A stretch of DNA of 64,000 bases from Candidatus Microgenomates bacterium (lineage in GTDB: Bacteria > Patescibacteriota > Microgenomatia > Daviesbacterales > UBA10151), in contig JACOYE010000008.1 of NCBI GenBank assembly GCA_016182045.1, forward strand, positions 502 through 64,501, written 5' to 3'. Numbering within the stretch: the stretch's first letter is position 1; the number at the start of each line of letters is the position of its first letter. Both the position numbers and the translations under genes were made by a program. This document shows, piece after piece, positions 1 through 64,000 of this stretch. The notes under the pieces are model-generated. The model had not been told where the DNA came from. It was given only the letters and a program-made list of their open reading frames with translations, and ran no database searches.

Positions 1-568
1 CTCTGATGATGCATCTGTTTCATCTGTGTCATTATTTATAGATGGGGTCTTTGCAGGGGAAGATACCTCCTCCCCTTACACCTATTCCTGGGATACTACA
101 AAAGAAACTAATGGTAATCATACTATTCAATCCAAAGCCTTGGATACCTCTAGTAATCTTGGTGAATCAACAATAATTACTGTTAATGTTAATAATCCCA
201 GTCCACCCTCTCCCACCCCAACTGCTACTCCTACTTCAACACCCACAGCTACTCCTGTTGCAACTGTTGCTCCTGAGCTTCCAGATACCACTCCTCCCAC
301 AGTTTCTATAACTTATCCTACAGATGGATCAAATATTACAGGTGGTAGTAAAATTAATATAACTGCTTCTGCCCAAGATAACGTATCAGTATCAAAAGTA
401 GAAATTTATGTTAACAATAAATTAAAGTGTAGGGATTATGCCTCTCCTTATTCTTGTTCCTGGAATGTTCCTGCTGCCTCAGGTAAAACTTACCAGATCC
501 AGGCCAAAGCATATGACAGCTCAAATAATGCCAGTCCTTTTTCCACCATAACTGTAAAAGCTTTGTAA
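1..568 (+). CDS. C-terminal fragment of a surface protein with bacterial Ig-like repeats and a Pro/Thr-rich linker; the gene starts upstream of the window
   Basis: The ORF is open to the window edge. Repeats of the 'PYTYSWDT' and 'YSCSWNV' type suggest Ig-like domains, and a PSPPSPTPTATPTSTPTATP linker is present. Confidence 0.5.
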   Translation, partial: SDDASVSSVSLFIDGVFAGEDTSSPYTYSWDTTKETNGNHTIQSKALDTSSNLGESTIITVNVNNPSPPSPTPTATPTSTPTATPVATVAPELPDTTPPTVSITYPTDGSNITGGSKINITASAQDNVSVSKVEIYVNNKLKCRDYASPYSCSWNVPAASGKTYQIQAKAYDSSNNASPFSTITVKAL

Positions 569-587
569 TCTCCGACAAAGACCTCTG

Positions 588-616
588 TTGAGATTATTTC
601 CCAATCTTGATATACT
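588..616 (+). promoter_or_regulatory. sigma70-like promoter for rpmE-prfA: TTGAGA, 17 bp spacer, TATACT
   Basis: The -35 box TTGAGA is at 588-593 and the -10 box TATACT is at 611-616, 10 nt upstream of the rpmE ATG. Confidence 0.4.
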
Positions 617-625
617 TAAGCTCAT

Positions 626-952
626 ATGAAAGCTAACATTCATCCCCAGTGGTATCCTGAAGCTCGAGTTTCTTGTGCTTGTGGTAATAGTTTTATCACC
701 GGCTCCACCTTGCCGGAAATTAGGGTGGAAATTTGTTCAAACTGCCATCCATTATTTACCGGTCAACAAAAATTTGTTGACACCCTGGGTCAGGTTGACA
801 GATTTGTTAAAAAACTGGAAACTTCAAAAGCAAAACAGGAAGAAATAAAGAAAATTTTAGAAGCGCGTCGAGCCAAAGTTGAAGTTCACAAAAAGGAAAG
901 ACCATCCCTTAAAGAACTACTAATGAAGGCCAGAAAACAAGTAACTTCTTAG
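626..952 (+). CDS. rpmE: 50S ribosomal protein L31, Zn-ribbon type, with a lysine-rich C-terminal extension
   Basis: N-terminus [23 protein letters not shown]... with CxxC...CxxC zinc-binding cysteines. Confidence 0.85.
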
Positions 953-955
953 ATC

Positions 956-1894
956 GTGGATTATATCAAGCAACAATTACAACAAATAGACCAAAAGATT
1001 GAGGAGCTTAAGATGTTTTTGGAAGATCCCGAGCTTTCTGAACTAGCCAGTCAAGAAATTGCTGAATTGGAAAAGCAAAAAAGGGAACTTAAGGCATCCA
1101 GTGAGACAGCGATCCACCGATCCACTGACACACCGTCCACTGAAGGGCTTAATCCTAATGTGGCTATTTTGGAAATCCGTTCTGCTGCCGGTGGAGATGA
1201 GGCGGGAATTTTTGCTGGTAATCTTTTGAGGATGTATACAAGATTTGCTCAAAGTAAAGGATGGAAGATTGAGGAATTGAATAGATCAGAGGGAAAGTTA
1301 GGTCAAATAAAAGAAATTGTACTCAAAATAACCGGAAAAAATTGCTATTTATCTTTAAAGACTGAGTCGGGTGTTCACCGAGTACAAAGAGTACCCACCA
1401 CTGAATCTTCTGGCAGAATTCATACCTCAACAGCAACGGTGGCTGTCCTACCACAGATTAATCCTACCCAAATTAGCATCAATCCCAACGATATTGAGTT
1501 TGAATCATTCAGATCAGGTGGTAAGGGTGGGCAAAATGTCAACAAAGTTTCCACAGCTGTCAGAATAAAACACATTCCCACGGGGATTGTGGTGACCTCT
1601 CAGACTGAACGCTTTCAAGCCCAAAATAGAGAAATTGCCATGGATCTAATGCGTTCTAAAATCTGGCAAATGGAGGAGGACAAAAAGGCCAGGCAGATCG
1701 CCGGGTCAAGATCTGCACAAGTGGGTAGTGGGGAGCGCTCAGAAAAAATAAGAACATACAACTTCCCCCAAAACAGAGTAACCGATCATAGAATTAATAA
1801 ATCCTGGCATAATTTAGAGGAAATTTTGGATGGAAATTTAGAATCGATAATCCAAGCCCTTAATTCGGAGATACCCACCCACAAACTAGAGTAA
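956..1894 (+). CDS. prfA: peptide chain release factor 1 (GTG start)
   Basis: GGQ motif (SGGKGGQNVNK) and an RF1-type PxT tripeptide region (RVPTTESSGRIHTS). Confidence 0.85.
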   Translation: MDYIKQQLQQIDQKIEELKMFLEDPELSELASQEIAELEKQKRELKASSETAIHRSTDTPSTEGLNPNVAILEIRSAAGGDEAGIFAGNLLRMYTRFAQSKGWKIEELNRSEGKLGQIKEIVLKITGKNCYLSLKTESGVHRVQRVPTTESSGRIHTSTATVAVLPQINPTQISINPNDIEFESFRSGGKGGQNVNKVSTAVRIKHIPTGIVVTSQTERFQAQNREIAMDLMRSKIWQMEEDKKARQIAGSRSAQVGSGERSEKIRTYNFPQNRVTDHRINKSWHNLEEILDGNLESIIQALNSEIPTHKLE

Positions 1895-1899
1895 AATGG

Positions 1900-3204
1900 T
1901 TAAAGACCCTGCATTGAGGAAGTAACTAGTTTTTTTGTCACAGTTATTCCTTCTCTTGTAACAAACACAAAGGGATAACTACTAGTATCACCTGTTTGTT
2001 GATACTTTTCCCAAGCACTCACAACAGATTCAAATACCCTGGTATCTGCATCATATTCATCAGCCGCGCTTTTCTCACCTTCGCTTTCGTAGTGGAAAGC
2101 CTCATGTCTCAAGGTAGTGCCGGCAGTAAAAGGTTCGCTGTATCTGTGGTAGGCTTTTTCCCTCCCTACATCTCTTAATTGAGGTATCCATGGATATTCC
2201 TGAAACCAACCTGGTTCAAGATAAGATTGCTGAGGATGTGGTTTGAACTCACCCCCAACCACAATATAAATAAAGACCTGATTGTGCAATTCAGGATAAT
2301 TAACAAAGAGCTCTTTGTGTCTTTGCTCAAGTTGGGGGTATTTCCCTTTATACTCTTCCTTCATTTTTTGATAGCGGTCCAAACGGGTAAAAGAACCCTG
2401 TGGTCCACCATTTTCTGCTTCATGAGCAATTGCCCTGGGTTGATCCCTAAGTATTGCTAACTCTTTGTTTCCTTCGTCAGCTAGACTTTGATTACTTGCA
2501 ATATTTTCCTCATATTCCTTTTTCAGCTCTCCGTTTTTAATCTTTCTAAGTTTCTCTTCCCAATACCTTAGGCTTTCCTCGTATTCACCTCTAAGCTGTG
2601 GAGAAGTGATTTCTTGAATCCACCTCTGATAGTCAGCAATACTCTCCTCTACCTCTTTTTGATACTCACCAGTAGTAAATTTACTCATACGCTCCTGCCA
2701 CGATTGTATGCGTTCTTGTGCCGATTTTACATCATCCTCTGCTTGCTTAATTTTAGATCGCCAATAATCTTCTGGTTCCTCTTGGGGATGAACACTGAAT
2801 GCTTGCCATACCAAACGAGCTTCCTCAGATAATTTTTCACTTGCATTCCAGCTAAGGCTTGTGTGATCGACCAAAACAATATTAACTCCCACAATTTTCC
2901 CTTCTTTTGCATCTTTAAAAAGAGGAAAATCAAAAATACCTTCTCTCAAATAAAGCTTGACCCGCGAAGTCTGATAAATACGAATACCGTTAATTCTCAG
3001 TTGTTCAGGTTCAAGCAAATCATTAAATTTTTCTCTCGGCGGAACATCTGGAACCGGCAGTTTATCTAATAAGCTTCTTATCCATCCTAAGTTCACTTCT
3101 ACCAACACAGCACCTACTCCTCCAATCGTTACTACAGTACCCTTAAGAAATGTCCTTCTTGAGAGACGATGGTGCTGAACTCCTGGTTCTGCTTCTTGAC
3201 TCAT
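1900..3204 (-). CDS. hypothetical protein with a twin-arginine-like signal (SRRTFLKG) and tandem EY..W..K coiled-coil repeats
   Basis: Long ORF with an N-terminal RR motif plus hydrophobic segment and repeated EYEESLRYWEEKL-like units. No recognisable catalytic motif. Confidence 0.5.
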   Translation of the reverse strand: MSQEAEPGVQHHRLSRRTFLKGTVVTIGGVGAVLVEVNLGWIRSLLDKLPVPDVPPREKFNDLLEPEQLRINGIRIYQTSRVKLYLREGIFDFPLFKDAKEGKIVGVNIVLVDHTSLSWNASEKLSEEARLVWQAFSVHPQEEPEDYWRSKIKQAEDDVKSAQERIQSWQERMSKFTTGEYQKEVEESIADYQRWIQEITSPQLRGEYEESLRYWEEKLRKIKNGELKKEYEENIASNQSLADEGNKELAILRDQPRAIAHEAENGGPQGSFTRLDRYQKMKEEYKGKYPQLEQRHKELFVNYPELHNQVFIYIVVGGEFKPHPQQSYLEPGWFQEYPWIPQLRDVGREKAYHRYSEPFTAGTTLRHEAFHYESEGEKSAADEYDADTRVFESVVSAWEKYQQTGDTSSYPFVFVTREGITVTKKLVTSSMQGL

Positions 3205-3284
3205 AGTAATGAAAGATTATACCAATCAAAGGGTTTTAATGCAACAATCCTAGATGTAACCATTCACGAGTTGTCAAAGGAAAT

Positions 3285-3350
3285 GTCATCGCGAGGCTAC
3301 GAAGTAGCCGTGGCGATCTAATAAGATTGCTTCGCTACGCTCGCAATGAC
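3285..3350. repeat. intergenic GC-rich palindromic element (GTCATCGCGAG...CTCGCAATGAC), a member of the repeat family also found inside CDSs
   Basis: Imperfect ~66 bp palindrome with GTCATYSCGAG termini and an internal hairpin GGCTAC-GAA-GTAGCC. It is much more GC-rich than its surroundings. Confidence 0.6.
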
Positions 3351-3388
3351 GAAGTTTTGTTAAATCCTGAACAGCTACTCCTAGATCA

Positions 3389-4510
3389 CTACTCTTGGGG
3401 GGTCTCTCCAACAACAGCTGTCAGTTTAAGATCTTGACCATCTCTCCAGATTTGTAGCTTCAGACTTTGACCGATATTTGCCTTTGAAATAATTTCAGCC
3501 ACTTTATTTTCCGAATCAATTGAGTTGCCGTCAATTTTAGTAATAATATCCCCTTCTAAAACCCCGTCTTTTTTTGCCGGACCATCCTCCAAAACTTCCT
3601 GGATATATGCTCCTTGCGGCACTTCATTTAAGATGGCCACATCTTTGGAGATAAACCTATATCTTATTCCCAAAAATGGTCTTGACACAGTTCCTTTGGC
3701 AACAAATTCATCAACAATTTTTTTGACAGAATTGATAGGTATGGTAAAACCAATATTTTCAGCACCCTCTGTTGTTGCCACGTTAACCCCAATCACTTGC
3801 CCTGCAGAATTTAGAAGAGGACCCCCTGAATTACCGGGATTGATGGCAGCATCGGTCTGAATCAAGTTATCCAATCTTTCAAAGGACCCTTCAAAGGGAT
3901 CCCCTGCCACTACAGCTCTACCCAGTCCGGAAACTACCCCTGTTGTGACAGTATTGGTAAAACGACCCAGGGCGTTTCCGATGGCAATTACAGTTTGTCC
4001 CACCTTTAGTGTTGAAGAGTCACCTAAACCTAAAGGTTTTAAGTTTGATCCGTCTATTTGTACTATGGCCAAATCCAACAAAGGATCTCTATAGATTCTT
4101 CTTACCTCATATTTTTGCCCATCCTTTGTCACAACGCTGTATCGTCCTTCCTCCCCTACCACATGCTTATTGGTGACAATAATTCCCTTCTCAGATACCA
4201 CAAAGCCCGTACCAATGGTTGCCTCTTCTCTGGTGGGGATGGAGAAAGGATCAAAGGGATTAACGACTCTTCTTGATACACCAATTGCCACCACAGATGG
4301 GGATGCTTTCTCGGAAGCAGAAATGACTGCATTTTCTTCCTGAATAATTGTTCTGGTTTCTTGGGGAGGAAGAGGTTGTGGAGTGAAATCACCCCTTGGT
4401 ATTAAACCTCTTACTTGAGCCTGATACAAACCAACTGCCACCAACACTCCCAAAGATATGGCTAAAACTATACCTGATAAATTTGGTCTAGGTAATTTTG
4501 AATAATCCAT
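3389..4510 (-). CDS. htrA: HtrA/DegP-family serine protease (trypsin-like domain plus PDZ)
   Basis: GNSGGPL catalytic-serine motif, a TNKHVV histidine region, a C-terminal PDZ-like domain and an N-terminal membrane anchor. Confidence 0.85.
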   Translation of the reverse strand: MDYSKLPRPNLSGIVLAISLGVLVAVGLYQAQVRGLIPRGDFTPQPLPPQETRTIIQEENAVISASEKASPSVVAIGVSRRVVNPFDPFSIPTREEATIGTGFVVSEKGIIVTNKHVVGEEGRYSVVTKDGQKYEVRRIYRDPLLDLAIVQIDGSNLKPLGLGDSSTLKVGQTVIAIGNALGRFTNTVTTGVVSGLGRAVVAGDPFEGSFERLDNLIQTDAAINPGNSGGPLLNSAGQVIGVNVATTEGAENIGFTIPINSVKKIVDEFVAKGTVSRPFLGIRYRFISKDVAILNEVPQGAYIQEVLEDGPAKKDGVLEGDIITKIDGNSIDSENKVAEIISKANIGQSLKLQIWRDGQDLKLTAVVGETPQE

Positions 4511-4554
4511 TGTATTTTGAATTTGTTTCGTGCTTCGATATTCGTGCTTCGAAT
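4511..4554 (-). promoter_or_regulatory. tandem direct repeats (ATWTCGAAGCACGA x2, read on the minus strand) immediately upstream of htrA; possible response-regulator site
   Basis: The units cgaagcacgaa at 4524-4534 and 4538-4548 have a 14-nt period and lie about 15 nt upstream of the htrA start. Confidence 0.3.
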
Positions 4555-5790
4555 TTAATCAAGTAATTCCAGTGCTTTATCCAATTGCGGATCCTTAGTG
4601 GAATCCACTTTATCTTCTTCTATCTTCGTAGAAGACTCTATTTTAACATCCGCTTCCAGTCCTTGAGTATCATTAACCCAACTTCCATTAGGAGTCAACC
4701 ACTTGGCCACAGTAATATGTATTCCTGTTCCTCCGGGCAAATCCTGTGCCTCTTGTATTGTGCCCTTTCCGAAAGATTTTTCTCCCACCAATTTAGCCCT
4801 ACCCCTATCCCGAAGTGCTCCTGCCACAATCTCAGATGCCGAAGCAGAACCTTTGTTAATCACTACCACCATTGGTTTATCAAGTAATCTGCCTGTTCGA
4901 TTAACTTTAAAGGGAGACTGTTCTTTCTTGGCATTTTCCTGTATCACCACATCCCCGCTTTCCAAAAATTCCGAGGCAATAAACACTGCTCCCTCTAAAA
5001 ATCCTCCCGGATTATTTCTGACATCTAAGACTAACCCTTGGGGATTTCTAGATATAATATCTGAGACCGCCTTTTCCCACTCTTCTTTAGTTCTCTCGCC
5101 AAACCTGGACAGTTTGATGATGGCTACTTCCTTGCCAGTTTTGCTGTTTTGAAATGAAACTTCAACGCTTTTGACAACAATAGTGTCACGAGTCAGAGTA
5201 AAAATTCTTGCCTCCTCTTCCCCTTCTCTAAAAATCTCCAAGGTTACCTGAGTCCCTTTGGGACCTCTGATCAGTTTGACTGCCTCAGGCAGAGTCATTG
5301 AAGTAGTATCCTTATCATCAATTTTGACAATTAAATCCTGAGGCTTAATGCCCACTTTCTCGGCAGGAGTGCCTGATAATGGCGCTACCACCACTAACCT
5401 TTTCTCCTTATTAAACCCCAGTTGAATTCCCACCCCTTCAAAAGAACCGTTCAACTCTTCTTTGGAAGATTTTTGTTGCTCCGGTGGAAGAAAGACGGTA
5501 TAAGGATCTCCTATGGCAGATACCATGCCGGAAATAGCCCCATAGAATAACTTGTTTGGATCAATGGCACTTTTGTCAAGATACAATCTGGACACCAAAT
5601 CCCAGGTATCCCAAAATAACTTAAAATCTATTTCGATTTCTTTTGGAGGCTTCTGATTTACAAACCGGACATTAGAATCTATTTTATCCTCAACTGGTAA
5701 ATTCCTATGTCCAAGCTGCCAACCCAGCAGAAAAACCAGTATCAGTATCAGAATATTTTTTATATTAATGCGTCGGATTTGCTCTTTCAT
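4555..5790 (-). CDS. ctpA: carboxyl-terminal processing protease (S41 family, PDZ-containing)
   Basis: S41 motifs VLDVRNNPGG and the GSASASE serine region, a PDZ segment and an N-terminal transmembrane anchor. Confidence 0.85.
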   Translation of the reverse strand: MKEQIRRINIKNILILILVFLLGWQLGHRNLPVEDKIDSNVRFVNQKPPKEIEIDFKLFWDTWDLVSRLYLDKSAIDPNKLFYGAISGMVSAIGDPYTVFLPPEQQKSSKEELNGSFEGVGIQLGFNKEKRLVVVAPLSGTPAEKVGIKPQDLIVKIDDKDTTSMTLPEAVKLIRGPKGTQVTLEIFREGEEEARIFTLTRDTIVVKSVEVSFQNSKTGKEVAIIKLSRFGERTKEEWEKAVSDIISRNPQGLVLDVRNNPGGFLEGAVFIASEFLESGDVVIQENAKKEQSPFKVNRTGRLLDKPMVVVINKGSASASEIVAGALRDRGRAKLVGEKSFGKGTIQEAQDLPGGTGIHITVAKWLTPNGSWVNDTQGLEADVKIESSTKIEEDKVDSTKDPQLDKALELLD

Positions 5791-5797
5791 AAAAAGT

Positions 5798-6940
5798 TTA
5801 CTCTATTATTTCAATATTGGCAGATGGCATCTGTATTTTTCTGGATTTTGTCTCCACAGTCACCAGAAAGTCCTCTAACCCGGAGGCAAGTTGGGTCTTA
5901 GACCCATTTATTGAAATAATTTTACCTTGTCCTCCTCTATATAAGGAGCCGACAAATCTTACTTTCTGGTCCCCCTTAACCTCCTCCGAATCCGGTTGAG
6001 CCGGATTTGCATAGGTAGTAAAATCCACCATTTTAGGTAAACTGGTACTCCTAATCTTTTTCATACTGCTTGAGCTAAATGAGGGCAAATTTATTATCCC
6101 CCGATTACCGTCTAAGGTGACAAATTTTTCATCAAACTCCAACAAAATCTGGTATATATCCTCCCCTATTGGTATTGATCCAAAGCCCTCGCAAGCCACG
6201 ATGGTAATACCTATATCACTTTCTAATTTACGAGGAAAGATTAGTCTTCCTCCTGCCATGCCTCTAAAATCTTGGGCATTCAGCCCTCCGGTGATTATAC
6301 CATGAATACCCGCCGATATGGCATCTTCTATAGCCTCTTTAAAGACTATACTTCCACCAAGCAAAATATGTTCCGTATCCTTAACTGAAATTTTTGATGA
6401 GCTGATCAAATCTTCTCTTCCGCCTATTTTTCTTAGTATGCCGTCTCTCACTCTTCCGGTTCCCACCAGACCGTAAACTCTGGTAACTTGTGTTCTAATT
6501 GAAACAGCACCTCTTTTTTCATCTACCCCATCAACTACCCCATAAACTCCTGCTACCAGATTCACCCTCTTGGGTAGAAAACTCATTCTAACTTCTCCGC
6601 TATTTATGTTAAAAAAATCTAAAATTCCATCGGTGGGAGAAACCACCACCTTTTTTGAAGAAAACAGTCCACCTTCTTTATAAGCCAAAAGTTCTCCTTT
6701 GTAGATCTTTTGACCCAAACCAACTTTGAGGTATTTTTTGACGTCTTTAGGGGTGACTGAAAGTTGAGATGCCAAATTTATGGTTCTAAAACCCGATGAA
6801 ACTATGGCAGAACCGATAATCTCCGCCGGTGTGAGTTCCTGACCAACTTGTATGTTTAAACTACCCTGGCCTGGTAAGTTTCTAAAAATTCTGGTAATGA
6901 TATCTTTTTCAAAACGTAATCTTTTGGGCGCATAAAGCAT
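5798..6940 (-). CDS. hypothetical protein (380 aa), translationally coupled to the upstream 223-aa ORF
   Basis: Long ORF with no motif I can assign. It shares the ATGA overlap at 6940 with the upstream gene. Confidence 0.55.
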   Translation of the reverse strand: MLYAPKRLRFEKDIITRIFRNLPGQGSLNIQVGQELTPAEIIGSAIVSSGFRTINLASQLSVTPKDVKKYLKVGLGQKIYKGELLAYKEGGLFSSKKVVVSPTDGILDFFNINSGEVRMSFLPKRVNLVAGVYGVVDGVDEKRGAVSIRTQVTRVYGLVGTGRVRDGILRKIGGREDLISSSKISVKDTEHILLGGSIVFKEAIEDAISAGIHGIITGGLNAQDFRGMAGGRLIFPRKLESDIGITIVACEGFGSIPIGEDIYQILLEFDEKFVTLDGNRGIINLPSFSSSSMKKIRSTSLPKMVDFTTYANPAQPDSEEVKGDQKVRFVGSLYRGGQGKIISINGSKTQLASGLEDFLVTVETKSRKIQMPSANIEIIE

Positions 6941-7611
6941 TAAATAACCCTCCCATCAATTACCAACCCCAATCTTCCGCCATAAATCTGAAGCTGACTC
7001 ATCTTTTGACCTAAAATTTTTCCTCGATCAAGCTTAAAGGCTATCTCGCAACGGTTTTTTGGACAGGGTACCACTACTAAGCTACCAGGTTTAATTTTGA
7101 ATGTTTTCCCTTCTACCTGAAGCTGCATGATGGCTTTACTGTCATCAAATTGCGGCAAAAGTATTGAACCTACCACTTCATCCAAATCATCTGTCAAAAC
7201 TACGGTCCAAAGATCTGCAAACCAGTCTTCTTTTTGACGATCAAGAAGAAGTGCATCAACAAATACCCAGACACAAGTTATCAAATCAGGGCAGTATTTC
7301 AAAAATTTTGCAGGAATCAATAGCTTACGAAGAGTGATATTTAAAAAGGGATTGTCGCCCAAAAGATTATTGCCCCCTTTTATGACCCCTCCCCATGGTC
7401 CATTTAACCTGACTGCCTCACGCAAGATGGCCAGATCTATTTGCATATCAAGTTGTGACACGGCAATTGTTTGTGGGTATAAGATTCTGTTGGCCAGATA
7501 ATTTTCCATCTGATGAGGTTGCATCGGGGTCTTAATCCATCTGGCTATATTTTCTATAGGGATTTGATCAAGATTATCAAAGCTATCAAAAAGACCGGAC
7601 AGTTTGGGCAT
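6940..7611 (-). CDS. hypothetical protein (223 aa)
   Basis: Long ORF directly downstream of rpsR; no recognisable motif. Confidence 0.55.
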   Translation of the reverse strand: MPKLSGLFDSFDNLDQIPIENIARWIKTPMQPHQMENYLANRILYPQTIAVSQLDMQIDLAILREAVRLNGPWGGVIKGGNNLLGDNPFLNITLRKLLIPAKFLKYCPDLITCVWVFVDALLLDRQKEDWFADLWTVVLTDDLDEVVGSILLPQFDDSKAIMQLQVEGKTFKIKPGSLVVVPCPKNRCEIAFKLDRGKILGQKMSQLQIYGGRLGLVIDGRVI

Positions 7612-7623
7612 GGTTTAATTCTA

Positions 7624-7923
7624 CTAAACATTTGGGGTGAATGGAAGTAAGGCCAGGTGACGAGCATATTTTATCTGTCTTGTCAAAAAACGCTGATGCT
7701 TACTACAAAGCCCGCTTCTGATTTTGGGTAGGATTTTTGCTCTGTCAGTTAAAAACCGGCGTAGGGTCACCACATCAGTAAAGATGGGTATACTCTTTTG
7801 CTGACAAAAATAACACCTTTTTTTCTTGACAGGCAAATCTCCTGTTGGTGGGTTTACTTGGGGAGATTCCTCTGCTTTAGACTCCTTATTGGAAATTTTC
7901 TTTTTTACTACCTTTTTAACCAT
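7624..7923 (-). CDS. rpsR: 30S ribosomal protein S18
   Basis: CYFC...VVTLRRFLTDRAKILP...RHLALLPF matches the S18 consensus. Confidence 0.85.
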   Translation of the reverse strand: MVKKVVKKKISNKESKAEESPQVNPPTGDLPVKKKRCYFCQQKSIPIFTDVVTLRRFLTDRAKILPKIRSGLCSKHQRFLTRQIKYARHLALLPFTPNV

Positions 7924-7982
7924 GAGGAAGATTATACAGTGTGGGTCTTAGAAGGGCAAGTCCTCATCAGTTACTTCCTCTT

Positions 7983-9005
7983 TTACTCTATACCAACTAA
8001 ATATTTTTCTTTAAGGGCTTGGAGACTTGGAAAAGCATTTTGTCTCTTAATTCCTTTAAGGAGCTTCGCAGCATGTTCTACTTTTTCAGAAGGGAATCTA
8101 CCACTTTTTTCTACATACTCTTTAAATTGGGTATCAATTAAGCCTGAATGCGGATGATTGTCGCTTTGATAATTAACAGCGGCATGGAAATTATCAGACA
8201 AATGAGCATAAACCTCTTGAAAAACATCAGGATTGTGTTGTTCCAGAAAAACAAGTGCCTCTATTATTCTTCGTTGATGATGTAATAATGCCCCAGGCCC
8301 TCCTTCAACCACATAATCCAAATTTGTAGTCAATAGTTGTGGTATTAAAATACCAAGATCACTTGATAACTCAGTGGGCTGAATAATACTTAATCCCTGG
8401 ATATTCTGTACTAAATTTTCAGTATTAAATACTAAAGCTTCAGATACAATAAATCTTCTCTCTATATCCTTCTCTTCAAAAGAAGTTAAGGGTAAACCTT
8501 GTTCGGATCTGTATCTGTTCATACGTTCCCTATATGCTTGCATAAAACCTCTTGTCTCATCATAAAATTTTACTAACTTTGGGTCAGCTTTAAAGCGTCT
8601 TGCAAACCAGTATCTAAACGGAATATGCGAAGGATGAAATTCTTCAGAGGTTAGGGTAATTTCTTCAAACTCCCTATGTATTGGATTACCAGCAGATCTT
8701 TCTGCTAAACTACTATCGAATACAAGTATAAAATCAAAATCTGATCCTACACGGGCTGTACCACGCAAAAGCGACCCAACAGGGAATATCATTCCTTTTC
8801 TTTCTTTAAATTGCTCGATTATCTTAGGAGGAGACTCTTGATGTAACACTTCTCCGAAGTATTGGTGAAATCCCTCTAAAATTCCTACAGTAAACTCTGA
8901 TCTTGCTTCAGGCTTTCTTAAAGTGTTTATTACCTTATTAACCTGTCCTGCTTCGGGTGTATCTTCCATACAATGAGTATACCGAACTTTAGATCTTAAC
9001 ACCAA
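7983..9005 (-). CDS. pol-beta superfamily nucleotidyltransferase-fold protein (340 aa) of unknown function
   Basis: Minimal NTase motif GS-x10-DxD (GSLLRGTARVGSDFDFILVFD), a candidate third acidic residue about 55 aa downstream, and a ~200 aa helical C-terminal region. Confidence 0.55.
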   Translation of the reverse strand: MVLRSKVRYTHCMEDTPEAGQVNKVINTLRKPEARSEFTVGILEGFHQYFGEVLHQESPPKIIEQFKERKGMIFPVGSLLRGTARVGSDFDFILVFDSSLAERSAGNPIHREFEEITLTSEEFHPSHIPFRYWFARRFKADPKLVKFYDETRGFMQAYRERMNRYRSEQGLPLTSFEEKDIERRFIVSEALVFNTENLVQNIQGLSIIQPTELSSDLGILIPQLLTTNLDYVVEGGPGALLHHQRRIIEALVFLEQHNPDVFQEVYAHLSDNFHAAVNYQSDNHPHSGLIDTQFKEYVEKSGRFPSEKVEHAAKLLKGIKRQNAFPSLQALKEKYLVGIE

Positions 9006-9034
9006 TTTATAGAATAGTAACGAAATGAAAGAGA

Positions 9035-9610
9035 TTAGAAGGGCAAGTCCTCATCAGGAGAAACATTTTCAGAGGGAGGCTCTTCTGCTTTTGTACTCTT
9101 TTTTCCCTCCTCCTTTTCTTCTTTCTTCTCCTTGGAAGCTTCAGCGGAGGATGATTCTTCCTCGTCGGTCTTGGGACTGGATTTTGTTTGAGGCGTTGAT
9201 GTTGTTGAGGCAGCAGGAGCAGCTGGCAACTCTCCCAAAGCTACCTCTTCTCTTTGAGCAACCACTTCGCCATTTCCCTTAGGAGTTAAAAGAATCATAT
9301 CCTCTATTACAATCTCGGTAGTTTGTCTTTGGATACCATCTTGTCCCTCCCAGGAGCGGGTTTGCAGTCTGCCGGAAATAAAAACACGGTGACCCTTTTT
9401 AAGAAGTTGATTGCAAAGTTCTGCCAATTTATTCCAGGCCACTAACTTGTGAAAATCAACTTCTTCTTTTCTCTCTCCTTCTGAAACATAAGTGCGGTTG
9501 GTAGCAACACCAAAAGTACAAACTGCAGCGCCATTGGGGGTAAAACGTAATTCTGGATCTCTTGTCAGATTACCTATTAACTCAACCCTATTCCATGATC
9601 TGGACGCCAT
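9035..9610 (-). CDS. ssb: single-stranded DNA-binding protein
   Basis: OB-fold N-terminus (NRVELIGNLTRDPELRFTPNGAAVCTFGVATNR), an acidic tail ending DEDLPF, and a Gly/Ser/Glu/Lys-rich linker. Confidence 0.9.
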   Translation of the reverse strand: MASRSWNRVELIGNLTRDPELRFTPNGAAVCTFGVATNRTYVSEGERKEEVDFHKLVAWNKLAELCNQLLKKGHRVFISGRLQTRSWEGQDGIQRQTTEIVIEDMILLTPKGNGEVVAQREEVALGELPAAPAASTTSTPQTKSSPKTDEEESSSAEASKEKKEEKEEGKKSTKAEEPPSENVSPDEDLPF

Positions 9611-9696
9611 TTTTCTATACCCTACTTTCCATTTTCTCTTAATTTTAAATTTTTAATTTGTAATTTTTAATGAAAATTTAAAATTTTAAATTTCAA

Positions 9697-9730
9697 ACTC
9701 CGTTATCTTCTAATTAGAAGATAACGGAGT
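9697..9730 (-). terminator. perfect 15-bp hairpin (ACTCCGTTATCTTCT-AATT-AGAAGATAACGGAGT) overlapping the rpsF stop codon, followed by a T-rich stretch on the minus strand; possible attenuator between rpsF and ssb
   Basis: The inverted repeat is visible in the sequence, and downstream on the minus strand is TTGAAATTTAAAATTTTAAATTTTC. Confidence 0.4.
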
Positions 9731-9984
9731 ACATCTTCCTCTACTTTTAGAAGTTTGTCAAGACCTTTGGCACTTTTAGGCTCAGCATTAATCTCAAAAT
9801 GGGCATAAAAACCCTTGGCTTGTCTTTTGATTGGATATGCCAGATCTCTGATCCCCCAAAGATCTTCTTTTTCTACCTTGCCATCATCACCGGTTAGTTT
9901 TTTTACCACATTATCCACCAATACTTTGCGCTCCTTTTCCTCCAAATCCGGCTTTAAAACTAATGTTAAATAATATGAATTCAT
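9703..9984 (-). CDS. rpsF: 30S ribosomal protein S6
   Basis: MNSYYLTLVLKPDLEEKERKVLVDNVVKKL... fits the S6 fold. Confidence 0.85.
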   Translation of the reverse strand: MNSYYLTLVLKPDLEEKERKVLVDNVVKKLTGDDGKVEKEDLWGIRDLAYPIKRQAKGFYAHFEINAEPKSAKGLDKLLKVEEDVLRYLLIRR

Positions 9985-10027
9985 ATTTGGACAATTTTAC
10001 TAGGAAAGATCCGGGAATTCAATAGCT

Positions 10028-11074
10028 CTAACCAGCAAGACTTAATTGTTTTCCAACGTAAGCATATTGTCCACGTTCATCAGGCTCAACTAACTTGGCA
10101 GCTTCCTCCATAAGATAAGTATTTGAATCTACTATATTTTCTTTCCAATCAGTGCCCACTTTTTTAGCCATATCCTCGCCAGTAATACCTTTTCCAAGTC
10201 TAGTAGTAACAATCACTCTTCTAAATCCAAAAGGTCTTAAAATAGATGAGGCTAAATCATATAATGAAATAACTCCCTCTGGTGTAGGTCGATAAGAATC
10301 AGGATCTTGTAGTTCATAAGCTTGACTTATTCCAAAAGGCTGGAAATAAGGCTCCCTTTTTTGGGCAATTGTCATCATTTTATACATATCATATAGATCT
10401 TCTATCGGTGTTCTATCTCTTGGGTCATATAACTCTAACAATCCGTTAATCTCATCCTTGCCGCCGCCAACCTTGTGACGTCCAGCTTGTATGCTTCCAT
10501 AAGGAAATACTATGGCTGCAGTTCCTTTTGGTTTTAAACTAGTACGTAAAAGGTGTAATTTAGGTGGCATACCATATAGAGTAACATCCTTTCTCCTAAC
10601 TACTTCAACTAAAGTAGTATTATTCTTCTGGGCATATCTTTCTAAATAAGGATACATTTTTGCCATAAAAGCATCTTGTTTACCATTTGAAACAGAAGCG
10701 GCAACAGTCACAATAGCCCTTTGTAAGTTTTCTTCTAATCCAATCTCAGCTGCTACACTGCGCATTTCAGCAAATCCATCAGTTGCCAAAGCTGCTTCAA
10801 GATGTACAAAATGACCAGCATACATCATTGGAATTAATCCTTCCCTTGTATAAGCTATAAAAGTAGAACGGGCCTCAGGTGTGGACCAGTTTACCCTCTT
10901 TAATCTGGGAAGTCTTTCTAGAACCTGTTCTCCAAACCTATCTATTACACCAGTTCTGGCAATTTGGTGAAAAGCCCATTGTCCTACTGCTTTTAGTTTC
11001 CTGCTTTTTTCTAATTCTAAATTTTGATTAGCAGTATCTATAAATTGTCTTAATTGTTCTAATTCGATAGCCAT
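10028..11074 (-). CDS. hypothetical protein (348 aa)
   Basis: Long ORF. No confident motif match. Confidence 0.5.
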   Translation of the reverse strand: MAIELEQLRQFIDTANQNLELEKSRKLKAVGQWAFHQIARTGVIDRFGEQVLERLPRLKRVNWSTPEARSTFIAYTREGLIPMMYAGHFVHLEAALATDGFAEMRSVAAEIGLEENLQRAIVTVAASVSNGKQDAFMAKMYPYLERYAQKNNTTLVEVVRRKDVTLYGMPPKLHLLRTSLKPKGTAAIVFPYGSIQAGRHKVGGGKDEINGLLELYDPRDRTPIEDLYDMYKMMTIAQKREPYFQPFGISQAYELQDPDSYRPTPEGVISLYDLASSILRPFGFRRVIVTTRLGKGITGEDMAKKVGTDWKENIVDSNTYLMEEAAKLVEPDERGQYAYVGKQLSLAG

Positions 11075-11125
11075 AATGAATTATTATATCAAAACCCATA
11101 GTCGGCATCAATCTACGATAACCCC

Positions 11126-11154
11126 TTGACACTATAGGTTTTATTTGATAAAAT
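11126..11154 (+). promoter_or_regulatory. sigma70-like promoter TTGACA, 17 bp spacer, TAAAAT upstream of the 11190 gene
   Basis: TTGACA at 11126-11131 and TAAAAT at 11149-11154. Confidence 0.4.
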
Positions 11155-11189
11155 ATCTATAGCTTTTTATACTTAAATTTAGAATACTT

Positions 11190-11591
11190 ATGAGTATTAT
11201 AGAACGTGGAATAGATACTGTCCCTCTACAACCAAGTCTTGCCGAAGATGTCGCTGAAAAATTTCCCCAGCTTGGTCCAAAAATGACCGGTCCGGCTCAA
11301 TTCATTGAGGGAACTTTAAAGAAAAACGCAATAGAGGCTACATTAGAGGAGAAGTGGGATCTTACATTTTACTTACTTTGGGCCTCCAGAGGAACCGAAG
11401 CAGATGAAAGTATCTTAGAGAAATTTAATATTAATAGGGAAGATTTTACGACTAGATGCAACAGAATTGCAGAGGATGAGCGTTTAGTGCAAATATACGA
11501 TTTGCTTGATAGGTCAATTCCAGCCACAGTGGAACGCGCTCTGCAAAATGTAATTTCTGACAGAGGATATCATCGAAGAAGAAAGCTCTAA
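11190..11591 (+). CDS. hypothetical protein (133 aa)
   Basis: ORF with an upstream consensus promoter. It converges on ychF with a 4-nt overlap. Confidence 0.45.
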   Translation: MSIIERGIDTVPLQPSLAEDVAEKFPQLGPKMTGPAQFIEGTLKKNAIEATLEEKWDLTFYLLWASRGTEADESILEKFNINREDFTTRCNRIAEDERLVQIYDLLDRSIPATVERALQNVISDRGYHRRRKL

Positions 11592-12685
11592 CTACTTACC
11601 AAAAATTCAATTACATCCCCATCTTGGATTACATAATCCTTCCCCTCAGTTCTAATCCAACCTTTAGATTTTGCTTGAGCATAAGATCCAGCCTCAATTA
11701 GTTTTTCATATTCTATAACTTGCGCTCTAATAAAGTTTTTTTCAAAATCAGTATGAATTACTCCAGCTGCTTGGGGAGCTCTTGTTCCAGATTTAATGGT
11801 CCATGCTCTCACCTCTTTTGGTCCAGCTGTTAAAAATGAAGTTAAACCTAAAAGCTGATAAGCTTTTTTAATTAGCCTTTCCAAACCTGTTTCTTCTATT
11901 CCCAGCTCTTTCAAATAATCTATCCTTTCCTGATCGGACAAGTCAATTAATTCCTCTTCCAGCCTAGCTGAAATTACCATCTCATTCTTATAACTACCAC
12001 GATCGTAGAGTTGTGATTTATAGTCTTGTTCTGAAACATTGTAAACATATAAAATTGGTTTTATAGATAAAAGTGGCAAGTGTAAAAACCAACTCCTCAA
12101 TCTTTCATCCCCAATATTATATTGGCCGAGCCCTCTCCCATTTTCTAACTCATCTTTTATTTGTTTAAGTATTGCCAGTTTTTGAGATTCTAAAGGATCT
12201 TTTGATACCCTGGTTTCTTTCTCTTGATATGTACATAGCTTTTCTACGGTTTCTAAATCAGCTAGAGCCAACTCTGTTTCCACAGTTAATTTATCAGCAT
12301 CAGGGTTTTCTGATCCAGCGCGAGCCACAATTTGATCCTCAAAGTCTCTTAAAACATGGATTATGGCATCAACTTCTCTGATGTGGGATAAAAATTGGTT
12401 TCCCAACCCTTCTCCTTTATGGGCTCCTTTAACTAAACCAGCTATATCCACAAATTCCACAATAGCTGGAACTACTGGAGGCGGAGACTCCATTTTCTCC
12501 TCTTTCTGCACCAGCTCTGCAAGTTTTTCCAATCGCTCATCAGGCACTGCCACCACCCCCACATTCGGTTCCACTGTGGCAAATGGATAATTGGCTGAAA
12601 GTGCCACTCTTTTTTTCAAAAGAGCATTAAAAAGTGTACTTTTCCCTACATTTGGTAATCCCACTATCCCAACTCGTAGACTCAT
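11588..12685 (-). CDS. ychF: ribosome-binding ATPase YchF (Obg-family GTPase with a C-terminal TGS domain)
   Basis: P-loop GIVGLPNVGKSTLFNAL followed by the YchF-type region ANYPFATVEPNVGVV. A TATAAT box lies at 12693-12698 on the minus strand upstream. Confidence 0.9.
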   Translation of the reverse strand: MSLRVGIVGLPNVGKSTLFNALLKKRVALSANYPFATVEPNVGVVAVPDERLEKLAELVQKEEKMESPPPVVPAIVEFVDIAGLVKGAHKGEGLGNQFLSHIREVDAIIHVLRDFEDQIVARAGSENPDADKLTVETELALADLETVEKLCTYQEKETRVSKDPLESQKLAILKQIKDELENGRGLGQYNIGDERLRSWFLHLPLLSIKPILYVYNVSEQDYKSQLYDRGSYKNEMVISARLEEELIDLSDQERIDYLKELGIEETGLERLIKKAYQLLGLTSFLTAGPKEVRAWTIKSGTRAPQAAGVIHTDFEKNFIRAQVIEYEKLIEAGSYAQAKSKGWIRTEGKDYVIQDGDVIEFLVSS

Positions 12686-12759
12686 ATCCTATATTATACC
12701 CATCTATGGAAAATAAAACTGAATAGACAATTGAGTTATTTTGTTATAGTTTCGCTAGA

Positions 12760-12917
12760 TTGACAAACTTGGAGATTTGTAGTAAAAAGGCCCTGACGGT
12801 AGCCAGAATATACAATCCGACTACTCGTTTACTTAACTTCATGTAGTTGGTAACCTGACTACCGCCACTAACATGAAGGCAGTGACATTCGGGTGGCGTG
12901 GACGCGCCACCTTTTTT
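12760..12917 (+). ncRNA. candidate small RNA (~120 nt): TTGACA-17-TAAAAA promoter, then a transcript ending in an intrinsic terminator (GGTGGCG-loop-CGCCACC plus T6)
   Basis: TTGACA at 12760-12765 and the -10 box at 12783-12788. The hairpin is at 12892-12911 and T6 at 12912-12917. No plus-strand CDS exists upstream that the terminator could serve. Confidence 0.3.
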
Positions 12918-14535
12918 AAACAGTCTCACCTAACTTATGAATTCCTAAAATCTCCTTCACTTTCCTTATTATAGCTTTTGAGGAAATCTCTTCATAATCC
13001 AAAAGCTCTTGTGGTTTACCGCTTTTGGGCATTTTTTTAACTGCCAGAGAATATATCTTCCTATTTTGATTTGCTAAAGCAGACGCAACTGCCTCTCCTA
13101 TTCCTCCCTCTTGAAAATGATCTTCCACAGTTATTAGAGCTTTTGTCTCATCTTGAGCTTTCTTAAGAGTATACATATCCAGTGGTTTAACCGAATAAAG
13201 ATCAATTACTCTAATTGTTATCCCCATCTTTTTTAACTGATCAAATGCTTGTAATGCTTCATAAACTGTAATCCCAGCTGCCACCACAGTAACCTTATCT
13301 TCCTGAGATTGTTTCAAAATTTTACTTCCACCAATGGGAAATTTTTCATCATTTTTATATAAAAGAGGCATTTCTTTTCGGGTGGTTCTGATATAGACAA
13401 TTCCCTTGTGTTTGGCTGCCTCTTCCACTAATTTTTCTGTTGAGGTAGCATCCGATGGGTATAAAACTACACTTTTCAAAAGTGTCCTGAACATGGCAAT
13501 ATCCTCAAGGCCCATCTGGGATGACCCATCTTCACCAATGGATACTCCGGCATGGGAGCCGACAAATTTAATATTGACTCCGGAATACTGACTCATCCGG
13601 ATTTGATCAAAGGCCCGGGTAAAAAAGGCGGCAAAAGTGGAGACAAAAGGAATCTTGCCCATCTGGGACAAACCGATTGCCACTCCCACCATATTCTGCT
13701 CGGCAATAAACATCTCAAAAAATCTCTCAGGATATGCCTTTTTAAAAATTTCTGAATAAGTGGAATTAGAAACCTCGGCATCTAAAACTACCATGTTAGG
13801 AAACTTGGGGAATATCCTTACCAAAGCATTTCCATAAGCCTTTCTTGTCGCCACCAGATCACCTTGAGCATATTTGACAGAGTCAGTATAATTTTTTGAA
13901 CCGACTCTGTCATCCCGAGCGACTCCGACGTAAGTCGGAGGAGTCGAGGGATCTGGCTCGGCAATTTTTCCACGCAACTTCACATCCATATTTCCCAGCT
14001 CCTTTAAAGCTTTCTCCAACTCCTCAGAATTCAGTGCCTTACCATGCCATCCGTTCCGATCCTCCAAAAAAGATATTCCCTTACCTTTAATTGTTTTGGC
14101 CACAATCACAATTGGTTTATCTTTTACTTTTTGAGCTTTTTTAAAAGCATCCATAATTTCCTTAAAATTGTGACCATTTATCAAAATAGTCTCCCATCCA
14201 AAAGCAGCAATTCTTTTTGAGTAAGCTTTTATATTATGACCATACATGGTCTGGCCTCTTTGGCCTAATCTGTTAACATCCAAAATACCCACCAGATTAT
14301 CCAATTTATAGTGGGCGGCAATTTGAATTGCTTCCCAGACAGCCCCTTCTGCCATTTCACTATCACCTAACAGTACATAGGTTTTGTAACCTGATTTATC
14401 AACGTACTTGGCATTTAATGCCATCCCCATTCCAATAGAAAGACCCTGCCCCAAGGAACCGGTGGCTGCCTCCGTATATGGGAAAAGCATGGTTGGGTGA
14501 CCCTCCAACTTAGAGCCGAATTTTCTTAAAGTCAA
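12916..14535 (-). CDS. tkt: transketolase main body (TPP, Pyr and C-terminal domains); the reading frame has no ATG and continues from the N-terminal fragment in another frame
   Basis: LEGHPT...GSLGQGL...VLLGDSEMAEGAVWEA (TPP-binding) and later a ...SQMGLEDIAMFR-like Pyr domain. An in-frame repeat insert lies at 13905-13958. Confidence 0.8.
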   Translation of the reverse strand: MTLRKFGSKLEGHPTMLFPYTEAATGSLGQGLSIGMGMALNAKYVDKSGYKTYVLLGDSEMAEGAVWEAIQIAAHYKLDNLVGILDVNRLGQRGQTMYGHNIKAYSKRIAAFGWETILINGHNFKEIMDAFKKAQKVKDKPIVIVAKTIKGKGISFLEDRNGWHGKALNSEELEKALKELGNMDVKLRGKIAEPDPSTPPTYVGVARDDRVGSKNYTDSVKYAQGDLVATRKAYGNALVRIFPKFPNMVVLDAEVSNSTYSEIFKKAYPERFFEMFIAEQNMVGVAIGLSQMGKIPFVSTFAAFFTRAFDQIRMSQYSGVNIKFVGSHAGVSIGEDGSSQMGLEDIAMFRTLLKSVVLYPSDATSTEKLVEEAAKHKGIVYIRTTRKEMPLLYKNDEKFPIGGSKILKQSQEDKVTVVAAGITVYEALQAFDQLKKMGITIRVIDLYSVKPLDMYTLKKAQDETKALITVEDHFQEGGIGEAVASALANQNRKIYSLAVKKMPKSGKPQELLDYEEISSKAIIRKVKEILGIHKLGETV

Positions 14536-14758
14536 AAGCTTGCTCTCGCTGATTAGGATTTTTGGGATCTTTTAAATCAAAATGAAAAAATCCACCAAAG
14601 CAAAGAGCTACCATCAAATCAGTTGCAGATAAGGAGGAGGTGGGGTGCCCTGACCCTGCTTGGGTGGTAGATATCAGAATAAAGTAACGAATCAGTTTTG
14701 CTATTTTTTTTAAATCCCCAGCATTCATGACAACAAACTTTACCACATCATTATACAA
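14510..14758 (-). pseudogene. tkt: transketolase N-terminal fragment (82 aa) in a different frame from the main body; apparent frameshift and deletion
   Basis: AGSGHPTSSLSATDLMVAL...NPNQ matches the transketolase N-terminus and ends ...FDFKKIRL*. The expected GH(G/A) histidine segment is absent from both frames. Confidence 0.55.
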
Positions 14759-14786
14759 TTGATCAATTTTGCAATATAATTAATTT

Positions 14787-16121
14787 ATGGACTTTTTCTC
14801 AATTGTAACAAAGCTTCTTCTCAGTTTTGCCCTGGGAGCCCTGATTGGCCTGGAAAGAGAAGTTAGTGAGAAAAAAATCATCAACCGCCACAAACCCCCT
14901 ACAGCGGTATTGGGTCTAAGAACCTTTTCGCTGGCTGCAGTCTTAGGCGCACTCACAGGCATTTTATATTCTGATTATTTAATAGTTGCAACTGTTCTGA
15001 GTGTAGCTTTCTTATCCCTACTTTTGGTCTTTTATATCTTTGATAGTTACACAACAAAAGATATTGGCTTTACCACAGAACTAGCTATGGTTTACAGCTT
15101 CTTAATAGGTATTTTCGTCAGTTTAGACATCTTGCCTATTCAACTTATCATTGCTTTGACAGTTGTTTTGGTGTTACTGCTTTCAAGAAAACCGGAAGTT
15201 AAAACTATTGTGGCAGGTATTCAAAGAAGTGAGATAAATGCATTTTTAAGTTATGCCATTATTGCTCTGGTGGTCCTGCCCTTTTTGCCGAATATTTCTT
15301 ATGCTCTATCTGATATCCCCCAAGTTGGTGTATTTTTAAAAAACTTTGGTTTTGACGTGAGTATAGTCTCGCAAATTGATTTGATAAATCCCTTCAAACT
15401 TTGGCTTTTTGTGGCACTTATCACCGGCATTGATTTGGCAGGATATTTTCTGGAAAAAACAATTGGACGGAAAAAAGGATGGTTGATTGCCTCAGTAGCA
15501 GGAGGATTTGTCTCATCTACTGCCACCACCCAATCTTTGGCCCAACAAAGCAAAACTTCAAAAAGCGTAAACCATCTTTTAGGTGCAGCCATAATTTCAA
15601 ATTCGGTTAGTTTTCTTCAGATTGCCATTTTGATTTCCACAATTAATTTTGCTTTATTTTTAAAAATCATACCGACAATTTTAGTTATGTCCTTTATGGC
15701 TACTTTGATTGCCGCATATTTTTTTAACATCAAAGAGGAATTTGCAGATACTTTAGGAAGTAAACTTAAGCATAGGATTTTTAATTTGACTTCTGCATTA
15801 AAATTTGTCAGTTTGTTTGTGGTGATAAGTATCTTGTCTAAATTAACCCTCAAATTTTTTGGTGAAAGTGGTTTTTTGGCAACCACTGCCATTGGCTCTC
15901 TGGTAGGATTGGATGCAGTCATGATTAACACTGCTCAGCTAACACAAAGCGTGATTGATTATCGTTTGGGACTGATGGCATTTATAACAGCCAATGCCGT
16001 CAATCTTTTGGGGAAAAGTTTTTATAGTTTTATTTTGGGTGATCGGATATTTGCCCTAAAATTCTTTATCTCAATTGTCCTTATCATTTTGGCAAGTTTT
16101 ATGGGGTTATTATTTATATGA
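14787..16121 (+). CDS. MgtC/SapB-family membrane protein with an extended DUF4010-like C-terminal membrane domain
   Basis: N-terminal LGALIGLEREV motif typical of MgtC and multiple transmembrane segments. Confidence 0.65.
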   Translation: MDFFSIVTKLLLSFALGALIGLEREVSEKKIINRHKPPTAVLGLRTFSLAAVLGALTGILYSDYLIVATVLSVAFLSLLLVFYIFDSYTTKDIGFTTELAMVYSFLIGIFVSLDILPIQLIIALTVVLVLLLSRKPEVKTIVAGIQRSEINAFLSYAIIALVVLPFLPNISYALSDIPQVGVFLKNFGFDVSIVSQIDLINPFKLWLFVALITGIDLAGYFLEKTIGRKKGWLIASVAGGFVSSTATTQSLAQQSKTSKSVNHLLGAAIISNSVSFLQIAILISTINFALFLKIIPTILVMSFMATLIAAYFFNIKEEFADTLGSKLKHRIFNLTSALKFVSLFVVISILSKLTLKFFGESGFLATTAIGSLVGLDAVMINTAQLTQSVIDYRLGLMAFITANAVNLLGKSFYSFILGDRIFALKFFISIVLIILASFMGLLFI

Positions 16122-16126
16122 TAACT

Positions 16127-17992
16127 CTACTCTGTTTTGAAATACCAGCTTTTACTCCAGGGAACTGGCTGTCCATCACCTTGTATCCTGGGCCGAACGC
16201 GCCAATAATAAGTGGTATCTGAATCAAGATCAAACCATGACATCCAAGAATTTAAAGGATCACTCTCCCCACCATGAACCAGATTCCAATATACTGCAGC
16301 TTTAGCTTTGTGAGGATCTGTTTCAAAGTTGGGATCTTTGGATAGTTGAATTTCATAGTAGAAAACATCTTTATCGCTGTTATCCCAAACAAGAGTTGGT
16401 CTAAGGGAGCCTGTTATCTCACCTTCCCCCAGATTTAATGGCACAATACTATCGGAATCCCTCTCGGGAGTATGCAACCTAAATTTTATCGGAGGACTTG
16501 AGGCTTCTTTCAAAGGATAAGGGTAAAATTTTCCCCAATCAGGCGAATCAGCAGCAAGTGGGACATTGGCACCTGATATCCAAATTTCGAAATCAGGATA
16601 ACTCATATCAGGAAGAAGTATATAGTTACCTTCACCAAGTTTTGGAGCTTTTATCTCATAGCCGTTTTCTTCAAACTCTTTTAATTTTTGTGTGTCACCA
16701 TAAATCATAAAAATACCTGGCCCATCAGGCTGACCTGTGGTGGGATTTGCTACGGGAATAAGTTTTACCATGATTTGAGTTATTCCCTTAGGAAGCTGAA
16801 GGTGGGCGAGAATATCCATATTGTTTAACTGTATAACCTGCTCTGATTCCTCACCTTGTTTTATCATATTTCCTTGAATTTCAGCTCTAAATTCTGGTTT
16901 GTTGTAGCGGCGAGATACAGATTCTTTACCATTAAGCATTTCTTCCAACCACCAGGAATTAAGTTCGCCAAAAGTTGCATACTCAGGTGAAAGTGGCGGG
17001 GTATTCATCACATTATGCCTGCTGGTCCGCCAAGCCCCTCTTCTCTGAGAACTACATCCCTCGTATCTTTTACCAGGATCGCCTGGTATACCTTCCCAAT
17101 TGGGCTCTTCGGTGCAATTCCAATGTTTAGTTCCAACTGGCAGTGGGTTTGTATATGCCCAAGGGTAAACATATTCATCTAATAGATCAAGGATACCATG
17201 TCCGGCAAGCTCATGGGCAGCAATCATTTTGTCTGGAAAATCCGGGTTTGGTGGCAATCCGATTATGGCTGCTGTATCAAGACTTGGCGGAACTCTACCT
17301 TCATCAAGAGCTGTTCCTCTTCCCATTACTTCATTGGTGTTTCTAAGAATAACTGTCTCTTGCATGAAAATGCCAGTGGCCTCGATAGTCCTATCTCTTT
17401 CTCTTATTAGTTCAGAAGATGCGTCCCCTGGTACATCGGCGGAAGTTCCACAAAATATCATCCTTTTACCTTCTGGACCAAACTCAAAGCATCTCATATT
17501 TTCCATTCCAGTTGGATCACGAACCCAGAAGGTAAACTTATCAAGAAATTTTTCAAGAGGACGTACTAAATAAAAATATTCCACCAATTGACGTGATCTC
17601 TGTTTGGCTTCTTCAAAGGAGGAAAAATTATCCGGCAGAATAAGGATATTGATGTTATTAGGCTGATTTTCTCCGAAAATACGGGTGATGGTCACCCCCT
17701 GATTGGAAATCGTTTCAAATTCCCCTGTCACCACTTGGACTGGATTTTCGGGCATTTCCAGTTGGCTCAGATCATCTGGTCGCCAGCCAGATAAAAAGAG
17801 TTGATTATTCGGTTGATAAACTGGTGAGTTGTCAGAACTTCCATATCTACTGATATCTGTGGCAGCACTAAATACCAGCGGTACGGCTAAAACAGTATGC
17901 TTAATTAGCCTCAAGAGATTGAATCTATCTCTTTCTTTTTGTTTCTGATAATCTATCTTTAAATCGGGATAAAATCCTTCTATACTGCTCAT
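16127..17992 (-). CDS. membrane-anchored secreted protein, possibly metallopeptidase-like, with a C-terminal fibronectin-III-like domain
   Basis: N-terminal transmembrane segment, AAHELAGHGILDLLDEY (HExxxH...DEY, resembling M64-like peptidases but not canonical HExxH), and a C-terminal TYYWRVRP FN3-like signature. Confidence 0.4.
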   Translation of the reverse strand: MSSIEGFYPDLKIDYQKQKERDRFNLLRLIKHTVLAVPLVFSAATDISRYGSSDNSPVYQPNNQLFLSGWRPDDLSQLEMPENPVQVVTGEFETISNQGVTITRIFGENQPNNINILILPDNFSSFEEAKQRSRQLVEYFYLVRPLEKFLDKFTFWVRDPTGMENMRCFEFGPEGKRMIFCGTSADVPGDASSELIRERDRTIEATGIFMQETVILRNTNEVMGRGTALDEGRVPPSLDTAAIIGLPPNPDFPDKMIAAHELAGHGILDLLDEYVYPWAYTNPLPVGTKHWNCTEEPNWEGIPGDPGKRYEGCSSQRRGAWRTSRHNVMNTPPLSPEYATFGELNSWWLEEMLNGKESVSRRYNKPEFRAEIQGNMIKQGEESEQVIQLNNMDILAHLQLPKGITQIMVKLIPVANPTTGQPDGPGIFMIYGDTQKLKEFEENGYEIKAPKLGEGNYILLPDMSYPDFEIWISGANVPLAADSPDWGKFYPYPLKEASSPPIKFRLHTPERDSDSIVPLNLGEGEITGSLRPTLVWDNSDKDVFYYEIQLSKDPNFETDPHKAKAAVYWNLVHGGESDPLNSWMSWFDLDSDTTYYWRVRPRIQGDGQPVPWSKSWYFKTE

Positions 17993-18033
17993 AGAATTAA
18001 TTAGTTGAATATTATACAGCTATTAGACAATTT

Positions 18034-19083
18034 ATGCATAAACTGACTGTTTTAGTATCTTTGATATTACTGGGAATAGCTGGTTTTGTTATTTTTAATA
18101 GAGTACCACAAGTCATTCCGCCTCAGACCGAAGATAAAAAAGAAGTCCCCCGCTTTGAAGTGATAGCCAGAAATTTAGAAGTTCCCTGGGCTTTGGCATT
18201 TTTGCCTGATGGAAAGATCTTAGTAACAGAAAGAAAAGGTATTGTAAAACTAGTAGATAAAAATGGAGCAGTAACAGAGGTGGGTAAGATAAATGTCACA
18301 CAGGTTAGTGAAAGTGGATTACATGGGATAGCTATCGATCCAAAATTCTCAGAAAATCATTATATTTACTTATATTATACTTACTCAACAAATGGTGATA
18401 ACACATTTAACAGAGTTTCCAGATTTAATTTTGATAGTAGTTTAAAGAGTGAAAAGATCATTATTGATCAGATACCTGGAGCCCCTAACCATGATGGAGG
18501 TAGAATTAAGTTTGGTCTAGGTAACATGCTTTACATCACCACCGGTGATGCCCAAAATCCATCTTTGGCTCAAGACAAGGAGTCATTTGCAGGAAAAATC
18601 TTAAGAGTCACTCAGGAAGATAAAATAGAGATTTTCTCCTATGGCCATAGAAACCCGCAAGGAATTACTTGGGATGACATGGGTAATCTATGGGAAACAG
18701 AACACGGACAGACAGCAACTGATGAGATAAATCTTATCCAACCAGTACGAAATTATGGCTGGCCAATTATTAGAGGAGATCAATCTCAAAAAGATATGGC
18801 TTCCCCCTACATACATAGTGGTTCCAATACTTGGGCACCAGCTGGAGTGGCTTTTTTCAACGGCTCACTTTACTTTGGAGGATTAAGAGGCCAGGCTCTT
18901 TTTGAATATAATATTGAAAGAAAGCAGTTGAAAGAACATTTTAAAGGACAATTTGGTAGACTCAGGGAGGTTGTTTTGGGACCGGACAATATGCTTTATA
19001 TCACCACCTCAAACAGAGATGGTAGAGGTAATCCTCAACCTGAGGATGACAAAATCATCCGTATGAATCCAGAAAAACTTTAG
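18034..19083 (+). CDS. PQQ-dependent soluble sugar (glucose/sorbosone) dehydrogenase-family beta-propeller protein
   Basis: Signal/transmembrane segment, then FLPDGKILVTERKG...GLHGIAIDPKF...GHRNPQGITWD, typical of the SGDH/YliI family. Confidence 0.7.
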   Translation: MHKLTVLVSLILLGIAGFVIFNRVPQVIPPQTEDKKEVPRFEVIARNLEVPWALAFLPDGKILVTERKGIVKLVDKNGAVTEVGKINVTQVSESGLHGIAIDPKFSENHYIYLYYTYSTNGDNTFNRVSRFNFDSSLKSEKIIIDQIPGAPNHDGGRIKFGLGNMLYITTGDAQNPSLAQDKESFAGKILRVTQEDKIEIFSYGHRNPQGITWDDMGNLWETEHGQTATDEINLIQPVRNYGWPIIRGDQSQKDMASPYIHSGSNTWAPAGVAFFNGSLYFGGLRGQALFEYNIERKQLKEHFKGQFGRLREVVLGPDNMLYITTSNRDGRGNPQPEDDKIIRMNPEKL

Positions 19084-20129
19084 TCTTTAAGATATTTATC
19101 AAAAAACTCTATTGATCTTTGCATGGCTGTTGAGAAAGAATTAGAAATATTGTGGTCATCTCCTTGGTATGTATAAAGCTCAATTTCTTTTCCGACTGCT
19201 TTTACCTGCTGCTCCAGTTTTTGGGAAAATGCGACGGGAACTGATGTATCAGCAGTTCCATGATGAAGCTGCAAAGGTCCGGAAATATCTTTTAGATATG
19301 AGTTGGCAGAGATTGAGTTCCAAAATGCCGGGTTTTGCTCCGGTGTTCCGTATTGTTCTACCAGCAAATCCCGCCATCTTCTGGCAGATGAAGGAATTCC
19401 GGGAGGAGGGGTAAATCCTCTTCTTCTCCAGTTATTTAGAAGATCATCATATGAACCAACTACTCCTGCCCAAATTACTCCAGCCTTAATATCTTTGGAA
19501 ACAACCATAGATCTTAAAGTTAAAAACCCACCCAAAGAATGCCCCCACATACCTATTTTATTGGGATTAACATTGGGATATTTTTTCAAAGATGAAAGTG
19601 CATTTAATACATCAACGGTATAAGCATTTGAACTATAGGCCCCTGTGGGTTCTCCTTCAGAGTTTCCATGTCCTCTATAATCGGGTTTGAAAACTATGTA
19701 ACCTGCTCTGGCAAATCCATCCACATATGAAACATATCTTTCCGTGGTTTGGTATTCTCTTGGTGGAATATAGCCGTGATTAAATATGATTGCTGGCCAT
19801 CCACCTTCCGGTTCCTCTCCCTTAGGGACAGTTAATAAACCATAAATTTTTAATCCTTCTGATTTATATGAAGCAATAAAGCGTTTATAGTTTGAATCAT
19901 CTTGCAATGTTTCTTCTATCACCAAATCTGAACCGGGATACTCCCCACTTCTTAATGATTCAATTGTCAAAGGGTGTAACTTAAAATCATCCAGATGGAA
20001 CTCTTCCCCCATATTATTTGTGATGTTTGTGTTTGGAGATTGAGGATTTGATCTATTTTTCTGATTGATTAAAAATATTGTTGAAGATCCAAAAATTAAG
20101 ATGAATAGCATCAGAATTAATTTGTTCAT
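19080..20129 (-). CDS. alpha/beta-hydrolase (S9/dienelactone-hydrolase-like) secreted protein
   Basis: Nucleophile elbow GMWGHSLGG, a downstream HHGTADT catalytic His region and an N-terminal signal sequence. Confidence 0.7.
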   Translation of the reverse strand: MNKLILMLFILIFGSSTIFLINQKNRSNPQSPNTNITNNMGEEFHLDDFKLHPLTIESLRSGEYPGSDLVIEETLQDDSNYKRFIASYKSEGLKIYGLLTVPKGEEPEGGWPAIIFNHGYIPPREYQTTERYVSYVDGFARAGYIVFKPDYRGHGNSEGEPTGAYSSNAYTVDVLNALSSLKKYPNVNPNKIGMWGHSLGGFLTLRSMVVSKDIKAGVIWAGVVGSYDDLLNNWRRRGFTPPPGIPSSARRWRDLLVEQYGTPEQNPAFWNSISANSYLKDISGPLQLHHGTADTSVPVAFSQKLEQQVKAVGKEIELYTYQGDDHNISNSFSTAMQRSIEFFDKYLKD

Positions 20130-20153
20130 TTGAAATCTTTATGATAATATAAC

Positions 20154-21272
20154 TTGATGAAAAGGTCAAAATCCATTACATACTCCCAAGTCGGAGATGA
20201 TTATTCTACAAAGGATCCTATTAAAATCCTTGCCCAAACTGCCGCTTCTCAGACCGCCAAATATTTAAAACAAGCATTTAATTACCAAGAAATATCCGAC
20301 AGTCGAGGCGAATCGGCATTTATTTGGCAAGTCAAAGCAGATGAGTTTATGGCTTCTGTACTGGAGGGATTGGGAACTAAAAACCTCGTTGCCGATGAAA
20401 TGAGATCAATTACGGGAAAAACTTATTATGACATCATTGCTCATGATACTGTGGCTACAATAATAAATGATCTAGCTACTTCAGGGGCCAAATCAGTTGT
20501 CTTGCACGCCTATTGGGCAATTGAGGACAATAGCTGGCTTGAGGATAAAGAGCGCATGGAAGATTTAATCCGGGGTTGGAAATCCGCATGTGATTTGTCC
20601 GAAGTAGCTTGGGGTGGTGGAGAAACACCAACCCTTAAAGGAATTATCAAACCTGAAACTGTTGAACTGGCCGGCTCGGCAATAGGAGTTATCAAAGGTG
20701 ATAAAAGAAGAATAAGGGCGGAAAGATTAAAAGCTGGTGACCGGATTATTTTTCTAAAAAGTAACGGTATTAATGCCAATGGTGTTTCACTTGCCAGGAC
20801 AATTTCCAAAAATTTAGCGGAAGGTTATGCAACAAAACTTCCAAGCGGCTTAATGTTTGGTGAAGCTCTTCTAACAAAAACAAATATCTACGCAAAGCTA
20901 ATTGGGGATCTATTGGATAAAGAAATAGATATACATTATATCTCCAACATCACAGGCCATGGACTTAGAAAGGTCATGCGAGCCCCGCAAAGTTTTGCTT
21001 ATATAATAGAAAAAGTGTATCCGATTGCGGAATTATTTTTATTTATTCAAAAACGCGCCAATTTATCTGATGAGGAAATGTACGGAACCTACAACATGGG
21101 ACAGGATTATGCTATCTTTCTACCTGCTGCTGATGTAGAAAAAGCGCAACAGATAATTTCCCAAAATGGTTTTGAAAGTTTAGATGCGGGCTCTGTTGAA
21201 GTGGGCGAAAGAAAAGTCATCATCAAACCCAAAAATATCAATTTTGAAGGCGCGACTTTGGAGCTTCGTTAA
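20154..21272 (+). CDS. purM: phosphoribosylformylglycinamidine cyclo-ligase (AIR synthase, PurM family)
   Basis: Collinear matches to PurM blocks: ITYSQVGDD, LEGLGTK, INDLATSGA, GGGETPTLKG and NITGHGL. Confidence 0.65.
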   Translation: MMKRSKSITYSQVGDDYSTKDPIKILAQTAASQTAKYLKQAFNYQEISDSRGESAFIWQVKADEFMASVLEGLGTKNLVADEMRSITGKTYYDIIAHDTVATIINDLATSGAKSVVLHAYWAIEDNSWLEDKERMEDLIRGWKSACDLSEVAWGGGETPTLKGIIKPETVELAGSAIGVIKGDKRRIRAERLKAGDRIIFLKSNGINANGVSLARTISKNLAEGYATKLPSGLMFGEALLTKTNIYAKLIGDLLDKEIDIHYISNITGHGLRKVMRAPQSFAYIIEKVYPIAELFLFIQKRANLSDEEMYGTYNMGQDYAIFLPAADVEKAQQIISQNGFESLDAGSVEVGERKVIIKPKNINFEGATLELR

Positions 21273-22255
21273 CTTCTTTCCTCATATGTTCTGTGGGCTT
21301 TGGGAATTAGTTTTTCGCTCATGGAATCCCCGTTATAAACACACCTGATTGCCTCAGCCAAAAGCGGAGCCACAGACACAATGGTAACTTTTGAATTATT
21401 TCTTATTTCATCTTTCAGGGGAACGGTATCTGTAATAAATATTTTATCCAAAATACTTGCCTTAATTCTTTCCTCAGCAGGAGGAGAGAAAAGTCCATGG
21501 GTGGCAAGTGCGGATACATTTTTCGCTCCTCTTCTTTTGATAAGATCTGCAGCATCGACAATCGTTCCCCCAGTATCAATCATATCGTCAACCAAAAGTA
21601 CTTCTTTATGCGAAACATCTCCAATCATATCTAGTATCTTACTCTGATTTGTTTTGTGCACATCTCTTTCTTTAAAAACTATGGCAATACCTTCCGCATT
21701 TAAAAGATTAGCATAAAAAGTGGCCTTCAGTACTCCTCCTTTATCTGGTGAAGCAACCACTAAATCATTGGAGTAAGTCTTCCTTAAAACAGGCAAAAAG
21801 GAATAGCTGGCATACAAATTATCCCAGGGGATTTCCACAAACCCGGGTTCCTGTTCAGAGTGAATATCCACTGTCACAATTCTATCTGCTCCAGCGTGTT
21901 CAATGAGTCTGGCAATGACTGATGCTGAAATTGGCACCCTTGGCCGATCTTTCCTGTCTTGTCTGGAATATCCGAAATATGGCACAATCGCTGAAATTTC
22001 CGATGCCGAAGATCTTTTGGCTGCATCTATCATTAAAAGAAGTTCCATAATATTTGAATCAACTGGTGGACAAGTTGGTTGGATTATAAAAACATCACGT
22101 TTTCTTAAATTCTCAGGGATAACTATTCTTTTCTCACCATCAGCAAAAACTCCCACGATCTCATCAACATTTTTCCCCAAAATTTTGGCAATATCCTTGG
22201 CAAGTTTTGCATTGGCAGTGCCAGTTAAAAGTACAAAACCATTATCATTACCCAT
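21269..22255 (-). CDS. prs: ribose-phosphate pyrophosphokinase
   Basis: GYSRQDRK, the VDDMIDTGGTI PRPP-binding loop and DIHSEQ. Confidence 0.9.
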   Translation of the reverse strand: MGNDNGFVLLTGTANAKLAKDIAKILGKNVDEIVGVFADGEKRIVIPENLRKRDVFIIQPTCPPVDSNIMELLLMIDAAKRSSASEISAIVPYFGYSRQDRKDRPRVPISASVIARLIEHAGADRIVTVDIHSEQEPGFVEIPWDNLYASYSFLPVLRKTYSNDLVVASPDKGGVLKATFYANLLNAEGIAIVFKERDVHKTNQSKILDMIGDVSHKEVLLVDDMIDTGGTIVDAADLIKRRGAKNVSALATHGLFSPPAEERIKASILDKIFITDTVPLKDEIRNNSKVTIVSVAPLLAEAIRCVYNGDSMSEKLIPKAHRTYEERS

Positions 22256-22308
22256 AATTAAGACTTGATTAAATTAATGTTACATAACAATAAAAACTTT
22301 AACAAGTG

Positions 22309-23244
22309 TCATTTTAATCCGCTTAAGCTTTTCCTTATCCTTTCTTCTATCGGATATTTAAATCTTTTAAATTTTTTTCCAGTGATCTTTTCATAAATTG
22401 TGATATATCTATTGGCAACCCCCTTTTGTAGACTTTCAGGCATCTTTGGTGGTTTTCCCTCACCTTTGTATCCACGATCCGCATACCAAATTCTTAAAAA
22501 CTCTTTGTCAAAATTTTCAGGCTCTAAACCTTTAGAGAATTTTTTATTATAAGAATCTTTAACCCAAAATCTAGAAGAATCTGGAGTATGTATTTCGTCA
22601 ATTAAAATAAGTTTTCCATCTAAAAGTCCGAACTCATATTTGGTGTCTACCAAAATTATCCCAGCCTTACTGCATATTTCTGTCCCCTTTTCAAACAATA
22701 ACAGTGCAGTTTTTTTCATCTGTTCCCAAAGTTTAGGTGGAATAATTCTCCTTTGTAGGATTTCTTTTTCAGTTAATCTTTCATCATGTCCTGTTTCTGC
22801 TTTGGTAGTGGGGGTTATCACAGGGGTTGGTAGTTTTTGATTTTTCTTTAGCCCCTCAGGAAATTTAATGCCATAAATTATTCTTTCCCCCTCCTCATAA
22901 CTGCCCCAGATTGATGTGGCAGTTACACCGGTTATGTATCCTCTGATTACCATTTCAATAGATATTGGTTTGGCATCTTTGACAATCATCACGTTTGGAT
23001 CTGGGACGGAAATCATGTGATTGGCAACGATCTTTTTAGTTTTTTCGAACCAAAAGGCAGATAAAAGATTTAAAACAGCACCTTTGTATGGAATGTATCC
23101 CAAGTTAACATCAAAAGCAGAAATTCTATCAGTGGTGATTAAAATTCTTTTACCATCAAAGATGTAGTAATCTCTTACTTTACCGCTATATTTCTTACCA
23201 TACCCTTTAATATTAATTGTTTTAAAAATATTGCTTCTCATCAA
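22309..23244 (-). CDS. purC: phosphoribosylaminoimidazole-succinocarboxamide synthase (long form)
   Basis: GKVRDYY...ITTDRISAFDV... SAICAR synthetase family. Confidence 0.85.
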   Translation of the reverse strand: MMRSNIFKTINIKGYGKKYSGKVRDYYIFDGKRILITTDRISAFDVNLGYIPYKGAVLNLLSAFWFEKTKKIVANHMISVPDPNVMIVKDAKPISIEMVIRGYITGVTATSIWGSYEEGERIIYGIKFPEGLKKNQKLPTPVITPTTKAETGHDERLTEKEILQRRIIPPKLWEQMKKTALLLFEKGTEICSKAGIILVDTKYEFGLLDGKLILIDEIHTPDSSRFWVKDSYNKKFSKGLEPENFDKEFLRIWYADRGYKGEGKPPKMPESLQKGVANRYITIYEKITGKKFKRFKYPIEERIRKSLSGLK

Positions 23245-23284
23245 GTTTGTTCTAATGATTTAAATCAATGGAACAAATTTTTTA

Positions 23285-23770
23285 TTAGGCCATCTTTAAG
23301 CTACTCGCTTTTTCCTCTACACCCAAAGCCAAATTTTTTTTATATTCTATTAACTGCTTTTCCAGACGTTTATCTGAAGTTGCCAAAATTTGCAGTGCCA
23401 AAAGTCCGGCATTTTTAGCATTGTCTATACCAACAGTTGCCACCGGAATTCCCGGAGGCATCTGCATGGTAGATAAAAGTGCATCTATACCATTTAATGC
23501 TTTACCCTGAAGAGGAACTCCTATAACTGGCAATGGAAAATGCGCTGCCACAACTCCTGCTAAATGGGCAGCCAGTCCTGCCCCACAAATTATTACCTTA
23601 CCACCACTTTGGTGAAATTTTTCCACCAGTTCTAATGTTCTTTTGGGAGACCTGTGGGCAGAAGAAATTGTCAGATCATATTCCACCCCGAACTCTTCCA
23701 AAACTTTTGCTGCCTCCCCCATCACAGGTAAATCAGAATCAGAGGCAGAGATGATTAACACTTGTTTCAT
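23285..23770 (-). CDS. purE: phosphoribosylaminoimidazole carboxylase catalytic subunit / N5-CAIR mutase (PurE)
   Basis: ISASDSDLPVM...SAHRSP...GAGLAAHLAGVVAA. No purK is present in the window. Confidence 0.9.
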   Translation of the reverse strand: MKQVLIISASDSDLPVMGEAAKVLEEFGVEYDLTISSAHRSPKRTLELVEKFHQSGGKVIICGAGLAAHLAGVVAAHFPLPVIGVPLQGKALNGIDALLSTMQMPPGIPVATVGIDNAKNAGLLALQILATSDKRLEKQLIEYKKNLALGVEEKASSLKMA

Positions 23771-25158
23771 ATTTTATTAATTTTATTAACTAAGTCTAAA
23801 GCTTTTTCGGCTGCATTACCAATATAATTTTTTGCATCCAACATTTTTTTTAAATCTTCTGCGCTTAAATATTTTTTAATTTCCGCATTTGCTAAAATCA
23901 AACCCTCCATTGGATTTTCCCTTCCCTCATGCATCTCCTGCCAAGATTTCATGGAAACCCCTCTTAGGATTTCGTGTATCTTTTGACGGTCAGCTCCTTT
24001 CTTGACTGCCTCCGCCATAATCACCTCACTAGCTGAGAAAGAGAAGAAAAATTCTAAATTCTTTGTTATTACGACTTCATTAATATTCAATCCTTTGAGA
24101 ATATTGTTTGCACTTGTCAACATTTCATCCACTGCTAAAAACATCTCCGGCATTACTACTCTTCTGTTAGCTGAATCATCCAATGTTCGTTCAAGTAACA
24201 TATGAGCTGCATTATCCCAAGTTGTCTTTGATAAATTGACTACCAGTCTTGCCAACGAACAAATTTGTTCTGCTTTAACAGGATTTCTTTTAAATGGCAT
24301 AGCAGATGAGCCAACCTGCAGTTTTCCAAAAGGCTCCTGCCATTCATTCATCCATGGAGCTTGCATAATTCTTAAATCAAAAGCAAACTTATATAAAGAT
24401 TGGGCAATTGATGAAAGTAAATTTCCAATCCAAACTTCTATTTTCCTAGGCGAAGTTTGGTTTGTTATTTCAAATCCTTCTAACCCTCCTAATCCTTCTA
24501 ATACTTCTAATTCCATCTTCTTTGCTCCTTCTTCTCCTAAAAGCTTTACGAAAGAAGCCGATGTCCCCACAGCTCCTTTCATTCCCTTGCCTTTAAGATT
24601 TTTCTTAACAAATTGGAGCAACTCTAAATCCATCAAAAGATCTTGGGCATAAAGAGAAAATCTGTATCCCAAGGTTGTGGGCTCTGCAGGTTGTAAATGG
24701 GTATATCCCATACAAACAAAGTCTGCATAATTCTCAATCTTTTTAGCAAAAGTTTTAAGAAGTTTTATCAATTCCTCCTCTACTATTTTCAGCGCCTCTC
24801 TTATTCTCAGCGTTTCTGCATTGTCCGAGATATCCATGCTGGTTGCGCCAAGGTGAATTTTACCTCCACCAATTTTGGCTTTTTCTGCAAACTCTTTGAT
24901 GGCCGCCACAACATCATGACGAGTATCTTTCTCAATCTCCCAAATTCTTTCTATATCCAAATCATCTTGATGTTTTTCTAAATCTTCCAGTTCCTCTTTG
25001 GAGACCAAACCTAATTTATGCTGGGCCCTTGCCAGTTCCACCCAAATCTTTCTCCAGGTTCTATATTTATTTTCTTCAGACCAGATGGCCCGCATTTGTT
25101 CCGATCCATATCTCCAGGAAAATGGTGACGTATATTTTTTGTAATCGTTATTTTTCAT
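23767..25158 (-). CDS. purB: adenylosuccinate lyase
   Basis: Fumarate-lyase signature GSSAMPFKRNP. Confidence 0.9.
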   Translation of the reverse strand: MKNNDYKKYTSPFSWRYGSEQMRAIWSEENKYRTWRKIWVELARAQHKLGLVSKEELEDLEKHQDDLDIERIWEIEKDTRHDVVAAIKEFAEKAKIGGGKIHLGATSMDISDNAETLRIREALKIVEEELIKLLKTFAKKIENYADFVCMGYTHLQPAEPTTLGYRFSLYAQDLLMDLELLQFVKKNLKGKGMKGAVGTSASFVKLLGEEGAKKMELEVLEGLGGLEGFEITNQTSPRKIEVWIGNLLSSIAQSLYKFAFDLRIMQAPWMNEWQEPFGKLQVGSSAMPFKRNPVKAEQICSLARLVVNLSKTTWDNAAHMLLERTLDDSANRRVVMPEMFLAVDEMLTSANNILKGLNINEVVITKNLEFFFSFSASEVIMAEAVKKGADRQKIHEILRGVSMKSWQEMHEGRENPMEGLILANAEIKKYLSAEDLKKMLDAKNYIGNAAEKALDLVNKINKI

Positions 25159-26687
25159 TAATGTCTAAATGCTCTCCTTTCTGAAAATACCATTGGTATT
25201 CCTAACTCATCTGCTGCCTTAATTGATGCTTGATCATTTAAAGATCCACCTTGCTCTAAAATTGCTCCTATCCCATACTCTCCAGCAAGTTTGACACTAT
25301 CATCAAATGGAAAAAAGCTATCACTTATTAGAATACCACCTTTGGCAAAATCTTTTGCTTGTTCTAAAGCAATTTTGGTTGCCCCAATTCTTGAAGTTTG
25401 CCCAGATCCAATTCCACGGGTCTGCGGTAACTCCTTATCTATCACAATGACTGCATTGGATCTGACAGCTCTAACTGCTTTAAAACCAAATCTCATCAAA
25501 TCCATCTGTTTATCCGTGGGCTCTTTCTTTGTAACAACCTTCCAATCCTTAAAACTTTTTTCTAAATTATCATCAAAATCCTGAAGTAATATTGCACCTG
25601 CAAAATATTTTAGATCCCATTTTTCCGAACGAGTTTTTGGAATTTCACCAAATGTATAAACTCCCATGCTTTTTCTGACCTTTTTCAAAAGTTCTAACGC
25701 CTCATCAGAAATTTGCGGCACTGCCACAATATCCACATTGCCCATCTTTTCATTTTTAAAAGTGGCAATAACCTTTGCAGCCGAAACATCCATGGGCCTA
25801 TTAATAACCATAACTCCGCCAAAAGCAGACACAGGATCTGCTTTTACAGCCCTCTCCAATGCTTCTTGGGCATCTTTACCTGTTGCTATTCCACAAGGAC
25901 TTAGATGTTTAATTACACAAGCAGCAGTCTCCTTGAACTGTCTGACAGTTTCCAAGCCGGAATAAATATCTCCAATATTTGTCCCAGACAACTCCCTTCC
26001 CCAAAGATGCTTCAGTTTCGCCAAAGGCGAATTAGTCTTAGGCATTAAATATAAAGCACCATCTTGATGGGGATTTTCTCCATATCTTAAAATATTAGTT
26101 TTTCGCAAAGGTATGGTAACTTCTTTTGGAAATTTCTCATTTGAAAAATGATTCCCTATTTGGGAATCGTAAAATGATAAATAATAAAAAGCTTTGGCAG
26201 CTAACTCTTTTCTTAATTCATTAGTTACCCTACCATTTTCCAGAACATCAGCTACCATGACATAGTCCTCTGGACTAACAACTACTATCACATTCTCATA
26301 ATTTTTGGCAGCTGCCCTTATCATGGTCGGTCCACCTACATCAATATTTTCTACTGACGGTTTTTCCTCAAAAGGATAAAGATTACAAACAACAATATCA
26401 ATTTGTGGTACTTTTAATTCCTGCGCTTCATCCCTATGTTTGGGATTTTTTCTATCGAATAAAATCCCAGATTCTATTTGGAAAGAAATAGTTTTCATTC
26501 TACCATCAAAAGAATTCCTGGGATTCCCTGTTATTTCATCAATCGGGGTCACATCTACTCCGCCCTCTTTTAAAGCTTCATATGTTCCTTCTGTTGAAAT
26601 TATGGAGTAGCCATTTTTTACCAAGACTTTTGCGAAATCAACAATTCCAGTTTTATCATAAACACTTAAAAGGGCATACTTTTTCAT
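25158..26687 (-). CDS. purH: bifunctional AICAR transformylase / IMP cyclohydrolase
   Basis: N-terminal MGS-like KKYALLSVYDKTGIVDFAK followed by the AICARFT domain; 509 aa. Confidence 0.9.
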   Translation of the reverse strand: MKKYALLSVYDKTGIVDFAKVLVKNGYSIISTEGTYEALKEGGVDVTPIDEITGNPRNSFDGRMKTISFQIESGILFDRKNPKHRDEAQELKVPQIDIVVCNLYPFEEKPSVENIDVGGPTMIRAAAKNYENVIVVVSPEDYVMVADVLENGRVTNELRKELAAKAFYYLSFYDSQIGNHFSNEKFPKEVTIPLRKTNILRYGENPHQDGALYLMPKTNSPLAKLKHLWGRELSGTNIGDIYSGLETVRQFKETAACVIKHLSPCGIATGKDAQEALERAVKADPVSAFGGVMVINRPMDVSAAKVIATFKNEKMGNVDIVAVPQISDEALELLKKVRKSMGVYTFGEIPKTRSEKWDLKYFAGAILLQDFDDNLEKSFKDWKVVTKKEPTDKQMDLMRFGFKAVRAVRSNAVIVIDKELPQTRGIGSGQTSRIGATKIALEQAKDFAKGGILISDSFFPFDDSVKLAGEYGIGAILEQGGSLNDQASIKAADELGIPMVFSERRAFRH

Positions 26688-27772
26688 GTTAAGACTTTTT
26701 CCAGTTTACCTTTCTGGATCGCTTCTTTAATCTCCATTGCCACTCTTTTACCTATAGAAATATTTTGTCCGTACAAATATCCGCTGTAAGGGGTTGCAAA
26801 AATTCCAGGAGATCCTGGCATTCTGGGTGAAACATCAAAAACTATAATTTCTTTTTTAGGAGGTCCTGGTGTTATAACAGTTTGTAATGCAAACGGGCCA
26901 ATAACACCTGGCGGTACCAAATCTTTTGTAGCTTTTACAAATTTTTCTCCCAAAGAAAATGCATCCTCTAAAAGTGATTCCAAAACTGTCACAGCAATAT
27001 GACCTGCTTCTTCATACTTGACTCCAATTTTTTTCATCACATCTTCTCCATAATGTGCTGGCAGTTTTGTTAATCCTTCTATATTGGTCTGCCTTCTGGT
27101 ATCAGTTCCAATCAGCTCTAACCTAGAGTTAAGGGGAGAATAGAAAAAGTCAAAATTAACCTGTACACCAACAATAAACTCCTCCATAACTGCTTGGTTT
27201 ATTTGCTCTTGAGTAAATCTTCCCAACCCTAATCCTTGTTTTACACCTATTTCATATTCCTTAAAAGATTCAGCAAAGAAAAATGCTCTTTCAAATCCTC
27301 TCATCTTTTCCAAGACTTTAACAATACAAAGTCTGTCAATACTTTTTGGATCTTTAAATTGTTTTGGGTATCTAATATTTGCTTTATCTAATAAATCATA
27401 CTGATTAGGTTTTACTCCCCGTTCTTCTACTTTTAATAAAAACCTATTTCCAAACATTGGTATTTTAAATTTTTTCTCAATTGCCTCATAATCATTGATG
27501 TAAACTTCAAAAGATCTATGTGGAATAAATATGCCGTTTCTTTTTATCAACTGCTTTTGAACTTCGGGTTTTAAGATGTCTGAGAACTTTGCCAATTCTA
27601 TTACTTCATCAACACATCCCAACTCATTTTCACTTTTGTAATATTTTGCATAAGTTTTGTCTCTGCCTTTTTGCACAATTACCAAAGTTTTAAACCCCTC
27701 ATCTTTGGCCCCACGGCATACATCAAGTGCTGAATGAGAACCTAATACTGCAATGGTATAACTTTTATTCAT
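26684..27772 (-). CDS. purP: archaeal-type PurP-family ATP-grasp enzyme (FAICAR synthetase-like), paralog 1
   Basis: N-terminus IAVLGSHSALDVCRGAKDEGF and a PurP-like ATP-grasp body; 362 aa. Confidence 0.65.
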   Translation of the reverse strand: MNKSYTIAVLGSHSALDVCRGAKDEGFKTLVIVQKGRDKTYAKYYKSENELGCVDEVIELAKFSDILKPEVQKQLIKRNGIFIPHRSFEVYINDYEAIEKKFKIPMFGNRFLLKVEERGVKPNQYDLLDKANIRYPKQFKDPKSIDRLCIVKVLEKMRGFERAFFFAESFKEYEIGVKQGLGLGRFTQEQINQAVMEEFIVGVQVNFDFFYSPLNSRLELIGTDTRRQTNIEGLTKLPAHYGEDVMKKIGVKYEEAGHIAVTVLESLLEDAFSLGEKFVKATKDLVPPGVIGPFALQTVITPGPPKKEIIVFDVSPRMPGSPGIFATPYSGYLYGQNISIGKRVAMEIKEAIQKGKLEKVLT

Positions 27773-27832
27773 AATTTAAAATTTTTAATTTTTAATTTGA
27801 ATTCAAATTTTAAATTTCAAATTTGAAATTTT
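27773..27832. repeat. AT-only intercistronic element with perfect palindromes AATTTGAATTCAAATT and AAATTTCAAATTTGAAATTT; member of the AT-rich intercistronic repeat family
   Basis: Shares the TTTAAATTTTTAATTT and AAATTTTAAATTTCAAA blocks with 9641-9695, 53502-53607 and 59756-59869. Confidence 0.5.
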
Positions 27833-28849
27833 TCAATCTAAAACTTCCTTTAACTGATCTTGCTTAATAGCATTCTTAATCTCCCTTGCAATACGTCTTC
27901 CAGTACTCATTGGTTCTTTATAAAGTAAATAAGTATACGGTGAACCATTAATAAAAAAGTTTGTTCCAGCCACAATTCTTGCTGAAATTTCAATCACATA
28001 AATTTCCTCCGATGAAGTTATAATGGTCTCCAAACAAAATGGGCCAAAAAGTCCTTTTGGTGGTATCAGTCTCTTTGACACATCAATCACTCTGTCTGCC
28101 ATAGCCACAGCCTCTGCAAGCATTGATTCCCTTACAGCCATGGGGATATTGGCAACAACTTCAAAGGTTGGTTCTATACTAATTCCTCGCTGATTTTTGG
28201 CAGGAATTCGACCTAGCGAATCAACATTGGTTTCATATCTTTTATCAACACTCATAAGCTCCACTTTTTTGCTTAATGGTGAATAAAAGAAATGAAAATA
28301 AACCGGCACTCCAATTACATACTCTTGTACCATAAACCTTTCTTCGCTAAAGGTTTTGAGTTTTTCATCTAACTCTTTTTGATTTCTGGCAGTAAAATAT
28401 CCTTTTCCTCCTGCTGCCCCATATGATTTCACAATTACTGATCTATCAATTTTATCTCCTTTTCTAAACTTGTGTGGTACTTTAATACCAGATTTTTCCA
28501 TCCATTCCCTTTGCATTTTTCTATTCTCTTCCCAATCCAATACAGCCTTATTTCCAAAATAGGCAACTTGCATTTTTTTATTTTCATCCATCCCCAAATA
28601 TGCAACAAATGATCCGTGTGGAATTATTATTGAATTTCTTTTTATGAGACCTTTCTCAAGATTGGGAAAATCAGACCACTTATCAATCAATAAAATATCG
28701 TCAATAAAATTATCATAAGAAGAATAAAGTGTTTTTCTATCCGGAGTACAAACAACAGCGGTTTTAAAACCCTCATCTTTTGCGCCTTTGAGGATTTGTA
28801 AGGCGGAGTGAGATCCTAAAGTGACAATGGTTATGTTCTTAATTCCCAT
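27833..28849 (-). CDS. purP: archaeal-type PurP-family ATP-grasp enzyme, paralog 2
   Basis: N-terminus ITIVTLGSHSALQILKGAKDEGF; 338 aa; about 35% identical to paralog 1 by eye. Confidence 0.65.
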   Translation of the reverse strand: MGIKNITIVTLGSHSALQILKGAKDEGFKTAVVCTPDRKTLYSSYDNFIDDILLIDKWSDFPNLEKGLIKRNSIIIPHGSFVAYLGMDENKKMQVAYFGNKAVLDWEENRKMQREWMEKSGIKVPHKFRKGDKIDRSVIVKSYGAAGGKGYFTARNQKELDEKLKTFSEERFMVQEYVIGVPVYFHFFYSPLSKKVELMSVDKRYETNVDSLGRIPAKNQRGISIEPTFEVVANIPMAVRESMLAEAVAMADRVIDVSKRLIPPKGLFGPFCLETIITSSEEIYVIEISARIVAGTNFFINGSPYTYLLYKEPMSTGRRIAREIKNAIKQDQLKEVLD

Positions 28850-28868
28850 GATTTATTATATAAAATAG

Positions 28869-30182
<1,314 letters not shown>

Positions 30183-30199
30183 AACTCTTATCATTTTAC

Positions 30200-30514
30200 T
30201 CATAAGACAAGGTAATATCCCATTAAAAGCAATACGGTTGAAAATATAACTAAGATACCATAAAATCTCCTTCTATCATTTGATTCTTTGATCCATATTG
30301 CAACAATTACTCCGGATAAAATCCCCATAATGAGACTAGTAATCCAATAGAAGATCACAACAGTCATTACACCAATAGGTCCGAAAACTCCGAATATAAA
30401 AAAGAAGTTTACCTTTAAAATAAGAGTTCCCAATACTGTTAAACTTATCCAGATCCCAAGAACTATTAATATTTTAAGCAGTTTAATTATTAAATTATCT
30501 TTCATTTTATACAA
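30200..30514 (-). CDS. small membrane protein (104 aa, three predicted transmembrane segments)
   Basis: Hydrophobic ORF adjacent to the cassette insertion region. Confidence 0.4.
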   Translation of the reverse strand: MYKMKDNLIIKLLKILIVLGIWISLTVLGTLILKVNFFFIFGVFGPIGVMTVVIFYWITSLIMGILSGVIVAIWIKESNDRRRFYGILVIFSTVLLLMGYYLVL

Positions 30515-30537
30515 TATTTATTTTAACAGAAATATTA

Positions 30538-30579
30538 AATTATTCCCATTCCATAGTGGCTGGGGGGTTTGGTGAATTA
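30538..30579 (-). repeat. decayed copy A of the guaA 3' end (on the minus strand it would encode ...SPNPPATMEWE*)
   Basis: About 85% identical over 38 nt to the true guaA 3' end at 31864-31900. Confidence 0.6.
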
Positions 30580-30665
30580 AGTTATTACTTTCAAATTTGG
30601 GATATGATCAAAGTGCTTTTTAACCTGGATTTTTTCCTTGCAGGAAATCTATAATTACATCTGAA

Positions 30666-30947
30666 TCAAGGAGATATTGCATGTTTGTGAGGTAGCAACT
30701 TCATACTTTCTCTTAATTTTCTTGCTTCCTTTGCAATTAAATCGCCCTCTTTTCCCCTCCAGATTCCAGCCCATTTTAAAGGGTTCCTTTTTTTATTTAT
30801 TTTATCTTTTTCTTCTTTAACTGAAACTAATTTAACCATAGGTTTCCCCATTTTCTCGATAACAACTGTATCTCCCTTATAGTAAACTAAATTTAATAGC
30901 TCTCCTAATCTTGTTCTTGCTTCATACGCTGAAACCGTTTTTGTCAT
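30666..30947 (-). CDS. Phd/YefM-family antitoxin (orphan; no cognate toxin ORF downstream)
   Basis: TVSAYEARTRLGELLNLVYYKGDTVVIEKMGKPMVKLVSV matches the Phd/YefM N-terminal fold. Confidence 0.6.
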   Translation of the reverse strand: MTKTVSAYEARTRLGELLNLVYYKGDTVVIEKMGKPMVKLVSVKEEKDKINKKRNPLKWAGIWRGKEGDLIAKEARKLRESMKLLPHKHAISP

Positions 30948-31014
30948 AATTAAACAAATTGTATAAATTGATTAACTTGATTAAATCATTATTACTCAGG
31001 TATGTCAAGTACTA

Positions 31015-31049
31015 CTCCCACTCCATAGTGGCCGGGGGTTTGATGGTAA
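31015..31049 (-). repeat. decayed copy B of the guaA 3' end (would encode ...ITIKPPATMEWE*)
   Basis: CTCCCACTCCATAGTGGCCGGGGGTTTGATGGTAAT aligns to the guaA terminus. It abuts the vapC stop. Confidence 0.6.
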
Positions 31050-31442
31050 TTAATAATTCTGATAGAACTTTTGTAAGTTTTCATCAAAGGTTAAAAATTC
31101 ATCAGGTTTAATTCTTTGTAACTGGGCGGCAATCACTGAATCAGTAAACTTAATATTGACCATTTTAAATATATTAACTGCTTGCTGCATATCTGGTTTA
31201 TTTTCAAGGATTATCCCATCCAGGGCCAGTAGTTCTTGAAAAAAATCTATAATATTTTCCTTTGGTTCCTTATAAAAAGATCTGAGGACCCATTCAACTT
31301 CCGGAAATACTACTTGAGGAATAAAAATCTGTATCTTTCCATTTGTGCAATCCGCAAATAGTTTCTTCACCACATTGAATCTGGGATGTCTTTTTAACTT
31401 AAAGTCCAATAATACATTTGTATCTATGGCTACAATTTTCAT
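31050..31442 (-). CDS. vapC: PIN-domain toxin (VapC family)
   Basis: MKIVAIDTNVLLD... with conserved PIN acidic residues; 4-nt overlap with the upstream antitoxin gene. Confidence 0.75.
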   Translation of the reverse strand: MKIVAIDTNVLLDFKLKRHPRFNVVKKLFADCTNGKIQIFIPQVVFPEVEWVLRSFYKEPKENIIDFFQELLALDGIILENKPDMQQAVNIFKMVNIKFTDSVIAAQLQRIKPDEFLTFDENLQKFYQNY

Positions 31443-31753
31443 TTCTTGAATTTAATACGATATAATTTGGCGTTTTTACGTTGAGTTAATTTATCATAAT
31501 CAGAAACCAGTTCTTGTGCAGCCAACCTCTCTGTTTCCTCTCTAATCTCTTTCCAGGATCTACCATCATCTAAATGAGCTAAACTGCCTGCAAATTTCAT
31601 AATATTAGATTTTCTCCTGGGTCTGCCTACAAAACTACCATCTGGTATGGGGAAAATATCAATTTTAGTTCCTTTTTTTAAACCCAGTCTTTCTCTAACG
31701 GGTTTAGGGATAGTAATTTGAGCTTTAGAAGTGAGAGTCGTAGTTAGATTCAT
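31439..31753 (-). CDS. vapB: AbrB/MazE/SpoVT-type swapped-hairpin antitoxin (VapB-like)
   Basis: SKAQITIPKPVRERLGLKKGTKIDI matches the AbrB-fold DNA-binding domain. Confidence 0.7.
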   Translation of the reverse strand: MNLTTTLTSKAQITIPKPVRERLGLKKGTKIDIFPIPDGSFVGRPRRKSNIMKFAGSLAHLDDGRSWKEIREETERLAAQELVSDYDKLTQRKNAKLYRIKFKK

Positions 31754-31774
31754 ATGGATTTATTATAGCATATC

Positions 31775-31843
31775 TTACTTTCGCAAGAAAGAGTTTACTT
31801 TTTTGTCAACCTCCTTACTTTCGTAAGAAAGAGAATACTTTTC
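31775..31843 (-). promoter_or_regulatory. two 29-bp direct repeats (CTTACTTTCG[C/T]AAGAAAGAG..TACTTTT), each holding a CTTTC-GNAA-GAAAG hairpin, overlapping a TGcTATAAT -10 box upstream of vapB; putative operator
   Basis: DR1 is at 31775-31803 and DR2 at 31815-31843. On the minus strand TATAAT lies about 9 nt upstream of the vapB ATG. Confidence 0.4.
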
Positions 31844-31863
31844 AATATAAAGTAGGGCTAGTT

Positions 31864-33381
31864 TTATTCCCATTCCATTGTTGCCGGGGGTTTGGTGGTG
31901 ATGTCATAAACTACCCGGGAAACTCCTGGGACTTCATTAACTATTCTGGATGAGATTTTCTGCAAAATCTCATACGGCAGTTTAGACCAGACAGTTGTCA
32001 TCACATCTTTGGACTCAATAATTCTTACTGCCATAACTTCTAAGTGGGCCCGCTCATCCCCTTTGACAGCCGTACTTTTGGTATTTGTTAAAATTGCAAA
32101 ACTCATATAAACTTTGCCATAAAGCTCGGCTTTTTTGATTTCCTCTAAAACAACTGCATCTGCCTGTTGCTGTCTTTCCAAACGCTCCTTTGTTACCTCC
32201 CCAATAATCCTGATTGCTTGACCCGGACCTGGAAAAACTTGTTTGAAGACAACTTCTTTTGGTAACCCCAATTTTTCTCCAATTAACCTAACTTCATCTT
32301 TATAAAAATCCCGCAAGGGCTCAAGAAGTTCCAAGTTCATCTCATCAGGCAATCCCCCCACATTATGATGCGATTTAATCTTATCTGCTTTTTTGGTCCC
32401 TTTACTTTCAATCACATCAGAATAAATTGTTCCCTGGGCCAAAAACTTTACCCCTTTTAACTTTTTTGCTTCTCTTTCAAATAATTCTATATAGATTTTG
32501 CCAATGGTTTTTCTTTTTTCCTCCGGATCCGTAATACCTTTGAGGGCTGAAAGAAATTCCTTCTCTGCCTCAACAATGATCGGGGTAATTTTTAAATGTT
32601 TTTGGAAAATTTGTAAAACTTCCTCTTTAGTTCCTACCCTCATCAGTCCGCTTTCAATATAAATGGGATATAAATTTTTGCCAATGGCTTTTCCAATAAG
32701 AGTTGCTGCGACAGTTGAGTCAACACCTCCAGAAACAGCACAGATAATTTTGTTATTTCCCACCCTTTCTTTGATATCTTTAATAACCTTTTTAATATCA
32801 ATCTTTTTTTTGGAAATCTTAAGTCCGCAAATATTTTGGGCAAAGTTTATCAGTATTTCGTTACCAAAAACAGTATGATCTACCTCAGGATGAAACTGGA
32901 CCCCAAAAATCTTTTTGTCTAAATTTGCTACAGCTGCTGCTTTAACATTTTCAGTACTTCCCAAATATGTAAACCCTTTAGGAATAGTTACTACGCTGTC
33001 ACCATGACTGACCCAGACAATGGAATTATTCTCCACACCTTGTAGGATAATTCCTTCATTTATGATATTAAGATTTGCCGGCCCATATTCTTTATGTCCC
33101 CCAACTACTTTCCCTCCTAAAAGATGGGCAGTCAGCTGCCAACCGTAACAAATACCAAGAATTGGAATTCCCAAACTAAAAATTTTTTTATCAATAGTAG
33201 GGGCGCCTTTTGCATAAACAGAAGCCGGCCCTCCGGAAAGAATAATCCCTTTTGGCTTAAACTTCTTAATCTCGGAAAGAGCATCTTCAGGCTGGATAAT
33301 AGTCACAGCAATGCCGTGATCCCGCAACCTTCTGCCAATCAAATGACAAGTTTGTGATCCAAAATCAACTATAATAATCAT
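31864..33381 (-). CDS. guaA: GMP synthase (glutamine-hydrolysing)
   Basis: N-terminal GATase (IIIVDFGSQ...GICYG), ATP-PPase SGGVDSTV and C-terminal ...KPPATMEWE. Confidence 0.9.
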   Translation of the reverse strand: MIIIVDFGSQTCHLIGRRLRDHGIAVTIIQPEDALSEIKKFKPKGIILSGGPASVYAKGAPTIDKKIFSLGIPILGICYGWQLTAHLLGGKVVGGHKEYGPANLNIINEGIILQGVENNSIVWVSHGDSVVTIPKGFTYLGSTENVKAAAVANLDKKIFGVQFHPEVDHTVFGNEILINFAQNICGLKISKKKIDIKKVIKDIKERVGNNKIICAVSGGVDSTVAATLIGKAIGKNLYPIYIESGLMRVGTKEEVLQIFQKHLKITPIIVEAEKEFLSALKGITDPEEKRKTIGKIYIELFEREAKKLKGVKFLAQGTIYSDVIESKGTKKADKIKSHHNVGGLPDEMNLELLEPLRDFYKDEVRLIGEKLGLPKEVVFKQVFPGPGQAIRIIGEVTKERLERQQQADAVVLEEIKKAELYGKVYMSFAILTNTKSTAVKGDERAHLEVMAVRIIESKDVMTTVWSKLPYEILQKISSRIVNEVPGVSRVVYDITTKPPATMEWE

Positions 33382-34181
33382 TTTCCCTCCTTTGCAAACT
33401 TTATCATATCTTCAAATATAAAAGCTCCATGAGGTTTAATTATTTTCTCTCTTCTCCAGTTGGGGTATTGGGTAACATCAACAAACTTTTCCGGATGTGG
33501 CATCAATCCTAATACTCTTCCAGAAGGATCAGTCACTCCAGCGATAGCATTTAAAGATCCGTTTGGATTCTCAGGATATTTTTGTGTGGGATTGCCTTGC
33601 TCATCAACATACCTAAAAGTGACCAGATTCTCATCTTCAATTTTTTTAATAATTCCGGGACTAGAGAAAAATTTACCTTCTCCATGATTTACTGAAAACC
33701 AACCCACTTGATTATTTTCTTTTAAAAATACACAGTTACTTTTATTACTCTTTATTCTTACCCATCTGCATTCAAAATGTCCACTACTATTTGCGGCCAA
33801 AGTGGCATCCATTTTGCCTAAATTTCCAAAAGGCAAAAGCCCGGTTCTTATTAAAACCTGAAATCCATTACAGATTCCGATAATTAATCCCCCTCTTTTT
33901 CTAAAATTTTCTATTTCCTCTCTTAAAAAACTTACTAGCTCAATTGCCCAAATTTTTCCGGATGCCACATCATCTCCATAAGAAAATCCTCCAGGCAAAG
34001 CCAGAATATGAAAATCTTTCAGAGTTTTGGATTTGTTCCTTAACTCATTAACATGAACAAACTGTGGACTCCCCCCAAACTTTTTAAAAGCATAAAAAAG
34101 TTCATTATCACAATTAGTCCCATCAGATTGTAGTATACAAACATTTACTTCTCGCCCTGAGCGAAGTCGAAGGGTTTTCAT
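33378..34181 (-). CDS. purQ: phosphoribosylformylglycinamidine synthase glutaminase subunit (PurQ), with an 11-aa repeat-derived N-terminal insert
   Basis: GTNCDNE...LPGGFSYGDD class-I GATase. Residues 3-13 (TLRLRSGREVN) are encoded by a copy of the GC-rich repeat. Confidence 0.85.
   Translation of the reverse strand: MKTLRLRSGREVNVCILQSDGTNCDNELFYAFKKFGGSPQFVHVNELRNKSKTLKDFHILALPGGFSYGDDVASGKIWAIELVSFLREEIENFRKRGGLIIGICNGFQVLIRTGLLPFGNLGKMDATLAANSSGHFECRWVRIKSNKSNCVFLKENNQVGWFSVNHGEGKFFSSPGIIKKIEDENLVTFRYVDEQGNPTQKYPENPNGSLNAIAGVTDPSGRVLGLMPHPEKFVDVTQYPNWRREKIIKPHGAFIFEDMIKFAKEGK
34149..34175. repeat. GC-rich repeat copy (CTCGCCCTGAGCGAAGTCGAAGGGTTT) inserted in frame after codon 2 of purQ
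   Basis: Near-identical to the inner unit at 35891-35917 in purL; GC-rich relative to its flanks. Confidence 0.6.
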
Positions 34182-34825
34182 AAGTTTTTAATATCTTCTA
34201 TAGATAATTCATCAAATGCACTAATGACTCGATCAGCATTTTGCAGCTTATCTTTTGTCACACTTGTTGCTATGGCAATGCATTTCATACCTGCAGCTTT
34301 GGCTGCCTTTATTCCGCTTGGTGCATCTTCAATAACTAAACAGTCCGATGATGAAATTCCAAGTTTTTTAGAAGTTAACAAAAATATCTCAGGATTTGGC
34401 TTACCTTGTTTAACTTCATCACCTGAGACCACTGCACTAAATTTTTCCTTAATAGAAAGACTGCTGAGAATAATCGAGATAAACTTCTGGTTTGTTGAAG
34501 AAGCGAGTGCTAGGGGATATCCATGTTTTTGAAGTTTCTCAATAAGATCAAGTGAGCCTGGTACAAGAGGGATAGATTTATCCGAAAGTTTTTTATACAC
34601 TATTTCCCATTTCTTTTTTCTCAGTTTCTCAATATCTTTTATAAGATGGCGTTTTGCCATATCTTTAAACATCTCTGTATCCTTCCAGCCAGAGTAACTG
34701 TTTATTATTTCCTCAGGTGTTATATGAATTCCAATAGTGGCAAAGACTTGGCTTTCTGCCCCAGATTGAATCGCTTCTGTTCTGGTAATAACTCCATCCA
34801 TATCAAAAATTACTGCTTTAATCAT
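34178..34825 (-). CDS. HAD-superfamily hydrolase, subfamily IA (beta-phosphoglucomutase-like)
   Basis: DxDGV motif I (IFDMDGVIT) and motif IV (IEDAPSGIKAAKAAG). Confidence 0.75.
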   Translation of the reverse strand: MIKAVIFDMDGVITRTEAIQSGAESQVFATIGIHITPEEIINSYSGWKDTEMFKDMAKRHLIKDIEKLRKKKWEIVYKKLSDKSIPLVPGSLDLIEKLQKHGYPLALASSTNQKFISIILSSLSIKEKFSAVVSGDEVKQGKPNPEIFLLTSKKLGISSSDCLVIEDAPSGIKAAKAAGMKCIAIATSVTKDKLQNADRVISAFDELSIEDIKNL

Positions 34826-37695
34826 GGAAATATCTCTTTCATTGGCGCTTGCCAGGCTTGTTGTAATCTGTCCATATCAACTGTAAATAATCCATCAACC
34901 ACCAACTTCTCATCCTGTGTAGTTTTTCCTAATATTTTGTAAGGCACTCCTTCAAATAATTTTTTAGCAGTTGTCTCATTTTCAACTTCCATTACAAAAC
35001 ATCCAGCTGTTTCATTAAGAAGAAAACCACCTCGAAGGTGGGCTTTCTTGTCCCGAGCGAAGTCGAGGGAGACTCCTTCGAGGTGAAGCCGAACCCCACA
35101 ATTTCCGCCAACACACATTTCAAAAATGGTTGTAATCAGGCCTCCTTCTGAAACATCATGGCATGCTAATACTTTTCCACTAACAATTGCTTTGTGCACT
35201 TTATCCAAAACCTTCGGTAAAACTTTCAAATCAACTCTGGGGATGCTACTTTCCAAATCCTGCTTACCAACCAGTACAATTGTTGACCCAGCTTTTTTAA
35301 AATCAGAAGAAACAGTTTTTTTAACATCAGGAATTTTGCCAAATACAGACATGCAAAGTGTTGGAGGACTGTGTATCACCACCCCACTAGAGCCACGATA
35401 TGTGGCAGATAAACTGTCTTTGCCAGAAATCACCGGAATCTTTAAAGTCTTCATAAAATCACAAACAGCATCTACTGATCTATCAAGCGACCACAACCAT
35501 TCTTTATCAGGAAACGGCCAAATATAGTTATTAACCAGCGATGCATCTTTGTAATTACCACCAACTGCCACATAATTAGAAATTGCCTCAGTTGCAGACC
35601 AGACACTTCCCCAATATGGATCCATCATGCTAAATTCAGGATTTAATCCATGAGAAACAACCATTCCATAGGGTTTATCCAAAAGCGGCTTAATTACTGC
35701 TGCATCATTTGGCCCATCCATTCCCACCCCTGCAAAAGGATGCAAAGCATTTGTTCCCTGAACATTATGATCATACATCCTCAAAATTGGCTCTTTTGAA
35801 TTAATATTTCCATTAGCTAAAACTTTCTCTAAAACCTTCGCCCAAACCATTTTGTCATTCCGAGCGATTAGCGAGGAATCTCTCAACTTGCCCGCCCTGA
35901 GCGAGGCCGAAGGGTTTGAGATACTCACATTCGTCAGAGATTCTTCACTTCGTTCAGAATGACGAGGAGAGATAGCTCTCATCACCCTTTGTGGCAATCC
36001 TTCAAACAAAAAACTCATTTCCAAATCTCCCACTTTTTCTTTTCCATAAAATACCTGTAATCTTTTACTGCCGTCAAACTCTGCAATCTCTGAAGCCTGG
36101 ACATTATATTTTTGACATATCTTTAAAAATTCTTTCAGATTATCTTTTGAAAGAATTATTAACATTCTTTCTTGAGATTCTGAAAGGAAAATTTCCCAAG
36201 GAGCAAGTCCTTGATATTTCAAGGGTGCCTTTTCCAAATGAACAGTCGCTCCAGTTTTTACTCCCATCTCACCAATAGCAGATGAAAATCCACCAGCTCC
36301 CAAATCTTGAACTGCCCTTATTAAATCTTTATCCCGCGCTTCTAAAATTGCATCAAATACTCTTTTTTCCTCAATTGCATTTCCAATTTGCACAGCTTGG
36401 GAGTTAACTTCCATGGTTTTTTCACTCATCTCAGCAGAGGAAAAAGTGGCTCCGTGTATTCCATCTCTTCCCGTCCTTCCTCCGATAACCACCCCTACAT
36501 CACCAATTTTTGGATAGCCTTTTTTAGCTTTACTTTTAGGTAAAATTCCATATGATCCAACCAGTACAATTGGTTTGGCTCGAAAATCCTCATGAAAATG
36601 AAATGAACCATTATTTGTAGGTATCCCCACTCTATTGCCATAATCCCTAACAGCAGCCACTACTCTTTTTAACATATAGTCAGGAGGCAATGTCCCGGCA
36701 GGTAATTTACTTTTATCTAAATCATAAGGAGCAAGACAAAAAATATCTGTTGATACCAAACTTTTTGCGCCCTGGCCTGTTGCTACCACATCTCTAAAAA
36801 CTCCACCAGATCCAGTCATTGCCCCACCATATGGTTCTATTGCAGAGGGTGCATTATGAGTTTCTGCTTTTCCATTAATTGCCCAACCTTCATAAAAATC
36901 CATCACCCCTGCATTGTCCACAAACGCTGAGACAATATTTTTGTTATGTTTCAGCGCTTCCTTTTTAATTCTTTCAAAAAGCGGTGCCTTGTTTTTCCCA
37001 TCAACTAAAAGTCTTGCTTTAAAAGTTTTATGAGCACAATGTTCACTCCAAGTTTGGGCTAGAGTCTCAAGTTCTAAATCTGTGGGATCTCTTTTTATCT
37101 TTTGAAAATAATTTTGTATCACTTTCATCTCTTCTAAATTTAAAAACAACTTATCTTTTGAAAGTTCTAATAGCTGTTCATCATTGATCCGCCTTAGGCG
37201 GATAATATTCGTTTTTGCAGGAATGTCTTTGATAAGAAGAGTCTTTTGTTTCTCCTTCACAAAATGCTCAACCATTTCATTAAGAAGATGCAATTTCCTG
37301 GCAATATCCTCTATCTCTTGATGTGTTACTTTTCCATAAAAGCCATATTCATGAGAGGAGTCAGCTGCAATAAGTTTAATTCCCAAATCCTCTGCAGTTT
37401 TAAGAATTGACCCAACTTCTGGATTCATTACACCTGGTCTGTAAGCAATCTCTATAATCTGATTTGCTCCTTTTATTATTGGAGAGTTTAAAGTATATTC
37501 CTGATAAATACCTTCACAAAAAACTGTCTCCGCTAAAACTTTTGCCTCTCTCTCGCTTACACCTTCCAATCTATAAACTTTGGCAGTCTCCACTTTTGTG
37601 ATGTTTTTGATTCCCATCTGATAAATGTCATTTAAAACTCCCTCACCAATCAGGTCTTTTCCCATAACATTTTTTACTCTGATTATATGTATCAT
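34822..37695 (-). CDS. purL: phosphoribosylformylglycinamidine synthase large subunit (PurL) with a ~185-aa N-terminal extension of PurS-like modules and two repeat-derived in-frame inserts
   Basis: Core PurL motifs (WSEHCAHKTF, GGRTGRDGIHGATFSS, AIGEMG). The N-terminal region resembles PurS twice. Inserts lie at 35854-35963 and 35049-35095. Confidence 0.85.
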   Translation of the reverse strand: MIHIIRVKNVMGKDLIGEGVLNDIYQMGIKNITKVETAKVYRLEGVSEREAKVLAETVFCEGIYQEYTLNSPIIKGANQIIEIAYRPGVMNPEVGSILKTAEDLGIKLIAADSSHEYGFYGKVTHQEIEDIARKLHLLNEMVEHFVKEKQKTLLIKDIPAKTNIIRLRRINDEQLLELSKDKLFLNLEEMKVIQNYFQKIKRDPTDLELETLAQTWSEHCAHKTFKARLLVDGKNKAPLFERIKKEALKHNKNIVSAFVDNAGVMDFYEGWAINGKAETHNAPSAIEPYGGAMTGSGGVFRDVVATGQGAKSLVSTDIFCLAPYDLDKSKLPAGTLPPDYMLKRVVAAVRDYGNRVGIPTNNGSFHFHEDFRAKPIVLVGSYGILPKSKAKKGYPKIGDVGVVIGGRTGRDGIHGATFSSAEMSEKTMEVNSQAVQIGNAIEEKRVFDAILEARDKDLIRAVQDLGAGGFSSAIGEMGVKTGATVHLEKAPLKYQGLAPWEIFLSESQERMLIILSKDNLKEFLKICQKYNVQASEIAEFDGSKRLQVFYGKEKVGDLEMSFLFEGLPQRVMRAISPRHSERSEESLTNVSISNPSASLRAGKLRDSSLIARNDKMVWAKVLEKVLANGNINSKEPILRMYDHNVQGTNALHPFAGVGMDGPNDAAVIKPLLDKPYGMVVSHGLNPEFSMMDPYWGSVWSATEAISNYVAVGGNYKDASLVNNYIWPFPDKEWLWSLDRSVDAVCDFMKTLKIPVISGKDSLSATYRGSSGVVIHSPPTLCMSVFGKIPDVKKTVSSDFKKAGSTIVLVGKQDLESSIPRVDLKVLPKVLDKVHKAIVSGKVLACHDVSEGGLITTIFEMCVGGNCGVRLHLEGVSLDFARDKKAHLRGGFLLNETAGCFVMEVENETTAKKLFEGVPYKILGKTTQDEKLVVDGLFTVDMDRLQQAWQAPMKEIFP
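35049..35095. repeat. GC-rich repeat copy in frame near the PurL C-terminus (encodes ..GVRLHLEGVSLDFARDK..)
   Basis: TCCCGAGCGAAGTCGAGGGAGACTCCTTCGAGG; its core matches the 34149-34175 element. Confidence 0.5.
35854..35963. repeat. composite (nested) GC-rich palindromic element in frame in purL, adding about 37 aa (ISPRHSERSEESLTNVSISNPSASLRAGKLRDSSLIARNDK)
   Basis: Outer termini are GTCATTCCGAGCG...CGTTCAGAATGAC. The inner unit CGCCCTGAGCGAGGCCGAAGGGTTTG matches the purQ copy. Confidence 0.65.
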
Positions 37696-39032
37696 TGCTT
37701 CACCCTTTCTATGTCACGCCAACCAATGTCAGTACGATAATGCAGGTTATCTCCTTCAATACTAATTAGGGATATTGCCTTGTATACTTTTTCCCTGGCA
37801 GCGATTACATCCTTTCCATCAGCCATTACATAAAATACACGCCCACCATTTACCACCCAATCTTTTCCATCTCTTTTAATCCCTGCTCCATAAACTTTTA
37901 CTCCACTTTTAATTGCTTTATCAATACCAAAAACCTTTTTTCCTTTAACAGATAAATAATCAATCGGATAACCTTTTGCTGTCCCAGCCACCACAACTCT
38001 CACTTTGTTATCAATCTCCAATTTAAGATTTTTTATCTGACCAAAAATTATGGCATCAGCAACTTCTATAAAATCATTTTTTATGGACGGAAGAATAACT
38101 TGGGCTTCCGGGTCTCCCCATCTGGCATTAAATTCTATAACATACACATTTCCATTAATTACCATTCCTCCTAAATATAAAACTCCGATATATGGTCTGC
38201 CTTCTTGTCTTAAACCATCAACAGTTTTTTGAAAGATTTTTGATATTTTATTTTTGATATTTGCATTTACTATTAAAGGATTTGAGACACAACCCATACC
38301 ACCAGTGTTTGGACCTAAATCTCCATCATTAACTCTCTTGTAATCTTGTGCATATCCCACTACTTTAAAATTTTTCCCATCACATAAAGCAAAAGCAGAA
38401 AACTCCTCACCTTCCAACCACTCTTCTAAAAGATAAGTTTCTCCGCTTTTACCAAACTTTGACATTTTTCTGATTGCATCAATAGCCTCATTTGCATTCT
38501 TTGCTCCAATAGCTCCTTTTCCTTCAGCTAACCCGGATGCTTTTACAAACCAACTTCTTTTGGGATAATTTTTAACAAACTTTATTCCTTCTTTCTCTGT
38601 ATAAAAAATTTTATATTTAGGTATAGGGATTAAATATCCTCCCACGAATGATCTTGCCCAGGCTTTATCCCACTCAATTTGTCCAGCGAGCTTAGTCGGT
38701 CCAATAACTGGAACTCCGTTTAACATTAAAGCATCTACTAATCCAGCCTCTACCGCATTATCTTGTGCCACATCCACCAAATCCACTTTTTCCTCTCTTG
38801 CAATTTGCAAAATCTCAGCAACCGAATTGGTTTTAAGATTTTGATATGTCACAACATGCTTTCTAGTATTAATCTGCATTAAATCATTCCCGGGCACCAC
38901 CAAAATTTTCCCTACCTGTTTTGACTGCCCATATTTATCCACTAAAGCAGCTCCTCTCCCCCCGCCATCTATAATCAAAATGGTTTTTCTATTTTTTTTA
39001 GCTTCAAATTGTTTCATTGTTATCGCGGCCAC
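37692..39032 (-). CDS. purD: phosphoribosylamine--glycine ligase
   Basis: ILIIDGGGRGAALV, an ATP-grasp body and the GPNTGGMG motif. Confidence 0.9.
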   Translation of the reverse strand: MAAITMKQFEAKKNRKTILIIDGGGRGAALVDKYGQSKQVGKILVVPGNDLMQINTRKHVVTYQNLKTNSVAEILQIAREEKVDLVDVAQDNAVEAGLVDALMLNGVPVIGPTKLAGQIEWDKAWARSFVGGYLIPIPKYKIFYTEKEGIKFVKNYPKRSWFVKASGLAEGKGAIGAKNANEAIDAIRKMSKFGKSGETYLLEEWLEGEEFSAFALCDGKNFKVVGYAQDYKRVNDGDLGPNTGGMGCVSNPLIVNANIKNKISKIFQKTVDGLRQEGRPYIGVLYLGGMVINGNVYVIEFNARWGDPEAQVILPSIKNDFIEVADAIIFGQIKNLKLEIDNKVRVVVAGTAKGYPIDYLSVKGKKVFGIDKAIKSGVKVYGAGIKRDGKDWVVNGGRVFYVMADGKDVIAAREKVYKAISLISIEGDNLHYRTDIGWRDIERVKQ

Positions 39033-39036
39033 TTAA

Positions 39037-39651
39037 CTAATGATGTTTTTTGCTATTACATATTTTTACCAGAACATCTACATATAATCGATTCTCTTTT
39101 TTCTTAAGTCTCTTATATAAGGATTCTACAGTATCACCTTTCTTAATTTTCTTAAAACATCTTCCAAGTACAGGACCAAAGTCAAATTCATCAGATAAAA
39201 AATGATTAGTACATCCGGCATAAGTGGCTTTATTGTCCAAGAAATTTTGGATTGCTTTATCAGTCATTTTACCTTTATTCCATAAGGCATCTGTACCATC
39301 CGGATTTTTAACTACCCCATCTAAAGTGTCTGGAATCAGCCCCGGGTGTGTGTTTAAAATTCTGTTTGGAAATGCCTCTATTACTTCATCCAAAATAATC
39401 TGCTTCCATCCAGCAAGACAGATATAATCTGGATTTAATTTTTTCAAGGTTGATAAGAGATCTTCTTTTTTAGGGATTATCTTAATTGGAAGTTTATTTT
39501 TTCTGGCTCTTTCTAACCCAAAAGCCTTCGGAGTATCAGATATTACAGCAATAATTTTTGCATTAATTTTCTTAGAGTTTACTCCATCAATAATTGCTTG
39601 AAGATTAGTACCTGTACCCTTATTAGAAATCAGAATTACCAGCCGTTTCAT
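39037..39651 (-). CDS. purN: phosphoribosylglycinamide formyltransferase (start placed at the internal MKRLVIL; the longer ORF to 39723 overlaps purF)
   Basis: MKRLVILISNKGTGTNLQAII...NTHPGLIP (the NxHPS-like motif) ...D. Confidence 0.8.
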   Translation of the reverse strand: MKRLVILISNKGTGTNLQAIIDGVNSKKINAKIIAVISDTPKAFGLERARKNKLPIKIIPKKEDLLSTLKKLNPDYICLAGWKQIILDEVIEAFPNRILNTHPGLIPDTLDGVVKNPDGTDALWNKGKMTDKAIQNFLDNKATYAGCTNHFLSDEFDFGPVLGRCFKKIKKGDTVESLYKRLKKKENRLYVDVLVKICNSKKHH

Positions 39652-41048
39652 CCTACTTTCTTTATCTGCCTTGCCCTTTCTCCAATATCTACCGGATATA
39701 TGCCAGTAAAACAGGAGGTGCAAAGATTATCCTCAGGTATCCCAACTGCTTTAAGCAGCCCTTGATAAGAAAGGTAGTGCAAAGAGTCAGCCCCAATTTC
39801 TTTTTCAATTTCTTTAACAGGTTTTTTTGAAGCAATAAGGTCAACTTGTCTTGGTGTATCAATACCATAAAAATCTGGATATTTAACTGGCGGAGAAGAT
39901 ATTAAAAGGTGAACCTCTTTTGCACCTGCTGATTTAATCATTTTGATAAGCTCTTTTGAGGTGGTACCTCTGACAATTGAATCATCCACAACTGCAACTC
40001 TTTTTCCTTTTAAAATGTGCTTCATTGGGTTGAGTTTAAGCCTTACTCCCACATTCCGGGTATGTTCCTCAGGCATGATAAAAGTTCTGTGGATGTAACG
40101 ATTCTTAATAAGGCCTGGATAAAAAGGAATCCCTGAGGCCCGCGAAAAACCTAAGGCAGCAGGAATTGCTGAATCAGGAACCGGTATCACAATATCCGCC
40201 TCAATCTTATTTTCTTTGGCCAGTTGCTCTCCCAAATTTTGGCGAACTTCATCTACACTTTTCCCCAATAAATAGGAGTCTGGTCTGGCAAAATAAACAA
40301 ATTCAAATACATCTAATTTTGATTGCCCTTTTTCAAGTTGGATACTTTTTAATCCGGATTCATCAAGAACTATCATCTCCCCTGGTCTAACATCTCTTAC
40401 AAACTTTGCTCCAATAATATCCAGAGCGCAAGATTCAGACGCAACTACATACCCTCTATTCAACTGCCCCAGACAAAGAGGCCTTATTCCAAAAGCATCT
40501 CTTAAAGCAACAACCTTACTCTTATCCATGATCAGAAGGCAAAAGACTCCACTGAAAAGAGGGTAAGCCTTTTTTACTGCATCCTCCAAAGAAAGGCCAG
40601 AAGATATAAAGTAGGCTATGGCTTTTGTCATCATTTCTGAATCATTCAAACCTGAAAATGAAATTTTTCTGGACTTCAAAAATTCTTCTAGTTTTTTGGC
40701 GGAGGGAAGATTGCCGTTGTGAACCAAAGCAAGTAGTCCTTTACCGTTAATTTTCTCTACAACAGGCTGAGCATGTTTAGAAATAGAAGCACCAGATGTT
40801 GAGTAACGGTTATGGCCAATTGCCATATGTCCCTTAAGAAAACGTAAATTTTCCTCAGAAAAAACGTGAGCCACCAAACCCATACCTTTGTGGACATAAA
40901 CTTTCTTACCATCAGATGAAGCAATTCCTGAAGATTCTTGACCTCTGTGTTGAAGGGCCCAAAGGCCTGGGTGAATTAAACGGGCCGCCTCAAATCCCCC
41001 ACCTACTACTCCAAATATTCCACATTTTTCCTTGATGTGCTTTCCCAT
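39648..41048 (-). CDS. purF: amidophosphoribosyltransferase
   Basis: Ntn-hydrolase N-terminus ...KCGIFGV and the PRTase motif VVDDSIVRGTT. Confidence 0.9.
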   Translation of the reverse strand: MGKHIKEKCGIFGVVGGGFEAARLIHPGLWALQHRGQESSGIASSDGKKVYVHKGMGLVAHVFSEENLRFLKGHMAIGHNRYSTSGASISKHAQPVVEKINGKGLLALVHNGNLPSAKKLEEFLKSRKISFSGLNDSEMMTKAIAYFISSGLSLEDAVKKAYPLFSGVFCLLIMDKSKVVALRDAFGIRPLCLGQLNRGYVVASESCALDIIGAKFVRDVRPGEMIVLDESGLKSIQLEKGQSKLDVFEFVYFARPDSYLLGKSVDEVRQNLGEQLAKENKIEADIVIPVPDSAIPAALGFSRASGIPFYPGLIKNRYIHRTFIMPEEHTRNVGVRLKLNPMKHILKGKRVAVVDDSIVRGTTSKELIKMIKSAGAKEVHLLISSPPVKYPDFYGIDTPRQVDLIASKKPVKEIEKEIGADSLHYLSYQGLLKAVGIPEDNLCTSCFTGIYPVDIGERARQIKKVG

Positions 41049-41102
41049 AACCTAATATAACGTTTTCTTCCTTTTAAGTCAAGTACTTGATATACTAAAA
41101 AC

Positions 41103-41468
41103 ATGGATCAAAAAAGATTTCATGTTCTCTCTTTTAAATATGCTTTTCAAGGAATTGTTGCTGCTTTAAAAGAAGAGCCAAATTTAAAATTTCACCTTCT
41201 TTCTGCTTTGGCAGTCGTAATTTTATCTTTAATCTTAAAAATTTCCAGAACTGATTGGATTTTAGTAATTCTTTTGTTTGGATTGGTGATTTCCGTGGAA
41301 CTGACAAATACTGCCATTGAGGCAGTTGTTGATTCATTTACAGATAAAGAGCATCCGGCCGCCAAAATGGCTAAAGACATCTCTGCCGGGGCAGTATTGG
41401 TTGTTGCCGCAACCTCAACCATTGCCGGTATTATCATATTCCTGCCATATTTACTGGCACTCCTCTAG
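41103..41468 (+). CDS. dgkA: diacylglycerol kinase / undecaprenol kinase (DgkA family)
   Basis: ELTNTAIEAVVD signature and three transmembrane helices; 121 aa. Confidence 0.8.
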   Translation: MDQKRFHVLSFKYAFQGIVAALKEEPNLKFHLLSALAVVILSLILKISRTDWILVILLFGLVISVELTNTAIEAVVDSFTDKEHPAAKMAKDISAGAVLVVAATSTIAGIIIFLPYLLALL

Positions 41469-42538
41469 TCTCTTTTTTCAGGAGATACTGAAACATTTTC
41501 GGGATTAGGTTTTATCTTCTCCTTAAGTTCACTGAATTCTCTAACTTGCTCACCATTAGCTTCTAAGATAACTGATCTGGGATAGTACATTTCATATCTT
41601 TTTCCAAAAGCCATTTCCAAAAATTCTTTTGGATAATTACTCAGGTAATCCAAACAGAAATTTTTACCCTGCCTAAGCCACTCTGATATGGACATATGTC
41701 TTCCATATAGAAATCCAAAGTTTGGCTTTTCCATTCCCAGCATCTTTGATCCCCTTTCTTCTTCTACGTATCTTAGTGCTTTATATGCAACCAAAGCGTT
41801 CGTATGGGTCATTATTAAATCTTCTGGATGAGCTATCTCCACAAAAAAAAGCATTTTTCTTGCCTGTTCAGCCCAAGGTTCTCTAAGTAATTCTTGCCAT
41901 TTGTAGAGCTCGTCTTTAATGATTGCTGGTAATGACCACAAAGCAACTGCTCCCCAAAATAATCTTTTTGCAAATCCAAAAGATTCTCTTCTATCAATTT
42001 TATTTGAAGGATTATCAAGAGCAATTAAGGCTCCATAAACTGCCAGACCCCAGTACGCCTCTTTAAAAATATTCCTGCTTAAAATCAAAGAGGCAGGTAC
42101 GGGAATATCTGCCAAAATAATAGGGATGTTGTCCTCATTTAACTTACGTTTAAATTCTCCGTTGGGAATAACCTCCTCTATAAGACGGTCGCGTCGAACA
42201 GTAACTTCTACTTCTTCTGATGATTTGTCTGAAACCCCTAAATACCCATTCATACCAATCTCTAAGAACAATCCGTCACTAAAATGGTGTTCTTTTGGCA
42301 ACATTAGATGTTGTCTAAACCCATCTTTGCTGTGTAAAGATTGCCAAATTACAAAATCTGCATCCCTTGTAGAAATTTCCTCGGGATAGACTGGTGAATC
42401 TTTTTCTTGTCTAGGTTCTGTCAGGCGAGTAAGGATGTTAATAGCAGGTGGAGTCAAGAATGGAGTGTTGCGCGCGACAACACTAGCTGTACCAACCACA
42501 GCACTAATAGAAGATTTTAAAAAAGCTCTCCTGTTCAT
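41465..42538 (-). CDS. hypothetical exported protein with a twin-arginine-like signal (MNRRAFLKSS)
   Basis: RR motif plus a hydrophobic h-region; no catalytic motif recognised. Confidence 0.5.
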   Translation of the reverse strand: MNRRAFLKSSISAVVGTASVVARNTPFLTPPAINILTRLTEPRQEKDSPVYPEEISTRDADFVIWQSLHSKDGFRQHLMLPKEHHFSDGLFLEIGMNGYLGVSDKSSEEVEVTVRRDRLIEEVIPNGEFKRKLNEDNIPIILADIPVPASLILSRNIFKEAYWGLAVYGALIALDNPSNKIDRRESFGFAKRLFWGAVALWSLPAIIKDELYKWQELLREPWAEQARKMLFFVEIAHPEDLIMTHTNALVAYKALRYVEEERGSKMLGMEKPNFGFLYGRHMSISEWLRQGKNFCLDYLSNYPKEFLEMAFGKRYEMYYPRSVILEANGEQVREFSELKEKIKPNPENVSVSPEKRD

Positions 42539-42655
42539 TTGTTTATGAGCAGAGAGCAGTTATAAAAACCTATAATAACCTATACTAGGATTAAATTGCA
42601 AGATAGGAGTTAAAATTTCTGTTATACTAAATATAATAACCAATTTTATACTGAC

Positions 42656-43186
42656 ATGGACAATGAAGCCTTGTTTTTTACCATATTCAACTTAGCTGGT
42701 AAAAATCCAGCACTGGATACTTTAATGATTTTTGGTGCAAGATTTTTAATTTATCTAACATTTTTGTTGATGTTTGTTTTAGCTTTTAAAGGTGGTGCCA
42801 AAGAAAGAAAGGTTATTATATTGGTACTCTTATCCCTGCCATTAGTTTTTTTAATTATCGCTGTAATCCACTTATTTTTTATTGAACCAAGGCCTTTTAT
42901 CAGTTACCAATTTACTCCACTTATTCCATTCCCATTTATAAATGATCCTTCATTTCCATCAAGACATGCATCTATTATATCGGCCATTGCTTTTTCATAT
43001 TATTATTTCAAATCCAAATGGGCGCCTCTTTTTTTTATATTTGCAATCTGGGTTGGAGTATCGAGAATTTATGTTGGTGTACACTATCCTCTGGATATTT
43101 TAGGAGGAGTTATGGTCGGTATTGTTTCTTTAATAATCACCAAACAAATTGTCAAGTTTCTAAAGATCAGGTTTGGCCTCGGCTAA
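42656..43186 (+). CDS. PAP2-family phosphatase (undecaprenyl-diphosphatase-like)
   Basis: PAP2 motifs PSRH and SRIYVGVHYPLDILGG. Confidence 0.75.
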   Translation: MDNEALFFTIFNLAGKNPALDTLMIFGARFLIYLTFLLMFVLAFKGGAKERKVIILVLLSLPLVFLIIAVIHLFFIEPRPFISYQFTPLIPFPFINDPSFPSRHASIISAIAFSYYYFKSKWAPLFFIFAIWVGVSRIYVGVHYPLDILGGVMVGIVSLIITKQIVKFLKIRFGLG

Positions 43187-44449
43187 TCTTTGCAGAGCTA
43201 AAATATAGGCAGCTGTTCTAAGATCTACTTTTTTCTCTTTGTATATTTTCCAAACTTTCTCAAATGCTTTAACCATTTTTTCTTTTAAACCACGATTTAC
43301 TTTCTCTAAACTCCATTTCTCTGAATGGATATTTTGATACCATTCAAAATATGAAACAATCACTCCCCCTGCATTATTTAAAACATCCGGTACTACCAAA
43401 ATCCCTCTTTTATTTAAGATTTGATCTGCTTCAGCAGTTGTTGGACCATTAGCCATTTCAAAAAGTATTTTAGCTTTTATTTTTGAAGCATTTTTGGAAG
43501 TGATGACGTTCTCTATAGCAGCAGGGATCAAAATATCTACCGGCAACTCCAAAAGCTCCTCATTGGTGATGATTCCATCTTCATATTTTTTTGCCAAATC
43601 ACAAACAGAACCAATACAATAACACCCCGCAAACATCCCTTTTTCCAATCTACATTCTCTGACCAAATCAATATTAAATCCGGTGTTTGAACTGTCATAA
43701 ATTCCTCCTTTCACATCTGAAACAGCTACTACCTTGTATCCATAATCATGCAGTATACCTGCCATATTGGATCCCACATTTCCAAAACCTTGTATGGCCA
43801 CTGTTAAAGGCTTTTTTACTCCCACCCTTTTAATTAATTCTTCCAAAACAAAAAAACCGCCCATCCCGGTTGATTGCTCTCTTCCCTTTGACCCATCATT
43901 TTGCAAAGATTTGCCAGTAACTACAGCCTTTAATTGATCTTTATTTTCTACATTTTGCTTCTTGTCTTTCACTTCAATGTACTCGTCGGCAAACCAGTCC
44001 ATAATTTTTGAATTGGTATTTACATCCGGTGCCGGTATATCCCTCATCGGACCAATATTTGGGGCAAGCTCTTTGGCAAAAAGCCTTGTTAAGCGTTCCA
44101 ACTCCTTTTCCGATAAACTTTTGGGGTCTATTGCCAAACCCCCTTTTGCTCCACCAAAGGGCACATCAACAATGGCATTTTTAATCACCATCAAAAGTGC
44201 CAAGAATTTTATTTCATCCATATTAACATCCTGATGATAACGTAAGCCTCCTTTGTAAGGACCTAATAAATTATTATATTGGACTCTATAGCCTTTAATT
44301 ATTTCTACCTCACCGGAATCTTTTTTGAAGGAAAAGTTAAGTGTTATTGTCCTTTCGGGGAAAGATAATTGATCAATGAAATATGGGGGGAGATTGATAT
44401 ATTTGGCTCCCCTTTTAAGCTGTGTTAGCGCTGAGTTAAAAACATTCAT
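43160..44449 (-). CDS. gdhA: NAD(P)-specific glutamate dehydrogenase
   Basis: GGAKGGLAIDPK (catalytic Lys region) and the GFGNVGS Rossmann motif. Confidence 0.9.
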   Translation of the reverse strand: MNVFNSALTQLKRGAKYINLPPYFIDQLSFPERTITLNFSFKKDSGEVEIIKGYRVQYNNLLGPYKGGLRYHQDVNMDEIKFLALLMVIKNAIVDVPFGGAKGGLAIDPKSLSEKELERLTRLFAKELAPNIGPMRDIPAPDVNTNSKIMDWFADEYIEVKDKKQNVENKDQLKAVVTGKSLQNDGSKGREQSTGMGGFFVLEELIKRVGVKKPLTVAIQGFGNVGSNMAGILHDYGYKVVAVSDVKGGIYDSSNTGFNIDLVRECRLEKGMFAGCYCIGSVCDLAKKYEDGIITNEELLELPVDILIPAAIENVITSKNASKIKAKILFEMANGPTTAEADQILNKRGILVVPDVLNNAGGVIVSYFEWYQNIHSEKWSLEKVNRGLKEKMVKAFEKVWKIYKEKKVDLRTAAYILALQRLAEAKPDL

Positions 44450-45711
44450 TTGCTTAAAATTTCCGTAAACTTTTGGGTATTTTTAAAAGGCCCAATCACT
44501 TGTAAGTTAAACTTTTCTTTTTTAAAAAGTTCTCTTGCCACATTTTGTATATCTTCTTTTGTGACCTGATCAATCTTTTTTAAATATTCCTTAAATGTTT
44601 CAATTTCCCTATCTAAAATAAATTTTGTCCCAAAATATTGGGCCAAAAAATTGGTAGACTCAGTAGATAAAGCTAATCTTCCTCTTATCATCTCTTTGCC
44701 TTTTTTAAGTTCCTGATCAGTTACCTTTTCTTTAACTATTCTTTCAAGTTCGGCAATAATAACCTGTAACCCCTCTTCTATTTTTTCCAATTTTAATCCT
44801 GCATAAACAGTAAAAGATCCTGTATCTTTATATGGGTTAAAGTTACAACTGACGTGATAAGCCAATCCTCTTTTTTCCCTAATTTCCAAAAATAATCTGG
44901 AGGACATTCCTTCTCCCAAAATAACTGATAAAATCCTGGCAGCATATCTTTTGGGATGGTTTCGATAATACCCTTCAACTCCCAAAACTAAATTTGCCTG
45001 GTCTGTATCTTTATAAAAAACATTTGATCTGGCATTTTTCTGCTTACTTTCTTTATAAGCAGAATGCCTAAATTGTGATCTTTTTGGCAAATCCAAAAAA
45101 TATTTTTCTGCCAGCGCCTGAATATCTTCCGGTAATTTACCAACATATACTAAAGCCATATTTTTGGGAGCATATAAAGAATCCATATAGTTTATAAAAT
45201 TTTGCCTGTTAAATTTTGTGATGATATTTTCCTGACCGCCTATATCCCAACCCAAAGGCTGATCCCCAAACTGTAAAATCTCATATAAATTCCAGACATA
45301 TTGTGTTGGGTGATCTCTATACATTCTCAGTTCTTCAACAATCACTCCCTTTTCTTTCTCTATCTCCTCTTCCACCAAAAGAGACTCTTTGATCATTGAA
45401 GAGAGAATATCTGTTGATAGTTCTATATGTTTTGAAGCTGATTTTATCCAATAATAAGTAACTTCCTTATCTGTGGCTGCATTGTTAACTGCTCCAATTC
45501 CATCAACTAATGTGGCAATTTGTTCAGCTGTTGGATATTTTCTGGATCCTTTAAAAAACATATGCTCCAAAAAGTGCGAAATGCCATTTATATTTTTAGT
45601 CTCATATCGGGAGCCTGCCCCAACAGCTACCAAAGTAGTTACAGAATCAAGATGTGGTAAATCCACTGTAATTAAGGTCAGACCGTTTGTTAGGGTTTTA
45701 ATTTTATGCAT
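44446..45711 (-). CDS. M16-family (pitrilysin/insulinase-like) zinc peptidase
   Basis: Inverted zinc motif HFLEHMFFKGS (HxxEH). Confidence 0.8.
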   Translation of the reverse strand: MHKIKTLTNGLTLITVDLPHLDSVTTLVAVGAGSRYETKNINGISHFLEHMFFKGSRKYPTAEQIATLVDGIGAVNNAATDKEVTYYWIKSASKHIELSTDILSSMIKESLLVEEEIEKEKGVIVEELRMYRDHPTQYVWNLYEILQFGDQPLGWDIGGQENIITKFNRQNFINYMDSLYAPKNMALVYVGKLPEDIQALAEKYFLDLPKRSQFRHSAYKESKQKNARSNVFYKDTDQANLVLGVEGYYRNHPKRYAARILSVILGEGMSSRLFLEIREKRGLAYHVSCNFNPYKDTGSFTVYAGLKLEKIEEGLQVIIAELERIVKEKVTDQELKKGKEMIRGRLALSTESTNFLAQYFGTKFILDREIETFKEYLKKIDQVTKEDIQNVARELFKKEKFNLQVIGPFKNTQKFTEILSK

Positions 45712-45720
45712 GTCTCCCTC

Positions 45721-46392
45721 TCACTTCCCACTTCCGGTAATGTACTTTAGCATCTGATCCACCGTTTCCTCAACTGTTAAATTAGTATTATCAATCACAA
45801 AAGCCCCCTTTGGAATTCTCATTGGAGAAGCTTCTCTTTCAGAGTCTTTTTTATCTCGATCCATCATACCTTTTAAAACATCTTCATATTTGATTGATGG
45901 ATCTTTTTCTACAAGTTGCTTAAATCTCCTTTTAGCCCTAACCTTTGAAGAAGCAGTTAGGAAAAATTTATACTTTGCATCCGGAAAAATTTCAGACCCA
46001 ATATCTCTACCCGTCATAACCGTATTTTTTACTTTACCCAAATTATGCTGAATTATTTTAGTAGCTTCCCTGACCTTCCTGATAGCAGCCACTTCGGGGA
46101 CTATTTTGGTAACATCTGCGTTATGCAAGATATCAGTCACATCTTCACCATTAGCAATAACCCTGATATTATGATTTTGCATTTTGATTCCTACAGTTAA
46201 ATCTTTAAAAACTTGAACAATTCTTTCTTGACCATCCAGGGGTATTTCATTTTTTATAATAAACACACAACCTGCCCGATAGATGGAACCTGTATCTATA
46301 TATTGATAGCCTAATTCTTGGGCCAACAAAAATCCGACACTATTTTTGCCGGAAGAGGTTGGACCGTCAATTGTTATAACATCAGTTTCCAC
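45721..46392 (-). CDS. cmk: cytidylate kinase
   Basis: ITIDGPTSSGKNSV P-loop and ...YIDTGSIYR. Confidence 0.9.
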   Translation of the reverse strand: METDVITIDGPTSSGKNSVGFLLAQELGYQYIDTGSIYRAGCVFIIKNEIPLDGQERIVQVFKDLTVGIKMQNHNIRVIANGEDVTDILHNADVTKIVPEVAAIRKVREATKIIQHNLGKVKNTVMTGRDIGSEIFPDAKYKFFLTASSKVRAKRRFKQLVEKDPSIKYEDVLKGMMDRDKKDSEREASPMRIPKGAFVIDNTNLTVEETVDQMLKYITGSGK

Positions 46393-46399
46393 TAAAGTC

Positions 46400-47809
46400 T
46401 TAGTTTACCACCGTTTTCACGTTTGGTCCAGTTGGAGTATCTTCAATTTCAAAACCCAAACTTTTAATTTCTTTCCTTAACTTATCTGCTTTTTCAAAAT
46501 CTCCGGATTTTCTTACTTGTTCTCTTTGTTCCACCAATTTCATCACATTTTCTGGCACTTCAATTGGTTTACCAAAATATTCATCAAGCCTTAGTCCTAA
46601 AATTTTATCCATGTCCAAAAGAATCCAACCTTTACTAGATATTGTGGCATCGGAGGCAATCATCTCCCATACTACCGCAACAGCTTGGGGCATATTTAAG
46701 TCATTATTAGCAGCATCAAGGAATTTCTGCCAAAATTGTCCGACATTGTCTTTGGATTGTCCTGACAATCTAATTGGTACCTCCCACTGTCTAATTTCAT
46801 TTCTTAAGTTGTTTAAAGCATTTTGAGCAGCCTGCAAAGATTTCCAGGTAAAATTTAATTTATCTCTATAGTGGGCAGTTAAAAAAAGGTATCTTAAAGC
46901 TATTGGGTCAAAACCCTTTTGGATAATCTCATCTATTCTATAGAAATTTTTTTTTGACTTAGACATTTTTTCTCCATCCACCAGTAAAAATTCATGGTGT
47001 ACCCAATATTTAACAAATGGTTTTCCAGTAGCTGCTTCCGATTGAGCTATTTCATTAGTGTGATGAACGGGAATATGGTCCACCCCGCCAGTATGAATAT
47101 CTATACTATCTCCCAGATATTCCATAGCCATGGCAGAACACTCAATATGCCAACCTGGAAATCCCTCCCCCCAAGGAGAAGACCACCTCATCACATGATC
47201 CTTAAAATGACCAACTATAAAAAACCACAATGCAAAATCTTGTGGATTTTTTTTCTGTTTATCCACCACCACATCCGATCTTGCACCTATCTCTTTTTCT
47301 TCAAGTCTTTGTCCCGACAATTTTGTGTAGGTGGGGAATTTTGTGATATCAAAATAAATTGCCTGATCTGTTATATAGGTAAATCCATTTTTTTCTAATT
47401 TTTTAATAAGTTTAATTTGTTCTTCAACGTGATCTGTTGCCTTTGCAATAACATTCGGTCTTTTTATATTCAGTGTATCTTGGGATCTGAAGAAATAATC
47501 TTCAAAAAATTTTGCCACCTCCCAAACGCTTTTACCAAACTGCTTGGCCCCTTTTTCCATTTTATCTTCACCGCTGTCTCTATCGGAAACCAAATGACCA
47601 ACATCTGTAATATTCATCACATGTTTGACCTGATACTCATTTGCTTCTAAAATTCTTCTTAAAATATCATTTCCTACATAAGTCCTCAAGTGTCCAATGT
47701 GGGTATAATCATAAACAGTAGGTCCACAAGTATACATTCCGACAGAAGGTGGATTAATGGGTTTAAATTCTTCAACTTTTTTAGTTAGGGTATTATAAAG
47801 TTTAAGCAT
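46400..47809 (-). CDS. cysS: cysteinyl-tRNA synthetase
   Basis: HIGH (THIGHLRTY), KMSKS and Zn-binding Cys residues. Confidence 0.9.
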   Translation of the reverse strand: MLKLYNTLTKKVEEFKPINPPSVGMYTCGPTVYDYTHIGHLRTYVGNDILRRILEANEYQVKHVMNITDVGHLVSDRDSGEDKMEKGAKQFGKSVWEVAKFFEDYFFRSQDTLNIKRPNVIAKATDHVEEQIKLIKKLEKNGFTYITDQAIYFDITKFPTYTKLSGQRLEEKEIGARSDVVVDKQKKNPQDFALWFFIVGHFKDHVMRWSSPWGEGFPGWHIECSAMAMEYLGDSIDIHTGGVDHIPVHHTNEIAQSEAATGKPFVKYWVHHEFLLVDGEKMSKSKKNFYRIDEIIQKGFDPIALRYLFLTAHYRDKLNFTWKSLQAAQNALNNLRNEIRQWEVPIRLSGQSKDNVGQFWQKFLDAANNDLNMPQAVAVVWEMIASDATISSKGWILLDMDKILGLRLDEYFGKPIEVPENVMKLVEQREQVRKSGDFEKADKLRKEIKSLGFEIEDTPTGPNVKTVVN

Positions 47810-47812
47810 ACC

Positions 47813-48214
47813 TTATCCACCCACCCCCCGTTTTAACTCAGCCTTACCCATAGCCTTGATGGCAATAGGCAGTTCTTTTTTCTTTTGAATTATCACTATC
47901 TCTTCCTTTTGTTTCTCCTGCTGCTCTTGCTGTTGTCTTTGTAATTGTTTTTGTTTCTCTTGTTCTCTAACACGTCTTTGGTCTTCCCGCAAATCATTCC
48001 ACCAATTAAGTTTTCTTCTGGTTTCTGCCAGTTGTTTTTGTCTTTCCAGCTCTTTTTGCTGAAGCTGTTGTGGAGTAAGCTGAGTACCTGCTACAGATTG
48101 AACCCCCTGCTCAATTGCCTGCCCCACCGAATCTTTAACATCCCTAGTGACATCCCTAACTGCTGTCTCCATTTCATCAGTAAATTGTTTTACAGTCCCA
48201 CCAGAATCAGCCAT
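47813..48214 (-). CDS. hypothetical Gln/Glu/Lys-rich coiled-coil protein (133 aa)
   Basis: ORF with low-complexity QQ/EK repeats. Confidence 0.35.
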   Translation of the reverse strand: MADSGGTVKQFTDEMETAVRDVTRDVKDSVGQAIEQGVQSVAGTQLTPQQLQQKELERQKQLAETRRKLNWWNDLREDQRRVREQEKQKQLQRQQQEQQEKQKEEIVIIQKKKELPIAIKAMGKAELKRGVGG

Positions 48215-48391
48215 AAATATACTATAGCATAACTAAGAAAAAAGCAGCGAAGTCACAAGTAATAAAGCAATTAGAAAGTTTTGTGTGCAGTTGCTCATCA
48301 CAAAACTTTCCCATAGCGAGGTCTTGAGTACTTACTTTATGACTCAGAATTACTGACCGAGTGGTACTTTATACTGTAACGAGCTGCTTAC

Positions 48392-48988
48392 TTAATATTC
48401 CTTCCTTCCTTCTAAAGCCCTAGATAAAGTTGTCTCATCAGCATATTCTAAGTCAGCACCTACTGGTAATCCTCTAGCTATTCTTGTAATTTTCATCCCT
48501 AGTGGTTGCAGTAGCCTTTGAATATACATGGCGGTTGCCTCTCCCTCCATGGTGGGATTGGTTGCTAAAATAATTTCTTTGACTTGACCGCTTTTAAGCC
48601 TTGGCAAAAGCTCTTTTATCCGCAGTTCATCTGGGCCGATATTTTCTAAAGGGGCAATCACCCCATGCAAGACATGATATAAACCCTTATAATTTGCCCG
48701 CTCCAAAGCCAAAACATCCAGTGGGTTTTCAACAACCATAATGGTTGACTGATCCCTTGTGAAATCAGAACATATTGTGCACGGGTCTTCCTCTCCAATA
48801 TTAAAACAATTAGAACAAAGGAGGGTTTTGTCCTTCATTTCTAAAGCAGCATTAGCTAATTTCTCTGCTTCCTCTTTTGGAGCATGAAGTAAATAAAAAG
48901 TTAAACGTTGTGCAGTTTTAGGCCCAATTCCAGGCAACCTTTCAAAAGCCTCTATCAAATTTTGTACGGACTTTGGAACTTGTGCCAT
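48392..48988 (-). CDS. recR: recombination protein RecR
   Basis: HhH N-terminus, C4 zinc finger (CSNCFNIGEEDPCTICSD) and Toprim domain. Confidence 0.9.
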   Translation of the reverse strand: MAQVPKSVQNLIEAFERLPGIGPKTAQRLTFYLLHAPKEEAEKLANAALEMKDKTLLCSNCFNIGEEDPCTICSDFTRDQSTIMVVENPLDVLALERANYKGLYHVLHGVIAPLENIGPDELRIKELLPRLKSGQVKEIILATNPTMEGEATAMYIQRLLQPLGMKITRIARGLPVGADLEYADETTLSRALEGRKEY

Positions 48989-49029
48989 GGCGAGGAAAAT
49001 TCTATCAGAAGATTCTCCGAATTACTATA

Positions 49030-49311
49030 TTAACCCATTCCAGGCAAACCCATACCTCCCATTAATCCTTTCATTTCCTCTGCAGCTACTTTTTGGCTTT
49101 GCTTTAATGCCTCATTAACTGCTTCTGTGACTTTTTGAGGGTCCATCTCTCCTGAGATTGATTGAACTTTTTGATCAGCTGTCATCACAATAATCACCCC
49201 TCTATGTTCCACAGTGATTTTTATCACGGCCAGTTTCTTTTGCACTTCCATAGCCTGATCCCTCATTTTCTTAAGATCACCCAGTTGTTTTAGATTATCC
49301 ATTAAACCCAT
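49030..49311 (-). CDS. ybaB: nucleoid-associated protein YbaB/EbfC
   Basis: MGLMDNLKQLGDLKKMRDQAMEVQKKL... typical of YbaB; it sits in the classic dnaX-ybaB-recR neighbourhood. Confidence 0.85.
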   Translation of the reverse strand: MGLMDNLKQLGDLKKMRDQAMEVQKKLAVIKITVEHRGVIIVMTADQKVQSISGEMDPQKVTEAVNEALKQSQKVAAEEMKGLMGGMGLPGMG

Positions 49312-49314
49312 GGT

Positions 49315-50151
49315 CTATTTTCTCCTTGCAGATGATTGTACAACATTTCTTAATAAACAGGCAATTGTTAATGGGCCAATCCCTCCAATGGTTGGACAAT
49401 ATAATTTGGCCTTTTTGGAAACTTCCTCCTCATTAATATCACCATAAATTTTAGATTGTTCATCTATTATCTCTTTCCCAACTCCCACTCCTATCACATA
49501 TGCCCCATCTTTTATATTAGATCCGTTGACAATATGTTTTTTACCTGTAGCAGAAATAACCACATCAGCATTCTTAATAATCTCATCAGGATTTTCTGTT
49601 TTTGAATCTATCACAGTTATACCGATTCCCTTCTCTTTTAATAGATTGATTGTTGGTCTCCCGGCAGTTTTTCCTTTTCCCAAGATGACTATCTTCTTAC
49701 CTTCTAAAAAGTCTTCAGCATTTTTAAAACCTTCATGTTTGGCAAAAGCTCCAATCATTTCCCAAACTGCCAAAGCTGTCGCCCCCCTAAATGGTGAGTT
49801 TTCTAAAAATCCATCTACATCTTTTAAGACAGTAACTTTTGATGAAATCTCATCAAAATCCCAACCCTCATATACTGGATACTGGACAATTATTCCATTA
49901 AGTTTGGGGTCATCGTTTAGCCTATTGATAGTTTCCAAACACCTATTCATCTCGCTTTTGGAAAACTCAAAAAGTTCAACCTTTATACCAATTCTTTGAG
50001 CAGTTTTTATTTTACTATTAACATAAATCTTTGATGCTGGATTATCTCCAGCCAAAATTATGGCAAGGGAGGGTTTTAAGTTTTTTTCTTTAATTTCTTT
50101 TTCTAATTTCTTTAGAATTGCTTCTGCAACTTCTTTACCAGATACTTTCAT
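49315..50151 (-). CDS. folD: bifunctional methylenetetrahydrofolate dehydrogenase/cyclohydrolase (start placed at the internal MKVSGK; the longer ORF to 50190 overlaps glyA)
   Basis: ILAGDNPASKIYVNSKIK and the GKKIVILGKGKTAGRP Rossmann motif. Confidence 0.85.
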   Translation of the reverse strand: MKVSGKEVAEAILKKLEKEIKEKNLKPSLAIILAGDNPASKIYVNSKIKTAQRIGIKVELFEFSKSEMNRCLETINRLNDDPKLNGIIVQYPVYEGWDFDEISSKVTVLKDVDGFLENSPFRGATALAVWEMIGAFAKHEGFKNAEDFLEGKKIVILGKGKTAGRPTINLLKEKGIGITVIDSKTENPDEIIKNADVVISATGKKHIVNGSNIKDGAYVIGVGVGKEIIDEQSKIYGDINEEEVSKKAKLYCPTIGGIGPLTIACLLRNVVQSSARRK

Positions 50152-50155
50152 CCAA

Positions 50156-51448
50156 TCATTGTATACCGGGCACTGGAAATTTTCCAGCAAATTCTTCCAC
50201 TTCTTTTCTTATTTGTCTTAAATTTTTATTTGTCTTAAGAATCTTTTTAACCTCTTTTAAGAAATCTTTTCTTTTGTCCTGTTCTTTTGGTAAATCGTGA
50301 CCCCTCACTTCTTCCAAAACTCTCTTTATCCATGTTGCAATTTTAATCATATCCTTCTCCTTCATGCCTCTAGTTGTAAGCGCCGGAGATCCTAACCTGA
50401 TTCCAGATGGATAAAAGGGAGAGGCCGGTTCACCTGGAATGGTGTTTTTATTCACTGTAATACCTGCTTCCTCTAAAGCATATTGCGCTTGATAACCTAA
50501 ACCATATCCCAGATCAGTCAAACTCTTCAACACAAGATGTACTTGGGAAACAGTGCCTAACTGGTCAGCTAAAACCTTAGCATTTTTAACAACCTGTCCA
50601 ATATAGTTTTTAAATGAAGGCTTTAATGCCTCTTCTAAAGCAACAGCAATTGCTGCAGTTTGATGATCGTGTGGTCCCCCTTGTAAACCGGGCATGACAG
50701 ACTTTTCCAATCTTTTGGCAAGCTCTGGATCTTTGTCTAATCCTTTTTTAGTAATAAGTATCATGGCCCCCCTGGGGCCTCTTAAAGTTTTATGAGTAGT
50801 TGTGGTCATAACATGAACATAGGGCACAGGAGTGGGGTGATATCCTGTCACAACCAGACCCGAGATATGTGAGGTGTCTGCCACTAAAAAACAGCCCACC
50901 TCATCTGCAATCTGGGCAAAACCTTTGTAGTCTATTTGAAAGGGATAGGCGGTTGTGCCAACCCATATAAATTTGGGTTTATGTTTTTTGGCCAAAGCTT
51001 TCACCTCATCCAAGTCTATCTGCCAAGTTTTTGGATCTACTCCATACTGGATGGCATTAAAAAGACGGCCAGTCCAGGAAGCTTGAGCCCCGAAAGTTAA
51101 ATGACCACCGGCCGTTAGACTTTGACCCAAAGTGGTACCTCCTGGACCAGCCAATTCTAATGCCACAGCCAGATTGGCAGGAGAACCGCTGTGAGGTTGA
51201 ACGATGGCATGGACTGTACCAAATAATTTATTGGCCAACTCACAAGCATATCTTTCTATCTTGTCTATTATTTCATTCCCACCATAATATCTTGCACCGG
51301 GGAACCCTTCTGAATATTTATTAGTCAAAATTGACCCCATGGCTTTTAAAACATCTTCTGAAGCATAGTTTTCAGAAGGTATCATCTCCAACCCATATTT
51401 TTGTCTATGTGCCTCTTCAGCAATCAACCCGAAAACCTTTGATGTCAT
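50156..51448 (-). CDS. glyA: serine hydroxymethyltransferase
   Basis: PSENYAS..., the TTTTHKTLRGPRG PLP-lysine region. Confidence 0.9.
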   Translation of the reverse strand: MTSKVFGLIAEEAHRQKYGLEMIPSENYASEDVLKAMGSILTNKYSEGFPGARYYGGNEIIDKIERYACELANKLFGTVHAIVQPHSGSPANLAVALELAGPGGTTLGQSLTAGGHLTFGAQASWTGRLFNAIQYGVDPKTWQIDLDEVKALAKKHKPKFIWVGTTAYPFQIDYKGFAQIADEVGCFLVADTSHISGLVVTGYHPTPVPYVHVMTTTTHKTLRGPRGAMILITKKGLDKDPELAKRLEKSVMPGLQGGPHDHQTAAIAVALEEALKPSFKNYIGQVVKNAKVLADQLGTVSQVHLVLKSLTDLGYGLGYQAQYALEEAGITVNKNTIPGEPASPFYPSGIRLGSPALTTRGMKEKDMIKIATWIKRVLEEVRGHDLPKEQDKRKDFLKEVKKILKTNKNLRQIRKEVEEFAGKFPVPGIQ

Positions 51449-51487
51449 ATGTGTAATTTATAGAGTCGGAAGCTTTCAGTCAAGAGG

Positions 51488-53095
51488 CTAGTTAATGGAG
51501 TCTGAGTTAAAAATTTCTGAAGCAATTCGTATAATTTCATCATCTTGGGCCACCTCTATATTAACAACATCTTCCAATCTTTTAGGACGGTTGCCTAAAA
51601 CCGTTACCACCTTCACTTGCCTTCCTAAAATATCAGACAAGACAGATTCCAAAAGATCCCGATTTTTGGGAGCTTCCAGAATTCTTTGATGAAAAGAATA
51701 AGGTACTTCCAAAACTACCCCGGTTTCATTACATTCTCTAATATTTATGGATCTAAGTAATGCTTCCAAAGAAAAATTAAATGGTCTGATAGTTTCCAAA
51801 ACATAAGTCCATTTTTCCTTAAGCAAAAGGATATCAGGGGAATCTGAACTTGACGGTGGATGATTGAGGATAGAAGGTGGATCTTTGATGCCGGAAGATG
51901 GAGGATGGATTTCTTCTTGCTTTTCTATATTCGAACTCCTACCTTCTACCTCTATCTTCAATTTTCCATCATCTATCGTCTTATTTGTTTGTTCTCCACA
52001 TATCTCCACCACTGCTATCTCTAACGGTAATTGAGGAATTAAGGCAAATTTTAATTTTTCCAAGGCATCTTGTAATACATCCAAGGCATCAATTAAATTA
52101 TTGGTGCCAAACTGTTCAGAGATTTCTACTAATTTTTGATAATTCTCCTGGGTATATTGAGGTTTTACCAGATGCTGCCCTACACCGTTTTTAATGAGCA
52201 TCAAACTTCTCAATATATCCATCAAAGACACCATCAACTCCTTAACATCCAAACCTTTATCTATCTGTTTTTGTACAGTCATTAAGCTCTCTTGAATTTT
52301 CTTTTTAGCCAAAGTTTCAATAACTCCTATTAAATCATCAAACTTTGAGGAGCTTAAGGTTACTAATAAAATATCATTGGTAATCTTTTTCCCTAAAGTA
52401 GCTACTTGATCAAGCAATTTGACCGCATCTCTAAAGGAGCCATCGGCTTTCTTAATCAGAGTTTGAATCGCCTCTCCCTCAATATCAATTTTTTCCTCTT
52501 TAATAATTCTCTCCAAAGCCTGTCTTAACTCCATATGAGTAGCCAGCTTAAAATCCAGTCTTTGGGAACGGGAAAGAATTGTTTGTGGAATTTTCGAAAC
52601 CTCAGTGGTGGCCATAATGAAAAGGGCATGGTTGGGGGGTTCTTCCAAGGTTTTAAGGAGTGCATTAAAGGCCTCGCTGGTTAACATATGAACCTCATCA
52701 ATTATGTAAACTTTCTTTTTAGAAGAAGTTGGGGCCAGTTTAATTTTTTCCCTTAATGCTCTGATATCTTCAATACCTCTGTTTGATGCCGCATCTATCT
52801 CGATGAGGTCCAAATTGCTACCATCGGTTATGGAGACGCATGTAGAACACTTATTACATGGGACTTCACCCTTCCCGCTTTCCCCTTTACCCTCACAATT
52901 AACCATCTTGGCCAAAATTCTGGCTGTGGAAGTTTTGCCTGTACCTCTGGGACCGACAAAAAGATAGGCATGTGATAATTTATTGCCTTTGTAAGAGGCG
53001 AAAAGAGTTTCCTTAATCCCTTCTTGACCAATTAGATCCTTAAGGGTCTGAGGACGATATTTTAGGTAGAATGCTTGATTGATATTTTTACTCAT
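51488..53095 (-). CDS. dnaX: DNA polymerase III subunit gamma/tau
   Basis: AAA+ P-loop GPRGTGKTS, Zn module CNKCSTC and the SRSQ sensor region. Confidence 0.85.
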   Translation of the reverse strand: MSKNINQAFYLKYRPQTLKDLIGQEGIKETLFASYKGNKLSHAYLFVGPRGTGKTSTARILAKMVNCEGKGESGKGEVPCNKCSTCVSITDGSNLDLIEIDAASNRGIEDIRALREKIKLAPTSSKKKVYIIDEVHMLTSEAFNALLKTLEEPPNHALFIMATTEVSKIPQTILSRSQRLDFKLATHMELRQALERIIKEEKIDIEGEAIQTLIKKADGSFRDAVKLLDQVATLGKKITNDILLVTLSSSKFDDLIGVIETLAKKKIQESLMTVQKQIDKGLDVKELMVSLMDILRSLMLIKNGVGQHLVKPQYTQENYQKLVEISEQFGTNNLIDALDVLQDALEKLKFALIPQLPLEIAVVEICGEQTNKTIDDGKLKIEVEGRSSNIEKQEEIHPPSSGIKDPPSILNHPPSSSDSPDILLLKEKWTYVLETIRPFNFSLEALLRSINIRECNETGVVLEVPYSFHQRILEAPKNRDLLESVLSDILGRQVKVVTVLGNRPKRLEDVVNIEVAQDDEIIRIASEIFNSDSIN

Positions 53096-53501
53096 GGTGG
53101 ATCCCCAACAGATGACCTACACCATGCTCCACTAAGTTTCTTATCTCCTCATCTACTGGTATCCCATCAATTGAAGCATCCTCCACTGCCTGCGGATAGG
53201 AAATGACAATGTCACCAAGCCTTAAAAATTTATCGGGCGAGGACACAAAACCGATTCTGGGAATATGTTGTAAGTTTGATTGATTAGGATCCTCAAGGGC
53301 AAAAGATAATATGTCTGTGGTGGAGTCAATCCCGCGAAACTTCCGATTAAGCTCGTGCATCTTCCGATCTCCCACAATATTGACCCCCAGCTCTATTCTG
53401 CCGTGGATGCGGTGTCTCCGTAGAGCCTCTAAAACTACCACTCTTATAGCCGCTCTATCTATTCCATATCTTGGATCTGAAGAAACAATAATATTAATCA
53501 T
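53088..53501 (-). CDS. ybeY: rRNA maturation endoribonuclease YbeY
   Basis: H-x3-H-x5-H zinc motif (HGVGHLLGIHHE) and RKMHELNRKFRGIDSTTDILSF. Confidence 0.85.
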   Translation of the reverse strand: MINIIVSSDPRYGIDRAAIRVVVLEALRRHRIHGRIELGVNIVGDRKMHELNRKFRGIDSTTDILSFALEDPNQSNLQHIPRIGFVSSPDKFLRLGDIVISYPQAVEDASIDGIPVDEEIRNLVEHGVGHLLGIHHE

Positions 53502-53607
53502 AAATTTTAAATTCTAAATTTTTAATTTTTATTCAAATATAAATGTCTTAATTTTAAATTTTTAAACATTTAAAATTGATTTAAAATTTCAAATTGAAAA
53601 TTAAAAA
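53502..53607. repeat. AT-rich intercistronic repeat R1 (106 bp) between yqeY and ybeY; about 90% identical to R2 at 59756-59869
   Basis: Alignment of the two regions shows only one 11-nt indel and a few substitutions. Confidence 0.6.
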
Positions 53608-54051
53608 TTATTCAGATAACCTTTCCTTAACTATATTACTAACAACACTTCCATCAGCTCTACCAGCCACCTTACCCATAACTAATCCCATTACTCTTCC
53701 CATATCATCCAAACTTTTGGCCCCTAACTCATTTATAGAATCTTGGACTAATTTAGTCAACTCCTCATTTGAAAGTTGGGCCGGCATATATGCTTGCAAA
53801 ATCTTTTCTTCAGCTTCTTCTTTCTGTGCTTGATCTTCCCTGCCACCTTGTCTAAAACCCTCTGCTGCTTCTTTTCTTTTTTTAACTTCCCGTTGAGCAA
53901 CCTGGATCGCGTCTTGATCAGTTAAGTTACCACCCTTTTGAATCTCTAGATTGTGGATCTCTGACAAAAGCAGTCTTAAGGTGACAACCTTTACTTCATC
54001 CCTATCTAGCTGAGCTTGTTTTAAATCAGACTGCAATTGATCAATCAACAT
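53608..54051 (-). CDS. GatB/YqeY-domain protein
   Basis: MLIDQLQSDLKQAQLDRDEVKVVTLRLLLSEI... typical YqeY. Confidence 0.8.
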   Translation of the reverse strand: MLIDQLQSDLKQAQLDRDEVKVVTLRLLLSEIHNLEIQKGGNLTDQDAIQVAQREVKKRKEAAEGFRQGGREDQAQKEEAEEKILQAYMPAQLSNEELTKLVQDSINELGAKSLDDMGRVMGLVMGKVAGRADGSVVSNIVKERLSE

Positions 54052-54054
54052 AAT

Positions 54055-54285
54055 CTAGCCCGAATACCTTCTGGCCCGCATAATTTTTCTTCTTTTCTCA
54101 GCCAAATATACTTGCCTTAACTCTGAAGGTTTTTTATAAACTGATCTTTCTCTAATTTCCTGAACTATTCCTTCAGCCACGACTTTTTTTTGAAATTTCC
54201 TGATGACAGCATCAGTTGAATCCCCAGGTCCTGCTTTTACAACAATACTCAATAAAAACACCTCCTTTAAACATATTTCTTCCAT
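54055..54285 (-). CDS. rpsU: 30S ribosomal protein S21 (the true start is possibly downstream of the annotated ATG, avoiding the overlap with the HIT gene)
   Basis: ...IRKFQKKVVAEGI..YKKPSELRQVYLAEKRRKIMRARR matches the S21 basic C-terminus. Confidence 0.75.
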   Translation of the reverse strand: MEEICLKEVFLLSIVVKAGPGDSTDAVIRKFQKKVVAEGIVQEIRERSVYKKPSELRQVYLAEKRRKIMRARRYSG

Positions 54286-54599
54286 TGTCCACCTAAAAGG
54301 TGAAAATGTAAATGGGGTATGTGTTGAGCCTTACCTCCATTTACCACTACCCGATATAAATCTTCTCTTAAGTTGTTCTCCAAAACTAACTTATTCACAA
54401 CCTCATATACTTCGATTAGCAAATCACCGTGTTCTCTCCCTAACTGCCCCATCCCGCTGATATGCTTTTTGGGTACTATTAAAAGATGGACATCAGCTGA
54501 AGGATTAATATCCGGAAAAACCACTATATGGTCGGATTCATAGTCAAACTCTTTCGGAATCTCTTTGTTTATAATCTTGCAAAAAATACATTGATCCAT
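54267..54599 (-). CDS. HIT-family (histidine triad) nucleotide hydrolase
   Basis: CIFCKI N-terminus and the HIPHLHFHLLGG triad. Confidence 0.85.
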   Translation of the reverse strand: MDQCIFCKIINKEIPKEFDYESDHIVVFPDINPSADVHLLIVPKKHISGMGQLGREHGDLLIEVYEVVNKLVLENNLREDLYRVVVNGGKAQHIPHLHFHLLGGQWKKYV

Positions 54600-54600
54600 C

Positions 54601-55692
54601 CTATCCTCCTACCATCTTCTTTAGAAGATCCAGTGTTCTGGTCTGTCTTAATGCATGCCTTAAATGTAATCTGGGTTCTTGGGCTTCAAACTGTCTTTTA
54701 ACTCTGGCATCTTGAATCTTATCTATTTCTGCTTGTAACTCCTGGTCTGTAATACTGACATTTTCCATCCTGGCAATATCTGCCAAACCCAATTCCATTC
54801 TGACATTTTTCTCAGCCTGCACCCTCCATTCACTTTTTAACTGTTCCAAAGTTTTCCCCTGACCCCTAAGATAGTCTTCCAAAAGTAACCCCATGTCAGC
54901 CACTCTTCTTTGTAAAGAAACTAACATTCTATTTAACTCATCTTGAATTAAAACCTCAGGTAATTCCACTTGAGTCATCTTTTCCACCTCTTGTAGAATA
55001 GCCTCTTCATAATCTAGCTCATTATTGTAAGATGCATTTGCCTCCAGATCTTTCCTGATCTTTGCCCTTAAATCATTTAAATCTAATGCCCCCATGGCCT
55101 TGGCAAAAACATCATCAGGAACTTGGGCCTGACCATTGGTGGGTGTTTGTTGTCCTTGCTGGAAACTTATTGATCCAGTAACTTTGTCATTCTGGGGAGC
55201 GCTAGCGACTCCAGAATCCTTTCCCACTGGCTGCCTCACCTTCCATCTTTTATAAAGATCGTCAATAACTTTTTGGACCTCCTCCTCAGTCACTGATTTT
55301 GGGGTTGGTCTGGTAACTTTAATGGCTTTATAATTTCCCACAGAAACTGCTGGTCTATTGGTGATGGTGGCCTTAAATTGAAGTTGCTGACCCTTAACAA
55401 AAGAAATTAAATCATATTTTGGATAGTCAATCGGGATAATGTCTGTGCCTTTAAGCGCCTCTATTAAAAAATTGGGGTAGGCAGCTTTTAAAACTTCATC
55501 CTGAAGCTTAATACCCAAATTTTGCTCAACCATGGGTAGGGGCGCAGCACCTTTTCTGAAACCGGGCAACTCCACATCTTGAGCCATTTTTTGAAGTGTC
55601 TGATCCCAAGTTTGCTGTAAATCTGCCCAAGGAACAGTCACAGTCACCTCAACTATAGATTTAGGAAGTTTTTGAATATTTTTAGAAATCAT
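54601..55692 (-). CDS. tig: trigger factor (short form, 363 aa)
   Basis: N-terminal ribosome-binding domain with the GFRKGAAP signature. Confidence 0.75.
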   Translation of the reverse strand: MISKNIQKLPKSIVEVTVTVPWADLQQTWDQTLQKMAQDVELPGFRKGAAPLPMVEQNLGIKLQDEVLKAAYPNFLIEALKGTDIIPIDYPKYDLISFVKGQQLQFKATITNRPAVSVGNYKAIKVTRPTPKSVTEEEVQKVIDDLYKRWKVRQPVGKDSGVASAPQNDKVTGSISFQQGQQTPTNGQAQVPDDVFAKAMGALDLNDLRAKIRKDLEANASYNNELDYEEAILQEVEKMTQVELPEVLIQDELNRMLVSLQRRVADMGLLLEDYLRGQGKTLEQLKSEWRVQAEKNVRMELGLADIARMENVSITDQELQAEIDKIQDARVKRQFEAQEPRLHLRHALRQTRTLDLLKKMVGG

Positions 55693-55758
55693 ATCTTCTG
55701 AATAATTTAACAGAACTAGAATTTAAAATCAATCATCGTCATGATATAATCTCCAAAT

Positions 55759-56136
55759 ATGTCAGGGGAAAGATTGAGAGAAGAACAACTAGCGCCAGAG
55801 AAGAATAAAGCAGTTAAGAGAACTGTTACTCCGGACGATATCTTAAATTATATTGTAGATCAAGAAATCAAGGCGTTCTATGTAGAAGAAATCGCACCAG
55901 GCCACTTGGCCGTTCATCGAAACTTGTTGGATGCACTTGTCTCAGGAGATAAGGAATCAACAGAAGCAGCAAGGAAGGAACATAATGATGTGGAACTAGC
56001 TTTCTTTGATGCATTTGTAACCAGACGAGAAGAATTCAAAGGAAAAATTGCCTCAACTTTAAAACCAGGCTCACTGGAAGAGCTTGCTAAAAAAATTAAT
56101 TCTGAAAATAGGAAAAAATCAAGAAAGAGGAAGTAA
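55759..56136 (+). CDS. hypothetical protein (125 aa); a TGaTATAAT extended -10 box lies upstream
   Basis: ORF in a divergent intergenic region with a plausible promoter (TATAAT at about 55741). Confidence 0.4.
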   Translation: MSGERLREEQLAPEKNKAVKRTVTPDDILNYIVDQEIKAFYVEEIAPGHLAVHRNLLDALVSGDKESTEAARKEHNDVELAFFDAFVTRREEFKGKIASTLKPGSLEELAKKINSENRKKSRKRK

Positions 56137-56150
56137 ATCTATAGGGGAAA

Positions 56151-57389
56151 TTAGAAATTTAGTATCTTTAAAAGTTTGTCAAAAGTCACAAATTTTGTTT
56201 CCTTCTCATGTCTTTTTTTAACTTCCAATTTCTCCCCTGTCTTTTTGGAAATAACTACTCTATATGGAATTCCTATTAGATCACAATCTGCAAATTTTTC
56301 TCCTGCTGACATTTTTTGACGGTCGTCAAATAATGTCTCTATTCCCTCTGCTTGTAAAAGCTTATACATTTTTTCTGCCTCTTCCATTACACTTCTTTCT
56401 TCCAGATCCAATCCCACAACATGTACCATATATGGAGCCACGGACTCCGGCCAAATTATTCCTTTTTCATCATGATAAACTTCCACAATTGTTCCCATCA
56501 CTCTGGTAATACCTATCCCGTAACAGCCCATTACCACCGGTTTTTCTTTACCATCTTTATCTTTAAAAGTTAAACCAAATGCATCTGAGAATCTGGTTTT
56601 TAAAGGAAAAATATTCCCCACCTCAATAGCCCGGGCCCTCTTAAGAGGTCCATGACCCAAATCGCACTGCTTACCTTCTTTTACTTGAGCTATTTCCACA
56701 TTGGAACTAAAATCCCCACCCTCACAATAAATAATCTCATCCTCTCCGCTTCGGCAAAGTACCTGATATTCATGAGAAAATTTACTGAATGCTCCACCAG
56801 TTGCCTCTGTTTCTATAGCTTTTAACCCGCATCTTTCAAAAACATTTTTATAAGATTTTTTCATCACCTCATAATAGCTTTCCATATCTTTATCATCAGC
56901 ATGAAAAGAATAAAGATCTTTCATGATAAATTCCCTGCCTCTTAAAATGCCACTTTTGGCCCGCGGTTCATCTCTAAATTTGGTTTGAATTTGATAAAGA
57001 TACAAAGGCAGATCTTTATAGGAGTTTATAAGCTGCTTGACTATTGGCACCAAAACCTCTTCATGAGTAGGACCTAAAGTAAATTCGAAGTCATATCTAC
57101 TTTTAACTTTGAAAAGCGCATCAAAACTTTCCCATCTGCCGGTTTTTTCCCAATTAGCTCTATTTTGCAAGGCACTCATAAGCATTTCCTGACCTCCTGC
57201 CGCATTCATCTGCTCTCTGACAATTTTATTGATTTTATCTAACACCCTAAATCCTAAAGGCAAATAATTATAAACTCCAGCTACTTCTTTTCTGATAAAT
57301 CCGGCGCGAACCAAAAGTTTGGCATTAACCGAAACTTCGTCTTTAGGATCTTGTTTTATGGTTTTTCCAAAAAGTTTCGAATACTTCAT
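56151..57389 (-). CDS. proS: prolyl-tRNA synthetase, minimal bacterial-type lacking the INS editing domain
   Basis: Class II motifs (FRDEPRAKSGILRGREF) and an anticodon-binding C-terminus; only 412 aa. Confidence 0.85.
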   Translation of the reverse strand: MKYSKLFGKTIKQDPKDEVSVNAKLLVRAGFIRKEVAGVYNYLPLGFRVLDKINKIVREQMNAAGGQEMLMSALQNRANWEKTGRWESFDALFKVKSRYDFEFTLGPTHEEVLVPIVKQLINSYKDLPLYLYQIQTKFRDEPRAKSGILRGREFIMKDLYSFHADDKDMESYYEVMKKSYKNVFERCGLKAIETEATGGAFSKFSHEYQVLCRSGEDEIIYCEGGDFSSNVEIAQVKEGKQCDLGHGPLKRARAIEVGNIFPLKTRFSDAFGLTFKDKDGKEKPVVMGCYGIGITRVMGTIVEVYHDEKGIIWPESVAPYMVHVVGLDLEERSVMEEAEKMYKLLQAEGIETLFDDRQKMSAGEKFADCDLIGIPYRVVISKKTGEKLEVKKRHEKETKFVTFDKLLKILNF

Positions 57390-57466
57390 ATTTTAACTAT
57401 AGCATGGTGACTTTAGCATGTACACGCTCTTTCAACCATACAATCTTAATTCCTATGTAGGTAGGT

Positions 57467-58585
57467 TTAATAGTATTGGGGAGAACTAACAGGACAAGCG
57501 GAGCAGGAATAATTGTATACACCCTCATCCGCACTTTGACAATTTGTATTATCTTTTGCATAACATCTAAATCCGCTTGCTCCGTCTGTACAAAAAGCGG
57601 TATCTGCGCTCTTTCTACCTAAATTATCAGTACATGTATCATAAGTTGATGCTCCACAAGTTTGGCTGGTAGGACAATACTTACAATCTGTTTGGCAACT
57701 GGCTTCGGGAGTTGGTGAAGGTGTGGAAGACACATCTATAAAATCTTTATCATTTCCTGGTTGAGAAAACAACCTAAATATACCATGTCCACTCGGTGTA
57801 GGTGTAGGTTTTAGGGTTAAAGTTGGAATGAGTGTAGAGATTGGTTTTGGTGTAGGCGTAGGCTCATGGGTTGGTTTTGGAGTTTGAGTTGGACTTGGTG
57901 TGGGAGATTCCTGTAACTGCTGCTGTCTTTCTTCCTCGAGTCTTCTTGCTTCTTCTTCTAATGCTCTCCTTATCTCTTCAAGTCTTCTTCTTGCCTCCTC
58001 TATCTCTTGTTGTGAGGGATCTGAAGGATATGAAGGTTGAGTTGGCTGGTAGGAAGTAGTCGGTGCAGGAGTGGGAGTAAACTTAGGCGATTGACTGGGT
58101 ACTGGTGTCTGAACTGGTAAGGGTTTGTGTTGATTAGTTGATCTGGGGGGTGTTGGGGAAGGAGAAGAAACTTTAGCAATCTGTTTCTTTCCAGAAGCAT
58201 CTTTTAAACCTTTATCATATTTTTCAATAGACTCCGAAAGCTTATCAACTAATTGCTTTTTTTGAGCATTGCCTTTAACCTCCGCAATTTGTTTTGAGGC
58301 ACTCTTAGTTTGTTCCACCAACTCATTTAAACTATCTTTGACTGGCTTACCGCGATTAATTAATACTGTAACCTCTTGGAAACGCCTGTCAGAGCGGGCA
58401 GCAGCAAACCAAGCTTTGGTTGTGGGAGTAATAGAAGCTATCGCAAAAATCCCCTCTTCCAAGAACCTCTTTATAGGGTAGGTAGCATCACCGGGCACTG
58501 CATCATTTGAGATAACTGCCAAGGTGGCCGGAGGAAAAAGAATAATTGATAAGATGATGGTGATAATTGTGAGCAGCCTTATCAC
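57467..58585 (-). CDS. hypothetical secreted protein: signal peptide, DUF5667-like N-domain, Pro/Thr-rich linker and Cys-rich C-terminal domain
   Basis: Composition and domain layout read from the translation; no catalytic motif found. Confidence 0.45.
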   Translation of the reverse strand: MIRLLTIITIILSIILFPPATLAVISNDAVPGDATYPIKRFLEEGIFAIASITPTTKAWFAAARSDRRFQEVTVLINRGKPVKDSLNELVEQTKSASKQIAEVKGNAQKKQLVDKLSESIEKYDKGLKDASGKKQIAKVSSPSPTPPRSTNQHKPLPVQTPVPSQSPKFTPTPAPTTSYQPTQPSYPSDPSQQEIEEARRRLEEIRRALEEEARRLEEERQQQLQESPTPSPTQTPKPTHEPTPTPKPISTLIPTLTLKPTPTPSGHGIFRLFSQPGNDKDFIDVSSTPSPTPEASCQTDCKYCPTSQTCGASTYDTCTDNLGRKSADTAFCTDGASGFRCYAKDNTNCQSADEGVYNYSCSACPVSSPQYY

Positions 58586-58606
58586 AATTTAAGTATATAC
58601 TATTTT

Positions 58607-59743
58607 CTAAAAAAGAATTTTTTGGATATCTGAAAAGGTGATAAAGATTGTCAATGCCAAAAGCAGTGCCAAACCAACTGCATGAACCCACCGTTCAATC
58701 TCAGCATGAACCCTTCTTCTTGTTAAAGCTTCAACCAGTAAGAAAAACAGCCTTCCTCCATCTAAGGCCGGTATCGGTAGCAGATTTATTACGGCCAAAT
58801 TAAGAGATAAAATGGCCACGAAATTAATATAAGGTATAAAAGGTTTGTCTGTTGAGGTTAAAATGCTATTTGCCAAATTTGTAATACCCACAGGACCAGC
58901 AACTGAGTGAGAAACCGGGGTAAAACTTTTCTCAAGTATAGATTGATTTATCAGCTGGCCAAAAACTTTTCCGGAATAGGCAATCAAATTCCAAGAATGA
59001 ATTGGTCCTAACAATAATTTTGATAAAAGACTTCTATATTCTAAAGTAGCCACTCTAAATTGGCCAAAAGAAATTCCCAAGGGACCTTGACCTTCGGGTG
59101 GATTTATTCTGGGGGTAACAGTGACATCTTTTAAGTTTTGCTTTTGGGGATCAGACAAAGTAATCTTTATTTCTTGTCCTGCCAAACTTTTGGTTTTGTT
59201 AACCAGTTCCCCCTCCCCGCTTATCTCTTCACCATTAATGGCAATAATTCTATCTCCCATCTTTATGCCTGCTGACTCAGCCGGAGAATCTTTGGCCACA
59301 CTTCCCACCAAAACCACTGTTTCAACTTGTTGATCTGTTAGAAAAAACTTGTGATCAAACCTTAGATCTATCTGGAATTTAAATCCTTGGGATGCTAAAA
59401 CCGCGTAAAAAAGTACCCAGGCAAATAGAAGATTCATCAAAACTCCTGCCACCACCACTAATATTCTTCTAAAAACTTCTTGGGCAGCAAATGATCTATG
59501 GTTCTCTAAAATTTTTCTGTCCACCTCATCTTCTCCCAAAAGCTTAACAAATCCTCCAAAAGGTAACCAGTTTAAGGAAAATATTGTCTCACCAAATTTT
59601 TTGCCCCAGGCTCTAGGGGGAATCCCAAACCCAAATTCTAAAACTTTAATATTAAATTTTTTAGCCACCAAAAAGTGACCCAGTTCGTGGATGAGAACCA
59701 GAACTAAAAGGGTAATGATGAAAATGATGATGGAAAATATCAT
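58607..59743 (-). CDS. rseP: RIP site-2 metalloprotease RseP (M50 family with PDZ)
   Basis: HELGHFLVAK (HExxH) in TM1, a PDZ segment and a C-terminal LDGG motif. Confidence 0.85.
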   Translation of the reverse strand: MIFSIIIFIITLLVLVLIHELGHFLVAKKFNIKVLEFGFGIPPRAWGKKFGETIFSLNWLPFGGFVKLLGEDEVDRKILENHRSFAAQEVFRRILVVVAGVLMNLLFAWVLFYAVLASQGFKFQIDLRFDHKFFLTDQQVETVVLVGSVAKDSPAESAGIKMGDRIIAINGEEISGEGELVNKTKSLAGQEIKITLSDPQKQNLKDVTVTPRINPPEGQGPLGISFGQFRVATLEYRSLLSKLLLGPIHSWNLIAYSGKVFGQLINQSILEKSFTPVSHSVAGPVGITNLANSILTSTDKPFIPYINFVAILSLNLAVINLLPIPALDGGRLFFLLVEALTRRRVHAEIERWVHAVGLALLLALTIFITFSDIQKILF

Positions 59744-59755
59744 ATTTAGTTTAGT

Positions 59756-59869
59756 GAATTTTAAATTCTAAATTTTTAATTTTTATTCAAATCTGAATGA
59801 CTAAATTTTAAATTTTTAAACATTTAATCATTAAATATTGATTTAAAATTTCAAATTGAAAATTAAAAA
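59756..59869. repeat. AT-rich intercistronic repeat R2 (114 bp) between frr and rseP; near-identical to R1
   Basis: See R1. Confidence 0.6.
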
Positions 59870-60424
59870 TTATATTTGAGTCAGTTCTTCTTCCTTAGCC
59901 TTCCCCAAACTTTCCACTTCTAATATCTTTTTATCTACCAGCTCCTGCAGTAATTTTTCCCTTCTAAAAAATTCATCTTCCCCATACTTTCCATCCTCCT
60001 GTTCTTTTTTCCATAAATTCCTAGAATCATGCCGTATTTGTCTTATCTCCACCCGGGCTTGTTCCATCTTTTGATGCAAAAGTTTGATAAATTCTTCCCT
60101 CCTTTCGGAAGTCAGTGGTGGGATTGGCAGACGGATTAATGTACCTTCATTTGAGGGATTAAATCCCAACTTTGCTTCTTGGATGGCCTTTATCACATTA
60201 TCCAAAATGGAAGCATCCCAGACTTGAACTGTTAAAAGTGTGGGTTGTGGAGCAGAAATATTTCCCACCTCCACCAATTTCATCTTTGATCCATAGGCAT
60301 CAACAGGGATATTTTCCACTAAAGCCGGATTAGCCCTCCCCGCTCTAATCCCAGCAATCTCCATCTTAAAATGGTGTATGGCTGCCTCTATCTTTTCGCT
60401 TAGTTGGGTCAGGACTGGATCCAT
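59870..60424 (-). CDS. frr: ribosome recycling factor
   Basis: IRAGRANPALVENIPVDAYG... RRF signature. Confidence 0.9.
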   Translation of the reverse strand: MDPVLTQLSEKIEAAIHHFKMEIAGIRAGRANPALVENIPVDAYGSKMKLVEVGNISAPQPTLLTVQVWDASILDNVIKAIQEAKLGFNPSNEGTLIRLPIPPLTSERREEFIKLLHQKMEQARVEIRQIRHDSRNLWKKEQEDGKYGEDEFFRREKLLQELVDKKILEVESLGKAKEEELTQI

Positions 60425-60425
60425 A

Positions 60426-60875
60426 CTATTCTCCCAGAGCTATCCTTTCGAATCTACCTACCTGTATATTCTCTCCCAGTTTTCCAATCACCGACTTTAT
60501 CAGTTGATCCACAGTTATTGAGGTGTCCCTAATATGCTCTTGTTTTAGTAATTCTTCAACTGATTGCGGATTCATGGAGGCAATTTGTAAGGAAAGCTCG
60601 TGGGCTAAGTTTTTGAAATCTTGGGTTTTAGCCACAAAATCCGTCTCACAAAGTAGCTCCACTAAAACCCCTACCTTGCCGTTGTGAGAATATACATCAA
60701 CAATGCCAGCTTTTACTTCTCTATCGGCTTTTTGAGAAGCCTTATCCAAACCCTTTTGTTTTAACCATTCCTTAGCCTTGTTAATATCACCCTTAGACAG
60801 GCTCAGGGCCTCCTTGCAGTCGGCAATCCCAGCCCCTGTTTGTTCTCTAAGTTTTTTGATGTCATCTATATCCAT
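60426..60875 (-). CDS. tsf: elongation factor Ts (short form, 149 aa)
   Basis: UBA-like N-terminus IKKLREQTGAGIADCKEAL and a single core domain. Confidence 0.8.
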   Translation of the reverse strand: MDIDDIKKLREQTGAGIADCKEALSLSKGDINKAKEWLKQKGLDKASQKADREVKAGIVDVYSHNGKVGVLVELLCETDFVAKTQDFKNLAHELSLQIASMNPQSVEELLKQEHIRDTSITVDQLIKSVIGKLGENIQVGRFERIALGE

Positions 60876-60876
60876 A

Positions 60877-61716
60877 CTAAACTACCTTTCTTTCAAAATC
60901 TTTAACCGTCTTCTTTTCAATTTCTTCCTCTGCCTCTGCTACCTCTTCTGCTATTTCCTTATCCAAAACTTCCTCCTCTTTCTTCCTTTCTTTTTCGGCT
61001 TTTTTCTCTGCCTTGGCTAATATCCTTCCTGCCTCTTTTTTACCTTCTCCATAGGCAGAAACCACAGTCTCCACCAATATTTTAATTGATTTTATGGCAT
61101 CATCGTTTCCGGGGATAGGGTAATCTATTTCCGAAACATTGCAATTTGAATCAGCTATAGCCACCACCTTAATCCCCAATCTTTTGGCTTCCCTAACGGC
61201 AATATTGTCTGAAACAGCATCAGTCACAAAGATGGCATCCGGCCATTTTTCCAAATCCATCACGCCTCTGAAATCCTTTTCCAGCTTATCCATTTTCCTC
61301 TCCAAAAGCAACTGTTCTTTTTTAGTGTATTTAGAAAGTTCGCCTTTTTCTTTTTGCTGCTTGTATTCTTTTAAAAGTTTTATTCTTTTTTTAATTTCTT
61401 CAAAATTAGTTAAAAATCCACCCATCCATCTTTCCACCAGAAAGGGTGCTCCCAAATCTTTTACTAAATCTTCCACAATTGGTCTGGCCTGTTTTTTTGT
61501 TCCCACAAAAAGTAAAATTTTTCCCTCTTTACCTAAATTATAAACAAACTCACAGGCTTCTTTTAAACACTTTTCGGATTGGGTTAAGTCAATAATATGT
61601 ACTCCATCCCTGGCTCCATAAATATAGGGCCTCATCCTGGGATGTCCACGTCTAACTTGGTGTCCAAAATGAACACCAGCTTCCAGTAACTGCTGCAAAG
61701 TGGGTAACTTATACAT
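60877..61716 (-). CDS. rpsB: 30S ribosomal protein S2 with a Lys/Glu-rich C-terminal tail
   Basis: LLEAGVHFGHQVRRGHPRM... signature and a GGAGG Shine-Dalgarno 11 nt upstream. Confidence 0.9.
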   Translation of the reverse strand: MYKLPTLQQLLEAGVHFGHQVRRGHPRMRPYIYGARDGVHIIDLTQSEKCLKEACEFVYNLGKEGKILLFVGTKKQARPIVEDLVKDLGAPFLVERWMGGFLTNFEEIKKRIKLLKEYKQQKEKGELSKYTKKEQLLLERKMDKLEKDFRGVMDLEKWPDAIFVTDAVSDNIAVREAKRLGIKVVAIADSNCNVSEIDYPIPGNDDAIKSIKILVETVVSAYGEGKKEAGRILAKAEKKAEKERKKEEEVLDKEIAEEVAEAEEEIEKKTVKDFERKVV

Positions 61717-62014
61717 AGTCTCTTAAACCTCCCCGCAGCATTGTGGTCAGAGACTTAAAAACTGCGAGTGCGTAATGAAAAGTATTTTAACAGGTCCACT
61801 TAGTAAAATCAACGTCTCATCATAAATGGTAAAAATAATAGAACAGGCAAAAAAATGCCTATAAGAAGTAATAAAGAAAAGTATAACAATAAATCTAACT
61901 GAGTGGTAAGTAACGAAAATTTAATGGCAGAATAGTACAACTTTACATTGAAAGTTAATAAAATCGAAGTTGGAATTATAACTCCCTTATTATTTTTAAA
62001 AAAATTAAAAAAAT

Positions 62015-62569
62015 TCATAGATTTTTTTTGTTTACAAATATATCTGTATAGGTTGTGGCCTTCAACAATGAACTCCTAATAGATAATTCAAACTTTCTAT
62101 CTCCAATATCTTTGGTAAAAACTTCGTAGAACAATCCTTTTGTTGGAAACTTTATTTGGAGTTCCTTCTCAATATTATTCCCAATATCCCACCCTTTTTG
62201 GGAAAGTCGATCTACATAGAACTTAACTACAGTTTCTGGAGAATCAGTGGTATTGAAACTTATACTTGCATATGGTTGAGGACCAAAAGGTATATGGGTT
62301 TCAACTCTCCAAACACCTGAAATATTAGAAAATACAGACGGTCCACCAGATTGTAGTTGATGTTGGGTGGTAATCCTGGTTAAACTTTGGTTCTTACTTT
62401 GGGAATAAGTCAAGTCATCCAGGCTAAATGTAATTAAATTAGGATATTGAGGTATGGTTTTTGCTATTATAAAATCTTCCACTGGCTTGGGAAAGAGTAT
62501 TAAATATATTAAGGTTGAAGTGACAAAACCTGTGACAAGGATTAGAAATCCTATTATAAAAGATTTCAT
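62015..62569 (-). CDS. hypothetical membrane-anchored protein (184 aa)
   Basis: N-terminal transmembrane helix; no motif recognised. Confidence 0.4.
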   Translation of the reverse strand: MKSFIIGFLILVTGFVTSTLIYLILFPKPVEDFIIAKTIPQYPNLITFSLDDLTYSQSKNQSLTRITTQHQLQSGGPSVFSNISGVWRVETHIPFGPQPYASISFNTTDSPETVVKFYVDRLSQKGWDIGNNIEKELQIKFPTKGLFYEVFTKDIGDRKFELSIRSSLLKATTYTDIFVNKKNL

Positions 62570-62662
62570 AAAACAATTTTATATCATTTTACTACTTTTC
62601 AGATTTTAAGATAGATAAATTGACAAATTTCCGCCATAGCGGCATTTTGTCAAAAATTGCTT

Positions 62663-63148
62663 TTAGCTCTTTTCTAGTTCATAGAATTTATATCTTAAGC
62701 CTTCATGTTCCTGCCAGTCTGATTCAGAAACTACTTTTTTAAATTCTGAATAATCTGGAAAAAACACTTCCCCTTCTATTTCTTTATCTATATAAGTTAA
62801 ATATAGCTTATCAGCCAACTTGATGGCTTCCTGATAAATCTGCCCGCCACCAATAATGAATATTTCATTATTGCCCGAAGCGTTCTTTGCGAGTCGAAGG
62901 GCTTCTTCTAAACTATGAGCCACCTCACAACCTTCTGCTTGATAGTTTGGTTCACGAGTTACCACTATATTTGTTCTTCCCGGCAATGCTCGACCAATGG
63001 ACTCATGGGTTTTCCTTCCCATAACAATGGGGTGTCCCATGGTAATCTCTTTAAATCTTTTTAACTCCTCGGGTATATACCAAGGTAGCCCCCCTTTTTT
63101 TCCAATAATTCTTTTCTTACCAGCCACAGCAACTATGATGCTAACCAT
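62663..63148 (-). CDS. folA: dihydrofolate reductase
   Basis: IIVAVAGKKRIIGKKGGLPW...GRKT...IIGGGQIY. Confidence 0.85.
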   Translation of the reverse strand: MVSIIVAVAGKKRIIGKKGGLPWYIPEELKRFKEITMGHPIVMGRKTHESIGRALPGRTNIVVTREPNYQAEGCEVAHSLEEALRLAKNASGNNEIFIIGGGQIYQEAIKLADKLYLTYIDKEIEGEVFFPDYSEFKKVVSESDWQEHEGLRYKFYELEKS

Positions 63149-64000
63149 TAAAAACCTCCCACCACGGTTACTTCTCCTTTTATAGGAGGATATGGATCAT
63201 AACCTTCCAAAGTAAAATCCTCATATTTAAAATCATCAATATTTTCAACTTTAGGATTTATCTTCATTTTTGGAAATGGTCTTGGTTTTCTTTTTAATTG
63301 TTCTTTAACTTGATCAAAATGATTACTGTAAATATGCACATCACCAAATGTTAGGATAAATTCCCCAAGTTTTAATCCCACAACTTGAGCAATCATCATG
63401 GTAAAAAGGGCATATGAGGCAATATTAAAGGGAACTCCCAAGAAAATATCTGCTGACCTCATATAAAGTTGCAAAGACAATCTATCTTTCCTGGTATTGA
63501 ACTGATAAATAGTGTGGCAAGGAGGTAAAGCCATTGATTTACCAGGAGCTGCCATTTCATATATAAATTCCGGATTCCAGGCAGACACCACAATTGATTT
63601 TCTAAAAGGGGTGGTCTTTAACTCATTTATAGCCCAGGCCAGCTGATCAATCACCCTTCCATCAGATGTTTTCCATCTCCTCCACTGCACCCCATAAACA
63701 TTCCCTAAATCCCCCCATTTTTTAACAAATGGATCATTCTTTGGTAGGGATTTAATTTTTGCAATGAATTCCTCTTGTATCATTAACTTTTGAGATTTGA
63801 GTTTTGACATTTGAGTTTTGTATGGCTTGTATGCCCATTCATCCCAAATATGAACATCCTGATCAAGCAAATATTTGATATTGGAATCTCCTTTGATAAA
63901 CCACAAAAGCTCATGAATTATCCCTCTTAAAAATACTTTTTTGGTAGTTAAAAGTGGGAAGCCTTTTTCTAAATCAAACCTCATTTGTCTTCCAAAAACA
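63148..64000 (-). CDS. thyA: thymidylate synthase (N-terminus beyond the window edge)
   Basis: ...[10 protein letters not shown]...[29 protein letters not shown]. The reading frame stays open upstream of the annotated Met to position 64000. Confidence 0.9.

Follow-up and report, generated by a model that had tools for sequence, protein, structure and literature searches.

The purQ gene of a Candidatus Microgenomates bacterium carries, directly behind its second codon, one copy of a short GC-rich stem-loop repeat that adds eight residues, TLRLRSGR, to the protein. Relative to orthologues the segment is an insertion; it belongs to a repeat family, it is part of the coding sequence, and the same site is repeatedly occupied in other lineages, where the motif is also read in other frames. 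It is likely that the insert is a selfish, REP/RPE-like repeat that arrived as DNA and is tolerated at a permissive PurQ N-terminus.

A 24-nt insertion behind the purQ start codon

The gene occupies positions 33378-34181 on the minus strand of the window (the whole 64-kb stretch of DNA analysed, at least 91.5% of which is coding) and encodes the 267-aa glutaminase subunit of FGAM synthase. Its product scores 194.6 bits against the PurQ family model TIGR01737 (NCBIfam; cut-off 177.8) over residues 13-237, aligns to PRK01175 over residues 11-264 (E = 5e-72), and is 100% identical to one NCBI protein labeled 'Candidatus Microgenomates bacterium'. The operon context includes purL: purL, a HAD-family hydrolase gene, purQ and guaA are chained by 4-nt overlaps, and four such overlaps follow one another from the gene upstream of purL to guaA. 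The HAD gene (34178-34825, minus strand), which lies between purL and purQ with a 4-nt overlap at each end, is missing from most relatives, where purL overlaps purQ directly, and is also present in the related locus L136.

DNA alignments place an insert of 24 nt at 34151..34174 (minus strand), between codons 2 and 3 of purQ. On the gene strand it reads CCCTTCGACTTCGCTCAGGGCGAG and encodes TLRLRSGR (with flanking A/A), and its G+C content is 67%, compared with about 37% window-wide. The purQ start sequence is MKTLRLRSGREVNVCIL. The filled site of the window, ATGAAA[ACCCTTCGACTTCGCTCAGGGCGAG]AAGTAAATGTTTGT, can be set beside the empty sites of L003 (ATGAAAAAGGTCAATGTTTGT) and L136 (ATGAAGATTGTGAATGTTTGT), the latter with the same upstream HAD gene, and this comparison revealed no flanking arms, terminal inverted repeats or target duplication at the purQ copy. 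The initial annotation had quoted the PurQ N-terminus correctly as MKTLRLRSGREVNVCILQSDGTNCDNE, and the comparison with PurQ orthologues that it proposed exposes the insertion relative to starts of the form MK(K/Q)VNVCIL. It had, however, counted 11 inserted residues. Against the nearest orthologues only 24 nt, or eight codons, are added (267 versus 259 aa; MK-TLRLRSGR-EVNVC), and residues EVN are native to PurQ and lie outside the insert. The 27-mer CTCGCCCTGAGCGAAGTCGAAGGGTTT, thought to encode all of TLRLRSGREVN, does occur as a single exact match on the plus strand (antisense of purQ), but at 34151-34177, 2 nt to the right of the 34149-34175 first assigned to it, and it encodes K-TLRLRSGR only. 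Three independent short-read assemblies reproduce 34103-35057, insert included, at 100% identity.

An ATGA at 34178..34181 (minus strand) contains both the stop codon of the HAD gene (TGA, 34178-34180) and the overlapping start codon of purQ (34179-34181), and a TAA lies in the purQ frame 9 nt upstream of the ATG. Between this ATG and Val14/Cys15 there is no in-frame ATG, GTG, TTG, CTG, ATT or ATC; for ATG and GTG this had been suspected from the first inspection of the sequence. Because no in-frame start precedes the conserved strand, and given the upstream TAA and the ATG fixed by the 4-nt overlap, we conclude that the insert is coding; a 5' UTR placement ahead of an alternative start is rejected, since no start codon is available downstream. 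We found no good Shine-Dalgarno sequence at 5-10 nt from the purQ ATG, and initiation therefore probably proceeds by termination-reinitiation. The start region has no significant RNA or DNA fold (z = 0 to 0.4 against shuffles), so folding lends no weight to the initial suggestion that the insert could alter translation initiation. Its RNA fold in the window reaches -6.7 kcal/mol (z = 0.32; z = 0.5 in the related locus L001), although structure may be underestimated here, as standard parameters miss GCGAAGC-type mini-hairpins (PMC13037366).

The eight residues probably make up a flexible tail with positive charge that precedes beta-strand 1 and leaves the glutaminase fold and catalytic triad untouched. 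An AlphaFold2 model shows residues 1-11 as low-confidence coil, with strand 1 beginning at residue 12. In large PurL the homologous position falls in a linker between domains (query residues 8-242 align to residues 1044-1280 of 1T3T). The nucleophile motif GICNGFQ (Cys104) and the HPE motif (His229/Glu231) are both intact; G102, C104, N105, G106, F107 and Q108, together with H229, P230 and E231, are invariant across 38 aligned orthologues, which bears out the earlier view that the frame and the catalytic Cys region are preserved.

The same junction is occupied in other lineages

Related inserts sit at exactly the same purQ junction in 18 of 120 close orthologues, and the other 102 have no insert and start with MK(K/Q)VNVCIL. 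The carriers are scattered, and the nearest relatives of most of them (85-91% identity) are without an insert. Across lineages a single DNA motif is read in three frames, as TLRLRSGR, PIRQAQGK or THSTRSGQ, with the reading TLRLRSG(R/Q) in 8 orthologues. Because the lineages read it in three frames, what they share is a nucleotide motif and not a peptide. Six distinct insert-bearing junction sequences were recovered as DNA, and the frame is kept in five of them, with inserts of 24, 24, 27, 24 and 45 nt that are all multiples of three and free of stops. In L144 the variant is longer and contains an in-frame stop, and a new ATG has arisen downstream, once more inside an ATGA. Such an arrangement would be expected of an element that enters as DNA, with translation adapting afterwards. 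Overall, the junction variants differ by indels and span 24 to 66 nt.

Between the window and L001 the insert is identical at 25 of 25 positions, compared with only 64% identity at purQ third codon positions. This may hint at nucleotide-level constraint, recent independent arrival or recombination, but the argument is weak because the two genes share other identical runs of 17-47 nt.

A family of short stem-loop repeats

The repeat unit in purQ, at 34155..34174, reads on the plus strand as stem CCCT, loop GAGCGAAGTCGA and stem AGGG, giving a 4-bp stem and a 12-nt loop. The family consensus is a short variable stem around the loop GAGCGAAG(Y)CGA, and the gene strand reads CCCTTCGACTTCGCTCAGGG. 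The repeat origin suggested by the initial annotation holds: position 35891-35917 holds another copy that differs at 3 sites (0.00 expected from shuffles), and a small profile recovers three copies in the window (E = 1.6e-7 for the purQ copy, 3.2e-6 and 2.1e-5). In 553 kb of related CPR DNA we counted 8 loops of this kind, compared with about 0.4 in shuffles, and 7 of the 8 have an adjacent complementary stem. Among 47 units that had not been selected by the search pattern, 33 have a stem of at least 4 bp, with 10 other stem sequences (control rate 0.5%; 1.31 Mb of hit loci). The stems thus covary around a conserved loop, while the single purQ copy is no more stable than shuffles.

Copy number is low. 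The window holds 3 core copies in 64 kb, all intragenic, and the related 553 kb hold 12 profile matches, most of them at the purQ junction by ascertainment. All three window copies fall within 1.8 kb of pur operon, for which we estimate P at about 0.002 if they were randomly placed. Flanking inverted repeats of at least 7 nt show a modest enrichment (20/106 versus 8/106 controls), and the notion that they are universal, with the unit 'always at hairpin tip', was dropped as true of a minority only. Rfam returned no relevant match for the whole window at the gathering threshold or for 33900-36100 at E up to 10, and literature searches by sequence string and for CPR intragenic repeats turned up no account of the element. 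K-mer enrichment in the related loci mainly picked out conserved coding sequence and proved of little use.

The two further copies are in frame in purL (34822..37695, minus strand; 957 aa; TIGR01736 E = 2.2e-149), and both insertions are visible in an alignment with five orthologues of 883-928 aa. One is an imperfect palindrome of 111 nt at 35854..35964 (minus strand), located in a purL linker and encoding RHSERSEESLTNVSISNPSASLRAGKLRDSSLIARNDK. The core copy at 35893-35917 lies at its tip, between arms of the GTCATTCYGARCGA...GGAATGAC type; the RNA fold of the palindrome reaches -46.8 kcal/mol (z = -4.2, 0/200 shuffles as stable) and the DNA fold has z = -4.3. The other is a 15-codon insert at 35026..35085 (minus strand; peptide SLDFARDKKAHLRGG), unique to the window in a comparison of 11 orthologous purL sequences. 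It contains the unit TCCC-GAGCGAAGTCGA-GGGA at 35051-35070, within which three independent contigs terminate (35054-35057), and the unit is flanked by inverted arms CACCTCGAAGG / CCTTCGAGGTG at 35075-35085 and 35028-35041. An inverted duplication of the target at this site was considered but found no support: the arms are copies of another palindrome family, 13 nt in length (CACCTCSGAGGTG), which occurs in relatives too. A related nested hairpin, GTCATCCC-GAGCGA[CTCCGACGTAAGTCGGAG]GAGTCGA-GGGATCT, lies at 13909..13954 (minus strand), in frame within a transketolase gene (12916-14535), where it falls in the linker between domains; its fold has a z of about -1.8 to -2.0. A seemingly related GC island at 62873-62902 turned out to be native DHFR sequence.

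The core in other phyla, viruses and unrelated genes

More than 120 species genomes from many phyla contain the 21-nt core, as do 39 viral contigs. Carriers include sequenced isolates, for example Edaphobacter aggregans DSM 19364 and Sphingobium strains, as well as Nostoc and Anabaena contigs and cyanobacterial plasmids. Among low-GC matches from other phyla, 13 of the 18 that could be scored are extragenic. Intragenic copies elsewhere map to linker or loop regions in a ComM-like ATPase, a DNA ligase (with GTLRLRSGQARD), an MFS transporter, GuaA and a PurM-like protein; the copies in the ATPase, the ligase, the transporter and other unrelated genes weaken the idea of a purine-specific regulatory motif. 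On a Sphingomonas plasmid the core encodes the C-terminal residues ALRLRSGRTRE of a GIY-YIG protein, but GIY-YIG nucleases were discarded as partner genes, with such a gene found by tblastn at only 2 loci. An association with IS91-family transposases was also set aside, as the core on a Trichlorobacter plasmid lies inside the transposase gene and looks like an intragenic copy, not an element end.

Origin of the insert and alternative explanations

In the account that we favor, one copy of the GC-rich stem-loop repeat would have entered purQ between codons 2 and 3, behind the ATGA overlap. Ribosomes would read through it because no other start codon is available, and PurQ would thereby gain TLRLRSGR. 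In a genome of overlapping genes, at least 91% coding, the position right after an upstream stop would already be inside the next gene. The insert would then persist because this spot tolerates extra residues and not because the peptide is useful. We infer from these patterns that the insert is neutral, that the repeat moves at the DNA level and that a filter for permissive sites shapes where it is seen. On this view it would otherwise be ordinary selfish DNA in a gene, with two exceptions: the presence of its core in many bacterial phyla and the repeated occupancy of one junction.

A bolder proposal, which we regard as possible but rather doubtful, is that the unit of about 24 nt, comprising a variable 4-6-bp stem and the loop GAGCGAAGYCGA, is itself actively mobile and among the smallest such elements known. 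It might spread between phyla, possibly with phages, and might prefer hairpin tips and stop/start junctions by way of a single-stranded DNA or RNA intermediate from a host or phage enzyme. If so, the Microgenomates purQ junction would amount to a natural recurrent-insertion assay.

It is improbable that the element is instead a functional cis-acting signal in mRNA or DNA, for example a hairpin that blocks independent purQ initiation, leaving translation to ribosomes that complete the upstream gene, or a signal acting on the stability or regulation of the purine operon. The element does lie exactly at the ATGA coupling junction, but 102 of 120 orthologues manage without it, and the start-region fold is unremarkable (z = 0.32 in the window, 0.5 in L001), even though in relatives (L001 fold) the element's CCUUC can pair with GAAGG, which belongs to a Shine-Dalgarno sequence embedded at the 3' end of purL. 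The insert is identical at 25/25 positions between distant genomes, yet the variants as a whole differ by indels, from 24 to 66 nt. The stems covary across phyla, which implies that pairing is selected somewhere in the element's life cycle, although the same core occurs in unrelated genes, is mostly intergenic in other phyla and matches no Rfam family. The three window copies also cluster in purL-purQ. The loci of the relatives were sampled around purQ, so their copies in pur genes reflect ascertainment.

Selection for the peptide, as an Arg-rich N-terminal tail for PurL/PurS docking or for nucleotide or RNA binding, is very unlikely. The tail is positively charged, with three Arg, and TLRLRSG(R/Q) recurs in 8 orthologues, but other lineages read PIRQAQGK or THSTRSGQD, which differ in chemistry, and most orthologues have no tail at all. 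The frame is kept in 5/6 distinct junction sequences; nevertheless, the same repeat gives the same peptide in the DNA ligase loop and the GIY-YIG C-terminus, and the structural model shows a coil of low confidence.

Still harder to sustain is the view that the element goes untranslated, either as a 5' UTR ahead of a downstream start or through bypass or removal, in the manner of gene-60 or mitochondrial byp elements. As a GC-rich island in an AT-rich gene, the purQ insert bears a superficial likeness to mitochondrial GC clusters and byp elements. L144 also demonstrates that a version at this junction can go untranslated or be translated separately. However, no ATG, GTG, TTG, CTG or ATH is available in frame, and a later start would delete beta-strand 1. 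Bypass elements would be free of a frame constraint and may contain stops, unlike the junction inserts in purQ, five of which are in frame and stop-free while the one that bears a stop has acquired a new downstream ATG. Finally, the idea that the insert stems from faulty assembly or sequencing, or from a chimeric join, is effectively refuted: GC-rich hairpins and repeats can misassemble and the source is a metagenome-assembled genome, but the identical junction was assembled from three independent runs, orthologous frame-keeping inserts occur in many unrelated metagenomes, and the core is also found in sequenced isolates.

Implications

For purQ itself the insert probably makes no difference: the enzyme is intact and gains eight disordered residues. 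More broadly, CPR genomes, with almost no intergenic space, appear to carry small selfish repeats inside their genes, in linkers, loops and termini. Such intragenic repeats inflate and diversify CPR proteins and can mislead annotation and alignment. A core that is almost letter-identical in many phyla and viral contigs, with stems that covary, needs explaining, whether by a mobile mini-element or by a structure recognised by a conserved enzyme. Additionally, one junction occupied in many lineages and three frames offers a clean comparative system for the movement of tiny elements and the adaptation of translation to them.

Comparison with known systems

The DNA mini-hairpin GCGAAGC has a Tm of 76.5 C that standard thermodynamic models do not explain (PMC13037366). 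Family members with the loop GAGCGAAGCGA (L009 and L172) hold this exact heptamer, whereas the window copies read GCGAAGTC and not the canonical heptamer, so a mini-hairpin role at the window copies is a lead rather than a result. Bacterial MITEs, such as Correia/NEMIS and ERIC, resemble the insert as short non-autonomous repeats that genes can carry in frame. The purQ insert differs from them in having neither terminal inverted repeats nor a target-site duplication, and at 24 nt it is several times shorter.

The SDRs of the Nostocaceae, reported by Elhai et al. in 2008, are said to be 'very small mobile repeated elements' of 21-27 nt that nest in repeats or hairpins and show compensatory stem changes. 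Compared by description, our family shares their size class (24-25 nt, with a conserved core of about 21-25 nt), their nesting and their compensatory stem changes, and its core is present in Nostoc and Anabaena contigs. The SDRs, for which PMC5861425 and PMC3116915 cite Elhai et al. 2008, were reported as confined to Nostocaceae. The present core spans many phyla, which argues against SDR membership.

RPEs, described by Ogata et al. in 2000, reportedly lie in frame in Rickettsia genes and are translated as extra surface segments without destroying the host protein. The purQ insert is likewise a probable selfish repeat in frame in an ORF of a small AT-rich genome, with the fold spared, and the 111-nt purL element (35854-35964; z = -4.2) has the long hairpin characteristic of RPEs of about 100-150 nt. 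Unlike RPEs, which we compared by description, the purQ copy is only 24 nt long, has no palindromic arms and folds with z about 0; its host belongs to the Microgenomates and not to Rickettsia, its copy number is low, and its core spans many phyla instead of one genus.

RPE-4 and RPE-6 have been equated with CGTC-tagged REPs, and intragenic REPs are commoner at ORF N-termini than at ORF ends, although many of these may really be extragenic (PMC3733652). The tags GTAG, CGTC, CTAC and GACG are absent near the purQ copy (34131-34200), and this copy stands singly and not as a doublet. Conserved stems define REP families, whereas in the present repeat it is the loop that is conserved, with variable stems, and REPs are high-copy and predominantly extragenic, compared with 3 copies in the 64-kb window, all intragenic. 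Features in common with REPs and REPINs are the size of 20-40 nt, a GC-rich putative stem-loop and a mostly extragenic, sometimes intragenic, position; the present core also forms inverted doublets in Sphingomonas loci, and the purL composite begins with CGTC. What sets the purQ copy apart is that, at its N-terminal position, it is demonstrably coding.

A coding insertion at the start of purQ

In the window, purQ (33378-34181, minus strand) encodes a 267-aa protein that is a bona fide PurQ. It scores 194.6 bits against TIGR01737 (cut-off 177.8), aligns to PRK01175 over residues 11-264 and is matched by a 100% identical NCBI protein from 'Candidatus Microgenomates bacterium'. The initial annotation read its N-terminus, MKTLRLRSGREVNVCILQSDGTNCDNE, as carrying a repeat-derived, in-frame insertion behind the start codon that leaves the catalytic Cys region intact. 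Indeed, the GICNGFQ nucleophile motif and the HPE pair are invariant among PurQ orthologues, and the insertion itself is borne out by the start codons, by a profile search for further copies and by comparison with orthologues. The gene strand reads ...AAAAACTT ATG AAA ACC CTT CGA CTT CGC TCA GGG CGA GAA GTA AAT GTT TGT ATA CTA..., in which the start codon overlaps the TGA that ends the HAD-family hydrolase gene upstream (ATGA) and a TAA stands in frame 9 nt upstream of the ATG. The downstream start that had been named as the alternative is absent: there is no in-frame ATG, GTG, TTG, CTG or ATH codon before Val14/Cys15, so a shorter PurQ without the insert is impossible unless β-strand 1 is lost, and the element is coding.

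We compared this PurQ with its 120 closest orthologues (70-86% identity), 102 of which begin MK(K/Q)VNVCIL and are 258-259 aa long. Setting the filled site of the window, ATGAAA[ACCCTTCGACTTCGCTCAGGGCGAG]AAGTAAATGTTTGT, against two loci with an empty junction, L003 (ATGAAAAAGGTCAATGTTTGT) and L136 (ATGAAGATTGTGAATGTTTGT; this locus shares the HAD-purQ arrangement), delimits an insert of 24 nt, or 8 codons (TLRLRSGR), at 34151-34174. The extra residues are therefore present, but they number 8 rather than the 11 counted initially against a generic PurQ. The 27-mer quoted for them occurs exactly and only once, on the + strand (antisense of purQ), at 34151-34177, 2 nt from where it had been placed. 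The insert is 67% G+C, compared to ~37% for the window. An assembly artefact is ruled out as its source, since three independent short-read assemblies reproduce 34103-35057 without mismatch.

A repeat unit with a conserved loop and covarying stems

A motif profile search found three copies in the 64-kb window, all within purL-purQ (E = 1.6e-7 to 2.1e-5): one in purQ (34148-34176) and two in purL (35889-35916 and 35045-35070). The first purL copy lies at the tip of a 111-nt imperfect palindrome (RHSERSEESLTNVSISNPSASLRAGKLRDSSLIARNDK, 35854-35964; -46.8 kcal/mol, z = -4.2) that is inserted in frame in a linker whose sequence differs in every orthologue; the orthologue sequences there are GC-rich and repeat-derived (PSVAQGLRQ, HLRGARVTSEVAVGLLRGG, HPERAKRIEG). 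The second is a 15-codon insert that the orthologue comparison places in the window only. A related nested hairpin, GTCATCCC-GAGCGA[CTCCGACGTAAGTCGGAG]GAGTCGA-GGGATCT (13909-13954), is translated in frame in the linker of fused transketolase halves (12916-14535).

Read on the + strand, the copies share a unit in which a short stem encloses the loop GAGCGAAG(Y)CGA; the stem is CCCT/AGGG at purQ, TCCC/GGGA in purL and ATCCC/GGGAT for the transketolase copy. Across 553 kb of related CPR DNA we counted 8 such loops, compared to ~0.4 in shuffles, and a complementary stem adjoins 7 of the 8. In loci from other phyla (1.31 Mb), a perfect stem of at least 4 bp accompanies 33 of the 47 units outside search-pattern selection, compared to 0.5% of controls, and ten other stem sequences appear. 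These statistics show that the loop is conserved while the stem covaries. The purQ copy alone is no more stable than shuffles (z = 0 to 0.4 as RNA; -0.7 to -0.9 as DNA), under standard folding parameters that GCGAAGC-type mini-hairpins escape (PMC13037366); the window copies are GCGAAGTC, which differs from the canonical GCGAAGC heptamer.

Other repeats also occur. The purL insert at 35026-35085 lies between members of a distinct palindrome family, 13 nt long (CACCTCGAAGGTG / CACCTCSGAGGTG). Related genomes contain more of these than expected (17 copies in 8 loci versus 0.26), and locus L139 (~8560-8640) bears two of them in that purL loop. A GC-rich hairpin, GTCATCGCGAGGCTACGAAGTAGCCGTGGCGATCT (3285-3319), occupies intergenic space between two convergently ordered minus-strand genes, in a terminator-like position, with the GTCAT... 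head of the intragenic elements.

Recurrence at the purQ junction

Junction inserts are present at the same place in 18 of the 120 orthologues, encoding TLRLRSG(R/Q)E, PIRQAQGK(Q), THSTR(FA)RSGQD and IIPSLRSGLVSSKE. The first three peptides are one DNA motif read in three forward frames with small compensating indels; the insert of locus L010 is a partial tandem duplication. All begin 0-3 nt past the ATGA that closes the upstream gene. At the purL/purQ junction of locus L144 (~9920-10000), a 66-nt repeat variant contains an in-frame stop. Here the old ATG, overlapping the purL stop, opens a 22-codon mini-ORF whose own stop overlaps a new purQ start (GTATGA), creating two successive ATGA overlaps.

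A role for the insert in translational coupling is possible but unlikely, and has no positive support: it has no significant fold, most orthologues lack it and its variants differ in length. That it is bypassed or otherwise untranslated is contradicted by the strict preservation of frame and the compensating new start in L144.

Carriers are dispersed among non-carriers: for most of them, the closest relatives (85-91% identity) have no insert. A 25-nt element is identical (25/25) in the window and locus L001, despite an identity between the two of 80% across purQ, 64% at purQ third positions and 59% for the GuaA protein; this match is just mildly improbable because purQ contains other identical runs of 17-47 nt. 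The pattern may reflect repeated insertion, a single old insertion precisely lost many times, or allele exchange by recombination.

Distribution beyond the window

Among species-representative genomes, the 21-mer CCCTTCGRCYTCGCTCAGGGC is matched exactly in at least 120 stretches; at a rough estimate, a random 21-mer of this type would be expected about once in 596 Gb, or a few tens of times if GC-rich genomes are taken into account. Acidobacteriota dominate the matches listed, which also include Patescibacteria, Saccharibacteria, Curtissbacteria, Chloroflexota, Cyanobacteria, Planctomycetota, Verrucomicrobiota, Bacteroidota, Gemmatimonadota, Nitrospirota, Alpha- and Gammaproteobacteria, Actinomycetota, Bacillota and Spirochaetota, sequenced isolates among them. 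The motif is also found in 39 IMG/VR viral contigs and a few plasmids. Flanks are unrelated from match to match. AGGC(TC) often follows the core, which is also frequently set between GTCATYCYGAGC and GCTCRGRATGAC termini, and flanking inverted repeats of at least 7 nt are enriched (20/106 versus 8/106 in controls), in a minority of copies. Scored in low-GC genomes, where ORFs are trustworthy, 13 of 18 copies are extragenic. Clear intragenic copies in this set come from Saccharibacteria, Curtissbacteria and a Chloroflexi MAG, in host genes unrelated to purines: a ComM-like ATPase, a DNA ligase carrying GTLRLRSGQARD and an MFS transporter.

We tested a GIY-YIG nuclease as a partner gene of the repeat and rejected it. 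On a Sphingomonas plasmid (L180, NZ_CP155752.1), a small GIY-YIG nuclease gene (1215-1535) ends ...ALRLRSGRTRE*, the repeat core in the frame used by the window PurQ, and overlaps the start of the next gene. Another copy of the core, within an IS91-family transposase gene, looks like one more intragenic copy.

The surrounding locus

The HAD-family hydrolase gene (34178-34825) lies between purL and purQ, with an ATGA overlap at both ends. In most relatives purL overlaps purQ directly. L136 carries two HAD genes, one between purL and purQ and another downstream of purQ, with just 42% and 36% identity to that of the window. The purL gene (34822-37695) encodes an N-terminal extension (residues ~24-135) weakly similar to PurS (PRK06423, residues 81-135, E = 3e-6), which also aligns to the N-terminal part of large PurL models; by sequence, the protein is possibly a PurS-PurL fusion. 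Three independent Logan contigs matching 34103-35057 (L220-L222) all end at 35054-35057, within the purL repeat unit, and at 34103-34107, in a purQ stretch conserved across species. These shared ends suggest assembly-graph branching, from strain variation or k-mers common to other genomes.

The first GuaA loop (after VxPE) has different repeat-derived inserts (KPFDLAQGGQVQDD, SRFRGNDRRRSGNDK, LRFTQDDK) in L003 (10870-10925), L007 and L171, and L171 has another in the GuaA inter-domain linker; the window GuaA lacks them. In L007, a relative's purine locus, a diversity-generating retroelement signature (bAvd and reverse transcriptase) and an rve-family transposase lie between guaA and purA (14759-16135). 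GC skew is negative in nearly all 2-kb bins of the window (cumulative -5.0), and the great majority of its 60 ORFs (working set) are on the minus strand, a pronounced strand bias.

Position and probable origin of the insert

Two readings fit the position of the insert. The first is a permissive N-terminus: PurQ residues 1-11 are low-confidence coil in a structure model, with strand 1 starting at residue 12, and in single-chain large PurL the equivalent point falls in an inter-domain linker (query 8-242 versus 1T3T residues 1044-1280). Other permissive sites, including the linker and a loop of purL and the loop that follows 'VxPE' in GuaA (L003, L007, L171), are repeatedly occupied by different repeat families. 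The second is the spot directly 3' of a stop codon, the usual place of REP-like elements in roomier genomes. Coding sequence makes up at least 91.5% of the window, and four consecutive 4-nt overlaps link the genes from the upstream neighbor of purL through guaA; a position just 3' of a stop is thus already within the next gene.

The insertion is real, the element belongs to a repeat family, and the initial interpretation was essentially right. The evidence best supports the insertion, at the DNA level, of a very small REP/RPE-like selfish repeat behind the ATGA junction, where the ribosome would read through it and the product would be tolerated as a disordered PurQ tail. We infer that the repeat is mobile and that, for purQ, this is probably an ordinary, neutral repeat-derived insertion. 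What goes beyond routine is the tiny unit, its conservation across phyla with covarying stems, and its repeated occupation, in three reading frames, of a single stop/start junction.

Comparison with known repeat families

No account of this element turned up in the literature that could be searched, which does not prove that none exists. It works like the Rickettsia palindromic elements and like intragenic REPs, which are described as more frequent at ORF N-termini than at ORF ends and are perhaps in many cases really extragenic; the same paper equates RPE-4 and RPE-6 with CGTC REPs (PMC3733652). The N-terminal purQ copy, in contrast, is demonstrably coding. The purQ element also differs from REPs in lacking the GTAG/CGTC tag, in being a singlet of low copy number, and in conserving its loop where REPs conserve the stem. 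MITEs are set apart by terminal inverted repeats and target site duplications, both absent here. In size and nesting, the element resembles the SDRs of Nostocaceae, 21-27-nt 'very small mobile repeated elements' (Elhai et al. 2008) that are reportedly confined to that family.

Follow-up and report, generated by a model that had tools for sequence, protein, structure and literature searches.

How does a 110-nt segment framed by inverted repeats come to lie, in frame, inside purL? The segment occurs in a 64-kb window, which is the whole stretch of DNA that was analysed, and its host is a gene whose orthologs are named phosphoribosylformylglycinamidine synthase in Candidatus Daviesbacteria.

34822 to 37695, minus strand: host gene purL, a 957-aa ORF with a PurS-like N-domain, an FGAR-AT linker and two AIRS/AIRS_C halves

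We consider it likely that the segment is built of REP-type DNA hairpin repeats as an in-frame mosaic, in which a 24-nt unit of a second subfamily was added inside a repeat pair, and that this mosaic is selfish or semi-domesticated DNA, spread by a nuclease and translated as a linker. The 957-aa ORF is a PurS-PurL fusion, and its structural model superimposes on FGAM synthetase (1T3T/6JTA) with a TM score of 0.84. Pfam places AIRS_C at residues 397-550 and the second PurM-like half from residue 639 onward; the element falls between them, in the A2-B1 interdomain linker (residues 575-617). The mosaic encodes roughly residues 577-613 (RHSERSEESLTNVSISNPSASLRAGKLRDSSLIARND), which agrees with the peptide quoted in the first-pass annotation, and of the six frames in which the 110 nt can be read, only the one used by purL is open. 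A linker is universal at this position among 121 PurL orthologs, where it varies from 11 to 46 aa (median 22; 43 in the window) and its sequences are unrelated, and a segment of the same length and sequence is not universal. Elements of the GTCAT...ATGAC type occupy the linker in 16-18 of the 121 orthologs, about half have no recognisable repeat there, and the rest carry unrelated repeat families. The structural model assigns pLDDT <50 to residues 580-612, which puts the insert in a low-confidence interdomain loop; the linker that carries the element is hypervariable and, as modelled, disordered. The first-pass annotation had described an in-frame addition of about 37 aa. The frame is indeed maintained, but since a variable linker is present here anyway, the window exceeds the median ortholog linker by a net length of about 21 aa. 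A tree built by neighbour joining from 61 PurLs was star-like with linker types scattered over it, and linker states could not be polarised from this tree. Looking up the exact protein sequence of the window PurL gave no match, and a scan of genome contigs with a single PurL protein gave six loci.

The mosaic consists of two outer arms in opposite orientation around a composite centre.

35854 to 35963, unstranded: whole repeat mosaic, made of arm 1, a central hairpin with the 24-nt unit, a decayed spacer hairpin and arm 2
35853 to 35882, plus strand: arm 1, with a TGTC tag and the hairpin ATTCC-GA-GC-GATTA-GC-GA-GGAAT (35857-35879), then C and a TC tail
35882 to 35890, plus strand: 5' half of the central spacer hairpin and its loop (CTCAA-CTTG), with the insertion point directly 3'
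35891 to 35914, plus strand: inner 24-nt B-subfamily unit CCCGCCCTGAGCGAGGCCGAAGGG, exactly eight codons (PSASLRAG)
35915 to 35936, plus strand: 3' half of the central hairpin (TTTGAG) and the decayed spacer hairpin/partial arm copy, with TCTCGCATTCGCGAGA as its L186 counterpart
35937 to 35964, minus strand: arm 2, with a CGTC tag and the hairpin ATTCT-GA-AC-GAA-GT-GA-AGAAT, then C and a TC tail

The arm core GTCATTCCGAGCG lies at 35854-35866 on the plus strand and its inverted partner at 35951-35963 on the minus strand, exactly where outer inverted termini had been annotated. At up to two mismatches this core has four matches in the window, with 0.26 expected. Each unit follows one plan of a (C/T)GTC tag, an imperfect hairpin and a C, and the hairpin in turn has a 5-bp stem starting A-T/T-A, a tandem G.A mismatch, a short GC stem and a GAA or GATTA loop (a GCGAAGC mini-hairpin core). 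Two such units placed head to head make a pair of about 86 nt with a structured spacer. The loop of arm 1 is 2 nt longer than the canonical one, a variant common to loci L007 and L186, and this shifts the frame so that the TGA of the canonical arm is avoided. Arm 2 is identical to the left arm of locus L008 (24/24), with the same junction and the same frame (ISPRHSERSEE). As RNA, a 122-nt region folds into a single long hairpin (-46.8 kcal/mol, z = -4.8), and none of 200 shuffles was as stable. The 20 nt adjoining arm 2 were also considered as a tandem duplication of the arm; the comparison with L186 fits them better as the decayed first spacer hairpin.

Ordinary low-complexity drift of the linker or replication slippage, with palindromes arising by chance, might be imagined at a site that is hypervariable in length and sequence and in which a degenerate partial arm copy of about 20 nt adjoins arm 2. 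This is very improbable, since the element contains no array according to Tandem Repeats Finder, the indels are clean and 24 nt long, shuffled sequences give only 0.025 to 0.26 expected matches, and the exact arm recurs with compensatory changes in hundreds of unrelated contigs. The exact arm 25-mer has at least 194 copies in at least 177 unrelated metagenomic and viral loci on contigs of 31-70% GC. The stem covaries at two positions: 186 of the 194 listed copies are one of four compensated variants, and the other 8 are one of twelve uncompensated variants. A T precedes GTC in 179 of these listed copies, and 62 of the 194 have an ATGAC terminus within 100 nt downstream.

The order in which the parts of the mosaic were assembled can be approached through locus L186, where PurL (P0078) has this arm pair, with its spacer, at the corresponding place in the linker. 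The L186 element aligns end to end with that of the window at 76/90 identity (84%) and differs by a single 24-nt gap equal to the inner unit, plus a 2-nt indel. L186 consequently provides the empty site, which in plus orientation reads CTCAACTTG^TTTGAG (the caret marks the insertion point). The spacer is shared at 30 of 34 bases, on both sides of the inner unit, a similarity that was reached in 0 of 2000 shuffles. The boundaries of the inner unit have a 1-nt ambiguity. A 26-nt pattern that covers most of it, CGCCCTGAGCGAGGCCGAAGGGTTTG at 35893-35918, has only one other copy in the window, at 34153-34178 (23/26 identical, 88%; none expected by chance); the identity of about 90% previously noted between 35891-35917 and the purQ start (34149-34175) is thereby borne out with slightly moved endpoints. 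The inner unit is also 23/24 identical to a copy in guaA of another Daviesbacteria genome (L001), where the B unit again sits in a hairpin loop and its flanks, AACTTG^...^TTT, are identical to those in the purL linker. These comparisons support the insertion of the 24-nt unit inside an older repeat pair, as judged from aligned sequences. An intergenic pair with an ACTTGTT centre in L007 has no B unit, and since other ACTTGTT-centred pairs are empty, gain of the unit is favoured over its loss; we infer gain in the window lineage rather than a precise loss in L186, although this polarity falls short of proof.

The first-pass annotation proposed successive nested insertions, and the L186 empty site supports this nested reading. 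The outer pair is old or recurrent at this linker rather than freshly inserted into conserved PurL sequence, and it replaced part of the original linker with loss of PKTEKE. The window and L186 PurL proteins are only 61% identical, so the pair that they share could also be an independent insertion of the same composite. Neither the outer pair nor any of the three clean 24-nt insertions is accompanied by a target-site duplication.

The three units could instead have been joined side by side, or by recombination of two pairs such as an L008-like arm plus B and an L007-like pair. In L008 the left arm is identical and the right arm after it is of CCTGAGG...CCGAAGG type, L007 has an orthologous right arm with the same CTAATCG loop, and heterodimers are common among the metagenomic matches. 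This origin is nonetheless quite unlikely, because L186 has both arms and the shared spacer bases on both sides minus exactly 24 nt, and because the inner unit has its matches in the copies of the window itself, in purQ and at the purL C-terminus, and in that of L001, and does not match the right arm of L008. A chimeric join in a metagenome-assembled genome is extremely improbable. Repeats do often break or mis-join assemblies, and many homologs of the GIY-YIG genes described below lie on very short contigs, but the ORF runs intact through the element in its only open frame, and related elements occur at the same codon position in the independent assemblies of L007, L008, L186 and L189.

The 64-kb window holds six repeat loci with about nine units. 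A generic search for GTCAY plus a 5-bp stem performed no better than shuffles, and a stricter unit definition was used instead; it recovers three strict units, with 0.025 in shuffles. The loci other than the purL linker are as follows.

35047 to 35070, plus strand: B unit CTTGTCCCGAGCGAAGTCGAGGGA, encoding SLDFARDK, in the loop of the palindrome 35028-35085 (HLEGV^KAHLRG), a C-terminal loop of purL
34152 to 34175, plus strand: B unit in purQ, codons 3-10 (MK[TLRLRSGR]EVNVCILQ), a net 24-nt insertion
3285 to 3350, unstranded: head-to-head pair of tagged hairpins, intergenic, downstream of an HtrA-like gene
13909 to 13952, plus strand: single tagged unit whose inner hairpin is extended, located in frame in the interdomain linker of transketolase
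55186 to 55217, plus strand: single tagged unit DSGVASAPQNDK, in frame in a trigger factor linker

The unit at 35047-35070 is a second nested case inside purL. The window and L187 carry the B unit at this site, which is empty in L007, L002 and L189, and the residues encoded by its B unit (878-885) are modelled with pLDDT <50. The purQ unit is absent in L001, L007 and L008. The tag of the C-terminal copy is TGTC, and that of the inner linker unit is degenerate (CGCC). Repeat pairs also exist in L007, L008 and L186. A match at 19031-19050 in a dehydrogenase (GNPQPEDDK) was set aside as likely chance, as judged by inspection only.

Five of the six window loci are intragenic, and all intragenic copies lie at interdomain linkers or termini. 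In addition, the elements are more conserved than the codons that flank them (84% against 70-73% in the L186 comparison, and 57/58 against about 74% in a further comparison), which pure junk DNA does not predict. Together with the very stable fold and the demonstrated role of Neisseria NTS repeats in transformation (PMC11893778), these observations could mean that the hairpin is kept for an action in cis as DNA or mRNA, such as ribosome pausing at a domain boundary, mRNA processing or stability, or an NTS-like recombination site, rather than as selfish DNA. We regard such a role as unlikely, given that about half of the orthologs manage without a recognisable linker repeat while others have unrelated families, that the same units are also intergenic and in unrelated genes, that linker locations are equally expected from tolerance alone, and that an Rfam search of 33000-38000 (E<=1) returned no match.

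The selfish or semi-domesticated reading that we prefer draws on a known class of repeats. According to Di Nocera et al. 2013 (PMC3733652), CGTC-tagged REPs are defined by an unpaired CGTC (or TGTC/CCTC) at one palindrome end, with a stem of 8-9 bp, A-T residues complementary at its first and second positions and a loop of 4-5 nt. They are arranged mostly as head-to-head dimers, form intragenic clusters encoding 20-82 aa and have many copies per genome with no dedicated transposase next to most of them, and Neisseria dRS3 as well as RPE-4 and RPE-6 of Rickettsia conorii are among them (PMC3733652). On sequence features, the window arms appear to belong to this class. They share the unpaired 5' (C/T)GTC tag (TGTC in arm 1, CGTC in arm 2), a stem starting A-T, T-A, a short unpaired tail, a mostly head-to-head dimeric arrangement, intragenic copies that are single, dimeric or grouped, and the lack of a dedicated transposase beside most copies. 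The stem of the units described here starts AT...AT and has nine positions, two of which are G.A/A.G mismatches, and the loop is GAA (3 nt) or GATTA (5 nt). Compared with the families in PMC3733652, the differences are the conserved tandem G.A mismatch and GAA triloop, the presence of one unit in the loop of another with the same linker occupied clade-wide, and a host in the Candidate Phyla Radiation (CPR), a group that goes without mention in the sections cited from that paper.

A second resemblance concerns the NTS/SRM repeats, which are cut in single-stranded DNA by the GIY-YIG nuclease SsnA (Nat Commun 2025, PMC11893778). For cleavage SsnA needs a GTC that immediately precedes the palindrome, and for binding a C that immediately follows it; an NTS-ssnA-NTS gene layout has been published (PMC11893778). 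The flanks of the arms are nearly identical to those of NTS (CGTCATTCC...GGAATC), and both outer arms read GTC-ATTC...GAAT-C, with GTC before and C after the palindrome, whereas the inner B unit lacks both. The published SRM motif, HGTCWYN(0-2)YYVSBRHN(0-5)WNVSBRGN(0-2)RNCYNB (PMC11893778), has no match on either strand of the 64-kb window, because the G.A positions break the motif. Reminiscent of the NTS-ssnA-NTS layout, the same arms in inverted orientation flank small, single-domain GIY-YIG genes (about 100 aa) in 6 of the 177 loci (L014, L043, L054, L057, L104 and L177). These six genes are assigned to PF01541 with E values of 1e-13 to 1e-16 and are putatively Ssn-like at the level of this domain. 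Their nearest PDB match is the UPF0213 protein 1zg2, and all NCBIfam matches were below threshold. Used in a profile search, the six proteins yielded more than 8000 homologs, the few named ones being from Bacteroidales and Verrucomicrobiae. In contrast to the NTS/Ssn arrangement, no Ssn-like gene was found in the window: a motif scan and tblastn gave no GIY-YIG gene there or in related Daviesbacteria loci totalling about 110 kb, and no other nuclease or transposase gene candidates were seen in either. Inspection of the ORFs read disclosed no RAYT gene.

RAYT transposases are associated with REP/BIME and REPIN repeats, which have a GTAG tag, and IS1397 inserts into the loops of REPs. The present elements are like these in that each hairpin unit carries a tetranucleotide tag at its 5' side, that inverted doublets act as one unit and that the clusters are mosaics, and they differ in that the tag is GTC/CGTC and not GTAG. 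From IS1397 it is known that mobile DNA can target such palindromic loops, although what was inserted here is a 24-nt repeat unit and not an IS. The inverted termini might also recall a MITE, from which the lack of a target-site duplication sets the element apart. Palindromic repeats located in frame in Rickettsia housekeeping genes, namely RPE-1 and its relatives, were reportedly described by Ogata et al. in 2000; RPE-1 is a longer single element of about 100-150 bp. Here too a palindromic repeat lies in frame in the housekeeping genes of a small-genome, host-dependent bacterium and is tolerated as an extra surface peptide, with a frame that is open through the element, absence or difference in orthologs and a location in a low-confidence interdomain loop. 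In contrast to RPE-1, the insert is a mosaic of 24-30-nt units, and the likeness is one of description, with the link drawn through PMC3733652, which equates RPE-4 and RPE-6 with CGTC REPs. The literature searched contained no report of REP-type repeats in CPR bacteria.

These observations suggest the following course of events. A head-to-head pair of about 86 nt occupies the A2-B1 linker of PurL in several Microgenomates, and in the lineage of the window, as the comparison with L186 indicates, a 24-nt unit of the second subfamily was probably added in the apical loop of the central hairpin of the pair. The repeat DNA is most likely selfish or semi-domesticated. It probably spreads through a trans-acting nuclease specific for single-stranded DNA hairpins; this dependence is suggested because identical arms bracket the small Ssn-like GIY-YIG genes in other contigs. 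The mosaic would then be read through and translated into a disordered surface loop of PurL, yielding peptides that span SISNPSASLRAGK. We propose that it persists because the linker is tolerant and only in-frame, stop-free variants survive.

A more specific and rather doubtful extension of this scheme is that the B unit is a site-specific micro-element, integrating 3' of (A)CTTN with a preference for apical loops of other REP hairpins, where the DNA is single-stranded. It is seen at AACTTG^TTT both in the linker of purL and in guaA of L001, at ACTTC^TTT in purQ and, within the loop of the C-terminal palindrome of purL, at GCTTT^GAC. If true, mosaics would be built stepwise, by exactly eight codons each time. 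Equally doubtful is the further suggestion that the mosaics are under nucleotide-level selection through an Ssn-like nuclease, which could be entertained because they are more conserved than the neighbouring codons; the reason for such selection could be that an Ssn-like single-stranded DNA nuclease uses the mosaics to control the recombination of DNA taken up by competence-dependent CPR bacteria.

Selfish repeat DNA of this kind is known, and what appears to be new here, on the literature searched, is its CPR host, Daviesbacteria. The Rickettsia-style occurrence of repeat DNA inside protein-coding genes is now extended to the Candidate Phyla Radiation, and a link is drawn from the repeats of the window to the Ssn-nuclease-associated hairpin repeats, which were described recently. 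The purL linker and its counterpart in L186 offer a natural example, with filled and empty sites, of repeats stacking inside one another. For annotation, these repeats are a source of the odd low-complexity peptides (RHSERSEES, VIPSEARNL, RDSSLIxxNDK and HLRGA/TSEV) that recur in CPR and other metagenomic proteins, and for the enzymes themselves they are a means by which linkers are lengthened in 8-codon steps.

The repeat mosaic at 35854-35963 is an in-frame 110-nt part of purL, and only one of the six reading frames is open across it, purL's own. The window has a GC content of ~38%, and the orthologs of its PurL are named as from Candidatus Daviesbacteria and other Microgenomates. One long hairpin is predicted for the element region in RNA (-46.8 kcal/mol, z = -4.8), and DNA folding gives z = -4.6 and -3.6. 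The outer inverted arms lie where the first-pass annotation had placed them (four 13-mer matches in the window versus 0.26 expected). Strict units, consisting of a tag, a perfect 5-bp outer stem and GA...GA, occur three times in the window versus 0.025 in shuffles. Looser inspection finds units at six loci, and five of these are intragenic and in frame; the list gives them together with the purL ORF itself:

3285-3350: unit pair, intergenic
13909-13952: single tagged unit, interdomain linker of transketolase, in frame
34152-34175: B unit (24-nt repeat subfamily of the inner unit), purQ N-terminus
34822..37695, minus strand: purL, ORF of 957 aa
35028-35085: palindrome HLEGV/KAHLRG in the purL C-terminal loop, with a B unit at 35047-35070
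35854-35963: repeat mosaic in the purL linker
55186-55217: single tagged unit, in frame in the trigger factor linker

In each arm, a (C/T)GTC tag is followed by ATTC[Y]-GA-[R]C-GAA-G[Y]-GA-[R]GAAT and a final C. The stem has nine positions with two G.A mismatches flanking a GCGAAGC mini-hairpin core. In arm 1 the loop is GATTA (5 nt) in place of GAA, a variant common to the window and the loci L007 and L186 of other genomes, and its two additional bases shift the coding-strand frame off the canonical arm's TGA (GAA TGA C). The loop of the transketolase unit holds an additional perfect 7-bp hairpin (CTCCGAC GTAA GTCGGAG), and the window's trigger factor (363 aa) apparently lacks the PPIase domain. 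The tagged strand of all five singleton units is the + strand, antisense to the host genes, and is the C-rich strand by GC skew, with n = 5 too small for significance. An AT-rich ~70-nt family of direct and inverted repeats (AATTTTAAATTTTTAATTT...; 9631-9711, 27762-27843, 53492-53611 and 59745-59873) is unrelated to these GC-rich hairpin units.

Orthologous linker DNA was compared in L001, L002, L003, L007, L008 and L186-L189. At the same position, L186 (encoding the ortholog P0078, 61% amino acid identity) reads GTCATTCTGAGCGTAGCGAAGAATTTCTCGCGAATGCGAGACTCAAA^CAAGTTGAGAGATCCTTCACTAATCGTTCAGGATGAC. Its global alignment with the window element has 76/90 identities, one 2-nt indel and one 24-nt gap, and the spacer similarity was matched by 0 of 2000 shuffles. 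On the coding strand, the 24 nt absent from L186 are exactly CCCTTCGGCCTCGCTCAGGGCGGG (35891-35914), and the insertion point lies within the loop of the spacer's central hairpin (CTCAA-A^CAAG-TTGAG). L186 thus carries the same element minus exactly the inner 24 nt, which supports the nested insertion proposed from the sequence. The noted resemblance of the inner unit to the purQ-start copy also holds (35893-35918 versus 34153-34178, 23/26 identical, 0 expected by chance), and the latter is the sole other copy of this pattern in the window. L007 has the window's right arm (CTAATCG loop, compensatory C-G to T-A changes) with a short spacer, L008 pairs a left arm that is identical at 24/24 positions and in the same frame with a right arm that differs, and L189 retains only GTCATTCTACGCGGGGATGAC, a remnant with an internal deletion.

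The 24-nt B unit recurs as a discrete module. The purL C-terminal loop reads CACCTCGAAGGAGTC[TCCCTCGACTTCGCTCGGGACAAG]AAAGCCCACCTTCGAGGTG in the window and L187, where the bracketed part is the B unit, and the palindrome is present without these 24 nt in L007, L002 and L189. The loop is the site of another nested insertion in purL, a very clean one, 0.8 kb from the linker mosaic. Compared with purQ in L001, L007 and L008, that of the window carries 24 nt (net) inserted behind codon 2. This B unit is 6 nt from the junction with a HAD-family hydrolase gene (34178-34825) that lies between purL and purQ, unlike in L007, L008 and L188, where purQ directly follows purL. In guaA of L001, which is from another Daviesbacteria genome, a B unit (23/24) occupies the loop of another tagged hairpin, GTCATCCTGAACTTG^[...]^TTTCAGGATC, and shares the flanks AACTTG^...^TTT with that of the window purL linker. 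The hairpin (L001 9640-9720, codons ~33-53) replaces the helix ALEKIKELKPK of other GuaA proteins. A precise loss of 24 nt in L186 could also produce the linker difference. Because other ACTTGTT-centred pairs are empty, including an L007 intergenic pair that has no B unit, we read it instead as a probable gain in the window lineage. No target duplication was found at any insertion junction inspected. The flanks of four B units (window 34152-34175, 35047-35070 and 35891-35914; L001 ~9665-9690) are AACTTG^TTT (twice), ACTTC^TTT and GCTTT^GAC, and these four cases, a small number, hint that B units prefer targets 3' of (A)CTTN.

An alignment of 120 orthologs has a hypervariable stretch between GLPQRVMKA and W(I/A)KxLEKVL in every PurL, with a length of 11-46 aa (median 22; 43 in the window). 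About half of these linkers encode translated palindromic repeats of several families. GTCAT...ATGAC elements occur in 16-18 of 121 PurL sequences and always start immediately after a proline codon. Other recurring linker peptides (THVKVAPSLRSHLNMP, HLRGA..VTSEVA..LLRGG, SRQSSVVSRQ and NNQDTITKIQT; in P0003, P0008, P0016, P0018, P0024, P0026, P0032, P0035 and other orthologs) are scattered over the PurL tree and do not track its branching, which suggests that linker DNA has been repeatedly replaced or exchanged. In terms of Pfam domains, the element follows the first AIRS_C domain (397-550) and precedes the second PurM-like half (639 onward). In an AlphaFold model built from 62 sequences (mean pLDDT 82.5, pTM 0.82; TM 0.84 to FGAM synthetase structures), the longest stretch with pLDDT <50 is residues 580-612, within the element (575-617). 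A shorter one (878-885) coincides with the C-terminal repeat insertion, and a third, short stretch (643-648) has no repeat. With the linker hypervariable in orthologs, the segment is not the universal PurL feature of fixed length and sequence that would have argued against an insertion.

Outside the window, the arm 25-mer GTCATTCYGARCGAAGYGARGAATC occurs in at least 120 metagenome stretches and 57 viral-collection stretches. The matches listed hold 194 copies, and the GC content of their contigs spans 31-70%. Of these copies, 186 show one of the four stem-compensated Y/R combinations and 8 show one of the twelve uncompensated combinations, which indicates that the arm hairpin is under selection. 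T directly precedes GTC in 179 of the 194. Long open frames hold 17 of 165 testable copies among these matches, versus five of the window's six loci. An ORF of ~90-110 aa encoding a GIY-YIG protein (PF01541, E 1e-13 to 1e-16) is present in 6 of 177 loci among the matches listed, with inverted arms that flank it or overlap its stop codon. In two of the stretches, L043 and L057, the ORF ends ...DSSLRSE* and the repeat arm (GATTCTTCGCTGCGCTCAGAATGAC) supplies the last codons and stop codon. No GIY-YIG gene was found in the window or in related Daviesbacteria loci.

A full-text literature search with the arm sequence links the element to the CGTC/TGTC-tagged REPs defined by Di Nocera et al. (PMC3733652). 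As described there, their stems start with A-T pairs, they are mostly head-to-head dimers with no dedicated transposase, they include Neisseria dRS3 and Rickettsia RPE-4 and RPE-6, and intragenic dimers or clusters encode 20-82 aa. The element belongs to this known class as a set of CGTC-type REP/RPE-like repeats lying inside genes, and its host is a CPR bacterium; the literature searched yielded no report of such repeats in CPR bacteria. The GIY-YIG protein SsnA cuts its target NTS (CGTCATTCCCGCGMAVGCGGGAATCYRG) only as single-stranded DNA; the three bases 5' of the palindrome are important for cutting, as is the C 3' of it for binding, and an NTS-ssnA-NTS gene layout is described (PMC11893778). 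The window arms have the NTS flanks GTCATTC...GAATC and both features critical for SsnA, but they fail the published SRM regular expression (PMC11893778) because of their G.A positions. An Ssn-like ssDNA nuclease is a candidate for mobilising the repeats. Translation would read through the element, the product would be tolerated as a disordered loop, and only frame-compatible variants would survive.

Identity between the window and L186 is 84% for the elements and 70-73% for the flanks, and the C-terminal 58-nt composite matches L187 at 57/58 positions with flanking codons at about 74%. The composites are thus better conserved than their own coding flanks. This may come from constraint imposed by a protein that recognises them, from gene conversion between copies or from a function in cis. 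The recurrent use of the purL linker, the 8-codon module and its possible preference for loop and (A)CTTN targets are worth following.

Follow-up and report, generated by a model that had tools for sequence, protein, structure and literature searches.

Bacterial MITEs are non-autonomous IS derivatives: short, non-coding sequences with inverted ends that are multi-copy, lie in intergenic positions in either orientation, are present or absent at orthologous sites and show a patchy distribution across relatives. Correia elements (CREE/NEMIS) of Neisseria are palindromic repeats of ~100–150 bp, found near or within transcription units. When co-transcribed, they are targets of RNase III. Correia elements are also reported to carry promoters (Black et al. 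1995; Siddique et al. 2011; both in the reference list of PMC11602168; cf. PMC3575422). REP/BIME sequences, and REPINs with their RAYT, are extragenic palindromes of intergenic spacers and are often placed just after stop codons. As characterized in two accounts (PMC3733652, PMC2817692), REPs are G+C-rich stem-loops of 20–40 bp with conserved GTAG/CGTC heads, tied to a RAYT gene. Putative mobile promoters, a class defined by similarity only, are highly similar upstream regions of non-homologous genes, sometimes in distant taxa (Nijveen, Matus-Garcia and van Passel; PMC3575422).

The window, meaning the whole 64-kb stretch of DNA analysed here, has ~38% G+C and nearly all of its genes on the minus strand. 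It contains two full copies, A and B, of a repeat that shares with bacterial MITEs the features of form, copy number, position and distribution named above (Table 1). Copies A and B are probably (about 0.6) copies of a small non-coding, non-autonomous mobile repeat of the MITE type. They belong to a large repeat family of ultra-small CPR/Patescibacteria bacteria, and the literature searched yielded no published description of this family, nor of MITEs in Patescibacteria. The element is unusual in its A+T-only heptad arms, its precise insertion into stop/start overlaps and the recurrence of its heptad module in other palindromic repeats of high-GC bacteria.

Table 1. Positions in the window of the repeat copies and their arms, the adjoining genes, the -10-like hexamers and the diverged family relatives
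Feature	Position	Strand	Basis or remark
Copy A of repeat	53503..53611	-	Exact repeats and MAFFT; nhmmer family model on both strands, E 1.6e-10 / 3.2e-10
Copy A ATG-proximal arm (heptad array)	53503..53551		78% complementary to 53561-53609 over 49 nt; gap of 9 nt
Copy A stop-proximal arm	53561..53609		Carries family 20-mer AAAATTTCAAATTGAAAATT
TAGAAT, -10-like hexamer	53511..53516	-	9 nt upstream of ybeY ATG; putative promoter role
ybeY	53088..53501	-	Pfam YbeY, E 4.7e-24; directly downstream of copy A; no Shine-Dalgarno
yqeY	53608..54051	-	Pfam YqeY
Copy B of repeat	59757..59873	-	Exact repeats and MAFFT; nhmmer family model, E 4.2e-13 / 2.2e-10
Copy B ATG-proximal arm	59757..59812		75% complementary to 59816-59871 over 56 nt; gap of 3 nt
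Copy B stop-proximal arm	59816..59871		Carries family 20-mer; extra 8-11 nt lengthen central stem
TAGAAT, -10-like hexamer	59765..59770	-	21 nt upstream of rseP ATG; putative promoter role
rseP (M50 protease and PDZ domain)	58607..59743	-	Pfam; downstream of copy B; no Shine-Dalgarno
frr (RRF/Frr, ribosome recycling factor)	59870..60424	-	Pfam
Short diverged family relative	9639..9700		Upstream of ssb; nhmmer E 1.1e-4 (window search)
Short diverged family relative	27772..27845		nhmmer E 5e-4; fills spacer between two tandem purP-like (DUF1246/DUF1297) genes

The two copies are 95.3% identical over 106 aligned positions, indels aside, and the MAFFT alignment shows two long blocks of full identity, with five substitutions that cluster and a single indel of 8–11 nt. 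Two 36-mers of the repeat each occur exactly twice in the window, against an expectation of 0 from 100 dinucleotide shuffles, and global alignment of shuffled versions gave a mean of ~70% and a maximum of 82.5% identity. Stretches of ≥90% A+T over 40 nt number only nine in the 64 kb, so A+T runs of this kind do not saturate the window. The near-identical repeats that a preliminary description had reported upstream of ybeY and rseP are therefore real, and the shuffled sequences, which it had named as the control for composition alone, never reached their identity and shared no 36-mer. Its gene names yqeY, ybeY, frr and rseP were likewise borne out by Pfam, all on the minus strand. It had further placed the repeat across both whole spacers and directly 5' of both downstream start codons. 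This holds for copy A, which occupies the entire yqeY-ybeY spacer and abuts the ybeY ATG, but not for copy B, since the frr-rseP spacer actually runs from 59744 to 59869 and the repeat lies at 59757-59873, ending 13 nt (59744-59756) before the rseP ATG. In both copies, the TAA stop codon of the upstream gene (yqeY or frr) and one further base are part of the repeat.

The element is ~110–120 bp long (A 109, B 117), has an A+T content of >90% and forms an end-to-end imperfect palindrome. About five 7-bp units make up each arm, and the two arrays are inverted, with AATTTnn on one side and nnAAATT on the other (typically TTGAAAA or TTTCAAA); a short central palindrome, AATGTTT...AAACATT, lies between them. 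The period-7 autocorrelation was 0.62, compared with 0.43 +/- 0.05 in shuffles, and the non-periodic central part is also common to copies A and B. The family model described below matched both strands of each copy at comparable scores. In the family alignment, 88% of the cells of the terminal helix were paired, against 55–63% when the helix was slid by one column. No conserved open reading frame was found in copies A and B and in the copy of a related genome, L130. A small open reading frame of 15 codons (MFKNLKLRHLYLNKN in copy A) was considered and rejected, because most of the A/B substitutions in it are non-synonymous and L130 has another reading frame. A tRNA/tmRNA scan found no such gene.

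The distribution of the family was surveyed with the 20-mer AAAATTTCAAATTGAAAATT of the stop-proximal arm, searched against one genome per species. It matched more than 119 genome loci, which is a lower bound, mostly intergenic and in either orientation. A repeat search of the window (find_repeats) also brought out the two shorter relatives of Table 1. Among the matches listed, several genomes had multiple contigs or sites (e.g. OY970292.1, CAZIGB01) and ~40 loci carried CPR/Patescibacteria names, including Levy-, Curtiss-, Roizman-, Blackburn-, Shapiro-, Gottesman-, Jorgensen- and Kaiserbacteria and Saccharimonadales. A large number of the other listed loci were low-GC MAGs labelled 'Gammaproteobacteria'. 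At least four of these (L004, L031, L032 and L072), one of which (L004) shares gene order with the window and has proteins of 54–69% amino-acid identity to those of the window, encode proteins most similar to the window's. Copies A and B and 20 full-length examples from elsewhere aligned over ~115 nt to one consensus, and the nhmmer family model was built from this alignment. The model gave 94 distinct hits in the window and the genome-scan loci (among the matches listed), and 43 near-full-length hits after the frr loci described below were added. The 20-mer was itself the search key, so its conservation in the right arm is partly built in.

The flanking genes of the family were compared using Pfam. 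The 122 flanking ORFs were diverse housekeeping genes, such as MreB, RuvB, ribosomal proteins and RecA, with no common theme; a gene-specific operator is therefore unlikely and is not supported. The same heptad module was also found as inverted arms inside other palindromic repeats, on high-GC contigs of Alcaligenaceae, Acidobacteriota and Thermoanaerobaculia. The family thus has its 7-bp grammar in common with repeats of unrelated high-GC phyla. An origin from phage or plasmid was also considered. In IMG/VR, the 20-mer gave only three matches, all coding and chance-like, and blastn against plasmids gave no match, a search in which the low-complexity filter may hide matches; neither origin was retained.

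To compare filled and empty sites, relatives were collected in a metagenome scan with Frr, which returned 77 loci, 42 of them at 67–87% Frr identity. In about 20 relatives of this identity range, frr and rseP meet in a stop/start overlap, TAATG or TGATG. The RseP N-terminus MIFSIIIF is identical in the window and in these empty-site relatives. Because the relatives overlap at this point (TAATG) and share the N-terminus, copy B is a lineage-specific insertion of ~125 nt into the stop/start overlap, and the frr-rseP junction is ancestrally TAATG. Other inserts were found at the same junction: a 66-nt, non-palindromic array of TAGAAT heptads in one relative and other palindromic repeats in four more. 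A distant relative has a direct AATTTTC array just after frr.

Between yqeY and ybeY, six relatives have only 1–16 unaligned nt, L130 has a member of the window's own sub-family, with its frr-rseP junction empty, and another relative has a different palindrome of 81 nt. In genome L004, a family member separates cmk from its next gene; in the window this spacer is only 9 nt long and includes a good Shine-Dalgarno. The family model found only three copies in 615 kb of relatives. Taken with the empty sites, this indicates a patchy distribution with clear gains. Genomes of CPR/Patescibacteria are commonly portrayed as streamlined and repeat-poor; a widespread repeat family located in the junctions of core genes shows that these junctions are dynamic, and that even overlapping stop/start junctions (frr-rseP, yqeY-ybeY and cmk with its next gene) are invaded. 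In two related genomes with the same flanks (L041 and L052), the site was occupied in both, so copies can persist for a long time.

Sites shared by related genomes, both this one and that of copy A and L130, could reflect selective retention, an observation that would tell against mobility.

The similarity of the copies was then set against that of their flanks. Element identity was 95% between A and B, 93% between B and the L130 copy and 86% between A and the L130 copy, whereas the ybeY/yqeY genes of the window and L130 are 70% identical in nucleotides, with third codon positions at 39–53%. The copies are thus too alike for neutral vertical descent, which implies either strong constraint or a recent shared master sequence. 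Copy B, from the other locus, is closer to the L130 copy than copy A is, which fits the latter reading.

These results are consistent with the mobile-repeat interpretation. Both copies are non-coding and well below the 300 bp that bounds MITEs, and their arms of 49–56 nt can be taken as terminal inverted repeats, at a complementarity of 75–78% that is inflated by low complexity. Several copies occur per genome (two full and two partial in the window, and multiple contigs in other genomes), and insertion polymorphism was seen at frr-rseP, yqeY-ybeY and the cmk junction of L004. The copies would have spread from a master sequence, with a transposase acting in trans or by another copy-and-insert process. 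Of the four candidate roles put forward in the preliminary description, that of a MITE is now the best supported, on multiple copies, inverted arms, non-coding sequence, both orientations and filled and empty orthologous sites.

Differences from described MITEs were nevertheless apparent. Instead of a single terminal repeat, the element has arrays of 7-bp units as its arms; it is >90% A+T, and its terminal 20-mer is found again in several CPR lineages and, in the form of a module, in high-GC phyla. Possible target-site duplications are A or AT at frr-rseP and TTT at yqeY-ybeY, in a context too rich in A+T to decide; many family members are flanked by TA, and no consistent duplication emerges across them. 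No transposase was among the most frequent Pfam families of the 122 flanking ORFs, and in the 8-kb pieces around family matches no pair of arms encloses an ORF that could mark an autonomous partner, so no cognate transposase was seen in the pieces searched, and a partner may lie elsewhere in these genomes. Membership of the REP/REPIN group was rejected on size, composition and the RAYT link: the element shares the extragenic palindromic form and the position in spacers after stop codons, but is 110–120 bp long and A+T-only, and no RAYT-like or Y1-transposase is among the frequent neighbour families.

The presence of expression signals in the element was assessed at its ATG-proximal end. The last 32 nt on this side (GAATAAAAATTAAAAATTTAGAATTTAAAATT) are identical in copies A and B and in L130, and the distance from TAGAAT to the ATG varies, being 9 nt at ybeY, 13 nt in L130 and 21 nt at rseP. 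Across the window, 48 of the 64 gene starts lack a Shine-Dalgarno-like motif, and many have TATAAT, TATAGT or TAGAAT 5–9 nt before the ATG. On this pattern, the gene starts of the genome look mostly leaderless. Insertion of the element would abolish the stop/start coupling of a gene pair. With neither coupling nor a Shine-Dalgarno before ybeY and rseP, and with their ORFs intact, the element must either be transparent to expression or drive it.

One proposal is that the element is a portable promoter with an AU-rich initiation region, which would turn a coupled pair into separately started genes. As judged from these motifs, a role as portable promoter or initiation region is possible and is put forward tentatively. 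The heptads would serve as near-consensus sigma-70 hexamers, with TTGAAA as a -35-like and GAAAAT or TAGAAT as a -10-like box, and the canonical spacing of 17 bp would follow from three heptads (21 bp). An outward TTGAAA-17 nt-GAAAAT is spelled by four heptads in many family members, and a promoter scan flagged one such member (L119) and not another (L083). The internal promoter suggested in the preliminary description is a plausible candidate: the -10-like TAGAAT near the ATG and the leaderless-looking genome speak for it, but in a generic sigma-70 consensus scan promoter-like sites were no more frequent in copies A and B than in shuffles, so that the window copies are not singled out. A wider version, in which a self-contained, orientation-independent mobile promoter module spreads within and between phyla, being present in CPR and, as a module, in other palindromic repeats of high-GC Proteobacteria and Acidobacteriota, and converts stop/start overlaps into separately transcribed leaderless or short-leader genes, is more doubtful.

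With 95% identity upstream of ybeY and rseP, the element falls within the operational definition of putative mobile promoters, to which it adds a palindromic, transposon-like build. Correia elements are the nearest functional analogue, as a mobile repeat that brings expression signals. They differ in being Neisseria-specific, in having a TA duplication and defined terminal repeats of 26 bp, and in being neither A+T-only nor built of heptads, and no sequence relation is claimed. If the element brings its own promoter, it would provide a native, ready-made expression signal for organisms in which genetic work is only now becoming feasible, and would exemplify how a mobile element spreads promoters in a leaderless-looking lineage.

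The conservation of the copies would also be expected of a host regulatory cassette kept by selection rather than a selfish element, either a generic strong promoter/UP region or a binding array for an abundant DNA-binding protein, with direct and inverted 7-bp iterons read cooperatively and with copies spreading by recombination or local slippage. We consider this unlikely. The copies are far more conserved than neutral flanking sites, and the same site is occupied in related genomes (A and L130; L041 and L052). The strict 7-bp grammar, with TTGAAA and GAAAAT resembling -35 and -10 boxes, fits such a cassette, as do the non-palindromic heptad arrays of other lineages at the same junction (including the array just after frr) and the presence of the same heptads inside unrelated palindromic repeats of high-GC bacteria. 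Ribbon-helix-helix repressors such as omega of pSM19035 bind arrays of heptad iterons, and the cyanobacterial STRR are heptamer repeats. Both also consist of unspaced 7-bp units, direct and inverted, in intergenic or promoter DNA, but their unit sequence is different and STRR are tandem rather than palindromic, so the resemblance is a lead only. Against a host cassette, close relatives are without the element at the same junctions, the downstream genes have no common function and no candidate binding protein is known. The closer match of copy B to the L130 copy at the other locus likewise fits copying from a master rather than local evolution, as in the mobile-repeat interpretation. Resemblances to a CodY box and an IHF site, noted by eye, were discarded since spacing or key positions do not fit.

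A role for the element as RNA, its AU hairpin being a processing or stability site (e.g. for RNase III, which cuts Correia and ERIC-type repeats), a weak terminator or an uncoupling insulator between the genes, was rated as very unlikely. The mRNA strand does fold end to end, at -16.5 kcal/mol for copy A (z -1.3) and -21 kcal/mol for copy B (z -2.5), and a better-preserved family member (L075) folds at -38 kcal/mol (z -5.9). The differences between A and B, indel included, leave each with a central stem, which is not the same in both, and one arm position switches from G-C to C-G in 6–7 copies. Since individual copies fold as long AU hairpins, processing of read-through transcripts is possible. 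However, RNAalifold gave no consensus structure for 35 family members, and an imposed end-to-end hairpin had 82.9% paired cells, well over the slid controls (55–63%) but no better than column shuffles (81.9%). With the exception of the one G-C/C-G switch, the pairing therefore reflects conserved inverted arms and not covariation. Quasi-palindrome correction is an established mutational mechanism that can produce compensatory-looking changes without selection.

Other evidence on an RNA role pointed in the same direction. Orientation relative to transcription showed no preference, at 34 vs 27 in co-directional gene contexts among the matches listed, and together with the lack of a consensus structure this makes a structured RNA of fixed strand unlikely. 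In the window, no Rfam family reached its gathering score, and with the cut-off relaxed to E = 1 a single chance snoRNA match (E 0.85) appeared. Neither copy contains a G+C-rich terminator hairpin with a T run. The small RNA, structured processing signal and intrinsic terminator proposed in the preliminary description thus found no support, and the check for structure and covariation among copies that it had suggested came out negative, the pairing being explained by column conservation.

That there is no element, only low-complexity A+T DNA alike by composition or through independent heptamer replication slippage, might be suspected from the >90% A+T with strong 7-bp periodicity and from relatives in which these junctions carry heptamer arrays with a different sequence, but this reading has a negligible likelihood and its composition-only form is already refuted by the shuffle controls, given the twice-occurring 36-mers, the 95% identity against a shuffle maximum of 82.5%, the shared non-periodic centre and a full-length architecture that recurs in dozens of genomes.

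The repeat also affects short-read assembly. Logan contigs of the same strain break inside copy B from both sides. Strain-level empty alleles were sought in these assemblies and discarded as a candidate, as the contigs that encode an identical Frr or RseP terminate within the repeat; the YbeY product was not among the records. Within the window, the family amounts to two full and two partial copies, and the partial copy upstream of ssb is placed between that gene and a perfect palindromic, terminator-like hairpin (about 9692-9725).

Logan short-read contigs from the same strain, 100% identical to the window (L001-L003, L203 and L204), were found to stop 26-50 nt inside the element, approaching copy B (the one at the frr-rseP junction) from either flank. 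Assembly therefore breaks systematically at this repeat. In other relatives, both element-bearing junctions were occupied by unrelated small inserts (L123, L139, L140, L147, L160 and L141), and small repeats seem to have hot spots after frr and between yqeY and ybeY.

Several loci, including L004, L031, L032 and L072, were low-GC contigs from MAGs under the title 'uncultured Gammaproteobacteria bacterium'. The closest likeness of their proteins was to the CPR-like proteins of the window, with 54-69% identity and conserved gene order in the case of L004. The Gammaproteobacteria labels on such contigs look doubtful.

Heptads of the AATTGAAAATT type were also observed as the inner arms of palindromic repeats in high-GC genomes (L040, L115, L007 and L085, all Alcaligenaceae of 62% GC, and L055, L092, L044 and L079). 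Some of these palindromes were enclosed by G+C-rich outer inverted repeats (GGCTCTCCGCGAA...TTCGCGGAGAGCC), and some contained heptamers in tandem, for example CAATTGT x3 or GCAATTT x3. In a Phycisphaeraceae locus of 61% GC (L070:2554-2573), a long G+C-containing hairpin (CCAAATCACAAACAACTCTCAAA ... TTTGAGAGTTGTTTGTGATTTGG) carried the 20-mer used as search key in its loop, a context unlike that of the CPR elements.

Among all gene starts of the window, a Shine-Dalgarno-like motif was present at only 16 of the 64 predicted. Many operon-first genes carried TATAAT, TATAGT or TAGAAT ending 5-9 nt 5' of the ATG, often preceded by TGn. The scarcity of Shine-Dalgarno-like motifs combined with the placement of these -10-like hexamers suggests that the mRNAs of the source organism are mostly leaderless.

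Features at the two junctions in relatives and elsewhere in the window
Feature	Location
Direct array of TAGAAT heptads, 66 nt	L123, after frr
Palindromic repeats, G+C-richer	L139, L140, L147, L160, after frr
Palindromic repeat, G+C-richer, GGATAAGAGTA...TACTCTTATCC	L141:9588-9668, yqeY-ybeY
Genes with TATAAT/TATAGT/TAGAAT 5-9 nt before ATG (examples)	11588-12685, 14787-16121, 27833-28849, 47813-48214, 56151-57389
Perfect palindrome, 15-bp stem, ACTCCGTTATCTTCT AATT AGAAGATAACGGAGT	9692-9725
51-nt direct repeat, three copies	30528-30578, 31000-31050, 31852-31902
Tandem paralogues with DUF1246 and DUF1297 domains (archaeal-type PurP-like ATP-grasp)	26684-27772, 27833-28849

The perfect palindrome, placed between an upstream gene and the A+T-rich spacer preceding ssb, resembles a bidirectional terminator. 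The copies of the direct repeat (61-78% identity, core CCCAYTCCATWGTKGCYGGGGG) lay at or near the ends of neighbouring small genes and are possibly paralogous gene ends. The DUF1246 and DUF1297 paralogues were separated by a 60-nt A+T spacer resembling a member of the element family.
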